A DNA stretch of 64,000 bases from Candidatus Lustribacter sp. (GTDB taxonomy: Bacteria; Vulcanimicrobiota; Vulcanimicrobiia; Vulcanimicrobiales; Vulcanimicrobiaceae). Shown in pieces: positions 1-64,000 of this stretch. The position numbers and the translations under genes are program-made. The stretch lies in contig OZ255842.1 of NCBI GenBank assembly GCA_965277805.1, positions 5,312,001 to 5,376,000 on the forward strand, written 5' to 3'. The notes below the pieces were generated by a model. It saw only the letters and a program-made list of their open reading frames with translations. It was not told the DNA's origin and ran no database searches. Every line of letters begins with the position of its first letter. Within the stretch, counting starts at the first letter, position 1.

Positions 1-380
1 CGCTGCGCGTCGTTGAAGTACGCCGGCACCGTGATGACCGCTTTGGTCACGCGTTCACCGAGGTACGACGATGCGTCGTTCACCAGTTTCTGGAGAACCA
101 TCGCGCTGATCTCTTGCGGCGTGTAATCCTTACCGTCGATCTTGACGGTGAAGTCCGTGCCCATGTGCCGCTTGATCGAAGAGATCGTGCGATCCGGGTT
201 CGTGACGGCCTGGCGCTTTGCCAGTTGCCCGACGAGCCGCTCGCCGGTCTTGGTGAAAGCCACAACCGAAGGCGTCGTGCGATTGCCTTCGGCGTTGGCG
301 ATGACGGTGGGGCTCTGCCCCTCCATCACGGCGACGACGGAGTTGGTCGTGCCGAGGTCGATGCCGACCACTTTAGCCAT
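1..380 (-). CDS. dnaK: Chaperone DnaK (Hsp70), 5' part; runs off the window edge
   Basis: Manual minus-strand translation from ATG at 380 gives [21 protein letters not shown]...[14 protein letters not shown]...[13 protein letters not shown], which carries the Hsp70 signatures. Not in the ORF track because it is truncated. Confidence 0.97.
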
Positions 381-512
381 GTTGAATTGTTCTCGCTTTC
401 CGAGCCGCGTGGACCATCCGTCGCAAGATTGCTCTCACTCGGGCCTTGCCGCTTATCGTGGCTCAAGGACTGTAAGTAACGCTGCCGTCTTAACGCGGCG
501 TACCGACTATGA

Positions 513-538
513 TACGCCACCGGGGCGGTTTTGTTCCA
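513..538 (-). promoter_or_regulatory. Candidate ECF-sigma promoter for dnaK
   Basis: Minus strand reads TGGAAC-N16-CGTA about 130 nt upstream of the dnaK ATG. Confidence 0.45.
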
Positions 539-594
539 CTCACTGTGACAGCTTTTCTGGCACAATGGTTTCGCCTTGGGCGTCCGGGCGGATG

Positions 595-636
595 AAAAAA
601 GGGCTCGCCCGGGATGGTATCCCCCGGGCGAGCCCT
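595..636 (-). terminator. Rho-independent terminator of htrA
   Basis: 14-bp stem AGGGCTCGCCCGGG / CCCGGGCGAGCCCT (600-613 / 623-636). The A6 tract at 595-600 is a U-tract on the minus strand. Confidence 0.85.
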
Positions 637-668
637 CGCAAACCAATGTCTGGGTTACTGTGACCGGG

Positions 669-1910
669 TTACTGGTTCTCTTGCTGTTGCTGCTGGTTGA
701 GGTAGAGGTCGGCCGGTTGCTCGCCGAGGGTCAGAATCACGAGCTTCTTGGTGCCCGCGCTCCAGACTTGGAGCTTCACCGATTGGCCTGGCTTCATGCC
801 CTTGACCACGCTGATGATGTCATCCGGCTTGGTCACGTCCTTGTCGTTGATCTTCTGGATCACGTCGCCGGGCGAGAGGTCGGACTTGGCCGCCGGGCCG
901 TTGGGCGGGATCTGGGCCACGACGACGCCGTTGCCGGCCGTGGTCGGGTAGTTGATCTGGGCGCGGACGTTGTTGTCGAGGGCCTGAAGGGCGACGCCGA
1001 GGTAACCGACGCCGGTGCCGGTGCCGTTGGCGTCGATCGTCTTGCCTTGGTTGGCAACGAGATCGGCGGCCGTGGTCCGCACGATGTTCGACGGGATTGC
1101 GAAGCCGATGCCTTGCGCTCCGGCTTGGGGGTTGGCCGTCGACTGGTTCACGCCGATGAGCCGGCCCTGGTCGTCGACCAGCGGGCCGCCCGAGTTACCC
1201 GGGTTAATCGGCGCCGAGGTCTGGAGCATGCCGCGGAAGAGGTGCGCGTTGCCCTGCTCGTCCTGGATCGGTTCGTCGCGGTTGAAGCCCGAGACGACGC
1301 CGACCGACACCGATTGCTTCAGTTCGAACGGTTCGCCGACGGCGATCGCCCACTGACCGGCGTTGAGCTTCGAACTGTCGCCGAATTCGACCGGCGGCGG
1401 GAGCTTCGCGTAGTTGTCGACCTTCACGAGCGCCAGGTCGACGCCCGGGTTCTGGGAGTAGACGTGTCCCGGCACGTGATCGCCGTTCGCGAACACGACC
1501 GTGATCTTCGAAACGCCCTTCGGCACGACGTGGTTGTTCGTGAGGATCAAACCGTCGCTGCGATAGACGAAGCCCGAGCCCGAGGCGCGCTCTTGGAAGC
1601 GCTGCTGCGTACCGCCCTGGGCGCCGCCGCCGCCGAAGAACTGCTGGAACGGATCGTTCGGCACGACGCGCGTGCCGTTGACGGTGACGAGCAGCGAAAC
1701 GACCGAGGGTTCGACGCGCTTGACGGCGTCGACGATGCGTTGCTGATCGCTACCGCCGCTAACCGGCAGCGGCGCGGCGCTGACGACCGGTGGGGTGTTG
1801 CCGGGTCCGGCGACGTTCGTGAAGTGGGTACTCGCGAAGAGCATCATCGAGAAACTCCCGAGGATTGCTCCGATGAGTCCAACTACCGCCGTCCCGAAGA
1901 ATCTCTTCAT
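669..1910 (-). CDS. htrA: HtrA/DegP-family serine protease with one PDZ domain
   Basis: N-terminal TM segment, SGSGF...TNNHVV, DLALVKV, TSAPINPGNSGGPL catalytic motifs, and a C-terminal PDZ (GYLGV...GDVIQKIN). Confidence 0.95.
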   Translation of the reverse strand: MKRFFGTAVVGLIGAILGSFSMMLFASTHFTNVAGPGNTPPVVSAAPLPVSGGSDQQRIVDAVKRVEPSVVSLLVTVNGTRVVPNDPFQQFFGGGGAQGGTQQRFQERASGSGFVYRSDGLILTNNHVVPKGVSKITVVFANGDHVPGHVYSQNPGVDLALVKVDNYAKLPPPVEFGDSSKLNAGQWAIAVGEPFELKQSVSVGVVSGFNRDEPIQDEQGNAHLFRGMLQTSAPINPGNSGGPLVDDQGRLIGVNQSTANPQAGAQGIGFAIPSNIVRTTAADLVANQGKTIDANGTGTGVGYLGVALQALDNNVRAQINYPTTAGNGVVVAQIPPNGPAAKSDLSPGDVIQKINDKDVTKPDDIISVVKGMKPGQSVKLQVWSAGTKKLVILTLGEQPADLYLNQQQQQENQ

Positions 1911-1972
1911 TGGGGCTGTCTCCTGTTTCGTTACGCCAGGGCGTCTGGTTGGGATTTCGTTGCGCTACTACT

Positions 1973-1999
1973 AACGATAAAGCCCCGGTGTGTCGTTCC
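1973..1999 (-). promoter_or_regulatory. Candidate ECF-sigma promoter for htrA
   Basis: Minus strand reads GGAAC-N18-CGTT upstream of the htrA RBS (AGGAG). Confidence 0.4.
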
Positions 2000-2013
2000 G
2001 TCCGGAGGAAGAT

Positions 2014-2340
2014 TTATCGACCAGCACCCCGATTGCCCGCTTGTACCGGAGGGGGCGAGAAGAGGCTGTCTAGGGCTAGTTTACCCTCAATCACGGCTTG
2101 CACGCGCTCCAGCTCCGCTTTTCGCAGTTCCAGCAGCTGCAGGCGCAAGAACGTCCGGACGAGCCGCCGGGCGTGCGGAGAATAGAGCTCGCGCGCCGTA
2201 CCGGGGCTCAGAACCGGCGGCGCAACGATTGCCCTGTGTACGGTGGTTGCGCTGGATGTCGCGCTTGGTGCAGCCCACGCCGGCCCGGAACCCAGGGCCA
2301 GGCTCAGGACCACGGCGGCGCCGCGCGATCGAAACGTCAT
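2014..2340 (-). CDS. Hypothetical secreted protein (108 aa)
   Basis: Fills the gap between htrA and the likely rnj start. Signal-peptide-like N-terminus (MTFRSR-hydrophobic-AWA|AP) and an amphipathic helix. Confidence 0.45.
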   Translation of the reverse strand: MTFRSRGAAVVLSLALGSGPAWAAPSATSSATTVHRAIVAPPVLSPGTARELYSPHARRLVRTFLRLQLLELRKAELERVQAVIEGKLALDSLFSPPPVQAGNRGAGR

Positions 2341-2389
2341 ACCGGGGCTTCACGCCCGCCCCACCTTTCAGCAAGGACTCTCCGCGAAT

Positions 2390-4096
2390 TTGAACGGTCA
2401 ACCCTACGCCGACACGCTCGTCGTCCCGCCGCCGCCGGACGAACCGTACGTGCGCGTAATCCCACTCGGCGGATGCGGCGAAATCGGCCGCAACATGACC
2501 CTGTTCGAAACGAAGGACGACATCGTCGCCGTCGATTGCGGACTGATGTTCCCCGATGAAGAGATGTACGGCGTCGACATCGTCATCAACGATTTCAGCT
2601 ATTTGCGCGACCGGCGCGACAAGCTGCGCGCGCTGCTCGTCACCCACGGTCACGAAGATCACATCGGCGGTATTCCGTACTTCTTGCGCGAATTTCCGAA
2701 ATGTCCGATCGTCGGCACGCCGCTGACGCTGGCGCTGATCAAGGCCAAGCTCAAGGAACATAAACCGAGCGATCTCGACCTGGTCAAGGTCGAGCCCGGC
2801 GATAAAGTCACCTATGGCGCGTTCACGGCCGAGTTCATCCATATCAATCACTCGCTGGCCGGCGCTTGCGCGATCGCGATCCGCACGCCCCTCGGCGCGT
2901 TCTTTCACACCGGCGATTTCAAGTTCGATCAGACGCCGATCGACGGCGACCCGGCCGACTTCGCCGCGATCGCGCGCGTCGGTGATGCGGGCGTGCTGTG
3001 CATGCTCGCCGATTCGACCAACGCCGAACGGCCCGGGCACACGCTCTCGGAACGTATCGTCGGCGAAGCGTTCTCGAACATCTTCGCCCGCGCGGCGGGA
3101 CGCATCATCGTCACGTCGTTTGCCTCGAACGTGCCGCGCATCCAGCAAGTCGTCGACCAGTGCAAACGCTTCAACCGGCGGCTGGCCTTTCTCGGCCGTT
3201 CGCTGACGAACGTGGTGCAGTACGCGAGCGAACTCAAGTACCTCGACATTCCCGACGGCTTGGTGATCAAGCTCAGCGACGTCGAGTCGTATCCGCCCGA
3301 ACAGGTCGTCGTGATGACGACGGGCTCGCAAGGCGAGCCGATGTCGGCGCTCACGCGGCTCTCGGTGCGCGATCACAAGCTGCTGCGCATCATTCCGGGC
3401 GACACCGTCGTGATCAGCGCAACGCCGATTCCCGGTAACGAGAAGAGCGTCGGCAAGACGATCAACAACCTCTACCGACTCGGCGCGAAAGTGATCCACG
3501 GCTCGAGCGGCAACGCGCACGTGTCGGGACATGCCTCGCAAGAAGAGCTCTTTTTGATGCTCAATCTCGTGCGGCCGAAGCACTTCATTCCCGTGCACGG
3601 TGAATACCGGATGCTCGTGACGCATGCGGGGCTGGCCGAGAAGACCGGCGTCGCCGCCGAGAACACGCACGTCATCGAGGACGGCGACGTCCTCGAATTC
3701 ACGGCCGGCGGCTGCGCGCAAGTCGGCCGCACATACGGCGGCAACGTGATGGTCGACGGCTCGGGTGTCGGCGACGTCGGCGAGGCCGTGCTGCGCGACC
3801 GCAAGCATCTCTCGGCCGACGGTATCATCATGGTCGTCGTCACGGTCGACTCCGAAGAAGCGCGCATCGTCGCAGGGCCCGACCTGATCTCGCGCGGCGT
3901 ATTCTATCTGCCCGAATCGGGCGGCGTGCTGGACGAGCTGAAGGCCACGCTCAACACGATCCTGGCAGGCTGCTCGGCGGAGGGCTTGCGCGACGTCGGC
4001 AACGTGAAAGAACACATCCGCGCCGGCCTCTCCAAAGCCGTCTTCGCCCGCAGCAAACGCCGCCCCATCGTGATCCCCGTCGTCATGGAAGTCTAG
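2390..4096 (+). CDS. rnj: Ribonuclease J
   Basis: IPLGGCGEIGRNM, THGHEDHIGG, HTGDFKFD, GSQGEPMS, HVSGHAS and PVHGEYR motifs. Start moved to the in-frame TTG at 2390 (the track starts at 2243). Confidence 0.95.
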   Translation: MNGQPYADTLVVPPPPDEPYVRVIPLGGCGEIGRNMTLFETKDDIVAVDCGLMFPDEEMYGVDIVINDFSYLRDRRDKLRALLVTHGHEDHIGGIPYFLREFPKCPIVGTPLTLALIKAKLKEHKPSDLDLVKVEPGDKVTYGAFTAEFIHINHSLAGACAIAIRTPLGAFFHTGDFKFDQTPIDGDPADFAAIARVGDAGVLCMLADSTNAERPGHTLSERIVGEAFSNIFARAAGRIIVTSFASNVPRIQQVVDQCKRFNRRLAFLGRSLTNVVQYASELKYLDIPDGLVIKLSDVESYPPEQVVVMTTGSQGEPMSALTRLSVRDHKLLRIIPGDTVVISATPIPGNEKSVGKTINNLYRLGAKVIHGSSGNAHVSGHASQEELFLMLNLVRPKHFIPVHGEYRMLVTHAGLAEKTGVAAENTHVIEDGDVLEFTAGGCAQVGRTYGGNVMVDGSGVGDVGEAVLRDRKHLSADGIIMVVVTVDSEEARIVAGPDLISRGVFYLPESGGVLDELKATLNTILAGCSAEGLRDVGNVKEHIRAGLSKAVFARSKRRPIVIPVVMEV

Positions 4097-4100
4097 TGTC

Positions 4101-4125
4101 GTCCCTAGACAAGCTCGGGATGACA
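4101..4125. repeat. Solo arm of REP-like palindromic family
   Basis: GTCCCTAGACAAGCTCGGGATGACA, differing at one position from 53359-53383 and sharing ends with the full elements at 7302 and 51931. Confidence 0.8.
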
Positions 4126-4154
4126 TAAAGGCAACCGGGACGTAGAAATCGCCG

Positions 4155-4481
4155 ATGAAGAGTCGGCGGTCGTTTTTAGCTTCCGTGGCGTCGGGTGGCA
4201 TTGGGATTGCGCTGGCGAAGGCGGATCCGGCAGTTGCGCAATCGGCGACGCCCTCCCCGGCTCCCTCGGCATCGGGTAAACCCGCGAGTGCGGCCGCGGT
4301 GGCGTTTGCGTTGACGATGCGGCGCTTCGATCCGGCACTCTCCGATAACGACGTGCAGACGATTGCGAAGGCGATCGATGCGAACAACGATGCGGCGCGC
4401 ACGCTGAATCCGAAGAACAAACGGCTGAAGAACGTCGATGCGCCGATCGTGCGCTTCGCCGTCGCCGGCGGTGAGGCGTGA
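4155..4481 (+). CDS. Small Tat-signal protein coupled to an amidase (possible GatC/AtzG-like partner)
   Basis: MKSRRSFLAS twin-arginine motif and Pro/Ala linker. The stop overlaps the amidase start (GTGA). Confidence 0.75.
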   Translation: MKSRRSFLASVASGGIGIALAKADPAVAQSATPSPAPSASGKPASAAAVAFALTMRRFDPALSDNDVQTIAKAIDANNDAARTLNPKNKRLKNVDAPIVRFAVAGGEA

Positions 4482-5884
4482 ACGCTGACGACGTCGCGTA
4501 TTCCGACATCGTCGACTTGCAGCGGCTGCTCACCGCCAAAACGATCTCGTCGGTCGAACTGACGCAGCTCTACCTCGACCGCCTCGAAAAATACGGCCCC
4601 GTGTACAACGCCGTTATCACGGTATTGCACGAACGCGCGCTGCGCGAAGCGCGGCGCGCCGACCGCGAACGCGCCGCCGGCCGCGTGCGCGGCCCGCTGC
4701 ACGGCATCCCGTACGGCGTGAAAGATCTGCTCGCGACGCCCGATGCGCCGACGACCTGGGGCGCGCAGCCGTATCGCCGGCAGCGCTTCGATTACGATGC
4801 GACGGTCGTGACAAAGCTTACCGATGCGGGTGCGGTGCTACTCGCGAAGCTCGCGATGATCGAACTCGCGGGCGGCTTCGGCTACAACGACGCCGACGCG
4901 TCGTTCACCGGCCCCGCGCGCACGCCGTGGAATCCGGCATTTTGGGCCGGCGGTTCGTCGAGTGGTTCGGGCATCGCGGTCGCCGCGGGTTTGGTCGGTT
5001 TTGCGATCGGTTCGGAAACCGCGGGCTCGATCGTGTTTCCGTCGATGGCGAACGGCGTCACGGGTTTGCGGCCGACCTTCGGACGCGTGAGCCGGCACGG
5101 CGCGATGGCGCTGTGCTGGACGCTCGACAAACTCGGTCCGCTCGGCCGCAGCGCCCGCGACGGCGAGATCGTGTTACGCGCGATCGCCGGGGCGGACGAC
5201 AACGATCCGACGGCCGTCGACCGCAGCTTTCCCGCGCCGCGCCGCCGGCCGCGCATCGCGGTGTTGAAGAACGCGACGAAAGGCTGCATGCCGGCGGTCG
5301 CGCGCAATTTTCGCGCCACGCTGGCGCAGCTTGCGACGTTCTGCGATCTCGTGCAGAACGTCGCGCTGCCCGATCTGCCCTACGGCGCCGCGGTCGGCAC
5401 GATCGTCAACGCCGAAGGCGCGGCCGCGTTTCGCGATCTGATCGAATCCGGCAAGTCGCGCACGCTGCGGCAAAAGGACGACCGCTACGGCGGTTACGTC
5501 GCATACGCGACGCCGGCCGTCGATTACATCGACGCCCAACGGCAACGCACGCTGATGGTGCACGCGCTGCACGAGGCGTTCGGGGCCTACGACGCGGTCG
5601 CCGGACCGACGACGCCGACGATTACGTACCCGATCGGTAAGCCGTTCGACAAAACGTATACGGAGTACAGCGGCGCCCCCGACCTGATCGCGCCCGGAAA
5701 TTTGGCCGGCCTGCCGGCACTCGCGATGCCCAACGGGTTCGGCGATCACGGTTTGCCGACGAGCATCACGCTGCAGGGTACCGCCTTCAACGAGACGCGC
5801 TTGACCGCAATCGGTAAGCGGTACCAGATGCTGACCGATTTCCATCGCCGCCGTCCGCCGCTGGTCACCAAGCTGCGCGCGTGA
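4478..5884 (+). CDS. Amidase signature family enzyme (GatA-like)
   Basis: GPLHGIPYGVKD, GGSSSGS and GSETAGSI (Lys-Ser-Ser triad), plus GLRPTFGRVS. Confidence 0.93.
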   Translation: MNADDVAYSDIVDLQRLLTAKTISSVELTQLYLDRLEKYGPVYNAVITVLHERALREARRADRERAAGRVRGPLHGIPYGVKDLLATPDAPTTWGAQPYRRQRFDYDATVVTKLTDAGAVLLAKLAMIELAGGFGYNDADASFTGPARTPWNPAFWAGGSSSGSGIAVAAGLVGFAIGSETAGSIVFPSMANGVTGLRPTFGRVSRHGAMALCWTLDKLGPLGRSARDGEIVLRAIAGADDNDPTAVDRSFPAPRRRPRIAVLKNATKGCMPAVARNFRATLAQLATFCDLVQNVALPDLPYGAAVGTIVNAEGAAAFRDLIESGKSRTLRQKDDRYGGYVAYATPAVDYIDAQRQRTLMVHALHEAFGAYDAVAGPTTPTITYPIGKPFDKTYTEYSGAPDLIAPGNLAGLPALAMPNGFGDHGLPTSITLQGTAFNETRLTAIGKRYQMLTDFHRRRPPLVTKLRA

Positions 5885-7326
5885 TCGCCGCAGCCGCGAT
5901 TCTCGTTGCGTTGACGGTGCTGCGCGCGTACGCCGCGTTCAATGTACCGCTGACCGCGGATGAGGCGTACTACTGGACATGGAGCCTGCACCCGGCGTAC
6001 GGCTACACCGATCATCCGCCGATGGTCGCGTGGCTGATTTGGCTCGGCACGTTGTTCGGGCAAGGGCCGGGATTCGTGCGCTTGCCGTTCGTGTTATGCG
6101 AAGCGGTTGCGGCTGCGGCCGTGGGACGCGCGGCGCTGCTTATAACGAACAGCACGCGGGCCGGCGCGATCGCGCTGCTGCTGTTCGCGCTGATTCCGCA
6201 AACGAAGTTGTCGCTCGGCGAAGCATTGCCCGATGGCGCGTACATGGCGGCGTGGGCGCTCGCGCTGTGGGGCGCGGTTGCGCTCGACCGCCGGCCGTCG
6301 CTGCGCAACGCCGTGGGGTTGGGACTCGCGCTCGCCGCTGCCGTGCTCTCGCGCACGTTCGGCTGGGCGCTCGTCGTGGGTGTGGTCGCGTGGTCGTTCG
6401 AACCGTCGCGGCGCGCGCGCCTGTGGCCGCTGCTGACCTGTAGCGCAGCGATCGTCGCGGCGTTCTACGCGCCGTTCATCGGCTGGAACGCCGCGCACAA
6501 CTGGGAGAACTTCGCGTTCAGCTTCCAGACGCGCCAGCACTTCGGTCTCGCCGCAACGCATCTGGTCGATGTCTCGACCGTGCGTTTCGTAATCTACGCG
6601 GCGTTGCTGGCCGGGCTGACGTGGTGGATTGCATTGCGCCGCGAACCGCGCGTCACGCTCGTCGCCTGGACCGCGCTTCCGCTGCCCGCCGCGCTGCTCG
6701 CGCTCTCGTTCGTGACGACGACCGAATCGTATTGGATCATCGGCCCCGCCGCCTCGCTCGCGCTCGGCGCCGGTATCGCACTCGACAAAGCAGCCGCCGT
6801 CTGGCGACGCTCGATCTTGGCAGTTCTCGGCATCGGCACAGCCTACACCACGGCAGCCGCGCTGTTTCTCACGTTGCCGGAAGCAGCCCAAGCCGCGGCG
6901 TTTACCGCGATGCCGTCGTTGCGCGCCCCGTTCGCATCGGGCGTCTACGCCTTCGCCCCACTCGCCGATCGCCTGCGCACGCTCGCCGCAGCAGACAACA
7001 ACGCCGTCATCCTCACCGATCGCTACGAAACCTCAGCCGAACTCCTCCGCTACGGCTTCGACTCCCGCCTCGCCCGCGCTTTGCCGCAACAAGCACAATG
7101 GGAACGCTGGCACGCCGGCGAGCGACCCATACAACACGCCCTCATGGTAACCTACGCTGCGCCGCTGAGCGCCGATCCCGAACTCGATCAGCAGATCCAC
7201 GCCGCATTCGCACGCGTTACACCGCTACCGGACATCACCCTAGCGCATGCGGGAGTTCCCGAAGACACCTATTACGTGATGCAACTCGACGACCCACGCA
7301 TTGTCATCCCGAGCAAAGCGCCGTAG
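5881..7326 (+). CDS. GT39/ArnT-PMT-like membrane glycosyltransferase
   Basis: DEAYYWTWS...GYTDHPPM motif and many TM helices. The last codons and the stop lie inside a repeat element. Confidence 0.88.
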   Translation: MIAAAAILVALTVLRAYAAFNVPLTADEAYYWTWSLHPAYGYTDHPPMVAWLIWLGTLFGQGPGFVRLPFVLCEAVAAAAVGRAALLITNSTRAGAIALLLFALIPQTKLSLGEALPDGAYMAAWALALWGAVALDRRPSLRNAVGLGLALAAAVLSRTFGWALVVGVVAWSFEPSRRARLWPLLTCSAAIVAAFYAPFIGWNAAHNWENFAFSFQTRQHFGLAATHLVDVSTVRFVIYAALLAGLTWWIALRREPRVTLVAWTALPLPAALLALSFVTTTESYWIIGPAASLALGAGIALDKAAAVWRRSILAVLGIGTAYTTAAALFLTLPEAAQAAAFTAMPSLRAPFASGVYAFAPLADRLRTLAAADNNAVILTDRYETSAELLRYGFDSRLARALPQQAQWERWHAGERPIQHALMVTYAAPLSADPELDQQIHAAFARVTPLPDITLAHAGVPEDTYYVMQLDDPRIVIPSKAP

Positions 7327-7454
7327 GCGCGGCGACGAGGGACCGCCACGATCTTTGCTACTGAGTGCGATGCGCGAAGGCGGTCGGACTCCGAATACCA
7401 AGATGCTCTCGGGTTCCTCGTTTACGTGCCTTCGGCACTTCGCTCGGAATGACA
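7302..7454. repeat. Full REPIN/MITE-like palindromic element (two inverted ~43-bp arms plus unique spacer)
   Basis: Left arm TGTCATCCCGAGCAAAGCGCCGTAGGCGCGGCGACGAGGGACC; right arm GGTTCCTCGTTTACGTGCCTTCGGCACTTCGCTCGGAATGACA. Lies between convergent genes. Confidence 0.85.
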
Positions 7455-7463
7455 GGAAGAAGA

Positions 7464-7868
7464 CTATGGTTCGTTCGTGAGGGCGGCGATGCCGGCTGAG
7501 GCTAGTTCTTCGTCGCGGTTTTTGGCGTTGCCGGTTACGCCGATGGCGGCGACGGTTCGGCCTGATGTGTCGCGTACGGGGACGCCGCCGGGGAGTGCGC
7601 AGAGCATGGGGTCGCCGTAGTAGGCGATTTGCCGGTGCGCCGTGTCCAGTTCTTCGTGGAAAGCGCTGGTGTTGCGGTCCATGATTGCGGCGGTGTAGGC
7701 TTTGCGCTGCGTCATCCGCATCGAGCGCGGACGGCAGCCGTCCATGCGCTGCGCGGCGATGAGGTCGCCATGATCGTCGACGATCGCGACCGCAACGGTG
7801 AAGCCGGCGGCTTCTGCGGCAGCAACCACCGCATCAATCGCCGCTCGGGCACTAGCAACGGAAATCAT
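7464..7868 (-). CDS. GlcG/HbpS-family heme-binding protein
   Basis: VAVAIVDDHG...RMDG...KAYTA...GGVPV...AIGVTG pattern. Confidence 0.88.
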   Translation of the reverse strand: MISVASARAAIDAVVAAAEAAGFTVAVAIVDDHGDLIAAQRMDGCRPRSMRMTQRKAYTAAIMDRNTSAFHEELDTAHRQIAYYGDPMLCALPGGVPVRDTSGRTVAAIGVTGNAKNRDEELASAGIAALTNEP

Positions 7869-7884
7869 CTAGCGATTCTCCCGG

Positions 7885-8508
7885 TCATCGTACGGTTCTC
7901 CCCAAGCGTGGAATGCCTCCGGCGATTGCGGCGGCGATGCCGAGCATCGTGATGCCGAACAATACGCCGCCGGTCAGGTCGGTGACGAAGTGGGCGCCGA
8001 GCGCGAGGCGCGACCAGATGATGCCGATCGCCCACAGCGCGAGCACCGCGGATAGTGCGCGCCGCAGCGGCAACGGCATGTCGCTGGTCGCGGCGTAGTA
8101 ACTCCACAAGCCGTAGACGACGATCGCGAACATCGCGTGGCCGCTCGGATACGACCACGTCGTTTCGTGAATGATGTGCCAGTAGTCCGGGCGCGTGCGC
8201 ATGAAGAGGTTCTTCACCGCGTCGCTGGCTTGCCACGCGACGAGCGTCGTCGCAATGGAAAATATTACGCGCGCGCGCCAAGCCGGGCGAAGCACGGCCA
8301 GCACGATCCCCGCGATGCCCAACGCAACGAGCACGTACCACCAGCACGATGCGGTGAACACGAGCGCGACGTGCGTCCAATGCCCGGCGAGCGCGCGTCC
8401 GGCGACGTCGATGCCCTCGGGCGGCTTTTCCGAGACGGTGCTGCCGAGCAGTCCGCAGCCGAGCGCGGCGATGAGCGCAACGATCGCGGCGCCGAGCCGC
8501 GCGGTCAC
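7885..8508 (-). CDS. PAP2-family phosphatase (undecaprenyl-PP phosphatase-like)
   Basis: KNLFMRTRP, YPSGHA and SRLALGAHFVTD, the three PAP2 motifs. Confidence 0.92.
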   Translation of the reverse strand: MTARLGAAIVALIAALGCGLLGSTVSEKPPEGIDVAGRALAGHWTHVALVFTASCWWYVLVALGIAGIVLAVLRPAWRARVIFSIATTLVAWQASDAVKNLFMRTRPDYWHIIHETTWSYPSGHAMFAIVVYGLWSYYAATSDMPLPLRRALSAVLALWAIGIIWSRLALGAHFVTDLTGGVLFGITMLGIAAAIAGGIPRLGRTVR

Positions 8509-10898
8509 GCGAAGAGGTCTTGCTGCTGGTCGTTCTTGCCGAGCCGGCCGGCGATCTGTTCGAGTTCGGCGAGGCCGATCAGGATGCGGCGCGGCTTCGT
8601 GCCCTCGTGCGGTCCGACGACTTTGAAATCTTCGAGCTGCTTCATCAGCCGCACGGCGCGCGGGTGACCGATCGCGAACTGCGACTGCAGCGCCGCCGTC
8701 GACGCATACTTGGTGTCGATGATGAATTGCGCGGCATCGTAGCAGAGCGGATCGATGTTCTTGCGGTCTTTGCCGTCGTCGTCATCGATCGGCTCGACGT
8801 CCATCTCGATCAAGTTGTCGGGCCGCGCTTGCGCCGACCAGAACTCGACGAGGCGATTCACCTCGGCGCCGGTAATCAGCGCGCCTTGCGAACGCACCGG
8901 CTTCGGCGCGTCGATCGGTAGATAGAGCATGTCGCCGCGGCCGAGCAGGCGTTCCGCGCCGCCCATGTCGAGGATCGTCCGCGAATCGACTTGTGACGAC
9001 ACCGCGAACGCGATGCGCGAGGGGATGTTGGCTTTGATGATGCCGGTGATCACGTCGACCGACGGCCGCTGCGTCGCGACGATCAGGTGAATGCCGGTCG
9101 CGCGGGCGAGTTGTGCGAGCCGGCAGATCAGCGTTTCAACTTTGCCCGGCGCCACGAGCATCAGGTCGGCAAGCTCGTCGATGATGATCACGATGTAGGG
9201 GAGCTGATCGTTGGGATACTTGGCGTTCCACTCTTCGATCTTGCGCACGCCGGCCTTGGCGAAGCGTTCGTAGCGCTGATCCATCTCTTTGGTCATCTCG
9301 AACAGCGCGCCGGCGGCCATACGCGGATCGGTGATGACGGGGTTCTTGAGATGCGGGATGCCGTTGTAGACGCTCAGCTCCACGCGTTTGGGATCGATCA
9401 TCACCATCTGGACTTGATCGGGGGTGGCGCTGACCAAGAGCGAGGCGATGATGCAGTTCAGGCAGACGGACTTACCGCTGCCGGTCGCGCCGGCGACGAG
9501 CAGATGCGGCATTTTGCCGAGGTCGCCGTAGATCGGCCGCCCGGTGATGTCTTTGCCGAGTGCCATGTTGAGCGGCGGGATCGTTCCGCGCGCCGGCATC
9601 GCTTCCATGATCTCGCGCACCGCGACGACCGACACCGTGGCGTTGGGAATTTCGATGCCGACTGCCGACTTGCCGGGGATCGGCGCTTCGATGCGCACCG
9701 ACGTGGCGGCGAGCGCCAGCGCGAGGTCGTCGGCGAGCGCGCTGATGCGCGCGATCTTTACGCCGCGTTCGGGCTTGAGCTCGTAGCGCGTAATCGACGG
9801 ACCGCGCTCGATGTGCGTGACCTTGGCGCCCACGCCGAACGACGCGAGCGTGTCTTCGAGCACCGCCGAACGGCTCGAGTCGTCGAGCTTTTGCAGCTGC
9901 GGCGGATCGAACAGGGCGAGATCGGGCAGCCGGTACGTGCGCTGCGCCGGCTCGTAGGTGCCGCCGATCGCCGGCTCGGCAACGGCGGTAACGGGAACCG
10001 GAACGGCTACGGCAGCGGCTTCATCGAGGTCGTCGTCGTCCTCGCCGTCTTCCTCCTCGTCGGCTTCCTCTTCGTCGTCGTCCTCGAATTCGTCGTCTTC
10101 GTCCTCATCCTCATCGTCGTCATACTCGTCATCGTCGTCTTCATCGGCGTCCTCGTCGACGAGTTCCAACTCTTCGGCGTCCTCGATCTCGTCTTCGTCT
10201 TCGTCCGCGTCGATCGTTTCGGTCGCTTCGGCGACGTCATAGATGACGCGCGCGGGAGCGGCCGGCGGTGCGACGGCGACGGCCGTGCCCGCCGTTGCGG
10301 CGGCCATGCGCGGCAAGAGTGCCGGTAAATGAAACGCTTCGCGCAGCGAACGCGGACCCGGGGCGCGTGCGGGTTCTTCGGCGATCACGCGGGGCGTGCG
10401 TTCCGACGGCGGCGGACGGAGCGCCGCGAGGCGCGCGATGCACCAGCCGATGACTTTCTTGACCGACACGTTGGTGATCCACACGGTGATCCCGAGCGCT
10501 GCGACGATCAGCACGATCACCGCGCCGACGTCGCCGAGCAGCGCGCGCATGCCGGCGTCGAGCGAACGGCCGATGAAACCGCCGTTGGTGCCGAAGGCCG
10601 CGTCGACGATCAGAAAATACGCGCACGCCGCGCCGCCCAGCGTCGCGATCATGCGCGGCACGTTGATCTCGAGAAACACGATCGTTGCAAGCAGCGCAAC
10701 CAGCAACGGAAACCAGCCGGCGGCGCGCCCGAACAGCGCGTGCAGCGCGGCAGCCGTGTAGAAACCGAACAAACCGGTGTGCGCGGGTGGGACGATGAGC
10801 GAGACGGCGAGCAGAAGCGCAATGCCGAGCGCAATGATCCCGGCGATCTCGTAGTTCCAACGCGTCGTCACGCTCGGCTTCCGGCGAACGCGAGCCAT
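8505..10898 (-). CDS. ftsK: DNA translocase FtsK/SpoIIIE
   Basis: N-terminal TM domain, RIEAPIPGKS, MPHLLVAGATGSGKSV, IDELADLM, ATQRPSVDVITG, GAERLLGRGDML and a gamma domain. Start set at the ATG of MARVRRK (10898) to avoid overlap with the divergent gene. Confidence 0.96.
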   Translation of the reverse strand: MARVRRKPSVTTRWNYEIAGIIALGIALLLAVSLIVPPAHTGLFGFYTAAALHALFGRAAGWFPLLVALLATIVFLEINVPRMIATLGGAACAYFLIVDAAFGTNGGFIGRSLDAGMRALLGDVGAVIVLIVAALGITVWITNVSVKKVIGWCIARLAALRPPPSERTPRVIAEEPARAPGPRSLREAFHLPALLPRMAAATAGTAVAVAPPAAPARVIYDVAEATETIDADEDEDEIEDAEELELVDEDADEDDDDEYDDDEDEDEDDEFEDDDEEEADEEEDGEDDDDLDEAAAVAVPVPVTAVAEPAIGGTYEPAQRTYRLPDLALFDPPQLQKLDDSSRSAVLEDTLASFGVGAKVTHIERGPSITRYELKPERGVKIARISALADDLALALAATSVRIEAPIPGKSAVGIEIPNATVSVVAVREIMEAMPARGTIPPLNMALGKDITGRPIYGDLGKMPHLLVAGATGSGKSVCLNCIIASLLVSATPDQVQMVMIDPKRVELSVYNGIPHLKNPVITDPRMAAGALFEMTKEMDQRYERFAKAGVRKIEEWNAKYPNDQLPYIVIIIDELADLMLVAPGKVETLICRLAQLARATGIHLIVATQRPSVDVITGIIKANIPSRIAFAVSSQVDSRTILDMGGAERLLGRGDMLYLPIDAPKPVRSQGALITGAEVNRLVEFWSAQARPDNLIEMDVEPIDDDDGKDRKNIDPLCYDAAQFIIDTKYASTAALQSQFAIGHPRAVRLMKQLEDFKVVGPHEGTKPRRILIGLAELEQIAGRLGKNDQQQDLFA
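10020..10215 (-). repeat. Low-complexity Asp/Glu tract in the FtsK linker
   Basis: About 65 residues, mostly D/E (DADEDEDEIEDAEELELVDEDADEDDDDEYDDDEDEDEDDEFEDDDEEEADEEEDGEDDDDLDE). Confidence 0.9.
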
Positions 10899-10961
10899 TG
10901 TAACGACACGTTGGCGACCGCGCAGCGGAGTCCCCGCCGGGATCGCGGAACCGTGATCGCC

Positions 10962-12035
10962 GTGGCACCCCCAACAATCGTCGTTCTCGGCGGCGACCAA
11001 ACCGGTCAAGAACTCTTAATCGAAGCACTGCGCGTGATCGCGCCCGAGGTGATCGGGCTGCCGATCATTCTCGAACACTTCGATCTCTCGCTCGAGAAGC
11101 GCCGCGCGACGAAGAACGCGATCGTGCTCGAAGCCGCCGATGCGATGAAGCGCGCAAAGCTCGGCCTCAAAGCTGCGACGATTACGCCCGAAGGCAAGGG
11201 CGACGTGGGCTCGCCCAACGCGATCGTGCGCCAAGCGATCGACGGCAAGGTGATCGTCCGCACCGGGCGCCGCATTCCGGGGGTCCGGCCGGTCGCCGGC
11301 ATCCACGCCCCGATTTCGGTCGTGCGGATGGCCGTCGGCGATGCCTACGGTGCCAAGGAGTGGCGCGAGGGCTCGGGGGACGACGAGGTCGCGTTCCGGA
11401 CCGAACGGATCGAGCGCGGCACCTGCCGCATGGTCGCCGAGTACGCTTTTCTCCACGCGAAGAAGACCAACTCGAAAGTCTTCGGCGGCCCCAAGTACAC
11501 CGTCAGCCCGGTCTACGAGGGGATGCTGAAGGAAGAGATGGACGCCGCGGCCGCCCGCTACCCGGACGTGCCCTACGAGCCCCAGCTGATCGATGCGACG
11601 TACGCGCTGCTGATCTCGACCTCTGGCGACCCGCTGGTGATCCCCTCGCTAAACCGCGACGGCGACTGCCTCTCGGATCTGGTCATGCAGCTCTTCGGCT
11701 CGATCGCCGGAGCCGAGTCGGTCCTGATGTCGTTCGACGCCGACCACCGCCCCGACGTCGTCATGGCGGAGGCCCCGCACGGGACGGCCCCGCGCCTCTT
11801 CGGTAAGAACGTCGCCAATCCGATGGCCATGATCCTGGCCTGCGGCGCGCTGCTCTCCCATATCGACGACCGCCGGGCCGTCAGCGCCTCGCGAGCGATC
11901 TACGAAGGAACGCTTGAAACGGTCCGCGAGGGAACCTCGACCAGTGACCTCGGCGGACATGCCTCGACGACCGAATTCACCGACGCCGTCATCGCGAAGA
12001 TTAAAGCTAAATTGGACGTTTGGGCAACTCTTTAA
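10962..12035 (+). CDS. Isocitrate/isopropylmalate dehydrogenase family protein
   Basis: IVVLGGDQTGQE, SPNAIVR, NRDGDCLSDL and EAPHGTAP...NVANPMAMI. Likely GTG start at 10962 (or 10953). Confidence 0.9.
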   Translation: MAPPTIVVLGGDQTGQELLIEALRVIAPEVIGLPIILEHFDLSLEKRRATKNAIVLEAADAMKRAKLGLKAATITPEGKGDVGSPNAIVRQAIDGKVIVRTGRRIPGVRPVAGIHAPISVVRMAVGDAYGAKEWREGSGDDEVAFRTERIERGTCRMVAEYAFLHAKKTNSKVFGGPKYTVSPVYEGMLKEEMDAAAARYPDVPYEPQLIDATYALLISTSGDPLVIPSLNRDGDCLSDLVMQLFGSIAGAESVLMSFDADHRPDVVMAEAPHGTAPRLFGKNVANPMAMILACGALLSHIDDRRAVSASRAIYEGTLETVREGTSTSDLGGHASTTEFTDAVIAKIKAKLDVWATL

Positions 12036-12056
12036 GGAAGAAAGTTTCGGCGCTCC

Positions 12057-12100
12057 CTTAGACGGTTCTTAGGGAGGCCTTAAGCCTGCCTGAGGATAAT
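12057..12100 (+). promoter_or_regulatory. Four 11-bp-spaced direct repeats (OmpR/PhoB-type operator) ending at a -10-like GATAAT
   Basis: CTTAGA (12057), CTTAGG (12068), CTTAAG (12079) and CTGAGG (12090), with GATAAT at 12095-12100. Confidence 0.6.
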
Positions 12101-12222
12101 GCCGCCCCCATCTACCCTCGCTTTGCGTTATGTAAGCTTAGCAAAGAGAGGCATCCCTAGGACAGCAAGTTCTTGGGCTTGATCCAGTGCTTGCTTTACC
12201 AATCTCTAACGAGGTGCCATCT

Positions 12223-15200
12223 ATGGTCGGAGCGGTCGCTTTACGGCGAATCCACTCGGGTCTTCGCGCGCTTCTCGCGTGCGTTATTTTTGCTGGCATG
12301 GTTTGCTCGCTCGTTTCCCCGGCGTTCGCCGCCGGCGGCCAGGTCGGTATCATTCAAGGTACCGTCACCGACACGAACGGCAATCCAGTCAGCGGTGCCG
12401 CAATCAGTGCGGCTTCACCAACCGGATCGTATTCGGCCACCACGGCTGCGAACGGTTCGTTCACCATCGTCGGTGTCAACGTCGACACCTACGCGATTTC
12501 GGTTTCCGCGCCGGGCTACGACACGTACGTGTTGCGCGGCGCCACCGTTACCGGCGACCAAACGCTCACCCTTCCGCTGAAGCTTTCGAAGGCACAGGCC
12601 GTCATCGGCCGCGTCGGCGCGCGCTCGGCATCGGGCGCGTTTCAGCCGAGCCAAACGGTGGATTCGTACACGATCACCGGTGCGCGCGTAGCGCAGACCA
12701 CCGGCAGTCCCGCGAACACGAGCCTCAACGACGTCGTGCTCTCTGCTCCCGGCGTCTCGATTACCGAAAACGGTAACCCGACGATCCGCGGCGGTTCGCA
12801 GCGCGAGGTCAGCTACCAACTGGACGGCGTCAGCTTCGACGAACCGTTCCTCGGCGACAACGGATCGGCCGGTCTTTTCAACGGCCTCAACTCCGTGCAG
12901 GTCGTGGAAGGCGGCGGCGACGCGAGCCAAGGCGGGCTCGGTTCCGGCGTGATCAACGCGATCCCCAAACGCGGTACCTACCCCGCAACCGGAAGCCTCA
13001 CGGCGCAGATCTCCGGACCGAACTTCGGCAATTTCGGTGGTATCGAATACGGGTTCGCAACGCCGGACAACTCCATCTCGGATTACTTCTCGATGGTGAA
13101 CAACCGGTTCGTTCCGTACTACGGTTTCCACAATCAGGATGCTTCGACGTACGGCAACTACTTCTCGCTGGGAATGCGCAATCAAACGCAGTTGGTCAAC
13201 AACTTCGTGTTCAAGTTCGGCCCCAATAAGAACCAGTCACTACAAGTGCTGTACGACAATGTCTCCGAACTGGATCATGGCAACTATGGAGGCTTTCCGT
13301 CGGGCGGCCTGCCGAGCTACAACTACGATCCCTTCCAGCCGGCAATCTTCGGCGTGCCGCTGAGCCTGAACCAGTACCTTCAGCCGTTGCCGTATACGCC
13401 GTCATCGAACGTTCCGTATACGACACCCGAGCTGCAAAAAGACATTCAGACGCGGTTCCTGAAATTCGAATATGACAACAGCATCAACTCGACCACGTAC
13501 CTTGCCGTACGCTACTACAATTGGGAACGTCTCGAGACCGATATGCAGGAGTACGAGCTCGGACCGTTCCAGCAAGGCACGTCGCTCTGGCAGGCCGAGG
13601 GCGGCAGCACGACCGGCTTCAGCGGCGAAATCACGCACCAGTTCGGCGACAAGCTGACCGTGACGCTGCAGGGTCAGTACAACGTACTGCACCCGGTGTG
13701 GAACCAAGAGTTCACGCCGGTGTATGCGCTCTTCGGGCCGCTCGGTGGTGACTTCACGCCGCCCACTGCTCCCTGCGCGGGCATCCCGGCCGGTGCAGGC
13801 TACGTGAGCTGCGCCTACGGTGCGGGCGTGGTTCCGGCGCCGATTCTGTACATCGACGAGAACAACTCGTTCTTCCAGAACTACGGCTTCGGTCTGCGCT
13901 TCCAGTATGCGATCAGCGACAAACTGCACGCCGACTTCGGCGTCCGGTATGAAGGCCAGAACCAGCACTGGAACAACCCCTACAACCCCAACGACGTTGA
14001 AAACCCGTTCGACGTTCCGACCCAAATCTGGGGCGCGAACGTCACCAACCCGAAGGAATTGACGCCGCGTATCGCACTCGATTATCAGTTCGATCGCAAC
14101 GACGCGCTGCGTGCTTCATTCGGCCGGTCGGTCGTGTTCCAGAACTCGCAGAACGCGGGTACTCCGCTCGGCATCTACGGGAACCTGCCCGCATTGGCCG
14201 CGCTTCCGCCGGATCTCGTCGGCGTTAAGCCCATCGTGGCGGGCGCACCGGTGGCAAACCAGTGCGGTACTTCGCTCAACGGCATTGCGGGAACGTTCCC
14301 GTGCCAAAACTACTTGCAACAGTACTACTGGTCGCTCGATCGTAACTTCGATGCGCCGGACGCCGGTGGCGCCCAGCCCTCGATCTACAACAACTACGAC
14401 GCGAGCTTCTCGCACCAATTCGCCGGCGGTGTGGCCCTCAAGCTCACGCCGTTCTACAAGTTCGGCACGGGCCTCCCGACGGCGAGCTTGCTGGCAACGC
14501 TTCCCGGTGGATCGCAGATCTTCTCGGAATCATCGAAGGGCTTCAACCGCACGACGGGCGTTGAGTTCAACGTCACGACGGCGGATCGCCCGGTCGGTGT
14601 GTCCGGATTCCTCGCCGCGACCTATCAGAACGTGCTGCAATCGGCGCCGCCGCTCTCCAACGGTGAGTTCAACGGCGTTCCGCAACTCTCACCGGCCGAC
14701 ATCGCCTTGCAGAACGTCTACCGCGCGGGCTACGTCTCACCGGTCTCCATCCGCATCGGCGGCACGGTCAACTTCGGCGGCGGCTTCAGCCTCGTGCCGA
14801 TCGTGCAAATCGATTCGGGCTTCCCCTACAACGTCGGCGATACGATCGCATCGACGTTACCCGACGGATCGTATGCCAACATTCCGCAGGTCAACTTCGG
14901 TGCCGGCACCCCGATTCTGCTCGGTTATCAAAACGCGGGCGGAACTCAGCTGAACACCAACTACTACGATCCCGCATACTCGGGTTCGCAACTCGCCCCG
15001 AACGTCGCGGCGACGCGCGGCACGCCGACGTCGTCGCATAGCGGCGGCGTGACGTGGACCCCGAACGCGGAGTTCAATCTGACGCTTCAGTACAAGCACG
15101 GCCGCGACACCATCGGTATACAAGCCGTCAATCTCTTCACGAACGGTTACAACGGCACGACCCCTGCGGTCAATCCGTTCTACCAGCCGGTCGCGAACGG

Positions 15201-15396
15201 CGTGTCCGGTCCGCAAACGGGCCAAAACACGTGTACGGCGATCTACGGAACCGCACGCGGTTGCGCGGCGATTCCGGCGAACTCCTACGCGTTCTCGAAC
15301 GGCGCTTACATCCTCACCAACGGCAACGTTGGTACCTGGCAACTCGCGCCGCTCGCGCCAACGTCGTTCAACGTATTCTACCGGCGGCAGCTCTAG
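12223..15396 (+). CDS. TonB-dependent-receptor-like outer membrane protein with an N-terminal carboxypeptidase-regulatory-like domain
   Basis: GAGG RBS before ATG 12223, signal peptide (AFA|A), GTVTDTNGNPVSGA...NGSFTI domain, plug-like SAPGV..TIRGG...YQLDG, and a long Y/F/N/G-rich beta-strand region. Confidence 0.85.
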   Translation: MVGAVALRRIHSGLRALLACVIFAGMVCSLVSPAFAAGGQVGIIQGTVTDTNGNPVSGAAISAASPTGSYSATTAANGSFTIVGVNVDTYAISVSAPGYDTYVLRGATVTGDQTLTLPLKLSKAQAVIGRVGARSASGAFQPSQTVDSYTITGARVAQTTGSPANTSLNDVVLSAPGVSITENGNPTIRGGSQREVSYQLDGVSFDEPFLGDNGSAGLFNGLNSVQVVEGGGDASQGGLGSGVINAIPKRGTYPATGSLTAQISGPNFGNFGGIEYGFATPDNSISDYFSMVNNRFVPYYGFHNQDASTYGNYFSLGMRNQTQLVNNFVFKFGPNKNQSLQVLYDNVSELDHGNYGGFPSGGLPSYNYDPFQPAIFGVPLSLNQYLQPLPYTPSSNVPYTTPELQKDIQTRFLKFEYDNSINSTTYLAVRYYNWERLETDMQEYELGPFQQGTSLWQAEGGSTTGFSGEITHQFGDKLTVTLQGQYNVLHPVWNQEFTPVYALFGPLGGDFTPPTAPCAGIPAGAGYVSCAYGAGVVPAPILYIDENNSFFQNYGFGLRFQYAISDKLHADFGVRYEGQNQHWNNPYNPNDVENPFDVPTQIWGANVTNPKELTPRIALDYQFDRNDALRASFGRSVVFQNSQNAGTPLGIYGNLPALAALPPDLVGVKPIVAGAPVANQCGTSLNGIAGTFPCQNYLQQYYWSLDRNFDAPDAGGAQPSIYNNYDASFSHQFAGGVALKLTPFYKFGTGLPTASLLATLPGGSQIFSESSKGFNRTTGVEFNVTTADRPVGVSGFLAATYQNVLQSAPPLSNGEFNGVPQLSPADIALQNVYRAGYVSPVSIRIGGTVNFGGGFSLVPIVQIDSGFPYNVGDTIASTLPDGSYANIPQVNFGAGTPILLGYQNAGGTQLNTNYYDPAYSGSQLAPNVAATRGTPTSSHSGGVTWTPNAEFNLTLQYKHGRDTIGIQAVNLFTNGYNGTTPAVNPFYQPVANGVSGPQTGQNTCTAIYGTARGCAAIPANSYAFSNGAYILTNGNVGTWQLAPLAPTSFNVFYRRQL

Positions 15397-15408
15397 GTGA
15401 TATGCACA

Positions 15409-16752
15409 ATGCAAAAGATAGCAACACTAACCCTAACCTGTGCAGCAGCACTTGGTCTCGCCGCTTGTAGTTCGTCGGGCTCGAGTCCGGTCGCGCCGTC
15501 ACACGTCGCGAACCTGACCTCGAACGTTCTGCAGATGAACGTCGGCACGGCGAATCTCTTCGGAGATACGCCGGCTGCCGCGGTCGTCGGCACGAACGTC
15601 GCGGTCACGTACCGGCAACCGTCGGGGGCGCTCAATCCGGGCGCCAGCGCCGTCCTCGTCAGTACGCCGACGCTCACCCTGCCGCACGCCCTCGGTGGTG
15701 TGGCCGGGACGCCGGATGCCTTCAACGCCACGATTGCCGGAGGTCCGGCACCGGCCGAGATCGGCACGACCTCAATGACGGCCACATCGCAATCCCCGAC
15801 GGCCAATAACGTCACGACCTTCGGGAATGACGGCGGCGCGTTCGGCCTCGGTCTCGAGCCGTTCAACTACGCGGCGCCGATCGGCAACGCCGGCGTAACC
15901 GGCGCACCCGCGAACGTCTTCCCGTACGCCGTTCCGCTTTACGACGCGATCGTCGCGGCCGGCGGCACGGATCCCAATGCGTTCATCCCCGGCGGCGGCT
16001 CGCCGGCGTTCAATGTCGCGAACAATCAGGCAGCGGTATTGGGCGGATTCAACGGCATCTCGGAAGGCCTCGATGTTTTCGAGGTCGCGCCGGCTGTCGG
16101 AACCTACTCACTCTCCGTCCTCGTTCCGGCGAACAGCGGGGCGATAACGCAAACTGCGACGGCGGCGATCAGCTCCGTTGCGGTGCTGCCGCCCTTCGTT
16201 TCACCGGTGCCGGTCGTCACGGCTGCGGGCGGCGTAACCGCCGCGGTCGCGCTGCCGGCAGGCGTCACCGAAGCCTACATCCAGCTCACCGACTACGGCC
16301 CCACGGCCGTGGACGGGTCCGGCAACCAGCTTTCGAGCTGCGTCGGCGCGGGATCGGGTTCGAAGACAGGCAACGGCGGTACGCCGATCTACTACACGGT
16401 GGTGATCCGTGCGTCGGGTACGGCGACGTTCCCGGCCGGCACGATTTGCACCGCCGCGCAGAATACCACCGCGAACGGCGGCGCCAGCGACGGTGACGTC
16501 TTCACGGTGCAAGCGATCGGGTTTGACTACGGCGCGTACGAGGCGTCCTACACCGGCATCAGCGGTGTCGGCGGTCTCGGCGTCCCGGCGCCTTCATTGA
16601 CGGGTGCCGGCGCTTCGCACCAAGCGGACGTCACGGTCTCGAGCCAAGGCCTCTTCAACCAGCCGGTTGGTGGCGGTCTCCTCAACGGCCCCGGTGGCGC
16701 CGTGCTGCCGGCCAGCGCGAAACGCGTCGGCCGCAGCGTGATTCGCCGCTAA
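15409..16752 (+). CDS. Gly/Ala/Thr-rich lipoprotein, partner of the upstream receptor
   Basis: Lipobox LGLAAC, 12 nt after the receptor stop, followed by a terminator. Confidence 0.8.
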   Translation: MQKIATLTLTCAAALGLAACSSSGSSPVAPSHVANLTSNVLQMNVGTANLFGDTPAAAVVGTNVAVTYRQPSGALNPGASAVLVSTPTLTLPHALGGVAGTPDAFNATIAGGPAPAEIGTTSMTATSQSPTANNVTTFGNDGGAFGLGLEPFNYAAPIGNAGVTGAPANVFPYAVPLYDAIVAAGGTDPNAFIPGGGSPAFNVANNQAAVLGGFNGISEGLDVFEVAPAVGTYSLSVLVPANSGAITQTATAAISSVAVLPPFVSPVPVVTAAGGVTAAVALPAGVTEAYIQLTDYGPTAVDGSGNQLSSCVGAGSGSKTGNGGTPIYYTVVIRASGTATFPAGTICTAAQNTTANGGASDGDVFTVQAIGFDYGAYEASYTGISGVGGLGVPAPSLTGAGASHQADVTVSSQGLFNQPVGGGLLNGPGGAVLPASAKRVGRSVIRR

Positions 16753-16774
16753 CACTCCCGCGTAGCGAAACGAT

Positions 16775-16809
16775 AGGGCGTCGGCTTCGGCCGGCGCCCT
16801 TTCTTTTTT
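16775..16809 (+). terminator. Rho-independent terminator
   Basis: AGGGCGTCGGC-TTCG-GCCGGCGCCCT followed by TTCTTTTTT. Confidence 0.9.
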
Positions 16810-17659
16810 ATGGTGCGGCGCTGATTGCAACTGCGCCGCCGAGCGCGAGCGCGACGCCGATCCACTGCAGACGTCCCAAGCGCTCGCGCAAAACGATCGC
16901 CGCGAGTGCGACCGTTGCGGCGGGATACAGCGACGTCAGCACCGCGACGAGCGAGAGCAAACCGTGATGCGCTGCCACGACGTAGAGCACGTTCGCCGTC
17001 ACGTCGAGAACGCCGCAGAGCGCCGTGAGAACGAGTGCGGGCCGCGCAAGACGCAGGTTTTTGCCACCGCCGAACGCGAGCCCGCCGGCAATCAGCAGCA
17101 CCACCGATGTGGCGCGCGCGGCGAGCAACGGCACCATGCCGGCGTCACTGCGCGTTTGCGCGAGCGCGATGAAGTAGGCGCCGAAGCCGATGCCGGCGAC
17201 GATGGCTTCGAGCAAGCCCGGCGGAAAATGCGTGGTGCGCTGCGCGCGTTCGCCCGGCGCGGCGCTGACGAACACGACCGCGGCAATCGCCGCTACGATG
17301 CCGGCGTATGCGATGATACTCGGGTGCTCGCCGCGGAAGAGCAATCCGTAGAGCAGCGGAATCGATGCGCCGAGCACGGCGCTGATCGGCGAGACGACTC
17401 CCATCGTCCCGATGGCGAGCCCGCGATACAATGCCGCGATCGCAATTGCGCCGGCGACGCCGCACAGGGCGCCCCACGCAACGTCCGCGGGCAGCGCGTG
17501 CCCGCCGAAGAGCGGCAAGATGCCGGCCAGCAATACGAAACCGACGGCTTGCGACCAGATGACGGCGCTGACCGTCGACGTGCGGCGGCTCGCGAGACCG
17601 CCGAGAAAGTCCGACGATCCGTAAACGATTGCCGCGACTAGCGCGATCGCTACGGACAT
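16808..17659 (-). CDS. EamA/DMT-family transporter
   Basis: About 10 TM helices, YGSSDFLGG, and LTSLYPAATVALA..LRERL. Confidence 0.9.
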   Translation of the reverse strand: MSVAIALVAAIVYGSSDFLGGLASRRTSTVSAVIWSQAVGFVLLAGILPLFGGHALPADVAWGALCGVAGAIAIAALYRGLAIGTMGVVSPISAVLGASIPLLYGLLFRGEHPSIIAYAGIVAAIAAVVFVSAAPGERAQRTTHFPPGLLEAIVAGIGFGAYFIALAQTRSDAGMVPLLAARATSVVLLIAGGLAFGGGKNLRLARPALVLTALCGVLDVTANVLYVVAAHHGLLSLVAVLTSLYPAATVALAAIVLRERLGRLQWIGVALALGGAVAISAAP

Positions 17660-17662
17660 CGG

Positions 17663-18505
17663 TCAGCGCGCGTTCGGATCGAGCGCTTCGCGCAGTCCGT
17701 CGCCGAGCAAGTTGAAACCGAGTACGAGCGCCGTGATGGCGAGGCCCGGAAAGATCAGCGCCCACGGCGCCGAGACCCAGTAGTCGCGCGCATCGTTGAG
17801 CATCGCGCCCCACTCGGGCGCCGGCGGGCGCGCGCCCAAGCCCAGATACGATAATCCGGCCGCTTCCAGCTCGGCCGTGGCGATACCGAGCGTCCCCTGG
17901 ATCAGCAGCGGCGCGAGGATGTTGGGCAGCACGTGGCGCGCTAGAATGCGCGGCACGCCGGCGCCGATCGCGCGTGCCGCCTCGACGTATTCCGTTTCTT
18001 TGACGCCCAGCACCGACGCTCGCGCGAGGCGCGCATACTGCGGGATGTATACGATGCCGACCGCGATCATCAGGTTGGTGATGCTGGGCCCGAGAATCGT
18101 CGTGATCGCGATTGCCAAGATGATCGAGGGAAACGCGAGGATGATGTCCATCGCGCCCATCAGTGCGTTCTCGACGCGTCCGCCGGCATAGCCCGCGATG
18201 AGGCCGATCAGCGTGCCGAGCGAGATCGCGAGGCCGACCGCGACGAAGCCGATCGCGATCGACGTGCGCGCGCCGTAGACGATGCGCGAGAAGACGTCGC
18301 GGCCGAGCTTATCCGTGCCGAGCCAATGTGCGAACGAGGGCGGCCGCGATTGCTGCGTGAGCGCTTGGCCCAGCGGATCGTGCGGGGCGACGACCGGCGC
18401 GAAGATCGCGACGGCAAGAATCAGCGCCACGATCAGCGCGCCGATGAGCGAGCCCGGCGAACGGCGGAATTTCCGCCACGTGTCGGTCGCGAAGGAGCGC
18501 GACGT
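17663..18505 (-). CDS. DppC/OppC-type ABC permease; true start probably ACG at 18505 (first canonical start is GTG at 18430)
   Basis: HWLGTDKLGRDVFSR, EYVEAARAIGA (EAA motif) and PEWGAML. The in-frame upstream sequence SRSFATDTWRKFRRSPGSLIG resembles an OppC N-terminal segment. Confidence 0.85.
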   Translation of the reverse strand, partial: TSRSFATDTWRKFRRSPGSLIGALIVALILAVAIFAPVVAPHDPLGQALTQQSRPPSFAHWLGTDKLGRDVFSRIVYGARTSIAIGFVAVGLAISLGTLIGLIAGYAGGRVENALMGAMDIILAFPSIILAIAITTILGPSITNLMIAVGIVYIPQYARLARASVLGVKETEYVEAARAIGAGVPRILARHVLPNILAPLLIQGTLGIATAELEAAGLSYLGLGARPPAPEWGAMLNDARDYWVSAPWALIFPGLAITALVLGFNLLGDGLREALDPNAR

Positions 18506-18711
18506 TACTGCGGTGACGTGCGCGTCCTCATCATGCGCAACAGCTTCTCCAAGTGCGCGATGTACTCGCGGCTATGGGTGAAGGTCCACATCTCGAGCAG
18601 TTTGGGATCGAGATCGTGCTCGGCCGCGTATTTGTCGCGGTCGCCGCTCATCGCGGCGCGGAAGAGGATCGCGACGATCTCGTCGGCGGACGGCTCGGGA
18701 GCCTCGGACAT
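18505..18711 (-). CDS. Small hypothetical protein (68 aa), possibly HTH-like
   Basis: ATG overlaps the mnmA stop (TGATG), and the ORF fills the operon gap. Confidence 0.6.
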   Translation of the reverse strand: MSEAPEPSADEIVAILFRAAMSGDRDKYAAEHDLDPKLLEMWTFTHSREYIAHLEKLLRMMRTRTSPQ

Positions 18712-19793
18712 CAACGAACCTCGCGAATGGTCGCGGCGCCGAGTACTTCCTCGCCGCTGGTATCGAAGAGCGCGACGAGCTGGCCCGGTGCGATCGCTTG
18801 ATGCAGCGCATCGAAGCGCACGGTCAGCGTGTCGCCGTCGAGCGCGGCGTGCGCGAGCGCCGGCGTTTGGCGGTAGCGCGTCATCGCGAGCACGCGCGCT
18901 GCGCCGTTCGCGAAGCGTTCGGGCTGGATCAAGTTGACCTCGTCGGCGACCAGTTCGTAAGCGCCGAGCTCTTCTTCACGCCCGACGACGATCGTGTTCG
19001 TCGCCGGATCGATGCGCGTCACGTAACGCGGACCCTCGCCGATGTTGGCGGGCAGGCCGCGCCGCTGACCGACGGTATAGTTCGCGATGCCGGCGTGCGC
19101 GCCGACCAGCTCGCCCTCCGACGTACGAATCTCGCCGGCCGTCATCGTGCTGGGAGCGACGCGCGCGAGGATGTCGCGATAGTCGCCGCCTTCGACGAAG
19201 CAGATGTCCTGGGACTCGGTCTTATCGGCGACCAGCAGACGCAGGCGTTCGGCATGGCCGCGGGTCGCGGACTTGTCGAGCTCGCCGAGCGGCAGCAGCA
19301 ATCCGGCGAGCTGCTCGCGGTCAAGTTGGGCCAGGGCGTAGGCTTGGTCCTTGGCGCGGGTACCGCGAAAGAGGTGCGGTCCGTCAGGCCGCTGTTCCAA
19401 GCGCGCGTAGTGGCCGGTGGCGATGTACGGGGCGCCGATGCGGCGTGCATAGGTGCGCAGCGTACCGAGCTTCACGAAGTTGTTGCAGGCGACGCACGGG
19501 TTGGGGGTGCGGCCGGTAGCGTAGTCGCTTGCAAAACGCTCGATCACGTTGCGCCGGAACGTTTCTTCGAAGTCGAGAACGTAATGCGGGATGCCGAGCG
19601 TCTGCGCGCTGCGCCGCGCGTCGTCGAAATCGTCGGCGCCGCAGCATGACTTCGCATGCGCCGGTTTCGTCGGCGCATACATCTTCATTGTGATCCCGAC
19701 GACATCGTAACCGGCCTCTACCAAGAGCCCCGCTGCGACCGCCGAATCGACGCCGCCGCTCATTGCTGCGACGACGCGTTTCCCGCGTGACAT
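18711..19793 (-). CDS. mnmA: tRNA-specific 2-thiouridylase MnmA
   Basis: [48 protein letters not shown] and APGQ. Confidence 0.97.
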
Positions 19794-19849
19794 TGCATTC
19801 GTATGACTCGGCCACAGGAGAACGGGATGCGCCCGCAAACCGGTTTATT

Positions 19850-20665
19850 GTGTCAGCGCTCGGCGAGGAGTTCCGCAGCGCGCGTGAAGCGCGCGGCCTT
19901 TCGCTCTCGGACGTTGCGGAACGGCTGCACATCCGCAGCGTCTATCTCGCTGCGATCGAAGATGAGGATTGGCACGTTATCGGGGCACCGGTTTACGTCC
20001 GGGGCTTCATGCGAACGTATGCTCGATTTCTCGGGCTCGACCCCGAGGCGGCCGTCGCGAGGTTCGCCGCCGTGATCCCGGCCAACGCCCCGCCCGCTCC
20101 CGCCCCGCGCCAGGCTGCGGCGGCGAACGCGGCCGAAAAGCGCGCCGCCGGGGAGCGCAGCAGCCCCTCTCTCGCCGCGGTGCTCTCGATTGTGGTCGCG
20201 GTGCTGGTCGTACTATTCGTGGGCTACGAGTTCTACCAGTACCGGGCCGGAGGGCCGGCGGCCCCGGTCGCCGATGCCTCAGCGGTGCCTGCCGGCCCGG
20301 ACGTGGCCGCCGCGCCCCCGGCCGCCGGTTCCAATACGCCCGCCCTCGCCGGCGCCGCTGCCGGGGGCGACTCCCTCGCCGCGGTCCCGTCGCTAGCCTC
20401 GCCGGCGGCGGCACCCAAGGCCGTCAAGCGGGGTCTGAACCTTCATGTGACGGAGACGTCGTGGCTGCGAGTAACCGTCGATGGTACCGTAGTCCTCGAA
20501 GGGACGCTCCCGACCGGCGCGTCTAAGACGTTTACGGGAAAGGTCGCCGACGTTCGGGTCGGCAATGCCGGCGGCGTCAAAATCGCGGTCAACGGGCGCG
20601 CGCTCGGACCGCTCGGCGCGTCCGGTGACGTCGTGGAGCGGCGCTTCGTCCTCTCCGGAGAGTAA
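19850..20665 (+). CDS. rodZ: RodZ-like protein (HTH_25, TM, DUF4115)
   Basis: LGEEFRSAREARGLSL...YVRGFMRTYARFLGLD, one TM, and SWLRVTVDG...GNAGGVKIAVNG. GTG start at 19850. Confidence 0.85.
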   Translation: MSALGEEFRSAREARGLSLSDVAERLHIRSVYLAAIEDEDWHVIGAPVYVRGFMRTYARFLGLDPEAAVARFAAVIPANAPPAPAPRQAAAANAAEKRAAGERSSPSLAAVLSIVVAVLVVLFVGYEFYQYRAGGPAAPVADASAVPAGPDVAAAPPAAGSNTPALAGAAAGGDSLAAVPSLASPAAAPKAVKRGLNLHVTETSWLRVTVDGTVVLEGTLPTGASKTFTGKVADVRVGNAGGVKIAVNGRALGPLGASGDVVERRFVLSGE

Positions 20666-20671
20666 TTACCT

Positions 20672-21160
20672 ATGGCCGACTTCTCGTTTGATGTCGTTTC
20701 GAAAATCGACCCGCAAGAATTAGACAACGCCCTCAACCAAGCGCGGAAAGAAATTGCCGGCCGCTTCGATTTCAAGCATTCCATCGCGTCCATCGAGAAC
20801 ACCGACAAAGAGATCACCGTCCTCGCCGACGACGAAATGAAGCTCAAGAACGTTGTCGATATCATCCAGAGCAAAGCCGTCAAGCGTGGCATCGATCTCA
20901 AAGCCTTTGATTTGAAGGAAGCGGAACCGGCAAGCGGTAGCACGCTTCGTCAGAAGATCGTTTTGCGAGCGGGTATTCCGAAGGACAAGAGCAAGCCGCT
21001 GATCGAGGCGATCAAAGCCTCGAAGCTCAAGGTGAACGCGCAGTACCAGGACGAGCAGATCCGCGTCTCAGGTAAATCCAAGGACGATCTGCAAAAAGTA
21101 CAGTCGCTTCTGACCGGCTTGACCTACGAGTTGCCGCTGCAATTCACGAACTACCGCTGA
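20672..21160 (+). CDS. yajQ: YajQ family nucleotide/c-di-GMP-binding protein
   Basis: SFDVVSKID..ELDNALNQA..EI..RFDFK, IRVSGKSKDDLQ and LQFTNYR. Confidence 0.95.
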   Translation: MADFSFDVVSKIDPQELDNALNQARKEIAGRFDFKHSIASIENTDKEITVLADDEMKLKNVVDIIQSKAVKRGIDLKAFDLKEAEPASGSTLRQKIVLRAGIPKDKSKPLIEAIKASKLKVNAQYQDEQIRVSGKSKDDLQKVQSLLTGLTYELPLQFTNYR

Positions 21161-21180
21161 CCGCGGTAGCATAAACGAGG

Positions 21181-22599
21181 GTGACCATCAACGTGCCAAC
21201 CGCCCCATCGACCGGCTCGGGGCAGCGAGTCTCATTCGTGTCCCTCGGCTGCGCCAAGAACCTCGTCGACTCCGAGGTGATGATCGGCAAGCTGGGTGCT
21301 GCCGGCTGGGAGCTGGTTCCGGACGCCGCCGATGCCGACGCGATCGTGGTCAACACGTGTGCCTTCATCGATCCGGCGAAGGCTGAATCGACCGATGTCA
21401 TCCTCGAGCACGCGCAGCGCAAACGTCCGGGCCAGCAGCTGATCGTCGCCGGCTGTCTCTCACAACGCTTCGGCGCCGAACTGCAGTCGCTGATCCCCGA
21501 AATCGACGGGGTCGTCGGCACCGGCGCGTACGCCGGGATCGTCGAGCTGCTCGAAGACGCGCAGGCCGGCAAACGGCCCGTGCGGCTCGATTTCGAAGCC
21601 GAGCCCGAACACGATTTCTTGCCGCGGCTGATTACGACGCCGTCGGCCACGGCCTACCTGAAGATCGCCGAAGGCTGCGATCACCCGTGCACGTTCTGCA
21701 TCATCCCGCAACTGCGCGGCGCGTTCCGTTCGCGTTCGGAAGAGTCGATCCTGATGGAAGCGCGTGCGCTGGCGGCCGGCGGCACGAAAGAACTGATCCT
21801 CATCGCGCAAGACACCTCGATGTACGGCCGCGATCGCGGCGCACGCCGCGGCGGTTTGGCGCGGCTGCTCGAAAAGCTCAACGCGATCGAGGAGCTCACC
21901 TGGATCCGCTTGCTCTACCTTTATCCGGCCACGGTCGACAGCGAGTTGATCGACGCGATGGGCGCGCTCGACAAAGTCTGCGCGTACATGGATATGCCGC
22001 TGCAGCATGCGCACCCCGACGTCTTGCGCGCGATGCGCCGGCCCTCCAACGGCGAACGCTATCTCGAGATCATCGATGAGTTCCGGCGCCGCATTCCGGG
22101 CGTGACGATGCGCTCGACGTTCATCGTCGGGTTCCCCGGCGAGACCGACGAGCACGTCGCTTATCTCGAAGAATTCATCGCTAAGGCGCAGCTCGATCGC
22201 GTCGGTTTCTTCACGTACTCGCGCGAAGACGGAACTCCCGGCGCACTGCTCGGCAATCAAGTGCCGGCGGCGGCCAAACGCAAACGGCTCGTGCGCCTGC
22301 GCGAAGCGCAACGTTTGGCCTCGGAGCGCGCGCGCGCGACGCGCATCGGATCGACCGTGCGCGTGCTGATCGAAGAACGCCGCCGCTTGCGGCGCACGGA
22401 TCCGCTGGCGGTTGCGCTCGGCGGCGTCGACGTCACCGTCGGCCGCTCCGAGGGCGAAGCGCCGGGCGTCGACGGCGGCATCTACCTGCGCGAAGACCTA
22501 CCGATCGGTTCGTTCGCGGATGTCCGTCTCGACGGTCACGGCGCGTTTGATTTCTACGGCGCGGCGATTGCGGATCGGCACGTGGCGGTCGGCGTTTGA
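21181..22599 (+). CDS. rimO: Ribosomal protein S12 methylthiotransferase RimO
   Basis: SLGCAKNLVDSE, NTCAFI, EGCDHPCTFC radical SAM motif, YLYP, DMPLQH and a TRAM domain (APGVDG). Confidence 0.95.
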   Translation: MTINVPTAPSTGSGQRVSFVSLGCAKNLVDSEVMIGKLGAAGWELVPDAADADAIVVNTCAFIDPAKAESTDVILEHAQRKRPGQQLIVAGCLSQRFGAELQSLIPEIDGVVGTGAYAGIVELLEDAQAGKRPVRLDFEAEPEHDFLPRLITTPSATAYLKIAEGCDHPCTFCIIPQLRGAFRSRSEESILMEARALAAGGTKELILIAQDTSMYGRDRGARRGGLARLLEKLNAIEELTWIRLLYLYPATVDSELIDAMGALDKVCAYMDMPLQHAHPDVLRAMRRPSNGERYLEIIDEFRRRIPGVTMRSTFIVGFPGETDEHVAYLEEFIAKAQLDRVGFFTYSREDGTPGALLGNQVPAAAKRKRLVRLREAQRLASERARATRIGSTVRVLIEERRRLRRTDPLAVALGGVDVTVGRSEGEAPGVDGGIYLREDLPIGSFADVRLDGHGAFDFYGAAIADRHVAVGV

Positions 22600-24026
22600 G
22601 TAAGCGGATCGAGGCGGGACCGCCGGGCGATCGCGAGGTCCGGCACCGCCGCAGCGAACCGGTTCGTGCCGAGACGGACTACGCGCGACATGACCGGCTG
22701 GCGTATATCCTGGGCGCGCTGCTGATCGTTTTCGGATTGTTCACCTCCGCCGTCGCGTATACGATGGTGCGTTCGCATACCTATAACCCGGTCGTCGGCA
22801 TCGTGAACTACTTCGTGCCCTCGCCCGAATCGATGTTCGGCAAGGAGCGTATCTTCATTCTCCTCACCGGGCTCGACTACGACTACAACAACCTCGATGA
22901 GCCGACGTCGAAAGACTCGCGCACCGACAAGATCGAGGCCTATGCGATCGACTTCCCGACCAAGGTCGTCAAGAGCATCGCGGTGCCGCGCGACATGGAT
23001 GCAGTCGTCGCCGGCCACGAAGACAAGATCAACGATGCCTATCACTTCGGCGGCGAGAAAAACACCGACGCGGTCGTCGGAGCCTTTCTCGGGCTGCCGA
23101 AAACCGATAGCGGCAGCTACTTCGACCGGTACCTGACGTTCCGCATCAACACCGCCAAAGACTTGATCAACGCGATCGGCGGGGTCGACGTGCCGGTCAC
23201 CGAGACGTTGAATTACGACGACACGTGGGGCCATCTCCACATCCATTTCAAGCCGGGCCTCACGCACATGGACGGCGACATGGCCGTGTCCTACATGCGC
23301 TTCCGTCATGACGCGTGCAGCGATCCGTGCCGCATCAAGCGTCAGCAGTCCGTCGAAAAAATCACGATGGAGAAGCTCAAGAGCGACAAGTTCAACGACC
23401 TCACGCACATCGCGCAACTGATCGACGTACTGCACCGCGACGTCGACACGAACCTGACGCCCGACGAGATGAAGAGCGTCGCGTGGGCGTTCCGCGACAT
23501 GAACCTCACCGACGTGCACCAGACGCAAGTCCCGTTTATCGGCGACAAGGAGCTCAATTGCTGCGGTGACGTGCTCGTCGCCGACACTGCCGGTTTGTCG
23601 AAGATCGTCTCCGACTTCGTCGGCCCCTACGTCGCGGCCACGCCGCCGCCGTCGGTCGACGCGCTCGCCGCGGTGAAGCCCTCCGAGCTGCGCATCGACG
23701 TGCGCAACGGCAGCGGCGTGCCCGGGCTCGGCGCAAAGCTGGCCGCCGTCTTGCGCAAAGACGGCTACGTGATCAACAGCATCGGGAACGCCGATAACTT
23801 CGATTACGACACGACGCAGATCCGCGCGACGGCGAAGACGCCGCTGGCCGGCGAGCGCGTGCGCAACGATATCCACCTCGCCGCGGCGACGGTGACGCCG
23901 GTGCCCAATCCCACCGTTGCGGCAACGGCCGCGGCGTCGAGCAAGACGACCGCGCTGGCCGACGTGACGGTCGTCGTCGGGCGCGACTATCTCAACGTGC
24001 CGGCGGAGCCCGTCGCGCCGAAGTGA
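22596..24026 (+). CDS. LytR-CpsA-Psr (LCP) family protein with C-terminal LytR_C domain
   Basis: Single TM, SRTD, VPRD, KINDAY, INAIGGVDV, YMRFRH..D..RIKRQQ, and VRNGSGVPGLG. Confidence 0.92.
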   Translation: MSKRIEAGPPGDREVRHRRSEPVRAETDYARHDRLAYILGALLIVFGLFTSAVAYTMVRSHTYNPVVGIVNYFVPSPESMFGKERIFILLTGLDYDYNNLDEPTSKDSRTDKIEAYAIDFPTKVVKSIAVPRDMDAVVAGHEDKINDAYHFGGEKNTDAVVGAFLGLPKTDSGSYFDRYLTFRINTAKDLINAIGGVDVPVTETLNYDDTWGHLHIHFKPGLTHMDGDMAVSYMRFRHDACSDPCRIKRQQSVEKITMEKLKSDKFNDLTHIAQLIDVLHRDVDTNLTPDEMKSVAWAFRDMNLTDVHQTQVPFIGDKELNCCGDVLVADTAGLSKIVSDFVGPYVAATPPPSVDALAAVKPSELRIDVRNGSGVPGLGAKLAAVLRKDGYVINSIGNADNFDYDTTQIRATAKTPLAGERVRNDIHLAAATVTPVPNPTVAATAAASSKTTALADVTVVVGRDYLNVPAEPVAPK

Positions 24027-24856
24027 AGCGCCTCGCGGCGGTCGCCGTCATCGTGGCCGTCGCGATCGGTCTCACTTACGGCGGGTACCGCGTGTACCGG
24101 CGGTCGCTGCCGCCGCTGCCGGCGGTCGTGATGCACGACGCGCCGCTAGCGCCGTTGCTGGAAGCCTCGCTCGGCGCTCGCCTCCGGCATGCGGTGCTCG
24201 GCAGCGCGGCCGACCGGCACGTCGCCGGCCCGAAGCTGATCGCGCTGACGTTCGATGACGGTCCCTATCCGGTCGACACCCCGATGCTGCTCTCGGTGCT
24301 CCACGCCGCGCGCGTTCCGGCCACGTTTTTCCTGATCGGCCGCGACGCAGAGCAATATCCGGGGCTCGTTCGGGCGATCGCTGCGGGCGGCAACGAGATC
24401 GCCAACCACACCGAGACCCACCCCGATTTGACCACGCTCGACGGCCCGGCCGTGACCCGCGAGCTCACGGAGGGCGCCGCGACGCTGTCCGGGCTGACCC
24501 CGGGCCCCGAGATCCGGCACGAGTTCCGGCCGCCGCATGGGCGCTTCCGCGAGGCCACGCTGGCCGCCGCCCAGAGCGCCGGCTACGACACGATCCTCTG
24601 GACCGACGATCCGGGCGACTGGCGGAATGTCACGCGCATGGTCATCGGGGACCACATCGCGCGCTACGCGACGAGCCCGGAGATCCTGTTACTGCACAAC
24701 GGGCGGCCGGAGACGGTCGCGTTGCTGCCCGGCATAATCCAACGCTTCCGCAGCGCCGGGTATACCTTCACCACGGTGAGCGAAATCGTACGGCGGCTTG
24801 GTCCCGGACCGCTCAACCACGCCGCCCGGACGCCGCTCCCGCTCACGAACGACTAA
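24023..24856 (+). CDS. Polysaccharide deacetylase (CE4/NodB)
   Basis: [25 protein letters not shown] and LLLH motifs, with an N-terminal anchor. Confidence 0.92.
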
Positions 24857-24866
24857 CCCTCCAAGA

Positions 24867-24892
24867 GGAACCGGGCGGCGCGCCGAACGGTT
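24867..24892 (+). promoter_or_regulatory. Candidate ECF (SigH/SigR-like) promoter for secA
   Basis: GGAAC-N18-GTT ending 10 nt before the secA ATG. Confidence 0.4.
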
Positions 24893-24902
24893 ATACACCT
24901 GT

Positions 24903-27557
24903 ATGGCTTTCCTCAAGACGCTCTTCGACGGCAACGAGCGTGAAGTAATCCGGCTGCGGAAGACCGCCGATCGCGTCAACGCGCTCGAACCCGCAACAGC
25001 CGCCCTCTCTGACGAAGCGCTGGCCGCCAAAACGGTCGAGTTCCGCGAACGGCTGGCGGGCGGCGCGACCGTCGACGAACTGCTCGTCGAGGCATTCGCA
25101 GTCGTGCGCGAGGCCGGCAAACGGGTCCTGGGGATGCGGCATTTCGACGTGCAGCTGATGGGCGGTCACGCCCTGCACGAAGGCAACGTTGCCGAGATGC
25201 GCACCGGTGAGGGCAAGACGCTCGTCGCCACGCTCCCCGTCTACCTCAACGCGCTCACCGGTGAGGGCGTGCACGTCGTCACGGTCAACGACTACCTCGC
25301 CAAACGCGACGCGGAATGGATGGGGCCGCTCTACAACGCGCTCGGCCTCACCGTCGGCATCATCCAGCACGATCTCGATTCCGCCGCGCGCCGCGAAGCG
25401 TACAACTGCGACATCACCTACGTCACGAACAACGAAGTCGGCTTCGACTACCTGCGCGATAACATGGCGTGGAGTCTCGATCAGATGGTGCAGCGCAAAC
25501 TGCACTTCGCGATCGTCGACGAAGTCGACTCGATCCTCATCGACGAGGCGCGCACGCCGCTGATCATCAGCGGTCAGGGTCACGATGCGACCGAGCTGTA
25601 CGGCTCGTTCGCCAAGATTCTTCCCCGCCTCGTGAAGGACGAAGACTTCACCGTCGATGAGAAATCGCACGCCGTGCCGATCACGGAAAAGGGCGTCGCG
25701 AAGGTCGAGAAGATCCTCGGCGTCACGAACCTCTACGACCAGCGTAACCTCGAGCTGACGCACCAGCTCAACGCCGCGCTGAAGGCATGGCATCTCTTCC
25801 ACAAGGACCAGCAGTACATCGTCAAGGACGGCGAAGTCGTCATCGTCGATGAATTCACCGGCCGCTTGATGTACGGACGCCGCTATTCCGAAGGCATCCA
25901 TCAGGCGATCGAGGCGAAAGAAGGCCTGGCGGTTCGCAGCGAGGATCAGACGCTCGCAACGATCACGTTCCAGAATTACTTCCGCCTCTACAAGAAACTC
26001 GCCGGCATGACCGGTACCGCGAAGACGGAAGAACGCGAGTTCCGCGACATTTACGGCCTCAACGTCGTCGTCATGCCGACGAACCAAGCCGTCGCGCGCA
26101 AAGACCAGCCCGATATCGTCTACCGCACCGAGAACGCGAAGTTTGAAGCGGTCGTCGACGAGATCATTGCCGAACACGAAAAGGGCCGCCCGGTACTGGT
26201 GGGCACGCGTTCGATCGAAAAATCCGAGCGCCTTGCGATGCTCTTGCGCCGGCGCGGCGTCGAGTGCAACGTGCTCAACGCGAAGTATCACGAGCAAGAA
26301 GCGCAGATCATCAAAGACGCCGGTTTTTGGGGCGCGGTGACGATCGCGACCAACATGGCCGGCCGCGGCGTCGACATCAAACTCGGCGAAGGCGTGGCCG
26401 CGATCGGCGGCCTGCACATCATCGGCACGGAGCGCCACGAGTCGCGGCGTATCGACAACCAGCTGCGCGGCCGCGCCGGCCGTCAGGGCGATCCGGGCTC
26501 GACGCGCTTCTACATCGCGCTCGACGATGAGCTGATGCGCCTTTTCGGCGCCGAGCGCATTCAGAAGATGATGGACTTCGTCAAGTTCACCGACGAAACG
26601 CCGATCGAAGCCGGCATCCTGTCGAAATCGATCGAGAACGCGCAGTCGAAGGTCGAGAACCACAACTACGAGATCCGCAAACAGGTACTCGAGTACGACG
26701 ACGTCATGAACAAGCAGCGCGAGGTGATTTACGCCGAGCGCCGCCGAGTGCTCGAAGGCCAGCCGTTGCGCGACTTCTTCATCGAGACGCTGCAAACCAA
26801 AGTCAGCGACGCCGTCAACAGCGGCGCGCCGCCGGAAGAACATCCGAGCGAGTGGGATCTCGAGGCGATTCTCGACGAGCTGCAGCTGATCGTTCCGATC
26901 AAAGACCGCATCACCGTCGCCGAACTCGAATCGATGGACCGCGACGCGATGAAGGAGCGCTTGAGCGAGATCGCCGTCAGCTTCTACGAGGCCAAGGAAG
27001 CTGAAGTCACGCCCGAAATCATGCGCATGGTCGAGTCGCAGTACATCATGCTGCCGATCATCGACCGGCTGTGGGTCGATCATCTCTACATCATGGACGC
27101 GCTTAAGGCCGGCATCGGCTTGCGCGGCTACGGTCAGAAAGACCCGCGCGTCGAGTACGAAAAAGAAGCTTACGAGATCTTCGAAGACCTCAAGAGCAAC
27201 ATCGCCGACGAGGCGATCAAGGCCGTGTTCTCGGTGCGCATCGAGATCGAGCCCGAAGCTGCGCCGCAACCGGTGGCCGTGGGCGCCAACGGCAACGGTG
27301 CCGCACCGGCGTTCGAACCGCTGCCGACGGGCCAACTGATTCCGCAGGCCGCGCCGCACATGGACCCGGTCGCTGCGGAACGTCTGCTCGGACCCGCCCC
27401 GCGCGGGCCGGCCGAAAACGTCCGCACCAACCGCGACGATGCGACGGCTCCCGCGGCAAAATCGAACGGCTCACAGCCGGATAAAGTCGGCCGCAACGAT
27501 ATGTGTCCGTGCGGCTCAGGTAAGAAGTACAAGCGCTGTCACGGAGCCGCTGCTTAG
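24903..27557 (+). CDS. secA: Preprotein translocase subunit SecA
   Basis: [57 protein letters not shown], and a C-terminal SEC-C motif ([13 protein letters not shown]). Confidence 0.98.
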
Positions 27558-27612
27558 CGCTTGCTCTTTTTGGGTACAGCGTGCGCCGCCACCCGGCAAG
27601 CAAGGCTCACGC

Positions 27613-29022
27613 ATGTTCCGCAGTACTAGGGTCGACGAAGTCGCGCTTCCGAAGTTGGCGACGGCTACGGCCTCCCGCAGTCAGCGGTTTAGCGCTGCCA
27701 TCGTCGCGCTGCTCCTGATTGCCGCCGCGCTCGCCGCAACGCGTGCCAGCAGCACCGTTGGGCCGGTGCTGCCGACGCTCATCCCGCTGACGGCCGGAAT
27801 CGCGTGCTTCTCCGAACTTCTCGCCGCCTTTCTCTTGATCAGCCAGTACCGCGTTACCGGCGTTACACTGCTCGTTACGGCGGGCGCGGCGTTCACGCTG
27901 AGCGCGCTCTTGATGCTGCCGTACATCGTTAGCTTTCCGGGAGTGCTGGTCGCGGGCACGTTCGGAGGAAATGAACAAACGGCGATTTGGCTCTGGGTTG
28001 CATGGCATCTCGTCTTTCCGGCGGTCATTGCATCTTATGCGGTCCTTGACGCCGGCTTGTGCGGCGTCACGCCTGCGGCGCGCATAACGAGAACGCTCTG
28101 CACGTACGTCGGCGCGGCTACGCTCGCAGCGGCTGCCTTGACGGCCGTCGCATTCGTCAGCGCCCCGCTGCTGCCGACGCTGATCGTGCGCGGGCACTTT
28201 CAACCTTTGTTCATAATGGTTATCGGGCCGGCGATCATCGCCGCCGATGTGCTGACCTTGGCATTACTCGCGCGCAATGCGAAGAACGCGACGACGCTGC
28301 AGGTGGCTCTCGCCCTTTCGCTGCTGACGGCCGCACTCGACGCCCTACTCAACGCGGTTTCGGGCGCACGCTATACGCCGACGTGGTACGTCGGCAAGAT
28401 TGAAATGCTGATGACGGCTTCGATCGTGGGCGTGACGCTACTGGCCGAAGTCGCGGATCTCTACCGGCGTGCGGCGTCGCTAGCAACGATCGACCCGCTG
28501 ACGGGTCTCGGAAACCGGCGTTCGCTCGAGGAACGCTTCAGTTGGGCGCTAGGCTATGCGCGGCGCTAACGGCACTTCATTGCGATGATCGTTATCGATA
28601 TCGACGAATTCAAGAAGTACAATGACGCCTTCGGGCACGCTGCCGGCGATGAATGCTTGATTCGTGTCGCTGCCACCCTGCGGGATCAACTGAAACGGCC
28701 CAACGACCTCGTCATCCGATTCGGCGGCGAAGAGTTCGTCGTGCTTCTCGTCGACTGCAACGAGGCCGCCACGCAAGCGATTGGAGAACGCTTGCGTACG
28801 GCGATCGAGGGACTGCAAATCGCGCACGCGCCGGCCGCGTCCGGGCCGGTCGTAACCATCAGCCTCGGTTGCAGCGCTGCGAAGGCGTTATCGCTTCGCG
28901 ACAACGACCTCTTCGAGGCGGCCGATCGTGCGCTCTACATTGCAAAGGCGGCCGGACGAAACCGGTGCAGCTTCGACGTCGAGGCCGCAGCCCCGGTCGC
29001 ACTCGACCCCGCGACCGCATAA
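27613..29022 (+). pseudogene. Membrane-sensor (MASE4-like) diguanylate cyclase interrupted by an in-frame TAA
   Basis: Multi-TM sensor, then IDPLTGLGNRR, stop TAA at 28567-28569. The same frame continues RHFIAMIVIDIDEFKKYNDAFGHAAGD...RFGGEEF...ADRALYIAKAAGRN. Confidence 0.88.
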
Positions 29023-29030
29023 GACGACCG

Positions 29031-29786
29031 CTAGGTGAAATAACCAACGACTTGCACGAGCGTATAACTCGTCGGCGCCGAGACCGTGGTTCCTGTGCAC
29101 GAGCCGGGCGGCGTGCAGAGATACGTCGGAAGGGAGAGCGTGTTCGGCGGGTTCACGGTGAGCGCCGCGTCGAGCGGATTCGTTACGCTGTTGTTGTTTG
29201 ACCACCCGATGAAGCTCGTCGCAGACACCGACGGCGGATTCGTACCGGCCGTGTTCGTCGACCAGCTGCCGATGAAGAAGTTCGAGCTGTTTGTCGACGT
29301 GGCGATCGAATTCACGGTCATGTTGATGCTCGGGTTGTCGCCGCTGATGCTTCCCTGGTAGCCGATCAGCTGGAGCGTGACGTAGAAGAGCGGCACGAAG
29401 TTTGACGTAGCGAAACCCGGCGGCGCGTTCGCGAGCGCGGGGAGCCCGGCGGGCGGGGCGAGCGAAATCGAGCCTGCGTACGTTCCGGCGGTTGCGCCGC
29501 TCGCGACGGTCGCGAAGTTATTCGCATAGGAGCAGCCGCCGACGAGCGGCGTCGTAATCGTGGTCACGCCGACGATGTTGCCGGGCGTGATGTTCGCCGA
29601 CGTGGGGCCCGACGTGTTGCAGGTGGCGGTCGTGAACGATGCCGGGGGCAGCGTCGTGACGGTCGCTGTCGGCGTCGGCGCCGGGGCCGACGCTCCCGTG
29701 TTGTTTCCGCCGCAAGCTGCCAGCGAAATTCCCAGAATTGTCAGCAGCGCGCACAACGCGCCGGTATGGGATCTGTATTTCCGCAT
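29031..29786 (-). CDS. Hypothetical Thr/Ser/Pro-rich lipoprotein
   Basis: Lipobox SLAAC-GG, PT linker and four further Cys. Confidence 0.78.
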   Translation of the reverse strand: MRKYRSHTGALCALLTILGISLAACGGNNTGASAPAPTPTATVTTLPPASFTTATCNTSGPTSANITPGNIVGVTTITTPLVGGCSYANNFATVASGATAGTYAGSISLAPPAGLPALANAPPGFATSNFVPLFYVTLQLIGYQGSISGDNPSINMTVNSIATSTNSSNFFIGSWSTNTAGTNPPSVSATSFIGWSNNNSVTNPLDAALTVNPPNTLSLPTYLCTPPGSCTGTTVSAPTSYTLVQVVGYFT

Positions 29787-29830
29787 CGGGCGTGCTTCTC
29801 GCTGCGCTTCGTGAGCCCTCGGGCCGCGAG

Positions 29831-31270
29831 CTAGCCGGCGGTTACCGTGAATTTCGCGCGCGGAAAACCAAAACGCACGCTGCTTGCGATCGCGCCCGCG
29901 AAGGCAATGCTCGAGGCGACGAACAGCGCGGCCGAGATCGCGTTATGCGCGTGCGCGAGCGCTCCAACGGCTTGTACGTTGAGGCTGATCGAGAACGCGG
30001 CAAAGATGATCGCTGCACCCGCGACGCCGGTGGTTTGTCCGCCCACGCGCGTCGCAGCCATGATCGCCGAGGCGGAGGCCGTCTTATCGCGCGGTACGTT
30101 GGCCATCAGTTCGCGGCTGTTGGGCGCCTGAAACAATCCGAACCCGAAGCCGCAGAGCGCGCCGTGCAGGACGATCTCCCATACCGTGGCGTGCGCCGGC
30201 AGCAGCGCGTAGAGCACGAGCCCCGTGCCGAGCATGCCGAGCCCGAGGGTGGAGAGAATCGCGGCCGGATAACGGTCGGAGAGGCGTCCGGCGAAGTTCG
30301 CGGTCAGCCCCATCGTCAGCGGCCACGACGTCATCAGCAAACCGGATTGCAACGGCGTCACATTCATCACGACTTGAAAGAGAAACGGCAGCGAGACGAC
30401 GGCCAGCGCCGAGGCGGTATAACCGAAAATGCCTGCCAGCGATGCGAGCGCGAAGAGCGGGCGCTCGAAGAGGTCCACGGCGAACATCGGCCGTTCGAGT
30501 CGGCGCTGGCGCAAGAGAAACCAGCCGAATGCGCTGCCGCCGGCGATCAACTCGAGGGCAATCAGCGGGCGCGGATCGCCGTGTCCGAAGCCGTCGATGC
30601 CGCGCACGATCAGCGCAAAGCCGAGCGCGCTCGCGACGATGCTCGGAACGTGCACGGGTTCGCCGTGTCCGGGCACGAGCGGAATTGCGGTACGCGTTGC
30701 AAACCAGATCGCGATTCCGAGCGGCACGTTGATCAAGAAGAGCCACGGCCACGGCGCGATGGCCAGGATCAGGCCGCCGATCGTCGGGCCCGATGCAACC
30801 GCCGTCCCGATGACCATTGCGTTGATGCCGAGCGCGCGGCCAAGCTGGTCGCGCGGAAACACGGTGCGCAAGATCGCCGACGTCAGCGAGAGGATCGCGG
30901 CCGCACCGACGCCCTGCAGCATGCGCGAGGCAACGAGCAGCGTGAGATTTTGCGAGAGCGCGCAGAGCAGCGAGCCCACGGTGAAGATCGCGATGCCGTA
31001 GCGCCAGGTGCGCGCCAGGCCGTGCGACTGACCGAAGGACGACCAGGTGAACAGTGCGGCGGTGACCGCCACTTGAAACCCGTTGACCACCCAGATCGAC
31101 AGCGCGGGCGAGACGTGCATTTCGCGCCCGATCGTCGGGAGGGCGACATTGGCGATGGTGCCGTCGAGGACCGACATCGTCGTTGCGGCAGCCAGCGCGA
31201 GATATGCGCGCCGCCGCTGCCCGATCGGCAGCCCGTCCGACTCGAGCGTGTTCTCCAGGTCGTCCATCAT
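29831..31270 (-). CDS. MFS drug/H+ antiporter (DHA2-like, ~14 TM)
   Basis: LDGTIANVALPTI, SRMLQGVGAA, GPTIGG..WPWLFLINVPLG and FQAPN. Confidence 0.92.
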   Translation of the reverse strand: MMDDLENTLESDGLPIGQRRRAYLALAAATTMSVLDGTIANVALPTIGREMHVSPALSIWVVNGFQVAVTAALFTWSSFGQSHGLARTWRYGIAIFTVGSLLCALSQNLTLLVASRMLQGVGAAAILSLTSAILRTVFPRDQLGRALGINAMVIGTAVASGPTIGGLILAIAPWPWLFLINVPLGIAIWFATRTAIPLVPGHGEPVHVPSIVASALGFALIVRGIDGFGHGDPRPLIALELIAGGSAFGWFLLRQRRLERPMFAVDLFERPLFALASLAGIFGYTASALAVVSLPFLFQVVMNVTPLQSGLLMTSWPLTMGLTANFAGRLSDRYPAAILSTLGLGMLGTGLVLYALLPAHATVWEIVLHGALCGFGFGLFQAPNSRELMANVPRDKTASASAIMAATRVGGQTTGVAGAAIIFAAFSISLNVQAVGALAHAHNAISAALFVASSIAFAGAIASSVRFGFPRAKFTVTAG

Positions 31271-31362
31271 CCGAGCTTCAGCTTTGCCGCGGGCCGTATG
31301 TTACCATCGCGCCGCGCGCGTCTCGGCGTTTCGGGCCGGGCAAGCGCGGGAAGAAGCCCCGC

Positions 31363-31782
31363 ATGGATCTCACTAAAGAAGTTCCGCGTAGCCCCAATGA
31401 CATGCTCGCGGGCATCGTCTCGCTGCCGCGCATGATCGACAAGACGCAAGCCGATAGCGAAGGTACCCTGGGTGAATACGACGTCGACTGCCCGCACGAT
31501 AAACCGGTGCTCCAGTTTCTCGGCGTCGACTATCCGACGTTTAAGGCGAAGCTCCAAGACCTGAAGTTCGACACCAACGCGGTCGGCGCGTGGGCGAAAC
31601 CGCTCGTCGACAAGCACAGCGCGGCCGAGATTGCGGCGTTCAACGACGCGCGTCGTGCGTGGGCTCCCGACGGCCACTCGCAGCAATATTTCGACAAGTT
31701 GAAAGCCCAAGTCGCGCCCAATCGCCCCGATGTGACGACCTGGTTCAAGCTGCTCGATCTCGACGAGAAGCGCGCCGCCTAG
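31363..31782 (+). CDS. DUF5069-like protein (single domain)
   Basis: MDLTKEVPRSP...LPRMIDK...GEYDVDCPHD..LQFLG...TWFKLLDLDE pattern. ATG at 31363. Confidence 0.75.
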   Translation: MDLTKEVPRSPNDMLAGIVSLPRMIDKTQADSEGTLGEYDVDCPHDKPVLQFLGVDYPTFKAKLQDLKFDTNAVGAWAKPLVDKHSAAEIAAFNDARRAWAPDGHSQQYFDKLKAQVAPNRPDVTTWFKLLDLDEKRAA

Positions 31783-31833
31783 CGCGTCCCGCTTCCCAGA
31801 ATTGGCCAAGTAAGCGGCCGTACGCTCCGGCCG

Positions 31834-32805
31834 ATGAACAAACGCTTAGCTGCCGCCCTAGCGCTCACGCTCACGCTTACGTTTGCGGGTTGCGGCGGTT
31901 CCGGGGCTTCCGGCAGTTCTGTGCCGGCGGCAACCGCCACGCCGGTCACGGCCACAACGCTCATCGGTTCCTACACGTGCCCGGCGGCGGCTACATCGTC
32001 GGGCACGTTGAATTGCGCGGCGTTGCCGCTCGGCGACTCGAAATACAGTACCACGGCGGCAAGTGTCGGCACCGTGTTCGTGTGCAGCGTGCCGAACGGT
32101 CAGGCGCCGTCGGGCACGGGTCCCTGGATCAACGCCGCCGCCGGCACGTGGGACGCGCTGACCAAAGACATCGTGTCGGGCAGCGTGAGCTGGTCGGGTT
32201 CGTTCAACGCCGTCGTCAGCGGCACGGCACTCGATATCACCGGGAACGGTTTGCCGCTTGCGGGCATCACGACCGGAACGTTTCCGATCGCATCGACCGA
32301 TGCGGTCTATCAGTACGACGCCAATCCAAACCGCATCGCGGCGCAATCGCTCAACTACGCGCTGCCGTACAACCCCGTCGCCGCGGCATCGCCGGGATGC
32401 CTCAGCGGTGGGCGAATCGGCGTTGCGCTCAACGGCGTTTCGATCTTCGACGCGCTCGATGCAGTGGGCCACGACGCGGTCGCGCGCGAGGGACAGGACA
32501 GCTGCCACGGACATCCCGATCAGTCGAGCACCTATCACTATCACGGCTGGCTCTTCGCGTGCGTGCCAGATAGCGGTTCGGCCGGACAGAACTCGTCGCT
32601 GCTCGGCTATGCGCTCGACGGCTTCGGCATCTACGGACCGTGGTACAACGGCAAGATCCTAACGACGGCGGACCTCGACCAGTGTCACGGGACGACGAGC
32701 CTGGTCACCTGGCACGGCGCAGCGGTCTCGATCTACCACTACGTCGCGACCTACGACTTTCCGTATACGCTCGGCTGCTATCACGGTACCGCCGTTCCGG
32801 CCTGA
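31834..32805 (+). CDS. YHYH-domain lipoprotein
   Basis: Lipobox FAGC, IGVALNGV, DSCHGH, YHYH, LLGYALDGFGIYG, DLDQCHG and YHYVAT..FPY. Confidence 0.85.
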   Translation: MNKRLAAALALTLTLTFAGCGGSGASGSSVPAATATPVTATTLIGSYTCPAAATSSGTLNCAALPLGDSKYSTTAASVGTVFVCSVPNGQAPSGTGPWINAAAGTWDALTKDIVSGSVSWSGSFNAVVSGTALDITGNGLPLAGITTGTFPIASTDAVYQYDANPNRIAAQSLNYALPYNPVAAASPGCLSGGRIGVALNGVSIFDALDAVGHDAVAREGQDSCHGHPDQSSTYHYHGWLFACVPDSGSAGQNSSLLGYALDGFGIYGPWYNGKILTTADLDQCHGTTSLVTWHGAAVSIYHYVATYDFPYTLGCYHGTAVPA

Positions 32806-32808
32806 GGA

Positions 32809-32837
32809 TTGACATTAACGATATATCGCGATAGGAT
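32809..32837 (+). promoter_or_regulatory. Sigma70 promoter of padR with a palindromic operator in the spacer
   Basis: TTGACA-N17-TAGGAT, with perfect palindrome CGATATATCG at 32819-32828. Confidence 0.8.
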
Positions 32838-32884
32838 GGCAACAGATCGCGAATGGTCGCGATTGTATCAAGAAAGGGGAGTGC

Positions 32885-33424
32885 ATGCGGAAAGCATGGT
32901 TCTCTCACGAACGGGGCCCACGTATGGGCTACCAGAAATTCGGCCCGGGTCCGGGCGGCCGCGGCGGCGAGGTCTTCATCCACGCCTGGCGCGGCGGCGG
33001 ACGCGCGCGCCGCGGTGACATCAAGTTCCTCATCCTCGAGGTGCTTGCAGATGGTCCCCGGCACGGCTACGACATCATCACGGAACTCGAGAACAAGAGC
33101 AACGGGCGCTATCGTCCGAGTGCAGGGTCGGTCTACCCGACGCTGACGATGCTCGAAGAAGGCGGCTACATCACCGGCAGTGCTGCCGACGGCAAGCGCG
33201 TCTTCACGATCACCGATGCCGGCCGCGAACTGCTCAAGCAGAAACCGGGCGGCGCAACGCCCGAGAGCGACGACGGCGTCGATCTCCGCAGCTCGGCGAT
33301 GAAGTTGGGTGCGGCGGTCATGCAGGCAGCGCGCGCAAGCGATGCGGCTTCGCAAGAAAAGGTGCGCGACATCCTCGATGGCGCACGCCGCGAGATCTAC
33401 AAGATTCTTGCCGAGAGCGAGTAG
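32885..33424 (+). CDS. PadR-family transcriptional regulator
   Basis: RRGDIKFLILEVL..PRHGYDII...PSAGSVYPTL..LEE, C-terminal ARREIYKILAE, and a strong RBS. Confidence 0.93.
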   Translation: MRKAWFSHERGPRMGYQKFGPGPGGRGGEVFIHAWRGGGRARRGDIKFLILEVLADGPRHGYDIITELENKSNGRYRPSAGSVYPTLTMLEEGGYITGSAADGKRVFTITDAGRELLKQKPGGATPESDDGVDLRSSAMKLGAAVMQAARASDAASQEKVRDILDGARREIYKILAESE

Positions 33425-33468
33425 CTAGCAGAAGGAAAACACCGCCCGGTCGCGCCTAAAGCGCAAGC

Positions 33469-35178
33469 ATGGCGCGACCGCTCGTGGTGATTCCGGCGCT
33501 CGTTACCGCGGCCACGATCCTCGCGTTGTTGGGCTTCGTGATCGTGCTGAGTTTCAGCAAGATCGAAGACGGCATGATCGCGGGGTTTGCCGGTTTCGGT
33601 AATTTCGCAACACTGCTGAGCGATCCGAATGTGCCGCGCATGACGAGCAACACGCTCGTGTTCGCGGCCATTACGCTCGCGGTATCATTCTTGCTCGGCG
33701 TTCCGCTCGCGTGGCTCGCCGAGCGCTCGGATTTACCCGGCCGCTCGATCATCTGGACCGTGATGCTCGCGAGCCTCGTGCTGCCGGGCTTTCTCGTCGG
33801 CATGGGCTGGCTGCTGTTGGCGCACCCGCGCATCGGCGTGCTCAACACCACGCTCGAGAACGTTTTCCACATCTCATTTCCGCCGCTGCCGATCAACAAC
33901 GTGGCCGGTATGGGGCTGGTGGAAGGCTTGCTGTTGACGTCGCTCACCTTCGTGCTCGTCGCGCCGAGTTTGCGCACGATGGATCCGGCGCTCGAAGAAG
34001 CCGCGCGTATGAGCGGCGCTTCCTCGCGCTCGCTCTTGTGGAACGTGACGCTGCCGCTGATCCTGCCGGCGCTCGTCGCGGCCGCGATGTACGTTGCGAT
34101 CGTCGCCGTCGGTGCGTTCGATATCCCGGCCGTCATCGGTTTGGGCAGCCGCATCTACACGTTCAGCACCTTCATGTACGTGCACGCCTATCCGGCCGAC
34201 GGATTTCCCGACTACGGCGCGATCGCGGCCGGCGGAGCTTTCATGATCGTCATCGCGCTCGCGATGACGTTCGCCTACGTGTACGTGCTGCGCCGCGCGC
34301 GCTCGTTCGCGGTGATCACGGGCAAAGCGTACCGGCCGCGACTCACCGAGCTCGGACGCTGGACGCCCGTGGCCTGGGCGCTGGTGGCAATCTACGCGCT
34401 CGGCGCGCTGATCGTTCCTTTTGCGTTTACGCTGATCTACGCGCTCTTGCCGTTCGCCGAACCGCTCGACGCGAGCGTGTTCTCGCACATGTCGTTGTTG
34501 AACTTCGCGCAGATTCCGTGGAGCTTGGTGGGCACCGGTGCACTGCATACGGCCGAACTCGTGCTGGTCGTGCCGCTGGCGGTCGTTGCGCTCAGCTTCG
34601 CGATCTCGTGGATCGTCATCCGGACGACGATGCCCGGCCGGTTCGTGCTGGATGGGATCGCCTTCATGCCGCACGCCGTGCCGAGCATCCTGTTCGGTAT
34701 CGGTGCAACGCTGGCCGCCCTGTTCGTGCTGCAGAAGATCGTGCCGATCTACGGCACCGTCACGCTGATCGGGCTCGTCTATACGATCGGCTGGATCAGC
34801 TTCGGCACGCGCATCGTCAACAGCAGCTTGCTCCAGATTCACGGCGACTTGCTCGAAGCGGGCGCGATGTCGGGCGCGCGCGCCGGCGCGGTGTTTCGCG
34901 ATATCGTCTTGCCGCTGGTGCGCCCGGCGGCATTCGGCGCCTGGATCTACGTCGTGCTGCTGTGCGTGCGCGAGCTGACGCTGGCCGCGTTCGTCTCGAC
35001 GCCGAAAAACATCACGCTGCCGATGGTGGCCTGGTTCGAGTGGAACAACGGGTCGATCCACGCCGGCGCCGCGGTGGCGGTGATCGTCGTTCTCGCGCTC
35101 ATCCCGTTGCTGTTTCTATTCCTGCAGTTCGGGCCTCGCTCCGATGCGATGTTCGGATCGTCCGTCCGTGAGAGGTAG
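33469..35178 (+). CDS. ABC transporter permease, FbpB/ThiP-type (two fused TM modules)
   Basis: Two EAA motifs (LEEAARMSGA and LLEAGAMSGA), about 12 TM. Confidence 0.9.
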   Translation: MARPLVVIPALVTAATILALLGFVIVLSFSKIEDGMIAGFAGFGNFATLLSDPNVPRMTSNTLVFAAITLAVSFLLGVPLAWLAERSDLPGRSIIWTVMLASLVLPGFLVGMGWLLLAHPRIGVLNTTLENVFHISFPPLPINNVAGMGLVEGLLLTSLTFVLVAPSLRTMDPALEEAARMSGASSRSLLWNVTLPLILPALVAAAMYVAIVAVGAFDIPAVIGLGSRIYTFSTFMYVHAYPADGFPDYGAIAAGGAFMIVIALAMTFAYVYVLRRARSFAVITGKAYRPRLTELGRWTPVAWALVAIYALGALIVPFAFTLIYALLPFAEPLDASVFSHMSLLNFAQIPWSLVGTGALHTAELVLVVPLAVVALSFAISWIVIRTTMPGRFVLDGIAFMPHAVPSILFGIGATLAALFVLQKIVPIYGTVTLIGLVYTIGWISFGTRIVNSSLLQIHGDLLEAGAMSGARAGAVFRDIVLPLVRPAAFGAWIYVVLLCVRELTLAAFVSTPKNITLPMVAWFEWNNGSIHAGAAVAVIVVLALIPLLFLFLQFGPRSDAMFGSSVRER

Positions 35179-35182
35179 CCGC

Positions 35183-36259
35183 ATGTCTCGTTGGTGTTCC
35201 GTATTCGTCTTGGCGCTGGTGCTGGCCGCGTTCGCGCGGCCGGTCTTCGCGCAGGACGCCGCCCATTCACCGGAACCGGCGAACCTCGGCGCGCTCGTGC
35301 AAGCCGCGGCCAAGGAAGGCACGCTCGACGTTGCGTGGGGTGACGTCTACGGCGGTGCTGCCGGCGTCAAGCGCGCGCAGGACGAGATCAACAAGAAGTA
35401 CCACCTGAACTTGCAGATCAAGTATACGCCGGTTGCCGTCGGCGCGGCGTTTCAGAACCAAGTGGTGGGCGAGATCCGCGCGGGCCAAACGGCCAGCACC
35501 GACGTGCTCTTTCACATCCGCGATCAGAACTTGGCGAAGGTGGTCATCCCGGTCGACTATCGCAAGTATGTCCCCGGCTTGCCGGCCGACGTGATGTTCT
35601 ACGACAAGCGCGCGGTGATCGTGGTGAGCACGATCCTGGCCGAGGAGTACAGCACGAAGGACGTGCCGCCGAACAAGGTTCCCAACTCGCTCGCCGGTCT
35701 CTTGGCGCCGGAGTGGAAAGGCAAGATCGCAACGATGCCCTACCAGGGCGTCATCGGCTGGTACCTCGGCCTGAACGAAGCGATGGGCAAGGACGGCATG
35801 GTGAAGTTCTACACGGCGCTCTCGCCGAGCATCGGCGGTTTGATGACGTGCGGTGACTCGGATCGCGTCGTCAGCGGCGAGTTCGCGTTCTTCGGTTTGG
35901 ATTGCGGTGATCAGGAAGTGCGCTTGCGTCAGCGTAAGGGCGAAGCGATTGCGGCGTTCTACCCGAAGGAAGGGACCGCGATCTACGCATTTTCACCCGG
36001 CATTCCGCTCACCGCCGCGCATCCGAATGCGGCGCGGCTTTTCATCACCTATCTGCTCAGCCCGGAGGGCCAGAAGATGCTGTGGGACGAGTTCGGCTGC
36101 GACAATTACAAGCTGGCGGGCTCCCGCATGGCGCCGCTCATCGCCGCGGCGAAGAAGAAGGGCGTCAAGTTCATCGACATCTACGGACTCGACGTAGCGC
36201 ACCCCGAACTCAACGACTATGAGAAGACGATCAACACGATCGTGAACCAATCGAAATGA
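35183..36259 (+). CDS. ABC substrate-binding protein (Fe3+/AfuA-like cluster)
   Basis: Signal peptide (VFA|Q), AAAKEGTL, LLAPEWKGKI and AAHPNAARLFITYLLSPEGQ. Confidence 0.88.
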   Translation: MSRWCSVFVLALVLAAFARPVFAQDAAHSPEPANLGALVQAAAKEGTLDVAWGDVYGGAAGVKRAQDEINKKYHLNLQIKYTPVAVGAAFQNQVVGEIRAGQTASTDVLFHIRDQNLAKVVIPVDYRKYVPGLPADVMFYDKRAVIVVSTILAEEYSTKDVPPNKVPNSLAGLLAPEWKGKIATMPYQGVIGWYLGLNEAMGKDGMVKFYTALSPSIGGLMTCGDSDRVVSGEFAFFGLDCGDQEVRLRQRKGEAIAAFYPKEGTAIYAFSPGIPLTAAHPNAARLFITYLLSPEGQKMLWDEFGCDNYKLAGSRMAPLIAAAKKKGVKFIDIYGLDVAHPELNDYEKTINTIVNQSK

Positions 36260-37395
36260 CGACGAGCGCACCGATCCTGCGGGATGACCTCGACTTCGCG
36301 CACACCGGCCCCGGCACGCTGGCGGGCCGGTATTTCCGGCGGTTCTGGATTCCCGTCGCCCGCTTGGACGACGTCCCGCCCGGCCGCGCGAAGCCCATCC
36401 AGCTCCTCAACGAAAAGTTCACCTATTATCGCGGCGAGACCGGAACGCCGCATCTCGTCGGTTATTACTGCGCGCACCGCAGCACGCAGATGTCGACCGG
36501 CTGGGTCGAAGGCGACTGCATCCGCTGCTTCTATCACGGCTGGAAGTACGACGAGACCGGCGCGTGCATCGAGCAGCCGGCCGAAGTGGATTCCTTCGCC
36601 GCGAAGATCGCAATCGAAGGCTATCCGACCAAGACGTACTTGGGCCTCGTGTACGCGTATCTCGGCGATGGTGAGCCGCCCGAGTTCTGGCGCTTTCCCA
36701 TGATGGAGCAGCCGGGCGAGCTCGTCGTCAAGTCGTGGGTCCGCACGTCGAACTATTGGAACGGCCTCGAAAACGCAAACGATCAGGTGCACGTCGCGTT
36801 CGTGCACAGCAACAGCGAGTTCCGCGCGGCCGGCGCGACGCGCGAGATCCCGCGCATCGAAGCGCACGAAACCGAGTACGGCATCCTGCGCAAGTGCACG
36901 TTCAGCGACGGCAAGATTCGCCTGCAGCATTCGCTGATGCCGACCGCGTCGCTGGTGACCGTGTACGAAGATGGCGCCGGCTGGATGCCGCACCTTTCCT
37001 ACCGCTTACCGGTCGACGACGAAAGTCACCTCAGCCTTACCGTGAGCTTGGCCCAGGTTGAGGGAGCGAAGGCTGAAGAGCTGCGCGCGAAACATCGGGC
37101 GCGCGCCGCCGCGATGGAGGGCTTGCCCTCGCAGCAAGAGATCGTCGATGCCGTGGTGCGCGGTGAGCTCTACTTGCACGATCTGCAGCGCCCGGACATC
37201 GTCAACATTCAGGACGCGGTGGCGCTTGCCGCGCAGCCGCCGATCGGCGAACGCGTCAACGATCGGCTCGGCAAGTCCGACGTGCAGATCATCGTGTTGC
37301 GTACGATTTGGGCGCGCGAGATGCGCGCGCTCGAAGCGGGGACGCCGCTGAAAACGTGGACGGTGCCGCCCGACCTCGTCGCAACGAACGGGTGA
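36256..37395 (+). CDS. Rieske non-heme iron oxygenase alpha subunit (phthalate 4,5-dioxygenase/LigX-like clade)
   Basis: TGPGTLAGRYFRRFW N-terminus, Rieske CAHR...CFYHGW, and mononuclear Fe site ENANDQVHVAFVH...QD. Confidence 0.9.
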   Translation: MTTSAPILRDDLDFAHTGPGTLAGRYFRRFWIPVARLDDVPPGRAKPIQLLNEKFTYYRGETGTPHLVGYYCAHRSTQMSTGWVEGDCIRCFYHGWKYDETGACIEQPAEVDSFAAKIAIEGYPTKTYLGLVYAYLGDGEPPEFWRFPMMEQPGELVVKSWVRTSNYWNGLENANDQVHVAFVHSNSEFRAAGATREIPRIEAHETEYGILRKCTFSDGKIRLQHSLMPTASLVTVYEDGAGWMPHLSYRLPVDDESHLSLTVSLAQVEGAKAEELRAKHRARAAAMEGLPSQQEIVDAVVRGELYLHDLQRPDIVNIQDAVALAAQPPIGERVNDRLGKSDVQIIVLRTIWAREMRALEAGTPLKTWTVPPDLVATNG

Positions 37396-38441
37396 GCGCG
37401 GTCGCGACCGCTGCAGCGCCGGTCGAGGTCACCGGTCTCGAGAAGCGCTACGCGGACGGCAGGACGAGCGTTGCAGCGGTCAACGGCGTGTCGTTTCGCG
37501 TGCAAGCCGGCGAGTTCTTCACGCTGCTCGGCCCGAGCGGCTGCGGCAAGACGACGACGTTGCGTTGTCTCGCGGGCTTGGAGCGGCCCGACGGCGGGAC
37601 GATCGCGATCGGCGGCCGCGTCGTCTCGTCGTCCGATCCGCCCGCCTTCGTAGCGCCGAACGAACGCGATATCGGCATGGTGTTCCAAAGCTATGCGATC
37701 TGGCCGCACATGACGGTGTTTCAGAACGTTGCGTTTCCGTTGAAGGTCGCGGGTCTCGGCGCGCGCTCGGCCGAGACGACCGCGCGGGTGGAAGAAGCGC
37801 TCGCGCTCGTGCACCTCGACGCGCAAGCGTCGCGCCTCGCAACGCAGCTTTCCGGCGGGCAGCAGCAACGGCTCGCGCTCGCGCGAGCGCTCGTGCGCCG
37901 TCCGCCCTTGCTGCTCCTCGACGAGCCGCTCTCCAACCTCGATGCGCGGCTGCGCGAACAGATGCGGCTCGAGTTGCGCGCCCTGCAGCGCCGTCTCGGC
38001 ATCACGATGATCTACGTAACGCACGACCAAACGGAAGCCCTGAGCATGAGCGACCGGCTGGCCGTGATGCTCGACGGCCGTATCGTGCAAGCGGGTTCGC
38101 CGGCGGAAATGTACGGCGCGCCGGCGAGCGCGTTCGTGGCGGAATTCATCGGCAGCAGCAACGTGCTCGAAGTGCACGTCGCGGCCCGCTTCGGGGTCGT
38201 CATCACCGGGGCCGCGGGCTTCATCAGCATCCGGCCCGAGCACGTGCGGCTACATCCGCATGACGGTAACGGCGAACCCGGCGGCCGCGTCGAGTCGGTG
38301 ACGTTTCTCGGCGAGATGACCGAGTGTGAGGTGACGATCGGCGACCGCCGGCTGCGCTCCCGGATGCTCTCGCCGGTCGGTTTGGCGGTGGGCGACGCGG
38401 TGCGCGTGGAGATGCGGCCGGAGTACGCCACCCCGCTCTGA
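37392..38441 (+). CDS. ABC transporter ATP-binding subunit (PotA/FbpC-type)
   Basis: GPSGCGKTT, LSGGQQQR, LLLDEPLSNLD, YVTHDQ and a TOBE tail. GTG start overlaps the Rieske stop. Confidence 0.93.
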   Translation: MSAVATAAAPVEVTGLEKRYADGRTSVAAVNGVSFRVQAGEFFTLLGPSGCGKTTTLRCLAGLERPDGGTIAIGGRVVSSSDPPAFVAPNERDIGMVFQSYAIWPHMTVFQNVAFPLKVAGLGARSAETTARVEEALALVHLDAQASRLATQLSGGQQQRLALARALVRRPPLLLLDEPLSNLDARLREQMRLELRALQRRLGITMIYVTHDQTEALSMSDRLAVMLDGRIVQAGSPAEMYGAPASAFVAEFIGSSNVLEVHVAARFGVVITGAAGFISIRPEHVRLHPHDGNGEPGGRVESVTFLGEMTECEVTIGDRRLRSRMLSPVGLAVGDAVRVEMRPEYATPL

Positions 38442-38478
38442 GGGGCCCGGCGACTGCGAAGCCGAAACGCCGAGGGCT

Positions 38479-39595
38479 ATGTCTGACGCCCAACGAGTTG
38501 CGATCGAGAAGTCCCAGGAACGCCTGACCGCGCTCAAGGTGCGTCTTTGACGACGCGGCCAAACGACGGACGTTAGCCGAACTCGAAGGGCGGTCGCAGA
38601 GCGACGGCTTCTGGGATGATGCGCAGGCGGCCCAAGCGACGATGAAGCGCTTGGCCGAGGTGCGGAGCGACGTCGATGCGATCTCTGCCGTCGAGAAGCT
38701 GCTCGACGAAGCGGCGGAAACGCTCGACGTGCTGGGCGATGAACCCGGGGCCGAAGCCGACGTCGATGCCGCGCTCGCGCGCGCGCAGGGCGATCTCGAC
38801 GCGCTCGAGATGGCGGCGAATTTCGATCGTCCCTACGATTCGCACGGCGCGATCGTCACGATTCGCGCCGGCGCCGGCGGTACCGATGCGGCCGATTGGA
38901 CGCAGATGCTCGAGCGCATGTACCTGAAGTGGGCGAAGAATCGCGGCTTCGAGGGCACCGTCGTGGAAGAAGCAGAGGCGGATGAAGCCGGCCTGCGTCT
39001 GGCGACGTTCTTCGTGCGCGGCAAGAACGCATACGGAATGCTCGAGAGCGAACGCGGCGTGCACCGCCTCGTGCGCATCTCGCCGTTCGATCAGCAGCAT
39101 CGCCGCCAAACCTCGTTCGCCGAGGTCGACGTCGTGCCCGAGATCGAGGAAGGCGACGTCGAGGACATCGAGATTCGTCCCGAAGACCTGCGCGTCGAGA
39201 CGTTCAAGGCCAGCGGTGCCGGCGGTCAGTACGTCAACAAGACCGAGTCGGCCGTCCGCATCATCCACGTACCGACCAACACGATCGTCGCTTCGCAGCA
39301 AGAACGCTCGCAGATGCAGAACCGCGACGTCGCGATGAACATCTTGCGCGCGAAGCTCGTGCAGCGCGAACGCGAAGAGCGTGAAGCGAAGCTCGAGGAG
39401 CTGCGCGGCGAGCGGCGCGCCAACGAGTGGGGCTCGCAGATCCGTTCCTACACGCTCAACCCGTTCCAGCTCGTGAAGGATCATCGCACCGGCGTTGAGA
39501 CCGGCAACACCGAGGGCGTGCTCGAGGGCGACATCGAGCCGTTCATCTGGCCCTATCTTCAGGCGCGCGGGCGCCTCTCGCCGAGCGTCGCGTAG
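38479..39595 (+). CDS. prfB: Peptide chain release factor 2 with programmed +1 frameshift
   Basis: ORF1 from ATG 38479 ends CTT TGA C (38545-38551). The +1 frame contains RISPFD (SPF) and GAGGQ. Confidence 0.97.
38537..38551 (+). other. prfB +1 frameshift cassette
   Basis: AGGTG-CGT-CTTTGAC: internal SD-like element, 3-nt spacer, slippery CTT and TGA stop. Confidence 0.92.
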
Positions 39596-39597
39596 CC

Positions 39598-40494
39598 GTG
39601 CCGCCGCGCGTCGACGTCGTGATGGTCAGCTGGAACGACAAGGCCAACGTGATGACGGCGCTCGAGTCGGTGTTCGCGCTGAGCGAAGTGCAGGCCGACC
39701 CGGGCTTTGCCAACGTCGTCGTTTCCGACAACGGCTCGACCGACGGTACGCTGGAATTCATCACCGAGCGTTACGGTGCGCGGGTGAGGGCCATCGCGAA
39801 CGGCGCCAATCTCGGCTTTGGCGCGGCCTGCAACCGGGCGTTCGCGCAAACGTCGGCGCCGTACGTCTTCTTGCTCAACCCGGACGCGGAGTTGAAAAAC
39901 CGCGCCCTTGCAGCAATCGTCACGTTTCTCGACGAGCACCCGCGGTGCGGCATCGCGGGCTCCCGGCTCTACAACACCGACGGATCGATCCAGCCCTCGG
40001 CCGGGGAATTCGATACGTGGACGGGCGCGTTCTTGCGCTCGAGCGCGTGGGGTGAACTGCCGCCGTTTCGGCGTTTTGCCAACGGTGCCGGACTGCGTGA
40101 CTTCACCTACGATAAACCGCGCAAGGTCGATCTCGTGATCGGCGCGGCGGTCGGCCTGCGGCGCGCGATGCTCGATGAGATCGGAGCGTTCGACGAGCGT
40201 TTCTTTCTCTATCACGAAGAAGTCGATCTCGCACGGCGGGCGGCGACGGCGGGCTGGGAAACGTGGTTCGTGCCCGCGAGCGAAGCCGTGCATGAGGGAA
40301 TGGGCAGCGCGAAAGGTCAGTACCGCCAAGTCGAAGTGCGCAAACAAAAATCGCGGCGGCAGTACTGGGTCAAGCATCACGGCTACGCGTGGTATATCGC
40401 GCTCGTGGCCGCGCTGATCGGCCGCTTCGCACTCTACCTCGCCGCCGCCGGCGGGTTGCTGTTCGCCGTAGGGCGGATCGTCCGCGGCAAATGA
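39598..40494 (+). CDS. GT2-family glycosyltransferase (WbbL-like)
   Basis: VSDNGSTDGT, NLGFGAACN, LLNPD and FDERFFLYHEEVD. Confidence 0.92.
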   Translation: MPPRVDVVMVSWNDKANVMTALESVFALSEVQADPGFANVVVSDNGSTDGTLEFITERYGARVRAIANGANLGFGAACNRAFAQTSAPYVFLLNPDAELKNRALAAIVTFLDEHPRCGIAGSRLYNTDGSIQPSAGEFDTWTGAFLRSSAWGELPPFRRFANGAGLRDFTYDKPRKVDLVIGAAVGLRRAMLDEIGAFDERFFLYHEEVDLARRAATAGWETWFVPASEAVHEGMGSAKGQYRQVEVRKQKSRRQYWVKHHGYAWYIALVAALIGRFALYLAAAGGLLFAVGRIVRGK

Positions 40495-40829
40495 TCGCGC
40501 CGGAATCGGTCGTCACCTTCGAGCGCGTCGACGGCTTCCGCGTGGTGAAGTCGTACGGCTACGCATACGGACAGGCCACGCGGCCGCGCAACATCTTACG
40601 CGCGACGTTCCGCAGCATCGGCGCGTTCATCGGGCTCGCGCCGGTCGAGTATTTGACGGATGCCGAGCGCTCGCGCACCGATTGCCTCGCGGAGCTGGTG
40701 CGCAAAGCCGAACTGACCGGTGCGAACGGTATCATCGGTTTGCAGTTTCAGGTGTCGGAAGCAGAAGACGGATCGACCAAGGTGCTGGCCTTCGGCGAGG
40801 CCGTGCTGCTGGAGCCGGCGCCGAAATGA
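40491..40829 (+). CDS. YbjQ/UPF0145 family protein
   Basis: GANGIIGLQF...VLAFGEAV pattern, about 112 aa, overlapping both neighbours (ATGA). Confidence 0.8.
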   Translation: MIAPESVVTFERVDGFRVVKSYGYAYGQATRPRNILRATFRSIGAFIGLAPVEYLTDAERSRTDCLAELVRKAELTGANGIIGLQFQVSEAEDGSTKVLAFGEAVLLEPAPK

Positions 40830-41485
40830 CGCTAGCCGAACGTGCGACGCGCGAAAGGACGCTCGAAGCGGCCGCGCGTGTCGTCGAAGCCTGCCGGCTG
40901 TGCACGATCGGTTCAACGCGCACGAACAGCGTGTTCGGCGAAGGCGATCCGTGCGCGCCGCTGATGTGCGTGGGCGAAGGTCCGGGCGAAACGGAAGACC
41001 GGCTCGGCCGTCCGTTCGTCGGCCGCGCGGGCGAGTTGCTGGAAAAAATGCTGGCGGCGATCGGCCTCGCACGCGAAGACGTCTACATTGCCAACACCGT
41101 GAAGTGCCGTCCGACGCTCGATGCCGGCCATCGCTTGGCCAACCGCGCGCCCACGCCCGACGAGATGAAGAACTGCCGTCACTACCTCGACGCTCAGATC
41201 GACGTGATCCGGCCGCGCGTGATCCTGGCACTCGGCGCGCCGGCGGCGAAGTCGTTCATGGGCGAGCGTTTCTCGATCACGAAGCAGCGCGGCCAGTGGT
41301 TCGAAGGCCCGTTCGGCATACCGGTCACCGCAACGTTTCATCCGGCCTACATCTTGCGTCAAACCGGCGGCGCGATGACGGAAGTCAAACGCCTCGTGTT
41401 CGCCGATCTAAAGGCGGTCCGCGAGAAGATCGATGCCGCGCCCTCGCCGCCGCCCGCCTTGGAGCAGCAGTCGCTCTTCGACTAA
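40826..41485 (+). CDS. Uracil-DNA glycosylase family 4
   Basis: CRLC, VGEGPGETED..GRPFVG, NTVKCRP and TFHPAY. Confidence 0.93.
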   Translation: MTLAERATRERTLEAAARVVEACRLCTIGSTRTNSVFGEGDPCAPLMCVGEGPGETEDRLGRPFVGRAGELLEKMLAAIGLAREDVYIANTVKCRPTLDAGHRLANRAPTPDEMKNCRHYLDAQIDVIRPRVILALGAPAAKSFMGERFSITKQRGQWFEGPFGIPVTATFHPAYILRQTGGAMTEVKRLVFADLKAVREKIDAAPSPPPALEQQSLFD

Positions 41486-41502
41486 ACGCCGAAGCGCGCG
41501 AG

Positions 41503-42291
41503 ATGCAGACGCCCGGCGACGTGCAAGGCATTCAGTCTATCGAACTGGGCGGGAGCGTCTTGCGCGCGCTGATCGATGCAAATGGCGATACGCTGCCGTT
41601 GCGCGATGTTGCCTTAGCGGCGGGTATGTCGGCGAGCAAAGCGCGTCGCTACTTACTAAGTTTTGCGCGGATCGGCCTCGTTTCGCAGGAGGCAGCCACC
41701 GGCTACTACGGGCTTGGACCGTTGGCAATTCGTTTAGGGCTGGCCGCCATCGCCGCGATTGCGGTCGACCGGCTCGCGCCGCCCGTCATCCGTGAACTAC
41801 GCCGGCGTCTGCAAGAGACGGTCGTGATGACGATCTGGAGCGATCGCGGCCCTATCATTTTGCAAGCCGAGGACAGCCAACTCGCGGTCATGGTCAACGC
41901 GCGCATCGGCTCGACGTTGCCGATGATCGGTAGCGCGACGGGCCGGCTCTTCGCAGCCTATTTCGATCCCGCAAGCACCGGACCACGGATCACCGAGGAG
42001 CTTTCCCGGTTGGCGAAGGGCCCGGCACTCCGGCAGGCGCAGCACGATTTCGATCTCCGCTTGGACGAAGTTCGCAAGCACGGCGCCGCGCGCACCGAGG
42101 GCGAGCTGCTCAACGGCGTGAGCGCGCTGGCAGCGCCGGTTTTCGACCATACCGGAACGCTGATCGCCGGACTCGGGGTGCTTGGGCACCGCGGGATTCT
42201 CGACGTAAGCTGGACCGGGACGCCCTGCACGGAGCTCAAACGCTCGGCTGCTACCCTATCCGAGCTCTGCGGGCACACCCCGGCAAAATAA
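41503..42291 (+). CDS. IclR-family transcriptional regulator
   Basis: GIQSIELG..VL, HTH (GMSASKARRYL), SATGRLF and GVSALAAPVFD. Confidence 0.92.
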   Translation: MQTPGDVQGIQSIELGGSVLRALIDANGDTLPLRDVALAAGMSASKARRYLLSFARIGLVSQEAATGYYGLGPLAIRLGLAAIAAIAVDRLAPPVIRELRRRLQETVVMTIWSDRGPIILQAEDSQLAVMVNARIGSTLPMIGSATGRLFAAYFDPASTGPRITEELSRLAKGPALRQAQHDFDLRLDEVRKHGAARTEGELLNGVSALAAPVFDHTGTLIAGLGVLGHRGILDVSWTGTPCTELKRSAATLSELCGHTPAK

Positions 42292-42305
42292 TCTCCGGGC
42301 GTGCG

Positions 42306-42335
42306 TTGCATAATATGCAATGCATGCCTTATACT
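42306..42335 (+). promoter_or_regulatory. Promoter of the esterase operon with a 15-bp palindromic operator
   Basis: TTGCAT-N18-TATACT, with perfect palindrome TTGCATA-A-TATGCAA (42306-42320) covering the -35 box. Confidence 0.72.
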
Positions 42336-42341
42336 GCGGCG

Positions 42342-43973
42342 GTGATGCCTCGCTTTCTCGCTGCGGCACTGCTCGCCGTCCTTACGCTCGAGCCGACGGT
42401 CGTGCCGGCCCAGACCGCCGGCCCGATGGCATCGATCGACGCCGGCCGTCTCGCCGGCGTGCTCGACGATGCGGGGATCGATTCTTACCGTGGCATCCCG
42501 TTTGCGGCGCCGCCTGTCGGCAACCTACGCTGGCGCGAACCCCAACCGGTCGCAGCGTGGAACGGCGTGCGCGACGCGCGCGAGTACGGCGATCGGTGTC
42601 AGCAGAGCCCGTTTCCGCCATCGACCCCACTCGGTAGCGGTGGTCTATCCGAAGATTGTCTCTTTCTCAACGTATGGGCGGCGCCGGCGGCCGTTCGCGC
42701 ACCGGTGCTGGTGTGGATCCACGGCGGCGGTTTTTCCAACGGCTACAGCAATGCCGTTGGATTCGACGGGGATGCGTTCGCGCAAAAAGGCCTGGTCTTC
42801 GTCAGCATCAACTATCGCCTCGGCGCGTTCGGTTTTCTCGCGCATCCTGCATTGACCCAAGAATCGCCGCACAAAACGTCGGGGAATTACGGGGCGCTCG
42901 ATCAGATCGCCGCATTGCAGTGGGTGAAGCGCAACATCGCGGCGTTCGGCGGCGACCCGGACAACGTCACGATTTTCGGCGAATCTGCCGGCTCCGTCAG
43001 CGTCTCGGTGCTGACCGCGTCACCGCTCGCCAAGGGCCTCTTCGCACGCGCGATCGGTGACAGCGGCGCCGGCCTCGGCTCGAGCGTCGACACGCTGCCG
43101 GTGATGCCGCTCGCGCGGGAAGAACAACGCGGTCTTGCGTTCGCGGGCTTACTCCACGCGCATACCGCGGCGGAACTGCGCGCGATCCCGGCCGACAAGA
43201 TCGTCGATGCCGGCGAGCACGGTGCGGGCACGCTCTTTCAGGCGGGCCGCTTCGCACCGGCAATCGACGGCTACCTATTGCGTGAAACGCCGGAGCGCAC
43301 GTTTGCGCGCGGCGCGCAGAACAACGTTTCGCTGTTGACCGGCTGGAATATGCGTGAAGGTTTGCTGTTCTCGCTCCTCGATCCCGGTGGCGCGTCCGCC
43401 GTCGGTTGCAAACCGGTGTGGGACGACGCGCGCACCGTCACGGGCTTTCCGGAACAAGCAAACCGCTCGTTCGGTGCCGCAGCGCCGGCGTTTTTGCAAC
43501 TCTATCCACACGCAACGACCGACGAAGTCCGCATGTCGGCCGAAGATACCGTCGGCGACCTCGCGATCGATTGGGCCACCTGGAAGTGGGCCGATCTCCA
43601 ATCGAAGAGCGGCAAGACATCGGTTTACACGTATTTGTTCGCGAAAGTGCCGCCGCCCGAGTATCCATTGCACGCGGCAACGCACGGATCGGAAACGCCG
43701 TACGCCTTCGACAATCTGAAATCGCGCAAGTGGAGCTGGGATCAGGCGGACCTCCAAATCGCGCACGGCATGTCGTCGTATTACGCGAACTTCGCGCGCA
43801 CCGGCGATCCGAACGGACCGGGGTTACCGCGCTGGCCGGCGTACACGGGAGCGGTCCCGCAGCGGATGGTCTTTGACGCGAACGGAGTTGCCGCAGCGCC
43901 GGTGTCGCTGGCGCGAGTCCGGCTGATCGACGCGAACCGTGCGGCCGGTCCGTGGTGCCCCGATGCTCGGTGA
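42342..43973 (+). CDS. Secreted type-B carboxylesterase (PnbA-like)
   Basis: GIPFAAPPVGNLRW, SEDCLFLNVW, WIHGGG, GESAG nucleophile and THGSE. Signal peptide (VPA|Q). GTG 42342 or ATG 42345. Confidence 0.93.
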   Translation: MMPRFLAAALLAVLTLEPTVVPAQTAGPMASIDAGRLAGVLDDAGIDSYRGIPFAAPPVGNLRWREPQPVAAWNGVRDAREYGDRCQQSPFPPSTPLGSGGLSEDCLFLNVWAAPAAVRAPVLVWIHGGGFSNGYSNAVGFDGDAFAQKGLVFVSINYRLGAFGFLAHPALTQESPHKTSGNYGALDQIAALQWVKRNIAAFGGDPDNVTIFGESAGSVSVSVLTASPLAKGLFARAIGDSGAGLGSSVDTLPVMPLAREEQRGLAFAGLLHAHTAAELRAIPADKIVDAGEHGAGTLFQAGRFAPAIDGYLLRETPERTFARGAQNNVSLLTGWNMREGLLFSLLDPGGASAVGCKPVWDDARTVTGFPEQANRSFGAAAPAFLQLYPHATTDEVRMSAEDTVGDLAIDWATWKWADLQSKSGKTSVYTYLFAKVPPPEYPLHAATHGSETPYAFDNLKSRKWSWDQADLQIAHGMSSYYANFARTGDPNGPGLPRWPAYTGAVPQRMVFDANGVAAAPVSLARVRLIDANRAAGPWCPDAR

Positions 43974-44580
43974 AGTGGGCATCGCGGACTTCATCGACCG
44001 GGCCTCGGTCGCCGACGTGATTGGGCGCGAACGCGCGGCGCGCGACGGCCGGCGGTGGACCGAAATGGCGGCCTGCTACCATCCCGACGCTTTCGTCGAC
44101 GTGTCGTGGTTCCGCGGCGGAGGCGAGGCGTTCGTTGAGGCCAGCCGCAAAGTCGCGGCCGGTCCGACGCTGAGCTTTCACGGCATGGCGCCCGCCGTCG
44201 TTACAGTCAACGGCGATCGCGCGCTGGCGGAGACGGCCTGCTCTTTGCACGGCATGACCGAACTCGAGGGCGTCGATGTTGCGCTGATCGGTTACACGCG
44301 GTTGTTGTGGCGCGCGCTGCGTTCGGGCGACGGCTGGCTCATCGCCGGCTTGCGTGCGATGTACGTCAGCGACATGCTGCTGCCGCGAAATCCGAGCCGC
44401 GTGCCGGCGATCGATGACGAAATCCTGCGGACGTTCAGGCCATCGTACAAATACTTGAGCTACATCATCACCAAAAGCGGACGCACGATCCAAGATGATT
44501 TGCCGGGCATCGATCGGCCCGAAAGCGTCACGGCCTTACGTGCCGCCGAGCAACAGTGGCTCGAAGGGAGCATTTCATGA
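43963..44580 (+). CDS. SnoaL/NTF2-fold protein
   Basis: RERAARD..RW..MAACYHPDA.VDVSWF, then GDRALAE and DGWLI. Confidence 0.8.
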   Translation: MLGEVGIADFIDRASVADVIGRERAARDGRRWTEMAACYHPDAFVDVSWFRGGGEAFVEASRKVAAGPTLSFHGMAPAVVTVNGDRALAETACSLHGMTELEGVDVALIGYTRLLWRALRSGDGWLIAGLRAMYVSDMLLPRNPSRVPAIDDEILRTFRPSYKYLSYIITKSGRTIQDDLPGIDRPESVTALRAAEQQWLEGSIS

Positions 44581-45761
44581 GCACCATACTCGCCGAGCTC
44601 GATGTCGTCGAACGCGCGCGCGCGCTCGTCGAGCCTTTGCGCAGCAGGCACGACGAAACCGATCGTCTGAGCAAGGCCACCGAAGAGACGTCGGCCGAGT
44701 TGGAAGCGGCGGGCCTGTTCAAGCTAACGGTTCCGCGCGCGTACGGCGGTCTCGAAGCGAACATCACGACGTGGATGGAGGCCGTGACCGAGCTCGGCCG
44801 CGGCGACGGCGGCGTAGCGTGGGCCGTGACGCTCGTCAACGCTTGTAATTGGATGGCCGCCGGACTGTATCCGCGCAAGGTGGCCGACGAAGTCTTTGCC
44901 GATCCGAACGCGCGGGTGGCCGGCGTGTTTTCACCGCGCGGCGTCAAGGCGCGCCGCGTCGACGGCGGCATCGTCGTTGAAAAAGGCATCTGGTTCTTCA
45001 ATTCGGGCGTGTACCACGCGCAGTGGGATCTGCTCGGCGTGCCGATGTTCAACGCGGCGGGCGAGGCAATTGGACCTGGCATCGCGCTCGTGCCGATGAG
45101 CGACGTCAACATCCTCAACGACTGGGATACGATCGGGCTGCGTGGCAGCGGCAGTTCGAACGTTACGATGGAGAACGTCTTCGTCCCCGACGAACGCATC
45201 GTCGGTCTGCTTCCCGCAACACACGGAAAGCAGCCGCGCACGTTCCCCGAGGCGGCGCTCTATCGCACGGCGTTCGCGCCGTTGATGGTCGGCATTCTCG
45301 CCTTCCCGGTGCTCGGTATGGGGCTGCACATCATCGAAGAGTTTCTGGAAACGCTTCCGAAGCGCGACATCAAGCTGACCCCGTATATGAAAGCGGGCGA
45401 GGCGGTCGTGACGCAAGTGCAGATCGCGCAGGCGTCGGCCAAAGTGCACGCGGCGAAATGCATCATGGCGGCTGCGTGTGCTGAAATGGATGCGTCGGCG
45501 GCGCGCGGCGAGTACATGCCCGTACACGATCGCGCTCGCATCTGCCGCGATACCGCGTTCTCGGATCAGCTCGTGTGGGAAGCAGCCGACATCATCGCCG
45601 ACGCCGGCGGCGGTTCGTTCGCGCGGCGCGGCAACACGCTCAGCCGCGTGTGGGGTGATATCAAGGTCGCAACGCAGCACCCGTTCGTCGCACTGACGAG
45701 CAACTTTGAAATGTACGGCCGGCTTGTAGCCGGCATCGATCCGCCTTTGATGCCCGTTTAG
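44577..45761 (+). CDS. Acyl-CoA-dehydrogenase-fold flavin-dependent monooxygenase (HsaA/DszC-like, group D)
   Basis: GLFKLTVPRAYGG, WFFNSG, WDTIGLRGSGS and RVWGDIKVATQH. Confidence 0.88.
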   Translation: MSTILAELDVVERARALVEPLRSRHDETDRLSKATEETSAELEAAGLFKLTVPRAYGGLEANITTWMEAVTELGRGDGGVAWAVTLVNACNWMAAGLYPRKVADEVFADPNARVAGVFSPRGVKARRVDGGIVVEKGIWFFNSGVYHAQWDLLGVPMFNAAGEAIGPGIALVPMSDVNILNDWDTIGLRGSGSSNVTMENVFVPDERIVGLLPATHGKQPRTFPEAALYRTAFAPLMVGILAFPVLGMGLHIIEEFLETLPKRDIKLTPYMKAGEAVVTQVQIAQASAKVHAAKCIMAAACAEMDASAARGEYMPVHDRARICRDTAFSDQLVWEAADIIADAGGGSFARRGNTLSRVWGDIKVATQHPFVALTSNFEMYGRLVAGIDPPLMPV

Positions 45762-45774
45762 AAGAGAGGTCCTC

Positions 45775-46974
45775 ATGCATTCGTTTCGTGCACGCCGGCT
45801 CGGCGTCGCAGCGCTGGCGGCGTTGCTGGCGTTCGGTTCCGGCGGTGTCTCTGCGCAACAGCAGCCGCCGCTGAAGATCGGTTTGGTGTACTCGTACACC
45901 GGCGCGCCGGAATACATCGGTAAGGGCATCGATGCGGCGATCGCCGCTTATCAGGCGCTGCACGGCGACTCGGTCGCGGGCCGCAAAGTCGTGATCGTCA
46001 AGCGCGACGACACAGGCATTGCGCCGGACGTCGCCCGGCGTATGGCGCAAGAACTCGTCGTGCAGGACAACGTCGACATCCTGATCGGCGCCACGTCGAC
46101 CCCTAACGGTGCCGCGATCGCCGACATTTCTACGCAAGCGAAGAAGCCGTTTTTCGCAATCAATGTCGGAACGTCGGGCGCACTCGAGAAAGCGCCGTAC
46201 AGCGTGCGTTTCGGGTTCACCCTCGCGCAAATCACCGGACCGCTCGGGAAGTGGGTCGTACAGCGAAACATGAAGAGCGGTCTGCTGTTGTATCAGGACT
46301 ACGGTCCCGGCGTCGAAGGCGGGCGCGAATTCCGCAAGAGTTTCGAAGCCAGCGGCGGCAACGTCGTCGGCGAGATCAAGGTGCCGGTCACGAACCAGGA
46401 CTACGCCGCCTACGCGCAGCGCGTTCACGACGCCAGAGCCCAGGTGATGTACGCGTTCTTCAACTACCAGGGCGGTTTGTCGATGCTGAAGGCCGCGTCA
46501 ACTGCCGGTGCGCTGCACGACACGCGGGTCGTATCGACGCCCAGCATCATCCCGGATTCCGAAGTCGCGGCGGCCCCGACGGCGCTGGCACTCGGCTTGA
46601 TCAGCGTGCAGAACTACAGCTACACGCACGATTCCAAACTGAACCGCACCTTCGTCGCGGCGTTCCGCAAAGCGTACGGGGATCCGAACGAGGTGCCGAA
46701 TTTCGACGCCGCGGCGGCCTTCGACGTGATGAACGCGATCTACACGATCGCCAAGGCCCAGCACGGAAACCTCGACCCCGACAAAACGATGGCCGCGGTG
46801 CGCGGCCTGCGCTTTGAGAGCCCGCGTGGACCGCTGCAAATCGACGTCCACACGCGGGCGGCGGTCGAAAACGTCTACATCCGCCAGGTCGAGCTACTCA
46901 ACGGTAAACCGGCGCCGATCGAAATCGCAACGGTCCCGATGGTCCCCGACCCCAACGAACACTTCGACCGCTAG
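45775..46974 (+). CDS. Branched-chain/aromatic-type (LivJ-like) ABC substrate-binding protein
   Basis: Signal peptide, LKIGLVYSYTG, RDDTG.APDVARRMAQELVVQD, DYGPG and FESPRGP. Confidence 0.9.
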   Translation: MHSFRARRLGVAALAALLAFGSGGVSAQQQPPLKIGLVYSYTGAPEYIGKGIDAAIAAYQALHGDSVAGRKVVIVKRDDTGIAPDVARRMAQELVVQDNVDILIGATSTPNGAAIADISTQAKKPFFAINVGTSGALEKAPYSVRFGFTLAQITGPLGKWVVQRNMKSGLLLYQDYGPGVEGGREFRKSFEASGGNVVGEIKVPVTNQDYAAYAQRVHDARAQVMYAFFNYQGGLSMLKAASTAGALHDTRVVSTPSIIPDSEVAAAPTALALGLISVQNYSYTHDSKLNRTFVAAFRKAYGDPNEVPNFDAAAAFDVMNAIYTIAKAQHGNLDPDKTMAAVRGLRFESPRGPLQIDVHTRAAVENVYIRQVELLNGKPAPIEIATVPMVPDPNEHFDR

Positions 46975-46984
46975 CGGCCGGACT

Positions 46985-47194
46985 TCATTTCTCCGCGCGC
47001 GCTTTGTGCGTCTCGTCGGGACAGTCGCCGGCGCGGTCCCACTGCCAGCCGGCGAGGGTGTGAATGCGGGTGGCCTTGCAGCCGCACGGGTATTCGGCCA
47101 CGGCCGCGACGTTGTCGGGCCGATCGCCCTCTACCCACTCGGTCATCACGTAGTTGGCCTCGTCGTCGAGGACGTCGGCATCGCTCATACTCAT
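46985..47194 (-). CDS. Small hypothetical protein with CxC...CxxxxH (possible metal binding)
   Basis: 69 aa, AAGGGA RBS, fills the intergenic gap. Confidence 0.55.
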   Translation of the reverse strand: MSMSDADVLDDEANYVMTEWVEGDRPDNVAAVAEYPCGCKATRIHTLAGWQWDRAGDCPDETHKARAEK

Positions 47195-47270
47195 GGCGTT
47201 CCCTTACCCATCCGCGCGGCCGGATCATTGGGGGTGCCCGGAGTGACCGGGCATGGTAGAATAGGGCGTT

Positions 47271-48359
47271 ATGGCCGCCCGGACCGCTCAGGAGATTTGG
47301 ATCGACGATAAGGCGCGCTGCGCCGGCTATGCCGACGGGGCGGCGTTCGCGCTTGCCCATGGGCTGAAGAACTACCGGCTCCAGCAGCTCTACCGGGCCG
47401 CGACGAAAGAGCTTCTCGCCGAGGTCGGTGAGGTCAGCGTGCTGCCCAAGGAGCTGCGGGCGGCCTTGGCTGCTGAGAAATTTTCCTTCGATGCGGTCGA
47501 GCCGGTCGTCATCCAGAACTCGAACGACAAGCAGACGATCAAGGGGCTCTTCCGGCTGCACGATGGCAACGAAGTCGAGGCGGTGCTCATGCAGCACTAC
47601 GGCGATCGCAACACCGTGTGCATCTCGAGCCAGTCGGGGTGCGCGTACGCGTGCGCGTTCTGTTCCACCGGGCAGGCGGGCTTTACGCGGCATCTGACGC
47701 CGACCGAGATCTTCGATCAAGCGCGCTATTTTGCGCGCCATCTCGCCGCGCAGGGCCGCAAGATCACGAACATCGTGTTCATGGGCATGGGCGAACCGTT
47801 CCATAACTACGCCTCGGTGATGGACGCGGTGCGACTGCTCAACGACGCGCACGGCTTCGGCCTCGGCCACCGGCACATCACGATCTCGACCGTCGGGGTC
47901 GTTCCGCAGATCGAACAGTTCGCGGAGGAAGGCATCCAGGTCAACCTCGCGATCTCGCTGCACGCGGCGACGGACGACGTGCGTTCGTCGATCATGCCGG
48001 TCAACCACAAGTGGCCGATCGCGCAGCTGATGGACGCCGTCGGCCGTTACATCGAGAAAACCAATCGCAAGGTCTTCTTCGAATACGTGATGCTCGACGG
48101 TGTAAACGATCGTCCCGAAGATGCCGAAGCGCTCGCGCGTTTGATGCGCGGCTCGCTCTATCACGTCAACATCATCCCCTACAACAGCACGCCGGATGCG
48201 AAGCTCGGCGCGACCGGCGATCAGCGCATCCGCGCCTTCAGCGCGATCCTCGAGGCCAAGGGAATCGCGTGCACCGTGCGCATTCCGATGGGCCGCGACA
48301 TCGCTGCGGCCTGCGGCCAGCTCCGCGCTGAAACGCAACCTCGCGCGCACGCGAGCTAG
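47271..48359 (+). CDS. rlmN: Dual-specificity RNA methyltransferase RlmN
   Basis: CISSQSGCAYACAFC, MGMGEP, ISTVG, SLHA and DIAAACGQL. Confidence 0.94.
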   Translation: MAARTAQEIWIDDKARCAGYADGAAFALAHGLKNYRLQQLYRAATKELLAEVGEVSVLPKELRAALAAEKFSFDAVEPVVIQNSNDKQTIKGLFRLHDGNEVEAVLMQHYGDRNTVCISSQSGCAYACAFCSTGQAGFTRHLTPTEIFDQARYFARHLAAQGRKITNIVFMGMGEPFHNYASVMDAVRLLNDAHGFGLGHRHITISTVGVVPQIEQFAEEGIQVNLAISLHAATDDVRSSIMPVNHKWPIAQLMDAVGRYIEKTNRKVFFEYVMLDGVNDRPEDAEALARLMRGSLYHVNIIPYNSTPDAKLGATGDQRIRAFSAILEAKGIACTVRIPMGRDIAAACGQLRAETQPRAHAS

Positions 48360-48362
48360 AGT

Positions 48363-49022
48363 TTGGCGCGCCTGAAGATTCGCGACGACGTCGTGGCGGT
48401 CGAACTGACGGCCGGCGACCTGATCGACGAAACGTCGCTTTCGGCGATCAAGTCCGAAGGGGCGCAGCTGAGCGGCGCGGACGTTCGCAACCTCGCGATT
48501 GCGCAATCGCGGCTTACGCGCGCCAACTTCGCCGAAAGCCGGCTGCCGCGTCTGAACCTCACCGATGTCGAGCTGCTCGACTGCAATCTCTCGAACGTCA
48601 AAGTGACCGAAGGTTCGTTCCGCCGCGCGGCGTTCAATACGTGCAAGCTCACCGGAATCAACCTGACCGGCAGCTCGCTCGGCGACATCGAGTTCGTGAA
48701 TTGCCTGATCGATTTCGCCCTGTTCGACCGGGTAGGCCTCAAGCAGGTCACGTTCCGGAACTGTCAGATGCGGGACGCCGATTTCTCGGAGACGGCCTTG
48801 GATCGCGTGCATTTCATCGAGTGCGATCTGGCGCGCGCGACGTTCGATCGCGTACGCCTCACGGCGTCGGACATGCGGCACTGCACGATGAACGGAATGC
48901 GCGGGCTCGGGCAGCTGCGCGGCATGTCGATGGAGTGGAACGACATCATCGGGCATGCCGAGCTGTTCGCGAGCGAACTCGGCATCGTGGTCGCCGGAGA
49001 TCCCGACGGAGATGACGATTGA
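48363..49022 (+). CDS. Pentapeptide repeat protein
   Basis: Continuous 5-residue periodicity (ANFAE, CNLSN, AAFNT, CKLTG, ADFSE, CDLAR, ATFDR). Confidence 0.88.
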   Translation: MARLKIRDDVVAVELTAGDLIDETSLSAIKSEGAQLSGADVRNLAIAQSRLTRANFAESRLPRLNLTDVELLDCNLSNVKVTEGSFRRAAFNTCKLTGINLTGSSLGDIEFVNCLIDFALFDRVGLKQVTFRNCQMRDADFSETALDRVHFIECDLARATFDRVRLTASDMRHCTMNGMRGLGQLRGMSMEWNDIIGHAELFASELGIVVAGDPDGDDD

Positions 49023-50182
49023 CGGCGAAGGTCCGTGAGGTCGTCACGCACGCGGTTGCGCTGACCGCGCTGTTTTACGCCTGGCGTTCGATGCGCGTGC
49101 TGGCGGGCTGGAAACGTGTGCCGGCGGCTCCGAATGATACGCCGTTGCCGTCGCTCTCGATCGTCGTGCCTGCGCGGGACGAAGAGCGAAGTATCGAGCC
49201 GTGCGTGCGATCGTTGCTGGCGCAGCACGGCGTCGACGCGGAAGTAATCGTCGTCGACGACCGCTCCGGCGATCAGACACCGCTCATCCTTGCGCGCTTG
49301 CAACGCGAATTTCCATTGCTGCAGATCGTGCGCGGTGAAGCGTTGCCGGAGGGCTGGGTCGGCAAACCGTGGGCGTGCGCGCAGGGCGCGCTTCGCGCTC
49401 GCGGCGAGTGGCTGCTGTTCACCGACGCCGACAGCCGGCACGAACCGGACGCCTCGGCATCCACGCTGGCGTTCGCGCGGGCGCAGAAGGCCGACGCGCT
49501 CTCGATCATGACCGGGCAAGATCTCGTGTCGCCGGCGGAGCGGGCGATACTGCCGGCGATCTTGCAGATGATCGTCTTCGCGAGCGGACTCATCACCGAG
49601 ATCAACGACCCGCAGCGGCCCGATCGCGCGCTTGCCAACGGTCAGTATTTGCTTATCTCGCGCGCGGCCTATGATGCGCTCGGGGGGCATGCGGCGGTGC
49701 GCGGCGAGATCGTCGAGGACATCGAGTTTGCGCGCCGGCTCAAACGCGACGGACGGTTTCGTCTGATCGTCGCGGAGGCGACGCAACTGGTGCACGTGCG
49801 CATGTACCATTCGTTCCGCGAAATTTGGGACGGCTTCACGAAGAACATGTACCTCGGCGCACGCGGCGATCTGCGGGCGATTGCGGGCGGCGTTGCCTTT
49901 TGCGCCGCGCTCTCGGTCGCGCCGCCGCTGCTTACGTTGGCGTCACTGCGGCGTGGCGATCGGGCGCGGGCCGCCGAGGCGCTCGCGGTGACGGCCCTCG
50001 TGATCGCCGTTGCGGCCCGAGGTGCGACCTATGTCTCGATGCCGCGCCGGCTCGCGGTGTTCGCGCCGTTCGGCATCGGCATGTTCGGTGCAATCGCGCT
50101 CAATTCGACGCGCCGGGCGCTCACCGGTGCCGGATTCGCATGGCGGGGCCGCGTTTATCCGGCGAAGAACGACGCCGGATGA
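49019..50182 (+). CDS. GT2 membrane glycosyltransferase (HpnB/CrtQ-like)
   Basis: VPARDEE, VDDRSGD, GWVGKPWAC, FTDAD, ANGQY and VEDI. Confidence 0.88.
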   Translation: MTAKVREVVTHAVALTALFYAWRSMRVLAGWKRVPAAPNDTPLPSLSIVVPARDEERSIEPCVRSLLAQHGVDAEVIVVDDRSGDQTPLILARLQREFPLLQIVRGEALPEGWVGKPWACAQGALRARGEWLLFTDADSRHEPDASASTLAFARAQKADALSIMTGQDLVSPAERAILPAILQMIVFASGLITEINDPQRPDRALANGQYLLISRAAYDALGGHAAVRGEIVEDIEFARRLKRDGRFRLIVAEATQLVHVRMYHSFREIWDGFTKNMYLGARGDLRAIAGGVAFCAALSVAPPLLTLASLRRGDRARAAEALAVTALVIAVAARGATYVSMPRRLAVFAPFGIGMFGAIALNSTRRALTGAGFAWRGRVYPAKNDAG

Positions 50183-51540
50183 CCTCCGGAGAAACCACCG
50201 AAACCACGCCCCGCGTCACGATGGAAGAAGTCACCGCGCTCGCTAAACGCCGCGGTTTCATTTTCCAATCGAGCGAGATCTACGGCGGCATCGGCGGCTT
50301 CTTCGACTACGGCCCGCTCGGCGCGATCCTCAAGCGCAACGTCAAGGACGCGTGGTGGCGTGAGACGGTGGAACTGCGCGACGACGTCGTGGCGTTCGAC
50401 TCATCGATCATCATGCACCCGCAGACGTGGGTTGCCTCGGGCCACGTGGCGGCCTTTCACGATAAGCTCGTCGACTGCAAAAACTGCAAGCACCGGTTTC
50501 GCGCCGATCACATTGCCTCGCTCGACAAGTGTCCCGACTGCGGGATGAGCGGCACGCTGACCGAGCCGCGCAACTTCAACTTGATGATGAAGACCGCGAT
50601 CGGTCCGATGGAAGATTCGGCGTCGCAAGCGTACCTGCGGCCGGAAACGGCTCAGGGCATCTTCGTCAACTTCAAGAACATCTATCAGAGCGCGCGTAAA
50701 CGCCCGCCGTTCGGTATCGCGCAGATCGGCAAGTCGTTCCGCAACGAGATCACGCCGGGCAACTTCACCTTTCGCGTGCGCGAGTTCGAGCAGGCGGAGC
50801 TGGAGTATTTCGTGCCCGACGACGGCAACGACGTCGCGGTCTACGAGATGTGGGTCGCCGCGCGCAAGAAGTGGTACAGCGACTACGGCGTGCGCGCCGA
50901 CCGCCTGCGTTTCTACGAGCTAACGCCGCAAGAGCGGCCGCACTACGCCAAGGCCGGAACCGACGTCGAATACCTCTTCCCGTGGGGCTGGGGCGAACTT
51001 GAATCGATCGCGCACCGAGGCACCTACGACCTCGACGCGCACATGAAGCTTTCGGGTAAAGACCTGACCTACTTCGATGAAGCCTCGAAGACCAAGTACA
51101 CGCCGATCCTCATCGAAAGTTCGGCCGGCATGGACCGCACGACGCTCACGATGCTGATCGACGCCTACGAGAACGAGACGACGGTCGATCCCGAGAGCGG
51201 CAAAGAGACGAAGCGCGTCGTGCTGCGGTTCCATCCGAAGATCGCGCCGGTTCAGGTCGGCGTCTTTCCGCTCGCGCGGAACAAACCCGAACTGGTCGAG
51301 CGCGCGCAGCGCATCGAGCGCGGGTTACGGCCGTTCTTCCGCACGCAGTACGACGAAGGAAATGTCGGCCAGCTCTATCGCCGTCAGGATGAAATCGGTA
51401 CGCCGGCGTGCATCATGGTCGACTATGACACGCTCGCCGACGGGTCGGTGACCGTGCGCGACCGCGACACCATGCGCCAAGACCGGCTGGCCGAAGACAA
51501 GCTGGCCGGCTATCTCGCCGACCGTCTCGGGCTCCCGTAA
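50179..51540 (+). CDS. glyQS: Glycine--tRNA ligase, alpha2 (single-subunit) type
   Basis: KRRGFIFQSSEIYGG, YLRPETAQG, GKSFRNEITPGNF..RVREFEQ and YRRQDEIGTP. Confidence 0.96.
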   Translation: MTSGETTETTPRVTMEEVTALAKRRGFIFQSSEIYGGIGGFFDYGPLGAILKRNVKDAWWRETVELRDDVVAFDSSIIMHPQTWVASGHVAAFHDKLVDCKNCKHRFRADHIASLDKCPDCGMSGTLTEPRNFNLMMKTAIGPMEDSASQAYLRPETAQGIFVNFKNIYQSARKRPPFGIAQIGKSFRNEITPGNFTFRVREFEQAELEYFVPDDGNDVAVYEMWVAARKKWYSDYGVRADRLRFYELTPQERPHYAKAGTDVEYLFPWGWGELESIAHRGTYDLDAHMKLSGKDLTYFDEASKTKYTPILIESSAGMDRTTLTMLIDAYENETTVDPESGKETKRVVLRFHPKIAPVQVGVFPLARNKPELVERAQRIERGLRPFFRTQYDEGNVGQLYRRQDEIGTPACIMVDYDTLADGSVTVRDRDTMRQDRLAEDKLAGYLADRLGLP

Positions 51541-51580
51541 GGCCGAAGGTTTCGGCCGCCGCGAGAGCACAATTGCCGAT

Positions 51581-51919
51581 ATGATCATGCGGCTTTGCGG
51601 CTTTCTCGCCGCTCTCGGACTCATTTCCAGCGTGACCGTTGCGTCGGCCCAGCCGGCGGCAATGAAGATGCCCAAAAAAGTCACCGCGTTCTACATGTGC
51701 AGCGGGCTGCACCAGAAAGCGATTTACGACAACGTAAAAAATCGCGTGTCGTTCGTGTGGGGCGCAAAAGACTACCATCTGCCGCGCGTTCCGTCGGCCG
51801 ACGGTTCACGCTACGCGGGCAACGGCCTCGAGTGGTGGTCGAAGGGCCCCAACGTCACCCTCTCAACCCTCCCCGAACACAACGTCCTCGCCACCTGCAC
51901 CCCCGGTAAGCGCTTCTAA
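51581..51919 (+). CDS. MliC/PliC-family lysozyme inhibitor
   Basis: Signal peptide, YMC, SADGSRY...WWSKG and a C-terminal Cys. Confidence 0.85.
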   Translation: MIMRLCGFLAALGLISSVTVASAQPAAMKMPKKVTAFYMCSGLHQKAIYDNVKNRVSFVWGAKDYHLPRVPSADGSRYAGNGLEWWSKGPNVTLSTLPEHNVLATCTPGKRF

Positions 51920-51930
51920 CTTTTCCCCAC

Positions 51931-52117
51931 TGTCATCCCGAGCGAGCGCCGTAGGGCGCGTAGACGAGGGACCAGTGATAATCCTCAATATCGGCCGGGG
52001 CAATTCCCCGAACGTGGGTACTTTGGCGTGCACGTTGGTGGAGTTGCCCTGACTGACGTTCCGGAGTTTCTCTCGTCCCTCGTCTACGCGCCCTACGGCG
52101 CTCCGCTCGGGATGACA
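51931..52117. repeat. Full REPIN/MITE-like palindromic element
   Basis: Arms 51931-51972 and 52075-52117 are reverse complements apart from one indel, around a ~102-bp unique spacer. Lies between convergent genes. Confidence 0.92.
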
Positions 52118-52125
52118 AATTGTTT

Positions 52126-53346
52126 TTAGGCGAGGGTGGCGGCTATTGTTGAGCGGAGGCGTTGGACGGCGTCGCGGATTTCTTCTTGCGTGATGATGAG
52201 CGGGGGGATGAAGCGTAGCGTGTTGCGGCCGGCGGCGTTGATGATCAGGCCGAAGTCGAGGCCGTGCGGCACGAACTCCGCGGCCTTGCGCGGCTCGCGC
52301 ACGGGCAGGCCCAGCATCAAGCCGTGACCGCGCGGCGGCTCGAAGACGTCGGGCCACTGATGCGCGATCGAGCGCAGCTCGTTCCGCAAGAGGGCGCCGA
52401 CGGTTTCGACGTGCGTGTCGAGATCGAGCACGTCGCGGATGGCCAGGTGCTCGAGCGCTGCCGCGGCGGGCACCGGCGAGCCGCCGAAGGTCGTGCCGTG
52501 ATCGCCGGGCTTGAGGCTCGTGGCGGCATCTCCGCGCACGAGCAGCGCGCCGATCGGCAGACCGTTGGCGAGCGACTTCGCGAGCGTGAACGCGTCCGGC
52601 TGCACTTCGTAAAGCTGCGAGGCGAACAGACGCCCGAGGCGTCCCATGCCGACTTGCACTTCATCGAAGATCAATAGCGCGCCGCGTTGCGTGCAGAAGT
52701 CGCGGGCGGCGGCCAGAAATTCCGGAGTCGCGGGCAGCACGCCGCTTTCACCCTGCACCGGCTCGACGATGAACGCGGCGGTGCGGTCGTCGATCCCCTT
52801 CGAAAGCGCGTCGATGTCGTTGAACGGCGTGAATGCGAAGCCTTCCGGTAACGGCGCGAAGCCTTCTTTGTAGGCCGGCGCGTCGGTGGCAGCGAGCGCG
52901 CCCATCGTGCGGCCGTGGAACGAATCGTTGCAGGCGAGAATCGTCGTGCGCTCTTTTTCGCCCTTGCGCCAAGCGAACTTCCGAGCGAGCTTGATCGCGG
53001 CTTCGTTTGCTTCGGTGCCGGAATTGCAGAAGAAGACCGTATCGAAACCGGACAATTCGGCCAAACGGTCGGCCAGGATGCCGGCCGGTTCGTGGTGGTA
53101 GAGGTTGCTGCAGTGCACGAGCGTCGCCGCCTGATCGGCGACGGCACGCGTGATGCGCGGATGCGCGTGCCCGAGCGCGACGACCGCGAGACCGGCGACC
53201 ATGTCGATGTAGCGGTTGCCCGATTCATCGAAGAGATACACGCCCTCGCCGCGCACGATGTTGATCTCTTGGCGCGCGTAGTTCGCCATGAGATGCGGAT
53301 GCCGCGTCATGATCCGTGCGCCGTGTTGAACTGCGGGAGAAGTCAT
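52126..53346 (-). CDS. argD: Acetylornithine aminotransferase
   Basis: FCNSGTEANE, SFHGRT, EPVQGESG, FDEVQVG, AKSL and HGTTFGG; last gene of the arg operon. Confidence 0.93.
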   Translation of the reverse strand: MTSPAVQHGARIMTRHPHLMANYARQEINIVRGEGVYLFDESGNRYIDMVAGLAVVALGHAHPRITRAVADQAATLVHCSNLYHHEPAGILADRLAELSGFDTVFFCNSGTEANEAAIKLARKFAWRKGEKERTTILACNDSFHGRTMGALAATDAPAYKEGFAPLPEGFAFTPFNDIDALSKGIDDRTAAFIVEPVQGESGVLPATPEFLAAARDFCTQRGALLIFDEVQVGMGRLGRLFASQLYEVQPDAFTLAKSLANGLPIGALLVRGDAATSLKPGDHGTTFGGSPVPAAAALEHLAIRDVLDLDTHVETVGALLRNELRSIAHQWPDVFEPPRGHGLMLGLPVREPRKAAEFVPHGLDFGLIINAAGRNTLRFIPPLIITQEEIRDAVQRLRSTIAATLA

Positions 53347-53358
53347 ACTCTTGTGGCG

Positions 53359-53383
53359 GTCCCTCGACAAGCTCGGGATGACA
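53359..53383. repeat. Solo arm of REP-like family, between argJ and argD
   Basis: GTCCCTCGACAAGCTCGGGATGACA. Confidence 0.82.
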
Positions 53384-53388
53384 TTGTA

Positions 53389-54618
53389 CTAGGTGCGGTA
53401 ATGTGCGTTAATCCTGACGTAGTCGGTGGAGAAGTCGCAGCCCCAGCCGGTGGCGCAGGCCTCGCCCATGCCGAGGTCGAGCGTGATCTCGATCGTCTGC
53501 TCCTCGAGCAGCAAGTGCGCTTCGGCTTCGCTCAACGCTTCGATCGCGCCGACTTCGACCCACGACTGTCCGCCGAGTTTGAGCGACCACTTCTCCGGAT
53601 CGAGTCCCGCGCGCGCCGCACCGGCCGAAGCGATGATGCGGCCCCAGTTCGGGTCTTCGCCGTAGAGCGCGGTCTTCACGAGCGAGCTGTTGATCACCAT
53701 GCGCGCGATCGTCCGCGCCTGGACTTCGTCCTTGGCGCCGGTGACGTTGAACACGAGCGTCTTGGTCGCGCCTTCGCCGTCGCGCACCATCGCCACGGCG
53801 AGGTCGCGGCACAGCGCGGAGAGTGCGGCGCGGAAGCCCGGCGTTGCGCCGTCGGTGCCGGGACGCGCGAACGCGTAGCACGAGTCGTTGGTCGACATGT
53901 CGCCGTCGACCGAGATCATGTTGAAGCTGCCGTCGACCGCTTCGCGCAGCGCATCTTGCAGGCCGGCGCGTGACATCGGCGCGTCGGTGACGACGAACGA
54001 CAGCATCGTCGCCATCGAGGGGCTGATCATGCCCGAGCCCTTGGCGATGCCGCCGACGACGTAGCGGTGTTCGCCCTCGTGCCACGCATACGCGGCCATC
54101 TTCGGCACGTGATCGGTCGTCATGATTGCTTCGGCCGCTTCGAAGCACGCCTCGGGCCCGTGCGAGAGCGCTTTCACCGCGCGTTCGAGACCCTTGGAGA
54201 GCCGGTCCATCGGTAGATACACGCCGATGACGCCGGTCGATGCGACGACGACTTGAGTCGGGCGCAGACCGAGCAGCGTTGCGGCTTGGCGCGCGGTGGC
54301 GCGCGCATCGCGCAACCCGCGCTCGCCGGTGCACGCGTTCGCGCAGCCGGCGTTGACGACGATCGCGCACATCTGCTCGCCGTCGAATTCGAGATGGCTG
54401 GTCGAAGCGATCAACGGCGCAGCTTTGATCTCGTTGGTCGTCACGACCTCCGCGCACACGTGCGGAACCTCGAGCGCGATCAACGCGAGATCGGTCTTGC
54501 GCTTCTTGATTCCGGCATGAACGCCGGCCAGACGGACGCCCGGCACGGCACCGAGTCCACCCCGGACCTCGATGAGCCGGATCGATTCAGCCGACAGCGG
54601 TGCGAGCATCGAGTCCAC
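53389..54618 (-). CDS. argJ: Ornithine acetyltransferase / N-acetylglutamate synthase ArgJ
   Basis: NAGCANACTG, STGVIG, AKGSGMISPSMATML, DGDMSTND, DGEGATK and DPNWGRI. Confidence 0.97.
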   Translation of the reverse strand: MDSMLAPLSAESIRLIEVRGGLGAVPGVRLAGVHAGIKKRKTDLALIALEVPHVCAEVVTTNEIKAAPLIASTSHLEFDGEQMCAIVVNAGCANACTGERGLRDARATARQAATLLGLRPTQVVVASTGVIGVYLPMDRLSKGLERAVKALSHGPEACFEAAEAIMTTDHVPKMAAYAWHEGEHRYVVGGIAKGSGMISPSMATMLSFVVTDAPMSRAGLQDALREAVDGSFNMISVDGDMSTNDSCYAFARPGTDGATPGFRAALSALCRDLAVAMVRDGEGATKTLVFNVTGAKDEVQARTIARMVINSSLVKTALYGEDPNWGRIIASAGAARAGLDPEKWSLKLGGQSWVEVGAIEALSEAEAHLLLEEQTIEITLDLGMGEACATGWGCDFSTDYVRINAHYRT

Positions 54619-55567
54619 GTTCCTCCGGGAGTCCCAGCATGATGTTCATGTTCTGCACGGCTTGTCCGGCCGCGCCTTTGCCCAGGTTGTCGAGCGCGGA
54701 GAGGATGTGAATCACCCCGTCACGCTGCGTGACCTTGAGCTGTGCGTTATTGGTTTTCTCGACGGCCGGCAGATGCGGCACGCGCTTGTCGGTGAACACC
54801 GTGACGAACGGGTTGTTCGCGTAGAAACGCAGGTACAGTGCTTCGACCTCGTCGCGCGCGATCGGCGCGCGCGGCACCAGGTACACGTCGGCCAAGATCC
54901 CGCGGCGCAGCGGTACGACGTGCGGCGAGAAGACGATCGGCGCATCGATGCCCGCGGCGCGCGCTTCCTGCGCGATCTCGGGTTGATGCCGATGGCCTTC
55001 GAGACCGTAGGGGTAGACGTCTTCGGCGACTTCGGCAAACAGGGTTTGCACTTTGGGATTGCGGCCGGCACCGGTGACGCCGCTCTTCGCATCGATGATG
55101 ACGGTGGCGATGCGATCGCCCAGCGACCCGAGCGGAATCAGCGCCAGCAGCGAGGCGGTGACGTAACAGCCGGGATTCGCGATGAACGAGCTCTTCGCGA
55201 TCGCGTCGCGATAGCGCTCGGGCAAGCCGTAGACCGCGCCTTCGGATTTGTCCGCGAGCCGGTAGGCGTCGGAAAGGTCGATCACGCGCGCACCGGCCGC
55301 GAGCAGCGCGGGCGCGTGCTCGTGGGCAACTTCGTGATTGCCGGCCAGAAAAACGATGTCGCCCGGGCGCACGCGCTCGCGCACGGCACCGGTCGGCGAG
55401 CAGACGAGTTCGTTCACCGGCAGCGACGGGAACAGATCGCACATGCGCGCGCCGGCGGAGCTGCTGCTCTCGACCGTCGCGATCGTGACGTCGGGATGCA
55501 CGGCGAGCAGGCGGATCAGCTCGGCGGCGGCATAGCCGCTCGCGCCGACGATGTGGACGGTCGTCAT
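54587..55567 (-). CDS. argC: N-acetyl-gamma-glutamyl-phosphate reductase
   Basis: GASGY, ANPGCY, SGVTGAGR, HRHQPEI and DNLGKGAAGQAVQNMN. Confidence 0.97.
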   Translation of the reverse strand: MTTVHIVGASGYAAAELIRLLAVHPDVTIATVESSSSAGARMCDLFPSLPVNELVCSPTGAVRERVRPGDIVFLAGNHEVAHEHAPALLAAGARVIDLSDAYRLADKSEGAVYGLPERYRDAIAKSSFIANPGCYVTASLLALIPLGSLGDRIATVIIDAKSGVTGAGRNPKVQTLFAEVAEDVYPYGLEGHRHQPEIAQEARAAGIDAPIVFSPHVVPLRRGILADVYLVPRAPIARDEVEALYLRFYANNPFVTVFTDKRVPHLPAVEKTNNAQLKVTQRDGVIHILSALDNLGKGAAGQAVQNMNIMLGLPEERGLDARTAVG

Positions 55568-56973
55568 GCCAGGCCCTTCGCGATCGTGTCGATCTCGCGC
55601 TGCGTCGAGGCGATAGAGATCGCGACCATATCGGGATTGGGCGAGCCGCTGGTGCGCTTCGCCCGGATCGATGCCGCACCGTCGAGCGGCGCTTCGGCCA
55701 CGCCGATCGCCTCGATGTCGCCGTCGTCGAGCGCGCGGCCCTGCCGTTCGGCCAGCAGCACGCGCTCGCCGACGGCCGCATGCGCTTCGCGCGCCGTCGC
55801 GCCGCGTGCGATCATCGCATCGGCCAGATCGGTTGCCACCGTGTAGCCCTCGGCGGCGCGCGCTTCCATCGCGTCGGCGTTAAAGTGGAGATGCGTGAAG
55901 GCGCGCGCGAAGGCGTCGAGCGCGGCCAGTGCGTGTTCGGTGCCGTGCACGATCTGGGCTTTGGTTTCTTGCAGATCGCGATGATATGAGAGGCCGATGC
56001 CGCTCGTGCTGGCGAGCGCGCCCGCATATGTGCCGAGCGTGCGCGCGGCGGCGGCCCGCACGAGTTCGAACGGATCCGGGTTTTTCTTCTGCGGCATCAG
56101 GCTCGAACCGGTTGCGGCGGCGTCGCCGAGCCGGGCGTAACCGAACGCCGGTGTCGTCCACAGCACGAATTCTTCGCTCGGTCGCGACGCCGCAACCACC
56201 GCGCGCGCGGCGGCGTGCAGCAGGTCGAGCGCGACGTCGCGATCGCCGACCGTATCGAGCGCGTTGCGCGAGGGTTCGCCGAAGCCGAGTTCGCGCGCGG
56301 CCGCAACGCGGTCGAGCGGCAACGACGAGCCGGCGAGTGCCGACGAGCCGAGCGGGCAGAAGCGCGCGGCGTCGCTCGCGACGCGCGCAAAACGGGTCGC
56401 GGCGCGCACGAAACCTTGCGCGGCGGCGTCGAGCCAGAACGCGAGCGAGACGGGTTGCGCGGGCTGCCAGTGCGTGGTGGCGGCGAGCAGCGTGCCGTCC
56501 TCCAGCGCGCCGAGCGCGCGTTCCTCGAGCGCGGCTGCGATGCCCAGTGCCAGCTGCGCACCCTTGGCGGCGCGGTCGCGCGCGTAGAGCAGCAACGTCG
56601 TTGCAACTTGATCGTTCCGGCTGCGTCCGGCATGTAAGGATGCCCCGGCTTCGGGCGCGAGTTCCCGCACCCGCGCGTCGATCGCGCCGTGAATGTCTTC
56701 GAACGTGCCGGCGCGCGCGAACGCGATCAGCGTGCCGTCGGCGATTTCGTCGGCGACGACGTCGAGGGCTGCGTGCAACTCGCCCGCCGCGACGCCGGTG
56801 AGCAAGCCGCCGCCTTCGAGCGCGGTGACGTGCGCGCGCGAACAGCGCACGTCGAACGGCGCCAGGACCAAATCGTCTTCGAGCGAGGAGCCGAAGGCGA
56901 TCAACGCGGCGTCGGGGGCAACGGCAAACCGTCCGCCCCACTGCAGCGCCGCAGCTTCACCCGTCGTAGCCAT
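55564..56973 (-). CDS. argH: Argininosuccinate lyase
   Basis: WGGRF, EDIH, HAGRSRNDQVAT and GSSLMPQKKNPD. Confidence 0.96.
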   Translation of the reverse strand: MATTGEAAALQWGGRFAVAPDAALIAFGSSLEDDLVLAPFDVRCSRAHVTALEGGGLLTGVAAGELHAALDVVADEIADGTLIAFARAGTFEDIHGAIDARVRELAPEAGASLHAGRSRNDQVATTLLLYARDRAAKGAQLALGIAAALEERALGALEDGTLLAATTHWQPAQPVSLAFWLDAAAQGFVRAATRFARVASDAARFCPLGSSALAGSSLPLDRVAAARELGFGEPSRNALDTVGDRDVALDLLHAAARAVVAASRPSEEFVLWTTPAFGYARLGDAAATGSSLMPQKKNPDPFELVRAAAARTLGTYAGALASTSGIGLSYHRDLQETKAQIVHGTEHALAALDAFARAFTHLHFNADAMEARAAEGYTVATDLADAMIARGATAREAHAAVGERVLLAERQGRALDDGDIEAIGVAEAPLDGAASIRAKRTSGSPNPDMVAISIASTQREIDTIAKGLA

Positions 56974-57464
56974 TACGTGCCGGCGCGCATGTCTTCGAAG
57001 CGCTGCATGACCATGGTCAGCTTCTCGGGATCGTCGATGATCACGAGAACCGTATCGTCGCCGCCGAGCGTGCCGAGAATTTCCGGCCAGTCGGCCCCGT
57101 CGATCGCCGCGGAAACCATCATCGCGCTGCCGGGCGGGGTGCGCAAGACGATCTGATTCACGCTGCCGCGCACGCTGCCGACCAGCTCGGCGATGATGCG
57201 GTGCAGGCGTGAGGAGAACATCGGTCCGACGTTCGGCTCGATGTACTTGAACTGGTTGCCGCCGCCGCCCTTGAGCGGCACCTTCATCAGGCCGAGTTCC
57301 TTGATGTCGCGTGAAATCGTCGCCTGCGTGACCTCGTAGCCTTGCGCTTCGAGCAGCGCTACGAGTTCTTCTTGCGAGCGTACGGGCCGCGCGGCGATCA
57401 GCGCGAGGATCGCGCGCTGGCGCTTCGTTTTTGGTTGGAGCAGATTCGCGTCGACGACGTTCAC
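56973..57464 (-). CDS. argR: Arginine repressor
   Basis: RQRAILALI..SQEEL..VTQATISRDIKEL and EILGTLGGDDT. GTG start overlaps the argF stop. Confidence 0.95.
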   Translation of the reverse strand: MNVVDANLLQPKTKRQRAILALIAARPVRSQEELVALLEAQGYEVTQATISRDIKELGLMKVPLKGGGGNQFKYIEPNVGPMFSSRLHRIIAELVGSVRGSVNQIVLRTPPGSAMMVSAAIDGADWPEILGTLGGDDTVLVIIDDPEKLTMVMQRFEDMRAGT

Positions 57465-58435
57465 AGATCTTCTCCTAATCCGCGCAAGTCGGTCATCAGT
57501 GCGAGCAGCAGCGCCTTCTGCGCGTGCATCCGGTTTTCGGCCTGGTCGAACACGACGCTTTGCGGCCCGTCGATCACGCCGGCGGTGACTTCTTCGCCGC
57601 GATGCGCCGGGAGGCAATGCATGAAGAGCGCGTGCGGGGCCGCGGCCGCCATCAGTTCTTCGTTGACCTGATAGGCCCGCAGCGCGGCGGCGTTGCGTTC
57701 ACTGTAGGCTTCCTCGCCCATCGACGTCCACACGTCGGTGTAGACGACGTCGACGTCGCGCACGGCCCGCAGCGGGCTCGTGAACGCACGCGCGGTGACG
57801 TTGTAATTCTTGCCGAGCTCGACCACGCGCGCCAGCAGCGCATCCGGCGGGCGGTGCGTGATCGGCGACGCGAACGTGACCGACATTCCGCTCATCGCGG
57901 CGGCTTCGGCCAGCGAAAACGCCATGTTGTTCTTGCCGTCGCCTACATAGGCGAGCCGCAGCCCGTGCAGCGTGCCGAAACGTTCCTTGATCGTGAGCAT
58001 GTCGGCCAGGGCCTGACACGGGTGCGCGGCTTGCGAGAGACCGTTGATCACGGGCACGGTCGACGCGGCGGCAAAGCGCTGTAGGGGTTCGTGCTCGTGG
58101 GTGCGCACGACGATCGCGTCGGCATAGCGCGAGAGCACGCGCGCGACGTCCTCGGGCGTCTCACGCTTGCCGAGCAAGAAGTCGTGCCCGTGCGCCACGA
58201 CGGCGTGCCCGCCCAGCTGCGTCATCCCGATCTCGAACGAAACCCGCGTCCGCAGGCTCGGCTTCTCGAAGAGCATGGCCAGGCTCTTGTTCTGGAGGAA
58301 GTGCTGCTGCTCGCGGCCGGCTTCTTTGAGCGCACGGGCCGTACCGAGCAGGCTCGCCAGCTCGTCGGGGGAGAGGTCCAGCATCGTCAGCACGTTGCGC
58401 CCACGCAGGCGCCCGGCTGCAGGCATCGCTAACAT
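57461..58435 (-). CDS. argF: Ornithine carbamoyltransferase
   Basis: FEKPSLRTR, HPCQALAD, YTDVWTSMG, MHCLPAHRGEE and QAENR. Confidence 0.96.
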   Translation of the reverse strand: MLAMPAAGRLRGRNVLTMLDLSPDELASLLGTARALKEAGREQQHFLQNKSLAMLFEKPSLRTRVSFEIGMTQLGGHAVVAHGHDFLLGKRETPEDVARVLSRYADAIVVRTHEHEPLQRFAAASTVPVINGLSQAAHPCQALADMLTIKERFGTLHGLRLAYVGDGKNNMAFSLAEAAAMSGMSVTFASPITHRPPDALLARVVELGKNYNVTARAFTSPLRAVRDVDVVYTDVWTSMGEEAYSERNAAALRAYQVNEELMAAAAPHALFMHCLPAHRGEEVTAGVIDGPQSVVFDQAENRMHAQKALLLALMTDLRGLGEDL

Positions 58436-58471
58436 TGCATAATTATACATCTTCTGCATATAAAGGGTCAA
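58434..58471 (-). promoter_or_regulatory. arg operon promoter overlapped by ARG box(es)
   Basis: Minus strand TTGACC-N18-TATAAT. ARG-box-like imperfect palindrome TGCATAATTATACA (58436-58449) plus a weaker second half-site TGCATATA (58455). Confidence 0.82.
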
Positions 58472-58515
58472 GCCCGGCATCGGGAGACCCCGGCGGGACG
58501 GCGAAGGCCCCGGCG

Positions 58516-59400
58516 ATGGAAACGTTCGTTCCACTGATCAGCTCCCGGCGCGTCGGTCCGCTCGGCATGGCTCACTTGCCGCGATTCTGGGTGAAAATGC
58601 GCGCCCATGCCGTGGGGCTGCTCGCTGAGGGCTACCGCCACGGCTCGGGTGGCACGGATGAACATCTGCTGACGACGTTCGGGATCGACCTGGACGCGTT
58701 CACCGCCTTCATCGCGACCGCGCCCGACTATTTTCAGTGCGAGGCCTGGGTGCGCGAGAATGCCGCCGATACGTCGCCCGAGAAGATTCGCGCGTTCACC
58801 GACCATTGGCTCACGTTCGATATGCCCGAGCCGCGTCAGTCGGAATGGGCCGCGCGGTTCGGCCTCACCGCCGGCACGTACACCAAGGCGATGGCGCTCA
58901 ACGAACTCGACGACTGGGATCTCGTGCACCAACAGCTGCGCGCGCCGGATGCTCCGAAGACGCCGCTCGTGCCGGCGATCAGCAGCGCGCTAGCCGGTCC
59001 GCTCGGCGCGCTGCACGTGCCGCGCATGTGGATCAAACGTCGCGTGTACGCCGTAGGCCGGTTGCCCGAAGGTTATCGCATCGGCGCGAAGGGCTTCGAT
59101 GCGAAAGTTGCCGAGATCCTCGGGTTCGACTACGATGCGTTCGCCGCATATATCGATGCCGAAGCACCGAGCTATCTTGCCACCGAAGCGTGGCTGCGCG
59201 AGAACGCGAAAACGCTGAACGCCGAAACGATCGCCGCACTCAACAAGCACGTGCTCGCGACGAAACTGCCGGAAGCGTATGCGCCCGGCATGCGCGCGCG
59301 TTTGGGTTTACCCGATTCGTACGTCTTGAGCATTCCGATCAACGACCTCGACGATTGGTTTGAATTGCACGAAGCGCTCAAGGCCGTCGCGCCGGTTTAG
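58516..59400 (+). CDS. Tandem-duplicated DUF5069-like protein
   Basis: Two homologous halves: VPLISS..VGPLGMAHLPRFW.K and VPAISS..AGPLGALHVPRMW.K, ending NELDDW and NDLDDW respectively. Confidence 0.75.
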   Translation: METFVPLISSRRVGPLGMAHLPRFWVKMRAHAVGLLAEGYRHGSGGTDEHLLTTFGIDLDAFTAFIATAPDYFQCEAWVRENAADTSPEKIRAFTDHWLTFDMPEPRQSEWAARFGLTAGTYTKAMALNELDDWDLVHQQLRAPDAPKTPLVPAISSALAGPLGALHVPRMWIKRRVYAVGRLPEGYRIGAKGFDAKVAEILGFDYDAFAAYIDAEAPSYLATEAWLRENAKTLNAETIAALNKHVLATKLPEAYAPGMRARLGLPDSYVLSIPINDLDDWFELHEALKAVAPV

Positions 59401-59401
59401 C

Positions 59402-60298
59402 GTGCGGCGCGCGGGGGCGTTCCTTCGTCTCGCGCGGCCGGTCTTTTTGATCGGCGGCTTCGCCGGATTCGGTCTCGGTGCGGCGGTCGCGCGCTTCGAC
59501 GGCTATGCGCTCGACTGGCGCGCCTATCTGCTGGGTCAGCTCATCGTCACGTCGTTTCACCTGATGGTGCATTTCGGTAACGACTATTTCGATCGCGAAA
59601 CCGACATGGCGGGCGCGCGGACGCCGTGGTCCGGCGGCAGCGGCGTGCTGCCCGAAGGTGCGCTGCCCGCCTGGGTTGCGCTCGCCGCCGCGTGCGCGTG
59701 CGCTGCGGCCGGCTGTGCTGCGACGCTCGTCGCCGTCGCGAACGGTGCGTACGCGCTCGCCGGCGTGGGGCTCGCCATCGGAGCGCTGGCCTGGGCCTAC
59801 AGCGCACCACCGTTCCGTTTGCTCGCGCGCGGTCTCGGCGAACTCGATACCGTGACGGTGGTCGCGCTGCTCGTTCCGCTCGCCGGGTACGCTGCGTTCG
59901 CGCACACGCTGGCCGGGCACGCGTTCATCGCGGCGGTTCCCGGCGCGTGCGCGATGTTTGCGATGATGCTCGCGGTGGAGATGCCCGACGTGTCTGCGGA
60001 TGCTGCGAGCGGCAAACGGAATCTCGTCGTGCGCTGGGGTATTGCGAGTGCCGCTGTCGCCGCGCGTACCTTCGCATCGGGCGCCGTCCTGCTGCTGCTC
60101 TTCGTCGGCAGCACGACGTTCGGCGCACCGCCGCCGGCGTTCGTGGCGGTGATTCCGGTTGCGATTGTAGCGGCGGCCTTCGCCGCACCGCAATACGTCG
60201 CGCACCTATCGTTCGCGACGTTTCCGTTTCTCGGAGTAGCGCTCTACGGGCTCACGACGTGCGCCGGTATCGTCATCGTCCTGACGGGCGCGGCCTAA
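59402..60298 (+). CDS. UbiA-family prenyltransferase (MenA-like)
   Basis: NDYFD and PD...D...GKRNL motifs, YSAPPFRL, multiple TM. Confidence 0.85.
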   Translation: MRRAGAFLRLARPVFLIGGFAGFGLGAAVARFDGYALDWRAYLLGQLIVTSFHLMVHFGNDYFDRETDMAGARTPWSGGSGVLPEGALPAWVALAAACACAAAGCAATLVAVANGAYALAGVGLAIGALAWAYSAPPFRLLARGLGELDTVTVVALLVPLAGYAAFAHTLAGHAFIAAVPGACAMFAMMLAVEMPDVSADAASGKRNLVVRWGIASAAVAARTFASGAVLLLLFVGSTTFGAPPPAFVAVIPVAIVAAAFAAPQYVAHLSFATFPFLGVALYGLTTCAGIVIVLTGAA

Positions 60299-60738
60299 CT
60301 CTTGCGGCTGGCGTTCAGCGTGGTCGGAATCGTGTGCAGCGCTTTGCCGATCGGGCAAGATTCCTTCGCCGTTTGAGCGAGCTGCGCAAACTCATCGTCG
60401 AGAATTCCGCCTACCACGACCACCGTCGTCAGTTCGATCGAGGGGATCGCGAAACCGCCGTCCTGACGGTGCAAATGCACCTTTGCGGTCGTATCGATCG
60501 AGGCCGGCGAGTGCCCGGCGCGCGTCAGCGTGGCGTCGAGGGCCATGGTGAAACACGCGGCCAGCGAGGCGCCCAGCAATTCTTCGGGATTGGTGCCGGG
60601 CTCGCCGGCGAAGCGGGTGCCGAACGAGTAGTCGGCTTCGATCTTTCCGCTGCCGGTCTTGATCGTGCCGCGACCTTTAGCTACATCGCCTTCCCAATGA
60701 ACGGAGGCGGTGCGAGCGATATCTTCGGGAACGTGCAT
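60295..60738 (-). CDS. osmC: OsmC-family peroxiredoxin
   Basis: ASVHWEG..KGRG, YSFGTRF, GTNPEELLGASLAACF and AKESCPIGKAL. This is the C-terminal 147 aa of the track ORF. Confidence 0.93.
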   Translation of the reverse strand: MHVPEDIARTASVHWEGDVAKGRGTIKTGSGKIEADYSFGTRFAGEPGTNPEELLGASLAACFTMALDATLTRAGHSPASIDTTAKVHLHRQDGGFAIPSIELTTVVVVGGILDDEFAQLAQTAKESCPIGKALHTIPTTLNASRKS

Positions 60739-60813
60739 GCCGCCCAAAAGGCGGTCATCGCAGCGCGGGTTGCGCCGCGGTTCTCGTTGCACGACCGGCG
60801 AAGGTAGGCGCCG

Positions 60814-62172
60814 ATGCAGGAGGACCTCGACCGGGCCCGGCGGCTGGCCGATCTCGACCGCACGGATGAAGCGCGCGAAGCCTATCTGCAACTGCTCGCC
60901 CGCGCGCCGGACGATCTGCGCGCGCTGAACGACTTCGGCTCGTTTCTCATGCGGGGCGGTTACCGTGCCGCCGCGCGAACGGTCTACCAGCGCGCGCTCG
61001 CAGTCGATCCGCAGTCGGCGCTGGCGCACGCCAATCTCGCCAACGTGCTCTTCGCCGATACGGCGTACGACGACGCGCGAGCGCACTATGAAGCCGCGCT
61101 CGCGATCGAGCCGAACAACGCGGCCGCGCATCAAGGCCTCAGTTATGCGCTCACGCGGCTCGGACGCGACGCTGAAGCGCTGGTGCACCGGCGGCTGGGT
61201 TTCACCGGCCGCGCGCTGACCACCGCACCGTATCGTGGCGCGGGCCGTCCGGTCGACGTGCTGCTGTGCGTCTGCGCCGGCGGCGGCACGCTCTACACCG
61301 ATACATTCCTCGACGATCGCATCTTCCGCGTCACGACCTTGGTCGCCGACGTCTACGACGGAACGCCCGCGCTGCCGCCCGTTGACGTCGTGTTCAATGC
61401 GATCAGCGATGCGGATCGCGCCGGCGCCGCGCTGACGGCGGTCGACCGGTTCTTGGCGCAGAACGCGCGACCGCTGATCAATGCGCCCGCACGCGTCCTC
61501 GCCACCGCGCGTGCCGCCGGTGCCGCACGGCTGGCCGCGATCGACGGCGTCGTCGTGCCGCGCATCGCGACGGTGCCGCTGGCAGCGCTGCGCAGTTCGC
61601 CGGCGGACACCGTCGCGATGCACGGCTTCGCGTTCCCGCTGCTCGTGCGCGCGCCTGGATTTCACACCGGACAGCATTTCGTGCGCGTTGCGAGCGCCGG
61701 CGAAATCGGCGCCGCGATCGCCGGGTTTCCCGGTGACGATGCGCTCGTGATCGAGTACATCGACCTGCGCGGCGATGACGGGCGGGTGCGCAAGTATCGC
61801 GTGATGATGGTCGGCGGCACACTCTACCCGATGCACGTCGCGGTGTCGCGCGAGTGGAAGGTACACTATTTTAGCGCCGATATGGCATCGGACGCCGCGA
61901 ACCGGGCCGAGGACGAGCGTTTTCTGGCCGATCCGGTGAGCGCAATCGGGGCCCAAGCGTGGGCGCAGCTGGGCCGGATTCGCGAGGCGCTCGGGCTCGA
62001 GTACGCCGGCATCGATTTCGGAATCGACCGCGCCGGACGTGTGGTCGTCTTTGAGGCGAACGCAACGATGATCGTGCTGCCGCCCGGACCCGACACGATC
62101 TGGGATTATCGCCGCGCACCGGTCGCACGCATCGTCGACGCAGTTCGCGCGCTGCTGCTTGCTCCTCAATGA
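60814..62172 (+). CDS. TPR-repeat protein with C-terminal ATP-grasp (RimK-like) domain
   Basis: N-terminal TPRs (YQRALAVDP, YEAALAIEP), then FPLLVR, IEYID, RKYRV and GIDF...VFEANA. Confidence 0.82.
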   Translation: MQEDLDRARRLADLDRTDEAREAYLQLLARAPDDLRALNDFGSFLMRGGYRAAARTVYQRALAVDPQSALAHANLANVLFADTAYDDARAHYEAALAIEPNNAAAHQGLSYALTRLGRDAEALVHRRLGFTGRALTTAPYRGAGRPVDVLLCVCAGGGTLYTDTFLDDRIFRVTTLVADVYDGTPALPPVDVVFNAISDADRAGAALTAVDRFLAQNARPLINAPARVLATARAAGAARLAAIDGVVVPRIATVPLAALRSSPADTVAMHGFAFPLLVRAPGFHTGQHFVRVASAGEIGAAIAGFPGDDALVIEYIDLRGDDGRVRKYRVMMVGGTLYPMHVAVSREWKVHYFSADMASDAANRAEDERFLADPVSAIGAQAWAQLGRIREALGLEYAGIDFGIDRAGRVVVFEANATMIVLPPGPDTIWDYRRAPVARIVDAVRALLLAPQ

Positions 62173-62202
62173 GCCCGGACGACCCGTCGCGTATCACCCG
62201 GG

Positions 62203-63378
62203 ATGCACGCTCAAGTCGGAATCGTGGGAGCGGGGCCGGCCGGCCTCGTGCTCTCGCACTTGCTCCATCGTGCCGGCATCGAGTCGGTCATCGTGGAGGC
62301 GCGTTCGCGCGAGTATTGCGAAGGCCGCATCCGGGCCGGCGTGCTGGAACACGGCAGCGTCGATCTGCTCAACGCGACCGGCCTCGGCGTACGGATGACG
62401 CGCGAGGGTTTGGTCCACAACGGCATCTACTTGCGCTTCGGCGGACGCAGCCACCATCTCGACTTTGCCGAACTGACCGGCAAGCAGATCATGGTCTATG
62501 GCCAGCACGAAATCGTGAAGGACGTCATTGCCGCGCGGCTCGCAGCCGGCGGCCAGATTCTGTTTGAATCGAGCGACGTTTCGATCGAACGCTTCGATAC
62601 GGCGCAGCCCTCGATTCGCTTTCACGACGCCGGCGGCAACGCGCAACGACTCACCTGCGATTTCATTGCCGGTTGCGACGGTTTCCACGGCATCTGCCGT
62701 CCGAGCATTCCCGACGGAGAACTGGCGTTCTTCGACCGCATCTATCCGTTCGCGTGGCTCGGCATTCTGGCCGATGCGCCGCCCGTGTGCGAAGAGCTGA
62801 TCTACTCCAACACCGACCGCGGCTTCGCGCTGTTCAGTCAGCGCTCGCCCACCGTACAGCGGTATTACTTGCAGTGCACGCCGGATGAAGACATCAACGA
62901 ATGGCCCGACGCGCGCATTTGGCACGAGCTGCAAGCGCGTCTGCAGGGCGAAGACCCGCCCGAGCTGGTCGAAGGCGTGATCACGCAAAAAGGCGTCACC
63001 GCGATGCGCAGCTTCGTCACCGAGCCGATGCAGTACGGACGCTTGTTTCTAGCCGGCGACGCCGCGCACATCGTGCCGCCGACCGGTGCGAAGGGCATGA
63101 ACCTCGCGCTGGCCGATGTCGTGGCGCTCTCAGCCGGAATCGAGCGCTACTACCGCGACGGATCGATGAGCACGCTCGACGGCTATTCCGCGCAGGTGCT
63201 CAATCGCGTGTGGCGAGCCGAGCGTTTTTCCTGGTGGATGACCTCGATGCTCCACCGCTTCGACAACCAGACCGCGTTCGATCGCAAACTGCAATTCTCC
63301 GAACTCGAATACATCACGAGCTCGCGCGCTGGGGCGCAGAGCCTGGCCGAGAACTACGTTGGCTTCGCGATGATCTGA
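62203..63378 (+). CDS. pobA: 4-hydroxybenzoate 3-monooxygenase
   Basis: GAGPAGL, RIRAGVLE, VYGQ, GCDGFHG, YPFAWLG, GDAAHIVPPTGAKGMN and AENYVG. Confidence 0.96.
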   Translation: MHAQVGIVGAGPAGLVLSHLLHRAGIESVIVEARSREYCEGRIRAGVLEHGSVDLLNATGLGVRMTREGLVHNGIYLRFGGRSHHLDFAELTGKQIMVYGQHEIVKDVIAARLAAGGQILFESSDVSIERFDTAQPSIRFHDAGGNAQRLTCDFIAGCDGFHGICRPSIPDGELAFFDRIYPFAWLGILADAPPVCEELIYSNTDRGFALFSQRSPTVQRYYLQCTPDEDINEWPDARIWHELQARLQGEDPPELVEGVITQKGVTAMRSFVTEPMQYGRLFLAGDAAHIVPPTGAKGMNLALADVVALSAGIERYYRDGSMSTLDGYSAQVLNRVWRAERFSWWMTSMLHRFDNQTAFDRKLQFSELEYITSSRAGAQSLAENYVGFAMI

Positions 63379-64000
63379 CGGCGTTCGACCGCGAGCGTGA
63401 ACGCGAGGCCGGCCAGCACGAGCGCGCTCGAGATCGCGAAGATCTGAGCGTAGCCCGCGGGGTCGTGCTGCAATACGATTGCCACAAGCGCGGGGCCCGC
63501 GGCGGCGCCCGCGATGCGCAGCAAACTGAAAAAGCCGATCCCCGCACCGTAACGCCCGGCCGCCGTTTGCGTTGCACCGGACGCGCCGGCCGTATATTCC
63601 GCGGCCAACGCGGCGCCGAGCAGCAGCATCGCCGGGAAGAACATCCAGAGACCGAGTTGCAAGTATGCCGTCACGGCGAGCAATGCGGTGCCGGCGGCAA
63701 CCGCGATCAGCCCGAGCTGAATCGTGACGCCGCTGCCGTAGCGCCGCACGAGAACGCTCGAGAACGGTGCGATCAGCGCCATCGCGAGCGGCATCGTCAA
63801 CGTGATGAAGCCCGCCGCCGCAACGGGCACCGCCAGCACTTGCTGCAGGTAGAGCGGAATCCCGAGCAGCGCTGCCGCAAACGCGAGCGTCGAGCCGAAG
63901 ATGCCGATGCAACTCGTGACGTACGATGGTTCGCGGAATGCCTGCGGCGAGACGAACGGCTCGCGCGCCGTGCGAATCACCCAAACGAACGCCAGCAAAC
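63354..64000 (-). CDS. MFS transporter, 3' part; starts beyond the window
   Basis: Multiple TM helices. Its 3' end overlaps the pobA 3' end by 25 nt. Confidence 0.8.
   Translation of the reverse strand, partial: LLAFVWVIRTAREPFVSPQAFREPSYVTSCIGIFGSTLAFAAALLGIPLYLQQVLAVPVAAAGFITLTMPLAMALIAPFSSVLVRRYGSGVTIQLGLIAVAAGTALLAVTAYLQLGLWMFFPAMLLLGAALAAEYTAGASGATQTAAGRYGAGIGFFSLLRIAGAAAGPALVAIVLQHDPAGYAQIFAISSALVLAGLAFTLAVERRQIIAKPT

Follow-up and report, generated by a model that had tools for sequence, protein, structure and literature searches.

Silent positions avoid G and T in gene tails that face the outer end of a bacterial repeat arm: most likely a transcription stop zone, possibly a mutational scar

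Why should the strand composition of DNA change sign across a short palindromic repeat? The question arises from a window of 64,000 nucleotides of a Candidatus Lustribacter sp. genome (contig OZ255842.1; the window is this whole stretch), in which a sequence-only reading had reported a mirror-image C/G skew centred on palindromic elements. The repeat features concerned, in window coordinates, are these:

7302..7454, no strand assigned: palindromic element 1, its outer 12-mers being GTCATCCCGAGC at 7303-7314 and the inverted partner of this sequence at 7442-7453 (genome coordinates 5319303-5319453)
51932..52116, no strand assigned: palindromic element 2, with outer 12-mers at both ends
4097..4126, minus strand: solo arm with its 12-mer at 4113-4124, the outer TGTCAT end pointing right, away from the RNase J-like gene
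53355..53383, minus strand: solo arm with its 12-mer at 53371-53382, the outer end pointing right
4148..4180, plus strand: hairpin of terminator-like form with a T run after it, just past solo arm 4097..4126

The repeat arm, GTCAYYCCGAGC...GAGGRAC, occurs in 215 copies in the 5.53 Mb genome, versus a single copy in the reversed control. MITEs are recognized by terminal inverted repeats together with a gene-carrying parent element; inverted ends are found on the palindromic elements here. The left arm of element 1 contains the stop codon of ORF 5881-7326, and the 73-nt arms of element 2 are 81% complementary around a 14-nt centre. Solo arms are predicted to fold weakly as RNA (-5.6 and -7.3 kcal/mol, z approximately +0.5). 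In terms of location, 87 of the junctions at arms are convergent versus 28 co-directional, and of 115 outward-facing arms, 101 have a stop codon no more than 30 nt away. Just three pairs of arms are spaced 350-4000 nt apart, with one to four genes between them as called by a crude caller, and no gene-carrying parent element for the arms was found among these pairs. Rfam returned no match at gathering scores within the window. A simple sigma-70 scan for outward promoters in the arms, a weak test, gave no promoter in 3900-7700 and a single one in 51600-53600, pointing inward.

The skew itself is real. All of the C/G and T/A counts that had been made by hand on 60-nt lines proved exact on recount: C29/G12 to the left of element 1 (7021-7080) and G23/C15 with T18/A4 to its right (7501-7560); C30/G9 to the left of element 2 (51841-51900) and G24/C10 with T18/A8 to its right (52141-52200); and, around solo arm 4097..4126, C29/G13 at 4021-4080 and G22/C13 at 4141-4200. 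An absolute C-G difference of at least 17 occurs in 0.21% of all 60-nt genome windows and one of at least 21 in 0.04%, with the right-hand lines being milder (at least 8 in 13% and at least 13 in 1.5%). The mirror-image pattern is also retained in a metaplot of 179 arm loci made without any gene calls. Specifically, (C-G)/(C+G) on the plus strand is +0.17, +0.15 and +0.11 in three 60-nt bins to the left of the element and -0.11, -0.08 and -0.06 in the bins to its right, and the mean skew fades out by approximately 300 nt. Equal skew at gene ends that lack an element, which would have removed the repeat from the explanation, was not seen (mean 0.19 versus 0.02-0.06, p = 4e-23; beside the metaplot values, element-free ends measure 0.00-0.05). 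The lines in the sequence-only reading were chosen by eye, and our genes come from our own crude codon-score caller (4280 genes), which is not an annotation, so chance or an artefact of gene calling deserves mention. The persistence of the skew over 179 loci free of gene calls, the p value against controls and the same effect at 39 arms in a second species nonetheless refute this reading, to which we assign practically no probability.

Within the window, the skew resides in the following gene tails:

6900..7302, plus strand: tail of ORF 5881-7326, a gene directed at the left outer end of element 1, with silent sites poor in G and T
7464..7703, minus strand: tail of ORF 7464-7868, a gene directed at the right outer end of element 1, again with silent sites poor in G and T
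51800..51919, plus strand: ORF 51581-51919, whose skewed tail faces element 2 at its left outer end; C/G at third positions 16/1, 12/6, then 6/8
52126..52245, minus strand: ORF 52126-53289, whose skewed tail faces element 2 at its right outer end; C/G at third positions 13/0, 15/4, then 11/9
3617..4096, plus strand: RNase J-like ORF 2243-4096, whose skewed tail faces the inner side of the present solo arm
53389..53450, minus strand: ORF 53389-54618, whose tail is skewed over a short stretch and faces solo arm 53355..53383 at its outer end; C/G at third positions 15/2, then 11/9

Counted per 60 nt, third-position C/G in ORF 5881-7326 runs 10/5, 6/4, 9/6, 8/4, 15/1, 14/2 and 11/7 from the stop upstream before falling to 6/8, and in ORF 7464-7868 it runs 12/1, 15/0, 14/4 and 13/2, then 9/10. 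The third positions of the last 150 nt comprise C35 G2 A13 T0 in ORF 7464-7868 and C34 G10 A6 T0 in the RNase J-like ORF 2243-4096. The earlier statement that reading frames stay intact is borne out, the change being located at third codon positions. The two-sided view fails for solo arms, in which the outer TGTCAT end alone is skewed. This accounts for the effect described at 53359 as weak and right-sided, the outer TGTCAT end of that arm facing right; on the inner side of the arm, the 5' end of ORF 52126-53289 has C28/G15. The co-oriented rnj gene (the RNase J-like ORF) had been put forward as favouring an element-centred process, an argument that is weak because line 4141-4200 overlaps the terminator-like hairpin at 4148-4180 and rnj faces the inner side of the arm. 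At the same site in a close relative, an outward-facing arm lies 5 nt past the same stop.

Genome-wide, third positions near elements shift from.36 to.22 for G, from.47 to.57 for C, from.076 to.135 for A and from.09 to.07 for T, with hardly any change at codon positions 1 and 2. In the 98 tails that face an outer end, the fourfold sites of the last 120 nt consist of C.669, G.176, A.117 and T.038, versus C.454, G.383, A.083 and T.080 in 1133 element-free convergent control tails. Fourfold (C-G)/(C+G) is 0.58 [0.53-0.63] in tails reading toward the element, versus 0.08 in the control. The amino-acid composition of the 98 tails is nearly the same as in controls, and the fractions of GAA, AAA and CAA are.73,.73 and.68 versus.53,.44 and.39 in control tails. 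The rule at fourfold and twofold sites is an equal avoidance of G and T, each approximately threefold: the G/A and T/C ratios drop by the same factor of about 3 at both kinds of site, and C/A is 5.7 versus 5.5. The skew reaches approximately 250 nt, and the recoded stretch is the last 150-250 bases. Among the 45 most skewed tails in the genome, 37 have an arm downstream, compared with 215 of 3509 genes overall; the remaining 8 of these most extreme tails are without any arm. This strong avoidance of G and T at silent positions of tails running into the outer end of an arm is apparently undescribed; full-text searches of the accessible literature found no report of silent-site skew beside bacterial repeats.

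Several candidate causes were rejected. The coding strand has an excess of just +0.02 overall and +0.05 near stops, which eliminates coding-strand bias as a trivial cause. Translational optimization would look different, as the EF-G/EF-Tu genes and a putative ribosomal-protein set have A.034 at fourfold sites and an AAA fraction of.27. The skew is independent of replication direction, and G/C odds ratios of 0.18-0.38 in every sequence context exclude a context-specific deaminase.

With respect to gene direction, the skew across arms genome-wide lies on the outer TGTCAT end only, and it is approximately 2.5 times as strong in genes reading toward that end as in genes reading away. In the latter, the first 150 nt are skewed in mirror image (C.355/G.497 at fourfold sites versus.431/.404 in all genes), with which nine such genes that have orthologues agree. 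The non-coding flanks of arms are skewed as well, and a weak element-centred component of the skew therefore exists. In the spacers between tail and element, however, the skew is.22 versus.69 at adjoining fourfold sites (36 genes) and, in a second set, -.02 versus.63 (9 genes); the spacers nearest the element are T-rich, not A-rich. Arms situated inside genes have no upstream skew in seven of ten cases and a strong one in three.

Comparison with relatives ties the skew to the presence of the repeat. For 21 element-adjacent genes with orthologues in a relative that has 12 arms, third-position skew is 0.57 versus 0.07 (p = 1e-5). An arm is present at none of these 21 orthologues, which do not differ from the orthologues of control genes in the same relative (p = 0.41). 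The skew is not inherent to the genes, because the arm-free orthologues stay at baseline. In the second species, the 39 arms give +0.143 on the outer side versus -0.04 on the inner side. Outer-flank skew is absent from metagenome loci (-.02 to +.02 over 80 loci and 97 arms found with a short-arm pattern, GC.34-.72), where C is instead weakly in excess (+.07 to +.09) downstream of the arm; only the two loci closest to the source genome (91% and 82% identity) reach +.14 to +.20. The skew is accordingly confined to genomes in which the repeat has expanded.

The same comparisons bear on whether repeats merely land or survive next to tails that were already C-rich, such that the skew precedes the element. 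The rnj site is occupied by different arm arrangements in three relatives, and sites in relative G002 that lack an arm but are orthologous to arm-bearing sites are mildly skewed (.28 versus a baseline of.16-.18, n = 9, two of the nine carrying other tandem repeats), as a preference for certain insertion sites would predict. Several of the empty G002 sites are nonetheless at baseline (C/G 21/20, 21/21 and 22/15), as are the 21 orthologues in the repeat-poor relative whether taken alone or set against those of control genes. Moreover, skewed tails without an arm are rare (the 8 of 45 above), and the source genome offers no other source of such tails. We regard insertion-site preference as very unlikely.

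We tentatively favour, at somewhat less than an even chance, the view that the skew is a selected property of the mRNA, namely an unstructured, G/U-poor zone that loads the termination factor Rho. By this account, a gene that meets the outer TGTCAT end, mostly within 30 nt past its stop, would have the silent sites of its last 150-250 nt moved from G/U to C/A. The protein would be kept while the tail RNA took on the known features of a rut site: abundant C, little G and weak folding. Rho would then load on the naked gene tail and halt RNA polymerase at the repeat or just past it, and the repeat and the neighbouring, mostly convergent, gene would be insulated from read-through. The signal would be written into silent codon positions because the spacer between stop and repeat is too short for a rut of 70-80 nt. 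That Rho reads the signal, that termination occurs at the site and why the outer end alone has the effect are points that we infer.

The composition and predicted folding of the tails are consistent with this proposal. Of the 98 tails, 70% contain a 78-nt window with C/G of at least 2, versus 11% of 1133 and 7% of 869 controls. The last 120 nt are predicted to fold at -30.1 versus -43.4 kcal/mol (p = 6e-24), the value for the same genes 600 nt upstream being -43.3 kcal/mol, and a rho gene was found in the genome. PMC6407284 describes rut sites as zones of approximately 70-80 nt with C/G>1 that are unstructured and ribosome-free and have a pause hairpin within 150 nt downstream; on composition and predicted folding, the tails match this description. 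They are unlikely to be ribosome-free, as the zone lies in the reading frame up to the stop, and a translated zone could serve only where the ribosomes lag behind polymerase. As to the pause hairpin, full elements are long palindromes, whereas solo arms fold weakly yet carry the skew.

Further observations speak for the Rho reading. The effect peaks in genes reading toward the element; spacers nearer the element are less skewed than the adjoining fourfold sites, and seven of ten in-gene arms are unskewed. The skew is absent from arm-free orthologues, and 37 of the 45 top tails have a downstream arm. Codon choice is not the translational optimum, does not follow replication direction and comes with no sign of hypermutation. 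In addition, preprint 10.64898/2026.03.23.713779 reports that E. coli REP repeats act in part as Rho-dependent terminators.

Other observations speak against it. A model acting on sense RNA only does not predict that genes reading away, and non-coding flanks too, have a weaker mirror skew. The zone is translated, whereas rut sites are ribosome-free according to PMC6407284. Element-free gene ends lack a rut-like skew, so that the use of Rho would be oddly limited to repeats, and the lack of skew at 80 metagenome loci means that any such function would need to be lineage-specific. C is not preferred to A, and equal avoidance of G and T is also expected from strand-asymmetric mutation. Three of ten in-gene arms are strongly skewed upstream. 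Finally, a simple pause hairpin fails to explain solo arms and the polarity, because solo arms are not stable RNA hairpins.

The principal competitor, which we consider an improbable but serious one, is a strand-specific mutational footprint of recurrent DNA processing at the outer end (for example nicking, priming, DNA synthesis during repair, or R-loop-forming transcription directed outward). The outward-running strand would be single-stranded over approximately 250 nt, and deamination of its C and A would appear as G-to-A and T-to-C changes on the inward-reading strand; with the GC-favouring bias of the genome, the product would build up as C, and each arm would be a miniature replication origin in skew terms. 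Several features suit this idea. G- and T-rich strands leave the element as they do an origin, and the G/A and T/C ratios fall equally by about 3 with C/A unchanged. An equilibrium model in which only G-to-A and T-to-C are raised approximately 5-fold predicts A.14, C.66, G.17 and T.03, versus an observed.12/.67/.18/.04. The one-ended polarity is what a site-specific nick would give, the skew extends to genes reading away and to non-coding flanks, three of ten in-gene arms are skewed, and the effect is limited to genomes with the expanded repeat. The arm also resembles the NTS/SRM repeats that, according to PMC11893778, are cut as single strands by Ssn nucleases. In its most specific form, which we hold to be unlikely, the arm is a polar hotspot at which nicking or priming at the TGTCAT end exposes the outward strand, making a mobile repeat a local directional mutator that rewrites silent sites over approximately 250 nt.

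Against a footprint, skew is far lower in the spacers closest to the element, which are rich in T rather than A, than at the fourfold sites farther back. The effect is 2.5 times weaker in genes reading away, and seven of ten in-gene arms lack skew. An origin-like asymmetry would not vary with gene direction and would be no weaker in non-coding DNA, whereas the skew described here varies with the former and is weaker in spacers than at neighbouring fourfold sites. To reach a fourfold skew of 0.58, DNA would also have to be single-stranded to a far greater extent than during chromosomal replication, and the skew depends neither on sequence context (the odds ratios of 0.18-0.38) nor on replication direction. 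Protein and silent divergence are not clearly raised: silent differences between rnj and a relative number 27/143 in the tail versus 83/348 in the body, and amino-acid identity over the last 50 residues is.79 versus.77, in divergence tests of n = 11-12 that are underpowered. Sequence comparison thus gives no apparent sign of hypermutation in the tails. Profile searches for a candidate enzyme were negative as well. A Y1 (RAYT) transposase (PF01797) had no match in the source genome, versus matches in 6 of 14 genomes of a control search. A small, arm-flanked, Ssn-like GIY-YIG gene was not found with PF01541, whose hits were ORFs of 676 aa, which we take from its length to be UvrC, and of 222 aa, which has no arms nearby and is absent from five relatives. 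The two options first proposed, a footprint of cutting and repair and selected Rho-loading zones, were both apt; the preference expressed for an element-centred process is only partly supported, and most evidence points to selected Rho-loading zones over the footprint.

The RNA could also be under selection that has nothing to do with Rho, for instance for an unfolded gene end that avoids mispairing with the repeat, easier ribosome release near a structured repeat within 30 nt of the stop, or binding of another single-strand RNA protein. The rule is indeed to avoid G and U, not to prefer C, which minimizes predicted pairing (-30 vs -43 kcal/mol); most outward-facing arms (101/115) are within 30 nt of a stop, and the skew is mainly in the translated part, not the spacer. 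Such selection nonetheless does not account for skewed non-coding flanks or for the skew of genes reading away, and the codons differ from the translational optimum. Solo arms, moreover, fold weakly and offer little structure to protect, and a reach of approximately 250 nt far exceeds a ribosome footprint. We judge it to be quite unlikely.

Taken together, the recoded tails are most likely a transcription stop zone and possibly a mutational scar. In a single genome, the last 50-80 codons of over 100 genes have been rewritten at silent positions, and the rewriting is linked to the way a neighbouring repeat is oriented. If selection is responsible, codon choice can place termination signals within reading frames, and a repeat family can impose recoding on its neighbours as it spreads. 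This would bear on the function of REP-like repeats and on how transcripts end in high-GC bacteria without classic terminators, and the recoding would provide a sequence-only marker for such termination sites. If mutation is responsible, small repeats are local directional mutators, and nearby analyses of codon usage, dS and selection are biased. Either way, gene-end composition near such repeats should not be taken as neutral, and repeat-rich and repeat-poor species within one genus constitute a ready natural experiment.

How, then, do these tails compare with known systems? Asymmetries of replication and transcription share the axis of G,T versus A,C and the switch of sign at a point, the leading or non-template strand being G+T-rich. 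Here, the scale is 250 nt rather than megabases, the fourfold amplitude of 0.58 is far larger, and gene direction counts, not fork direction. E. coli REP/BIME sequences are likewise abundant short palindromes, mostly between convergent and co-directional genes; REPs end in GTAG, whereas the arms here carry other termini. The accessible text of preprint 10.64898/2026.03.23.713779 presents REPs as partly Rho-dependent terminators, RNA stabilizers and 3'UTR regulators whose motif does not have the C>G skew seen at many Rho terminators; recoding of the upstream gene, as seen here, is unreported for REPs in that text. Similar to the arms, the NTS/SRM repeats of PMC11893778 are oriented, begin with GTCAT, form a CCC...GGG hairpin and occur in hundreds of copies around genes. 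In a comparison by eye with the portion of PMC11893778 available, the GTCAY start and the hairpin fit the arm and at least one position of the degenerate SRM pattern does not; the flanking skew present here is unmentioned in that portion. Rho-dependent terminators, by the criteria in PMC6407284, share with these tails a weakly folded zone of C>G over at least 78 nt, and a rho gene is present; the sequence within 150 nt further on may form a hairpin, being a long palindrome at full elements but weakly folding at solo arms. They differ in that the zone here is translated, is restricted to silent positions, is tied to one end of a repeat, welcomes A as much as C and is missing from the element-free gene ends of the source genome. 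Lastly, PMC13323073 interprets a whole-gene purine bias as protection from Rho under runaway transcription. The logic, in which the composition of coding RNA sets exposure to Rho, is the same in reverse: whole genes avoid Rho there, whereas a local zone at the gene end appears to invite it here.

The window covers 5312001-5376000 of contig C1 of G000, and its palindromic elements proved to be copies of a repeat whose arms start with TGTCAYYCCGAGC (outer end TGTCAT) and finish with GAGGRAC. In the genome as a whole (5.53 Mb, 64% GC, a single contig), an exact degenerate 12-mer of the arm was found 124 times in forward and 91 times in reverse orientation, compared with 1 and 0 when the genome was reversed, and the arms group into 179 loci, of which 41 are inverted pairs, 74 + 53 are solo arms and a small number are arrays. 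Several full elements are nested: their arms enclose a further palindrome (GAGTGCGA.CGCGAAGGCGGGAGCAGTGG ... with its complement); genome positions 1-1016 and 5414208-5414409 provide further examples. The features in the window are as follows.

2243-4096, + strand: RNase J-like gene
4113: 12-mer of a solo arm that follows the RNase J-like gene
4148-4180: terminator-like hairpin with 9 pairs, then CGTTTTT, directly past this solo arm
7303-7453: full element, with nested inner palindrome at 7345-7440
8505-11009, minus strand: long ORF containing periodic 12- to 15-nt TCGTCG/TCCTC repeats at 10015-10212, predicted on this strand to specify a low-complexity stretch that is acidic and rich in Asp/Glu
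51932-52116: full element, with nested inner palindrome at 51985-52060
53371: 12-mer of a solo arm

At the RNase J-like junction, an arm is thus combined with what looks like a classic terminator. Genome-wide, the distance to the stop codon is no more than 30 nt for 101 of 115 outward-facing arms. Convergent junctions account for 87 of the 115 and co-directional junctions for 28, with skew at both kinds, and TGA stops are depleted before these arms (20 of 115 versus 40% genome-wide).

The hand counts of C and G on 60-nt lines that first drew attention to these copies were each exact on recount. The left-hand lines are rare (an absolute C-G difference of at least 17 occurs in 0.21%, and of at least 21 in 0.04%, of all 60-nt windows), and the right-hand lines are less extreme. 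Averaged over the 179 loci without gene calls, + strand skew, defined as (C-G)/(C+G), was +0.17, +0.15 and +0.11 for three 60-nt bins on the left side of the element and -0.11, -0.08 and -0.06 for three on its right. A/T skew follows the same course, and each has faded at ~300 nt. Overall coding-strand skew is just +0.02, rising to +0.05 directly before stops (3547 genes). Gene-end classes were compared using 4280 genes from our own codon-score caller, which is crude and uncurated.

Mean skew over the last 120 nt, by class of gene end
Arm nearby: n = 152, 0.191
Convergent without element: n = 1133, 0.058
Co-directional, gap <40: n = 1209, 0.022
Co-directional, gap 40-150: n = 345, 0.041
Co-directional, gap >150: n = 524, 0.025

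Arm-adjacent ends differ from the other classes at Mann-Whitney p values of 4e-23 to 3e-33. Skew thus persists on averaging over all copies and is not equaled at element-free gene ends (0.022-0.058), the two points on which the sequence-only reading had staked its case. Moreover, of the 45 tails with the strongest skew genome-wide, 37 are followed by an arm within ~220 nt, versus 215 of 3509 genes overall. Two convergent pairs (G000:C1:658029-661388 and 5034490-5036424) have third-position skews of.66-.80 and no arm; the sequence spacing each pair is short, has TGTCATT...AATGACA ends, and may represent a mini-element or excision remnant. Taken together, the skew is real, large, polar and linked to repeat presence, and we assign practically no weight to chance or artefact as its source. 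Replication direction and a context-specific deaminase were also ruled out as causes.

With respect to polarity, genes facing the outer end of a solo arm (n = 65) have third-position C of.59-.62 and G of.17-.22 in their last 120 nt, whereas those facing the inner side (n = 59) have.48 and.27-.31. The mirror-image skew at full palindromes follows from their having outer ends on both sides. The same polarity accounts for the weak, right-sided effect described earlier for the solo arm at 53359, whose outer end points right. Skew peaks in genes reading toward the outer end, and in those reading away the gene's coding strand has a mirror-image skew of lesser strength (fourfold C/G of.355/.497 in the first 150 nt versus.431/.404 for all genes, and.416/.466 versus.451/.420 at 150-300 nt). 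For nine such genes with conserved N-termini, the values were.38/.44, compared with.45/.41 in relatives and.48/.39 in controls. Non-coding outer flanks have skews of 0.24, 0.14 and 0.12.

The change is concentrated at silent sites. Third positions of arm-adjacent tails shift from.36 to.22 for G,.47 to.57 for C,.076 to.135 for A and.09 to.07 for T, with hardly any change at codon positions 1 and 2. For the 98 tails that face an outer end, fourfold sites within the last 120 nt have C.669, G.176, A.117 and T.038, versus.454,.383,.083 and.080 in controls. A-ending codons rise from.53 to.73 for Glu,.44 to.73 for Lys and.39 to.68 for Gln, and T-ending twofold codons are also reduced, while the amino-acid composition of these tails is almost unaltered. 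As G/A and T/C both drop to about a third at constant C/A, the codon rule is to avoid G and T rather than to prefer C. Translational optimisation was rejected as an explanation: in a set made up of EF-G/EF-Tu (located by Pfam) and a cluster of putative ribosomal proteins (assigned solely by canonical gene order), A occupies.034 of fourfold sites and AAA has a share of.27. Skew is ~0.6-0.7 near the stop and declines steadily to baseline at 250-300 nt; at fourfold sites it is 0.58 [0.53-0.63] over the first 120 nt from the stop, 0.31 between 120 and 240 nt and 0.12 between 240 and 360 nt.

Composition by itself cannot decide between selection and mutation, since an equilibrium model in which the background favours GC and only G-to-A and T-to-C are raised ~5-fold on the inward-reading strand gives expected values of A.14, C.66, G.17 and T.03, compared with the observed.12,.67,.18 and.04. 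The polarity of the skew, and the fact that it is partly independent of gene direction, are compatible with nicking or priming at the arm's outer end. We give a strand-specific mutational footprint, one of two explanations originally offered, the second-largest weight, as less likely than not.

Comparison with relatives ties the skew to the arms. Exact-arm counts differ greatly within the genus: 215 in the genome under study (G000), 242, 236 and 143 in G002, G004 and G007, 48 in G006 and 12 in G005. In 2.0 Mb of the repeat-poor G005, 519 orthologues passed filters from 3363 query tails. They include 21 element-adjacent genes, a small sample of non-independent kin, of which 0/21 have an arm in G005 and whose third-position skew there is 0.07 versus 0.57 in G000 (Wilcoxon p = 1e-5), not distinguishable from control-gene orthologues (p = 0.41). 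An insertion preference for tails already skewed is accordingly given very little credence. In repeat-rich G002 (0.8 Mb, 157 orthologous tails; again small and of non-independent kin), nine tails with outward arms in G000 are arm-less, and skew is.28 versus.55 in G000, against a baseline of.16-.18. Some of these arm-less sites are at baseline and others adjoin different tandem repeats. In G002, tandem repeats of ~32 nt and ~45 nt occur past moderately to strongly skewed tails without an arm, one directly after the RNase J-like stop (L004; tail C/G 28/14) and one downstream of the orthologue of G000 5413199-5414170 (38/7); other repeat kinds may accompany the same recoding. G002's own arms (n = 39) repeat the polarity (outer +0.143, inner -0.04, background -0.007, sd.088), and nine tail ORFs at these arms have fourfold C of.63 and G of.22. 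The C-terminal protein sequence of the RNase J-like gene is nearly identical among relatives, yet third-position C/G over its last 150 nt tracks arm presence: 34/10, 32/7 and 30/13 in arm-bearing G000, G004 and G007, and 28/14, 24/15 and 21/16 in arm-less G002, G006 and G005, with C 14-27 and G 15-21 in eleven other genera.

Beyond the genus, the arm 12-mer in G172, from another genus of the family, forms head-to-tail arrays (spacing mostly 21-30 nt, 48 nt in some), unlike the inverted pairs of G000. A short-arm motif is also present in metagenome contigs of GC.34 to.72 (loci L174-L253), and sequence matches to this 24-nt pattern suggest a spread over distant lineages. Outer skew was absent around these copies (80 loci, 97 arms) save at the two loci nearest G000, whereas in G000, where this pattern matches 69 arms, the values are +0.23 and +0.13; the phenomenon is therefore a property of the lineage, not of the motif itself. 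None of these conclusions depends on the unpublished genomes. At the metagenome loci, C is in slight excess (+.07 to +.09, p about 1e-4) on the downstream side of the arm and not on the upstream side.

In terms of function, we tentatively favour the other original proposal, in which tails reading toward an arm would act as selected Rho-type termination zones, poor in G and U. A rho gene is present in G000, and by the composition and folding criteria quoted in PMC6407284 the tails would qualify as Rho loading sites: 70% of tails, versus 7-11% of controls, reach a C/G ratio of at least 2 across 78 nt, and predicted folding energy is -30.1 versus -43.4 kcal/mol. Selection on RNA is also consistent with the concentration of the effect at gene ends reading toward the arm, the absence of any sign of elevated divergence, and the lack of skew in spacers and most in-gene arms. 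Specifically, stop-to-arm spacers show lower skew than fourfold sites immediately upstream at 11-30 nt (.22 versus.69; 684 nt) and 31-60 nt (-.02 versus.63; 338 nt, 9 genes), except in the class of at most 10 nt (.55 each; 291 nt), and among ten in-gene arms read in the same sense, three have strong upstream skew and seven none. However, reading-away genes carry mirror skew, the zone sits within translated RNA, element-free gene ends lack any rut-like skew, A and C have equal status in tails, and solo arms fold weakly. Some other RNA-level selection appears improbable.

We found no earlier description of silent-site recoding beside bacterial repeats in the full-text literature searched. Among known systems, the arm resembles the NTS/SRM repeats cut by Ssn (PMC11893778), which speaks for mutation. 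No Ssn-type nuclease for the arms and no Y1 transposase were found in G000. A 222-aa ORF at G000:C1:1335070-1335738 (L033 997-1665, minus strand) carries a GIY-YIG motif in its N-terminal part (Pfam E = 5.5e-7), has no nearby arms, and was looked for without success in five genomes of the genus; its omission by the gene caller suggests atypical composition. For termination, the E. coli REPs, which a preprint (10.64898/2026.03.23.713779) describes as partly Rho-dependent terminators, offer a precedent for repeats in such a role.
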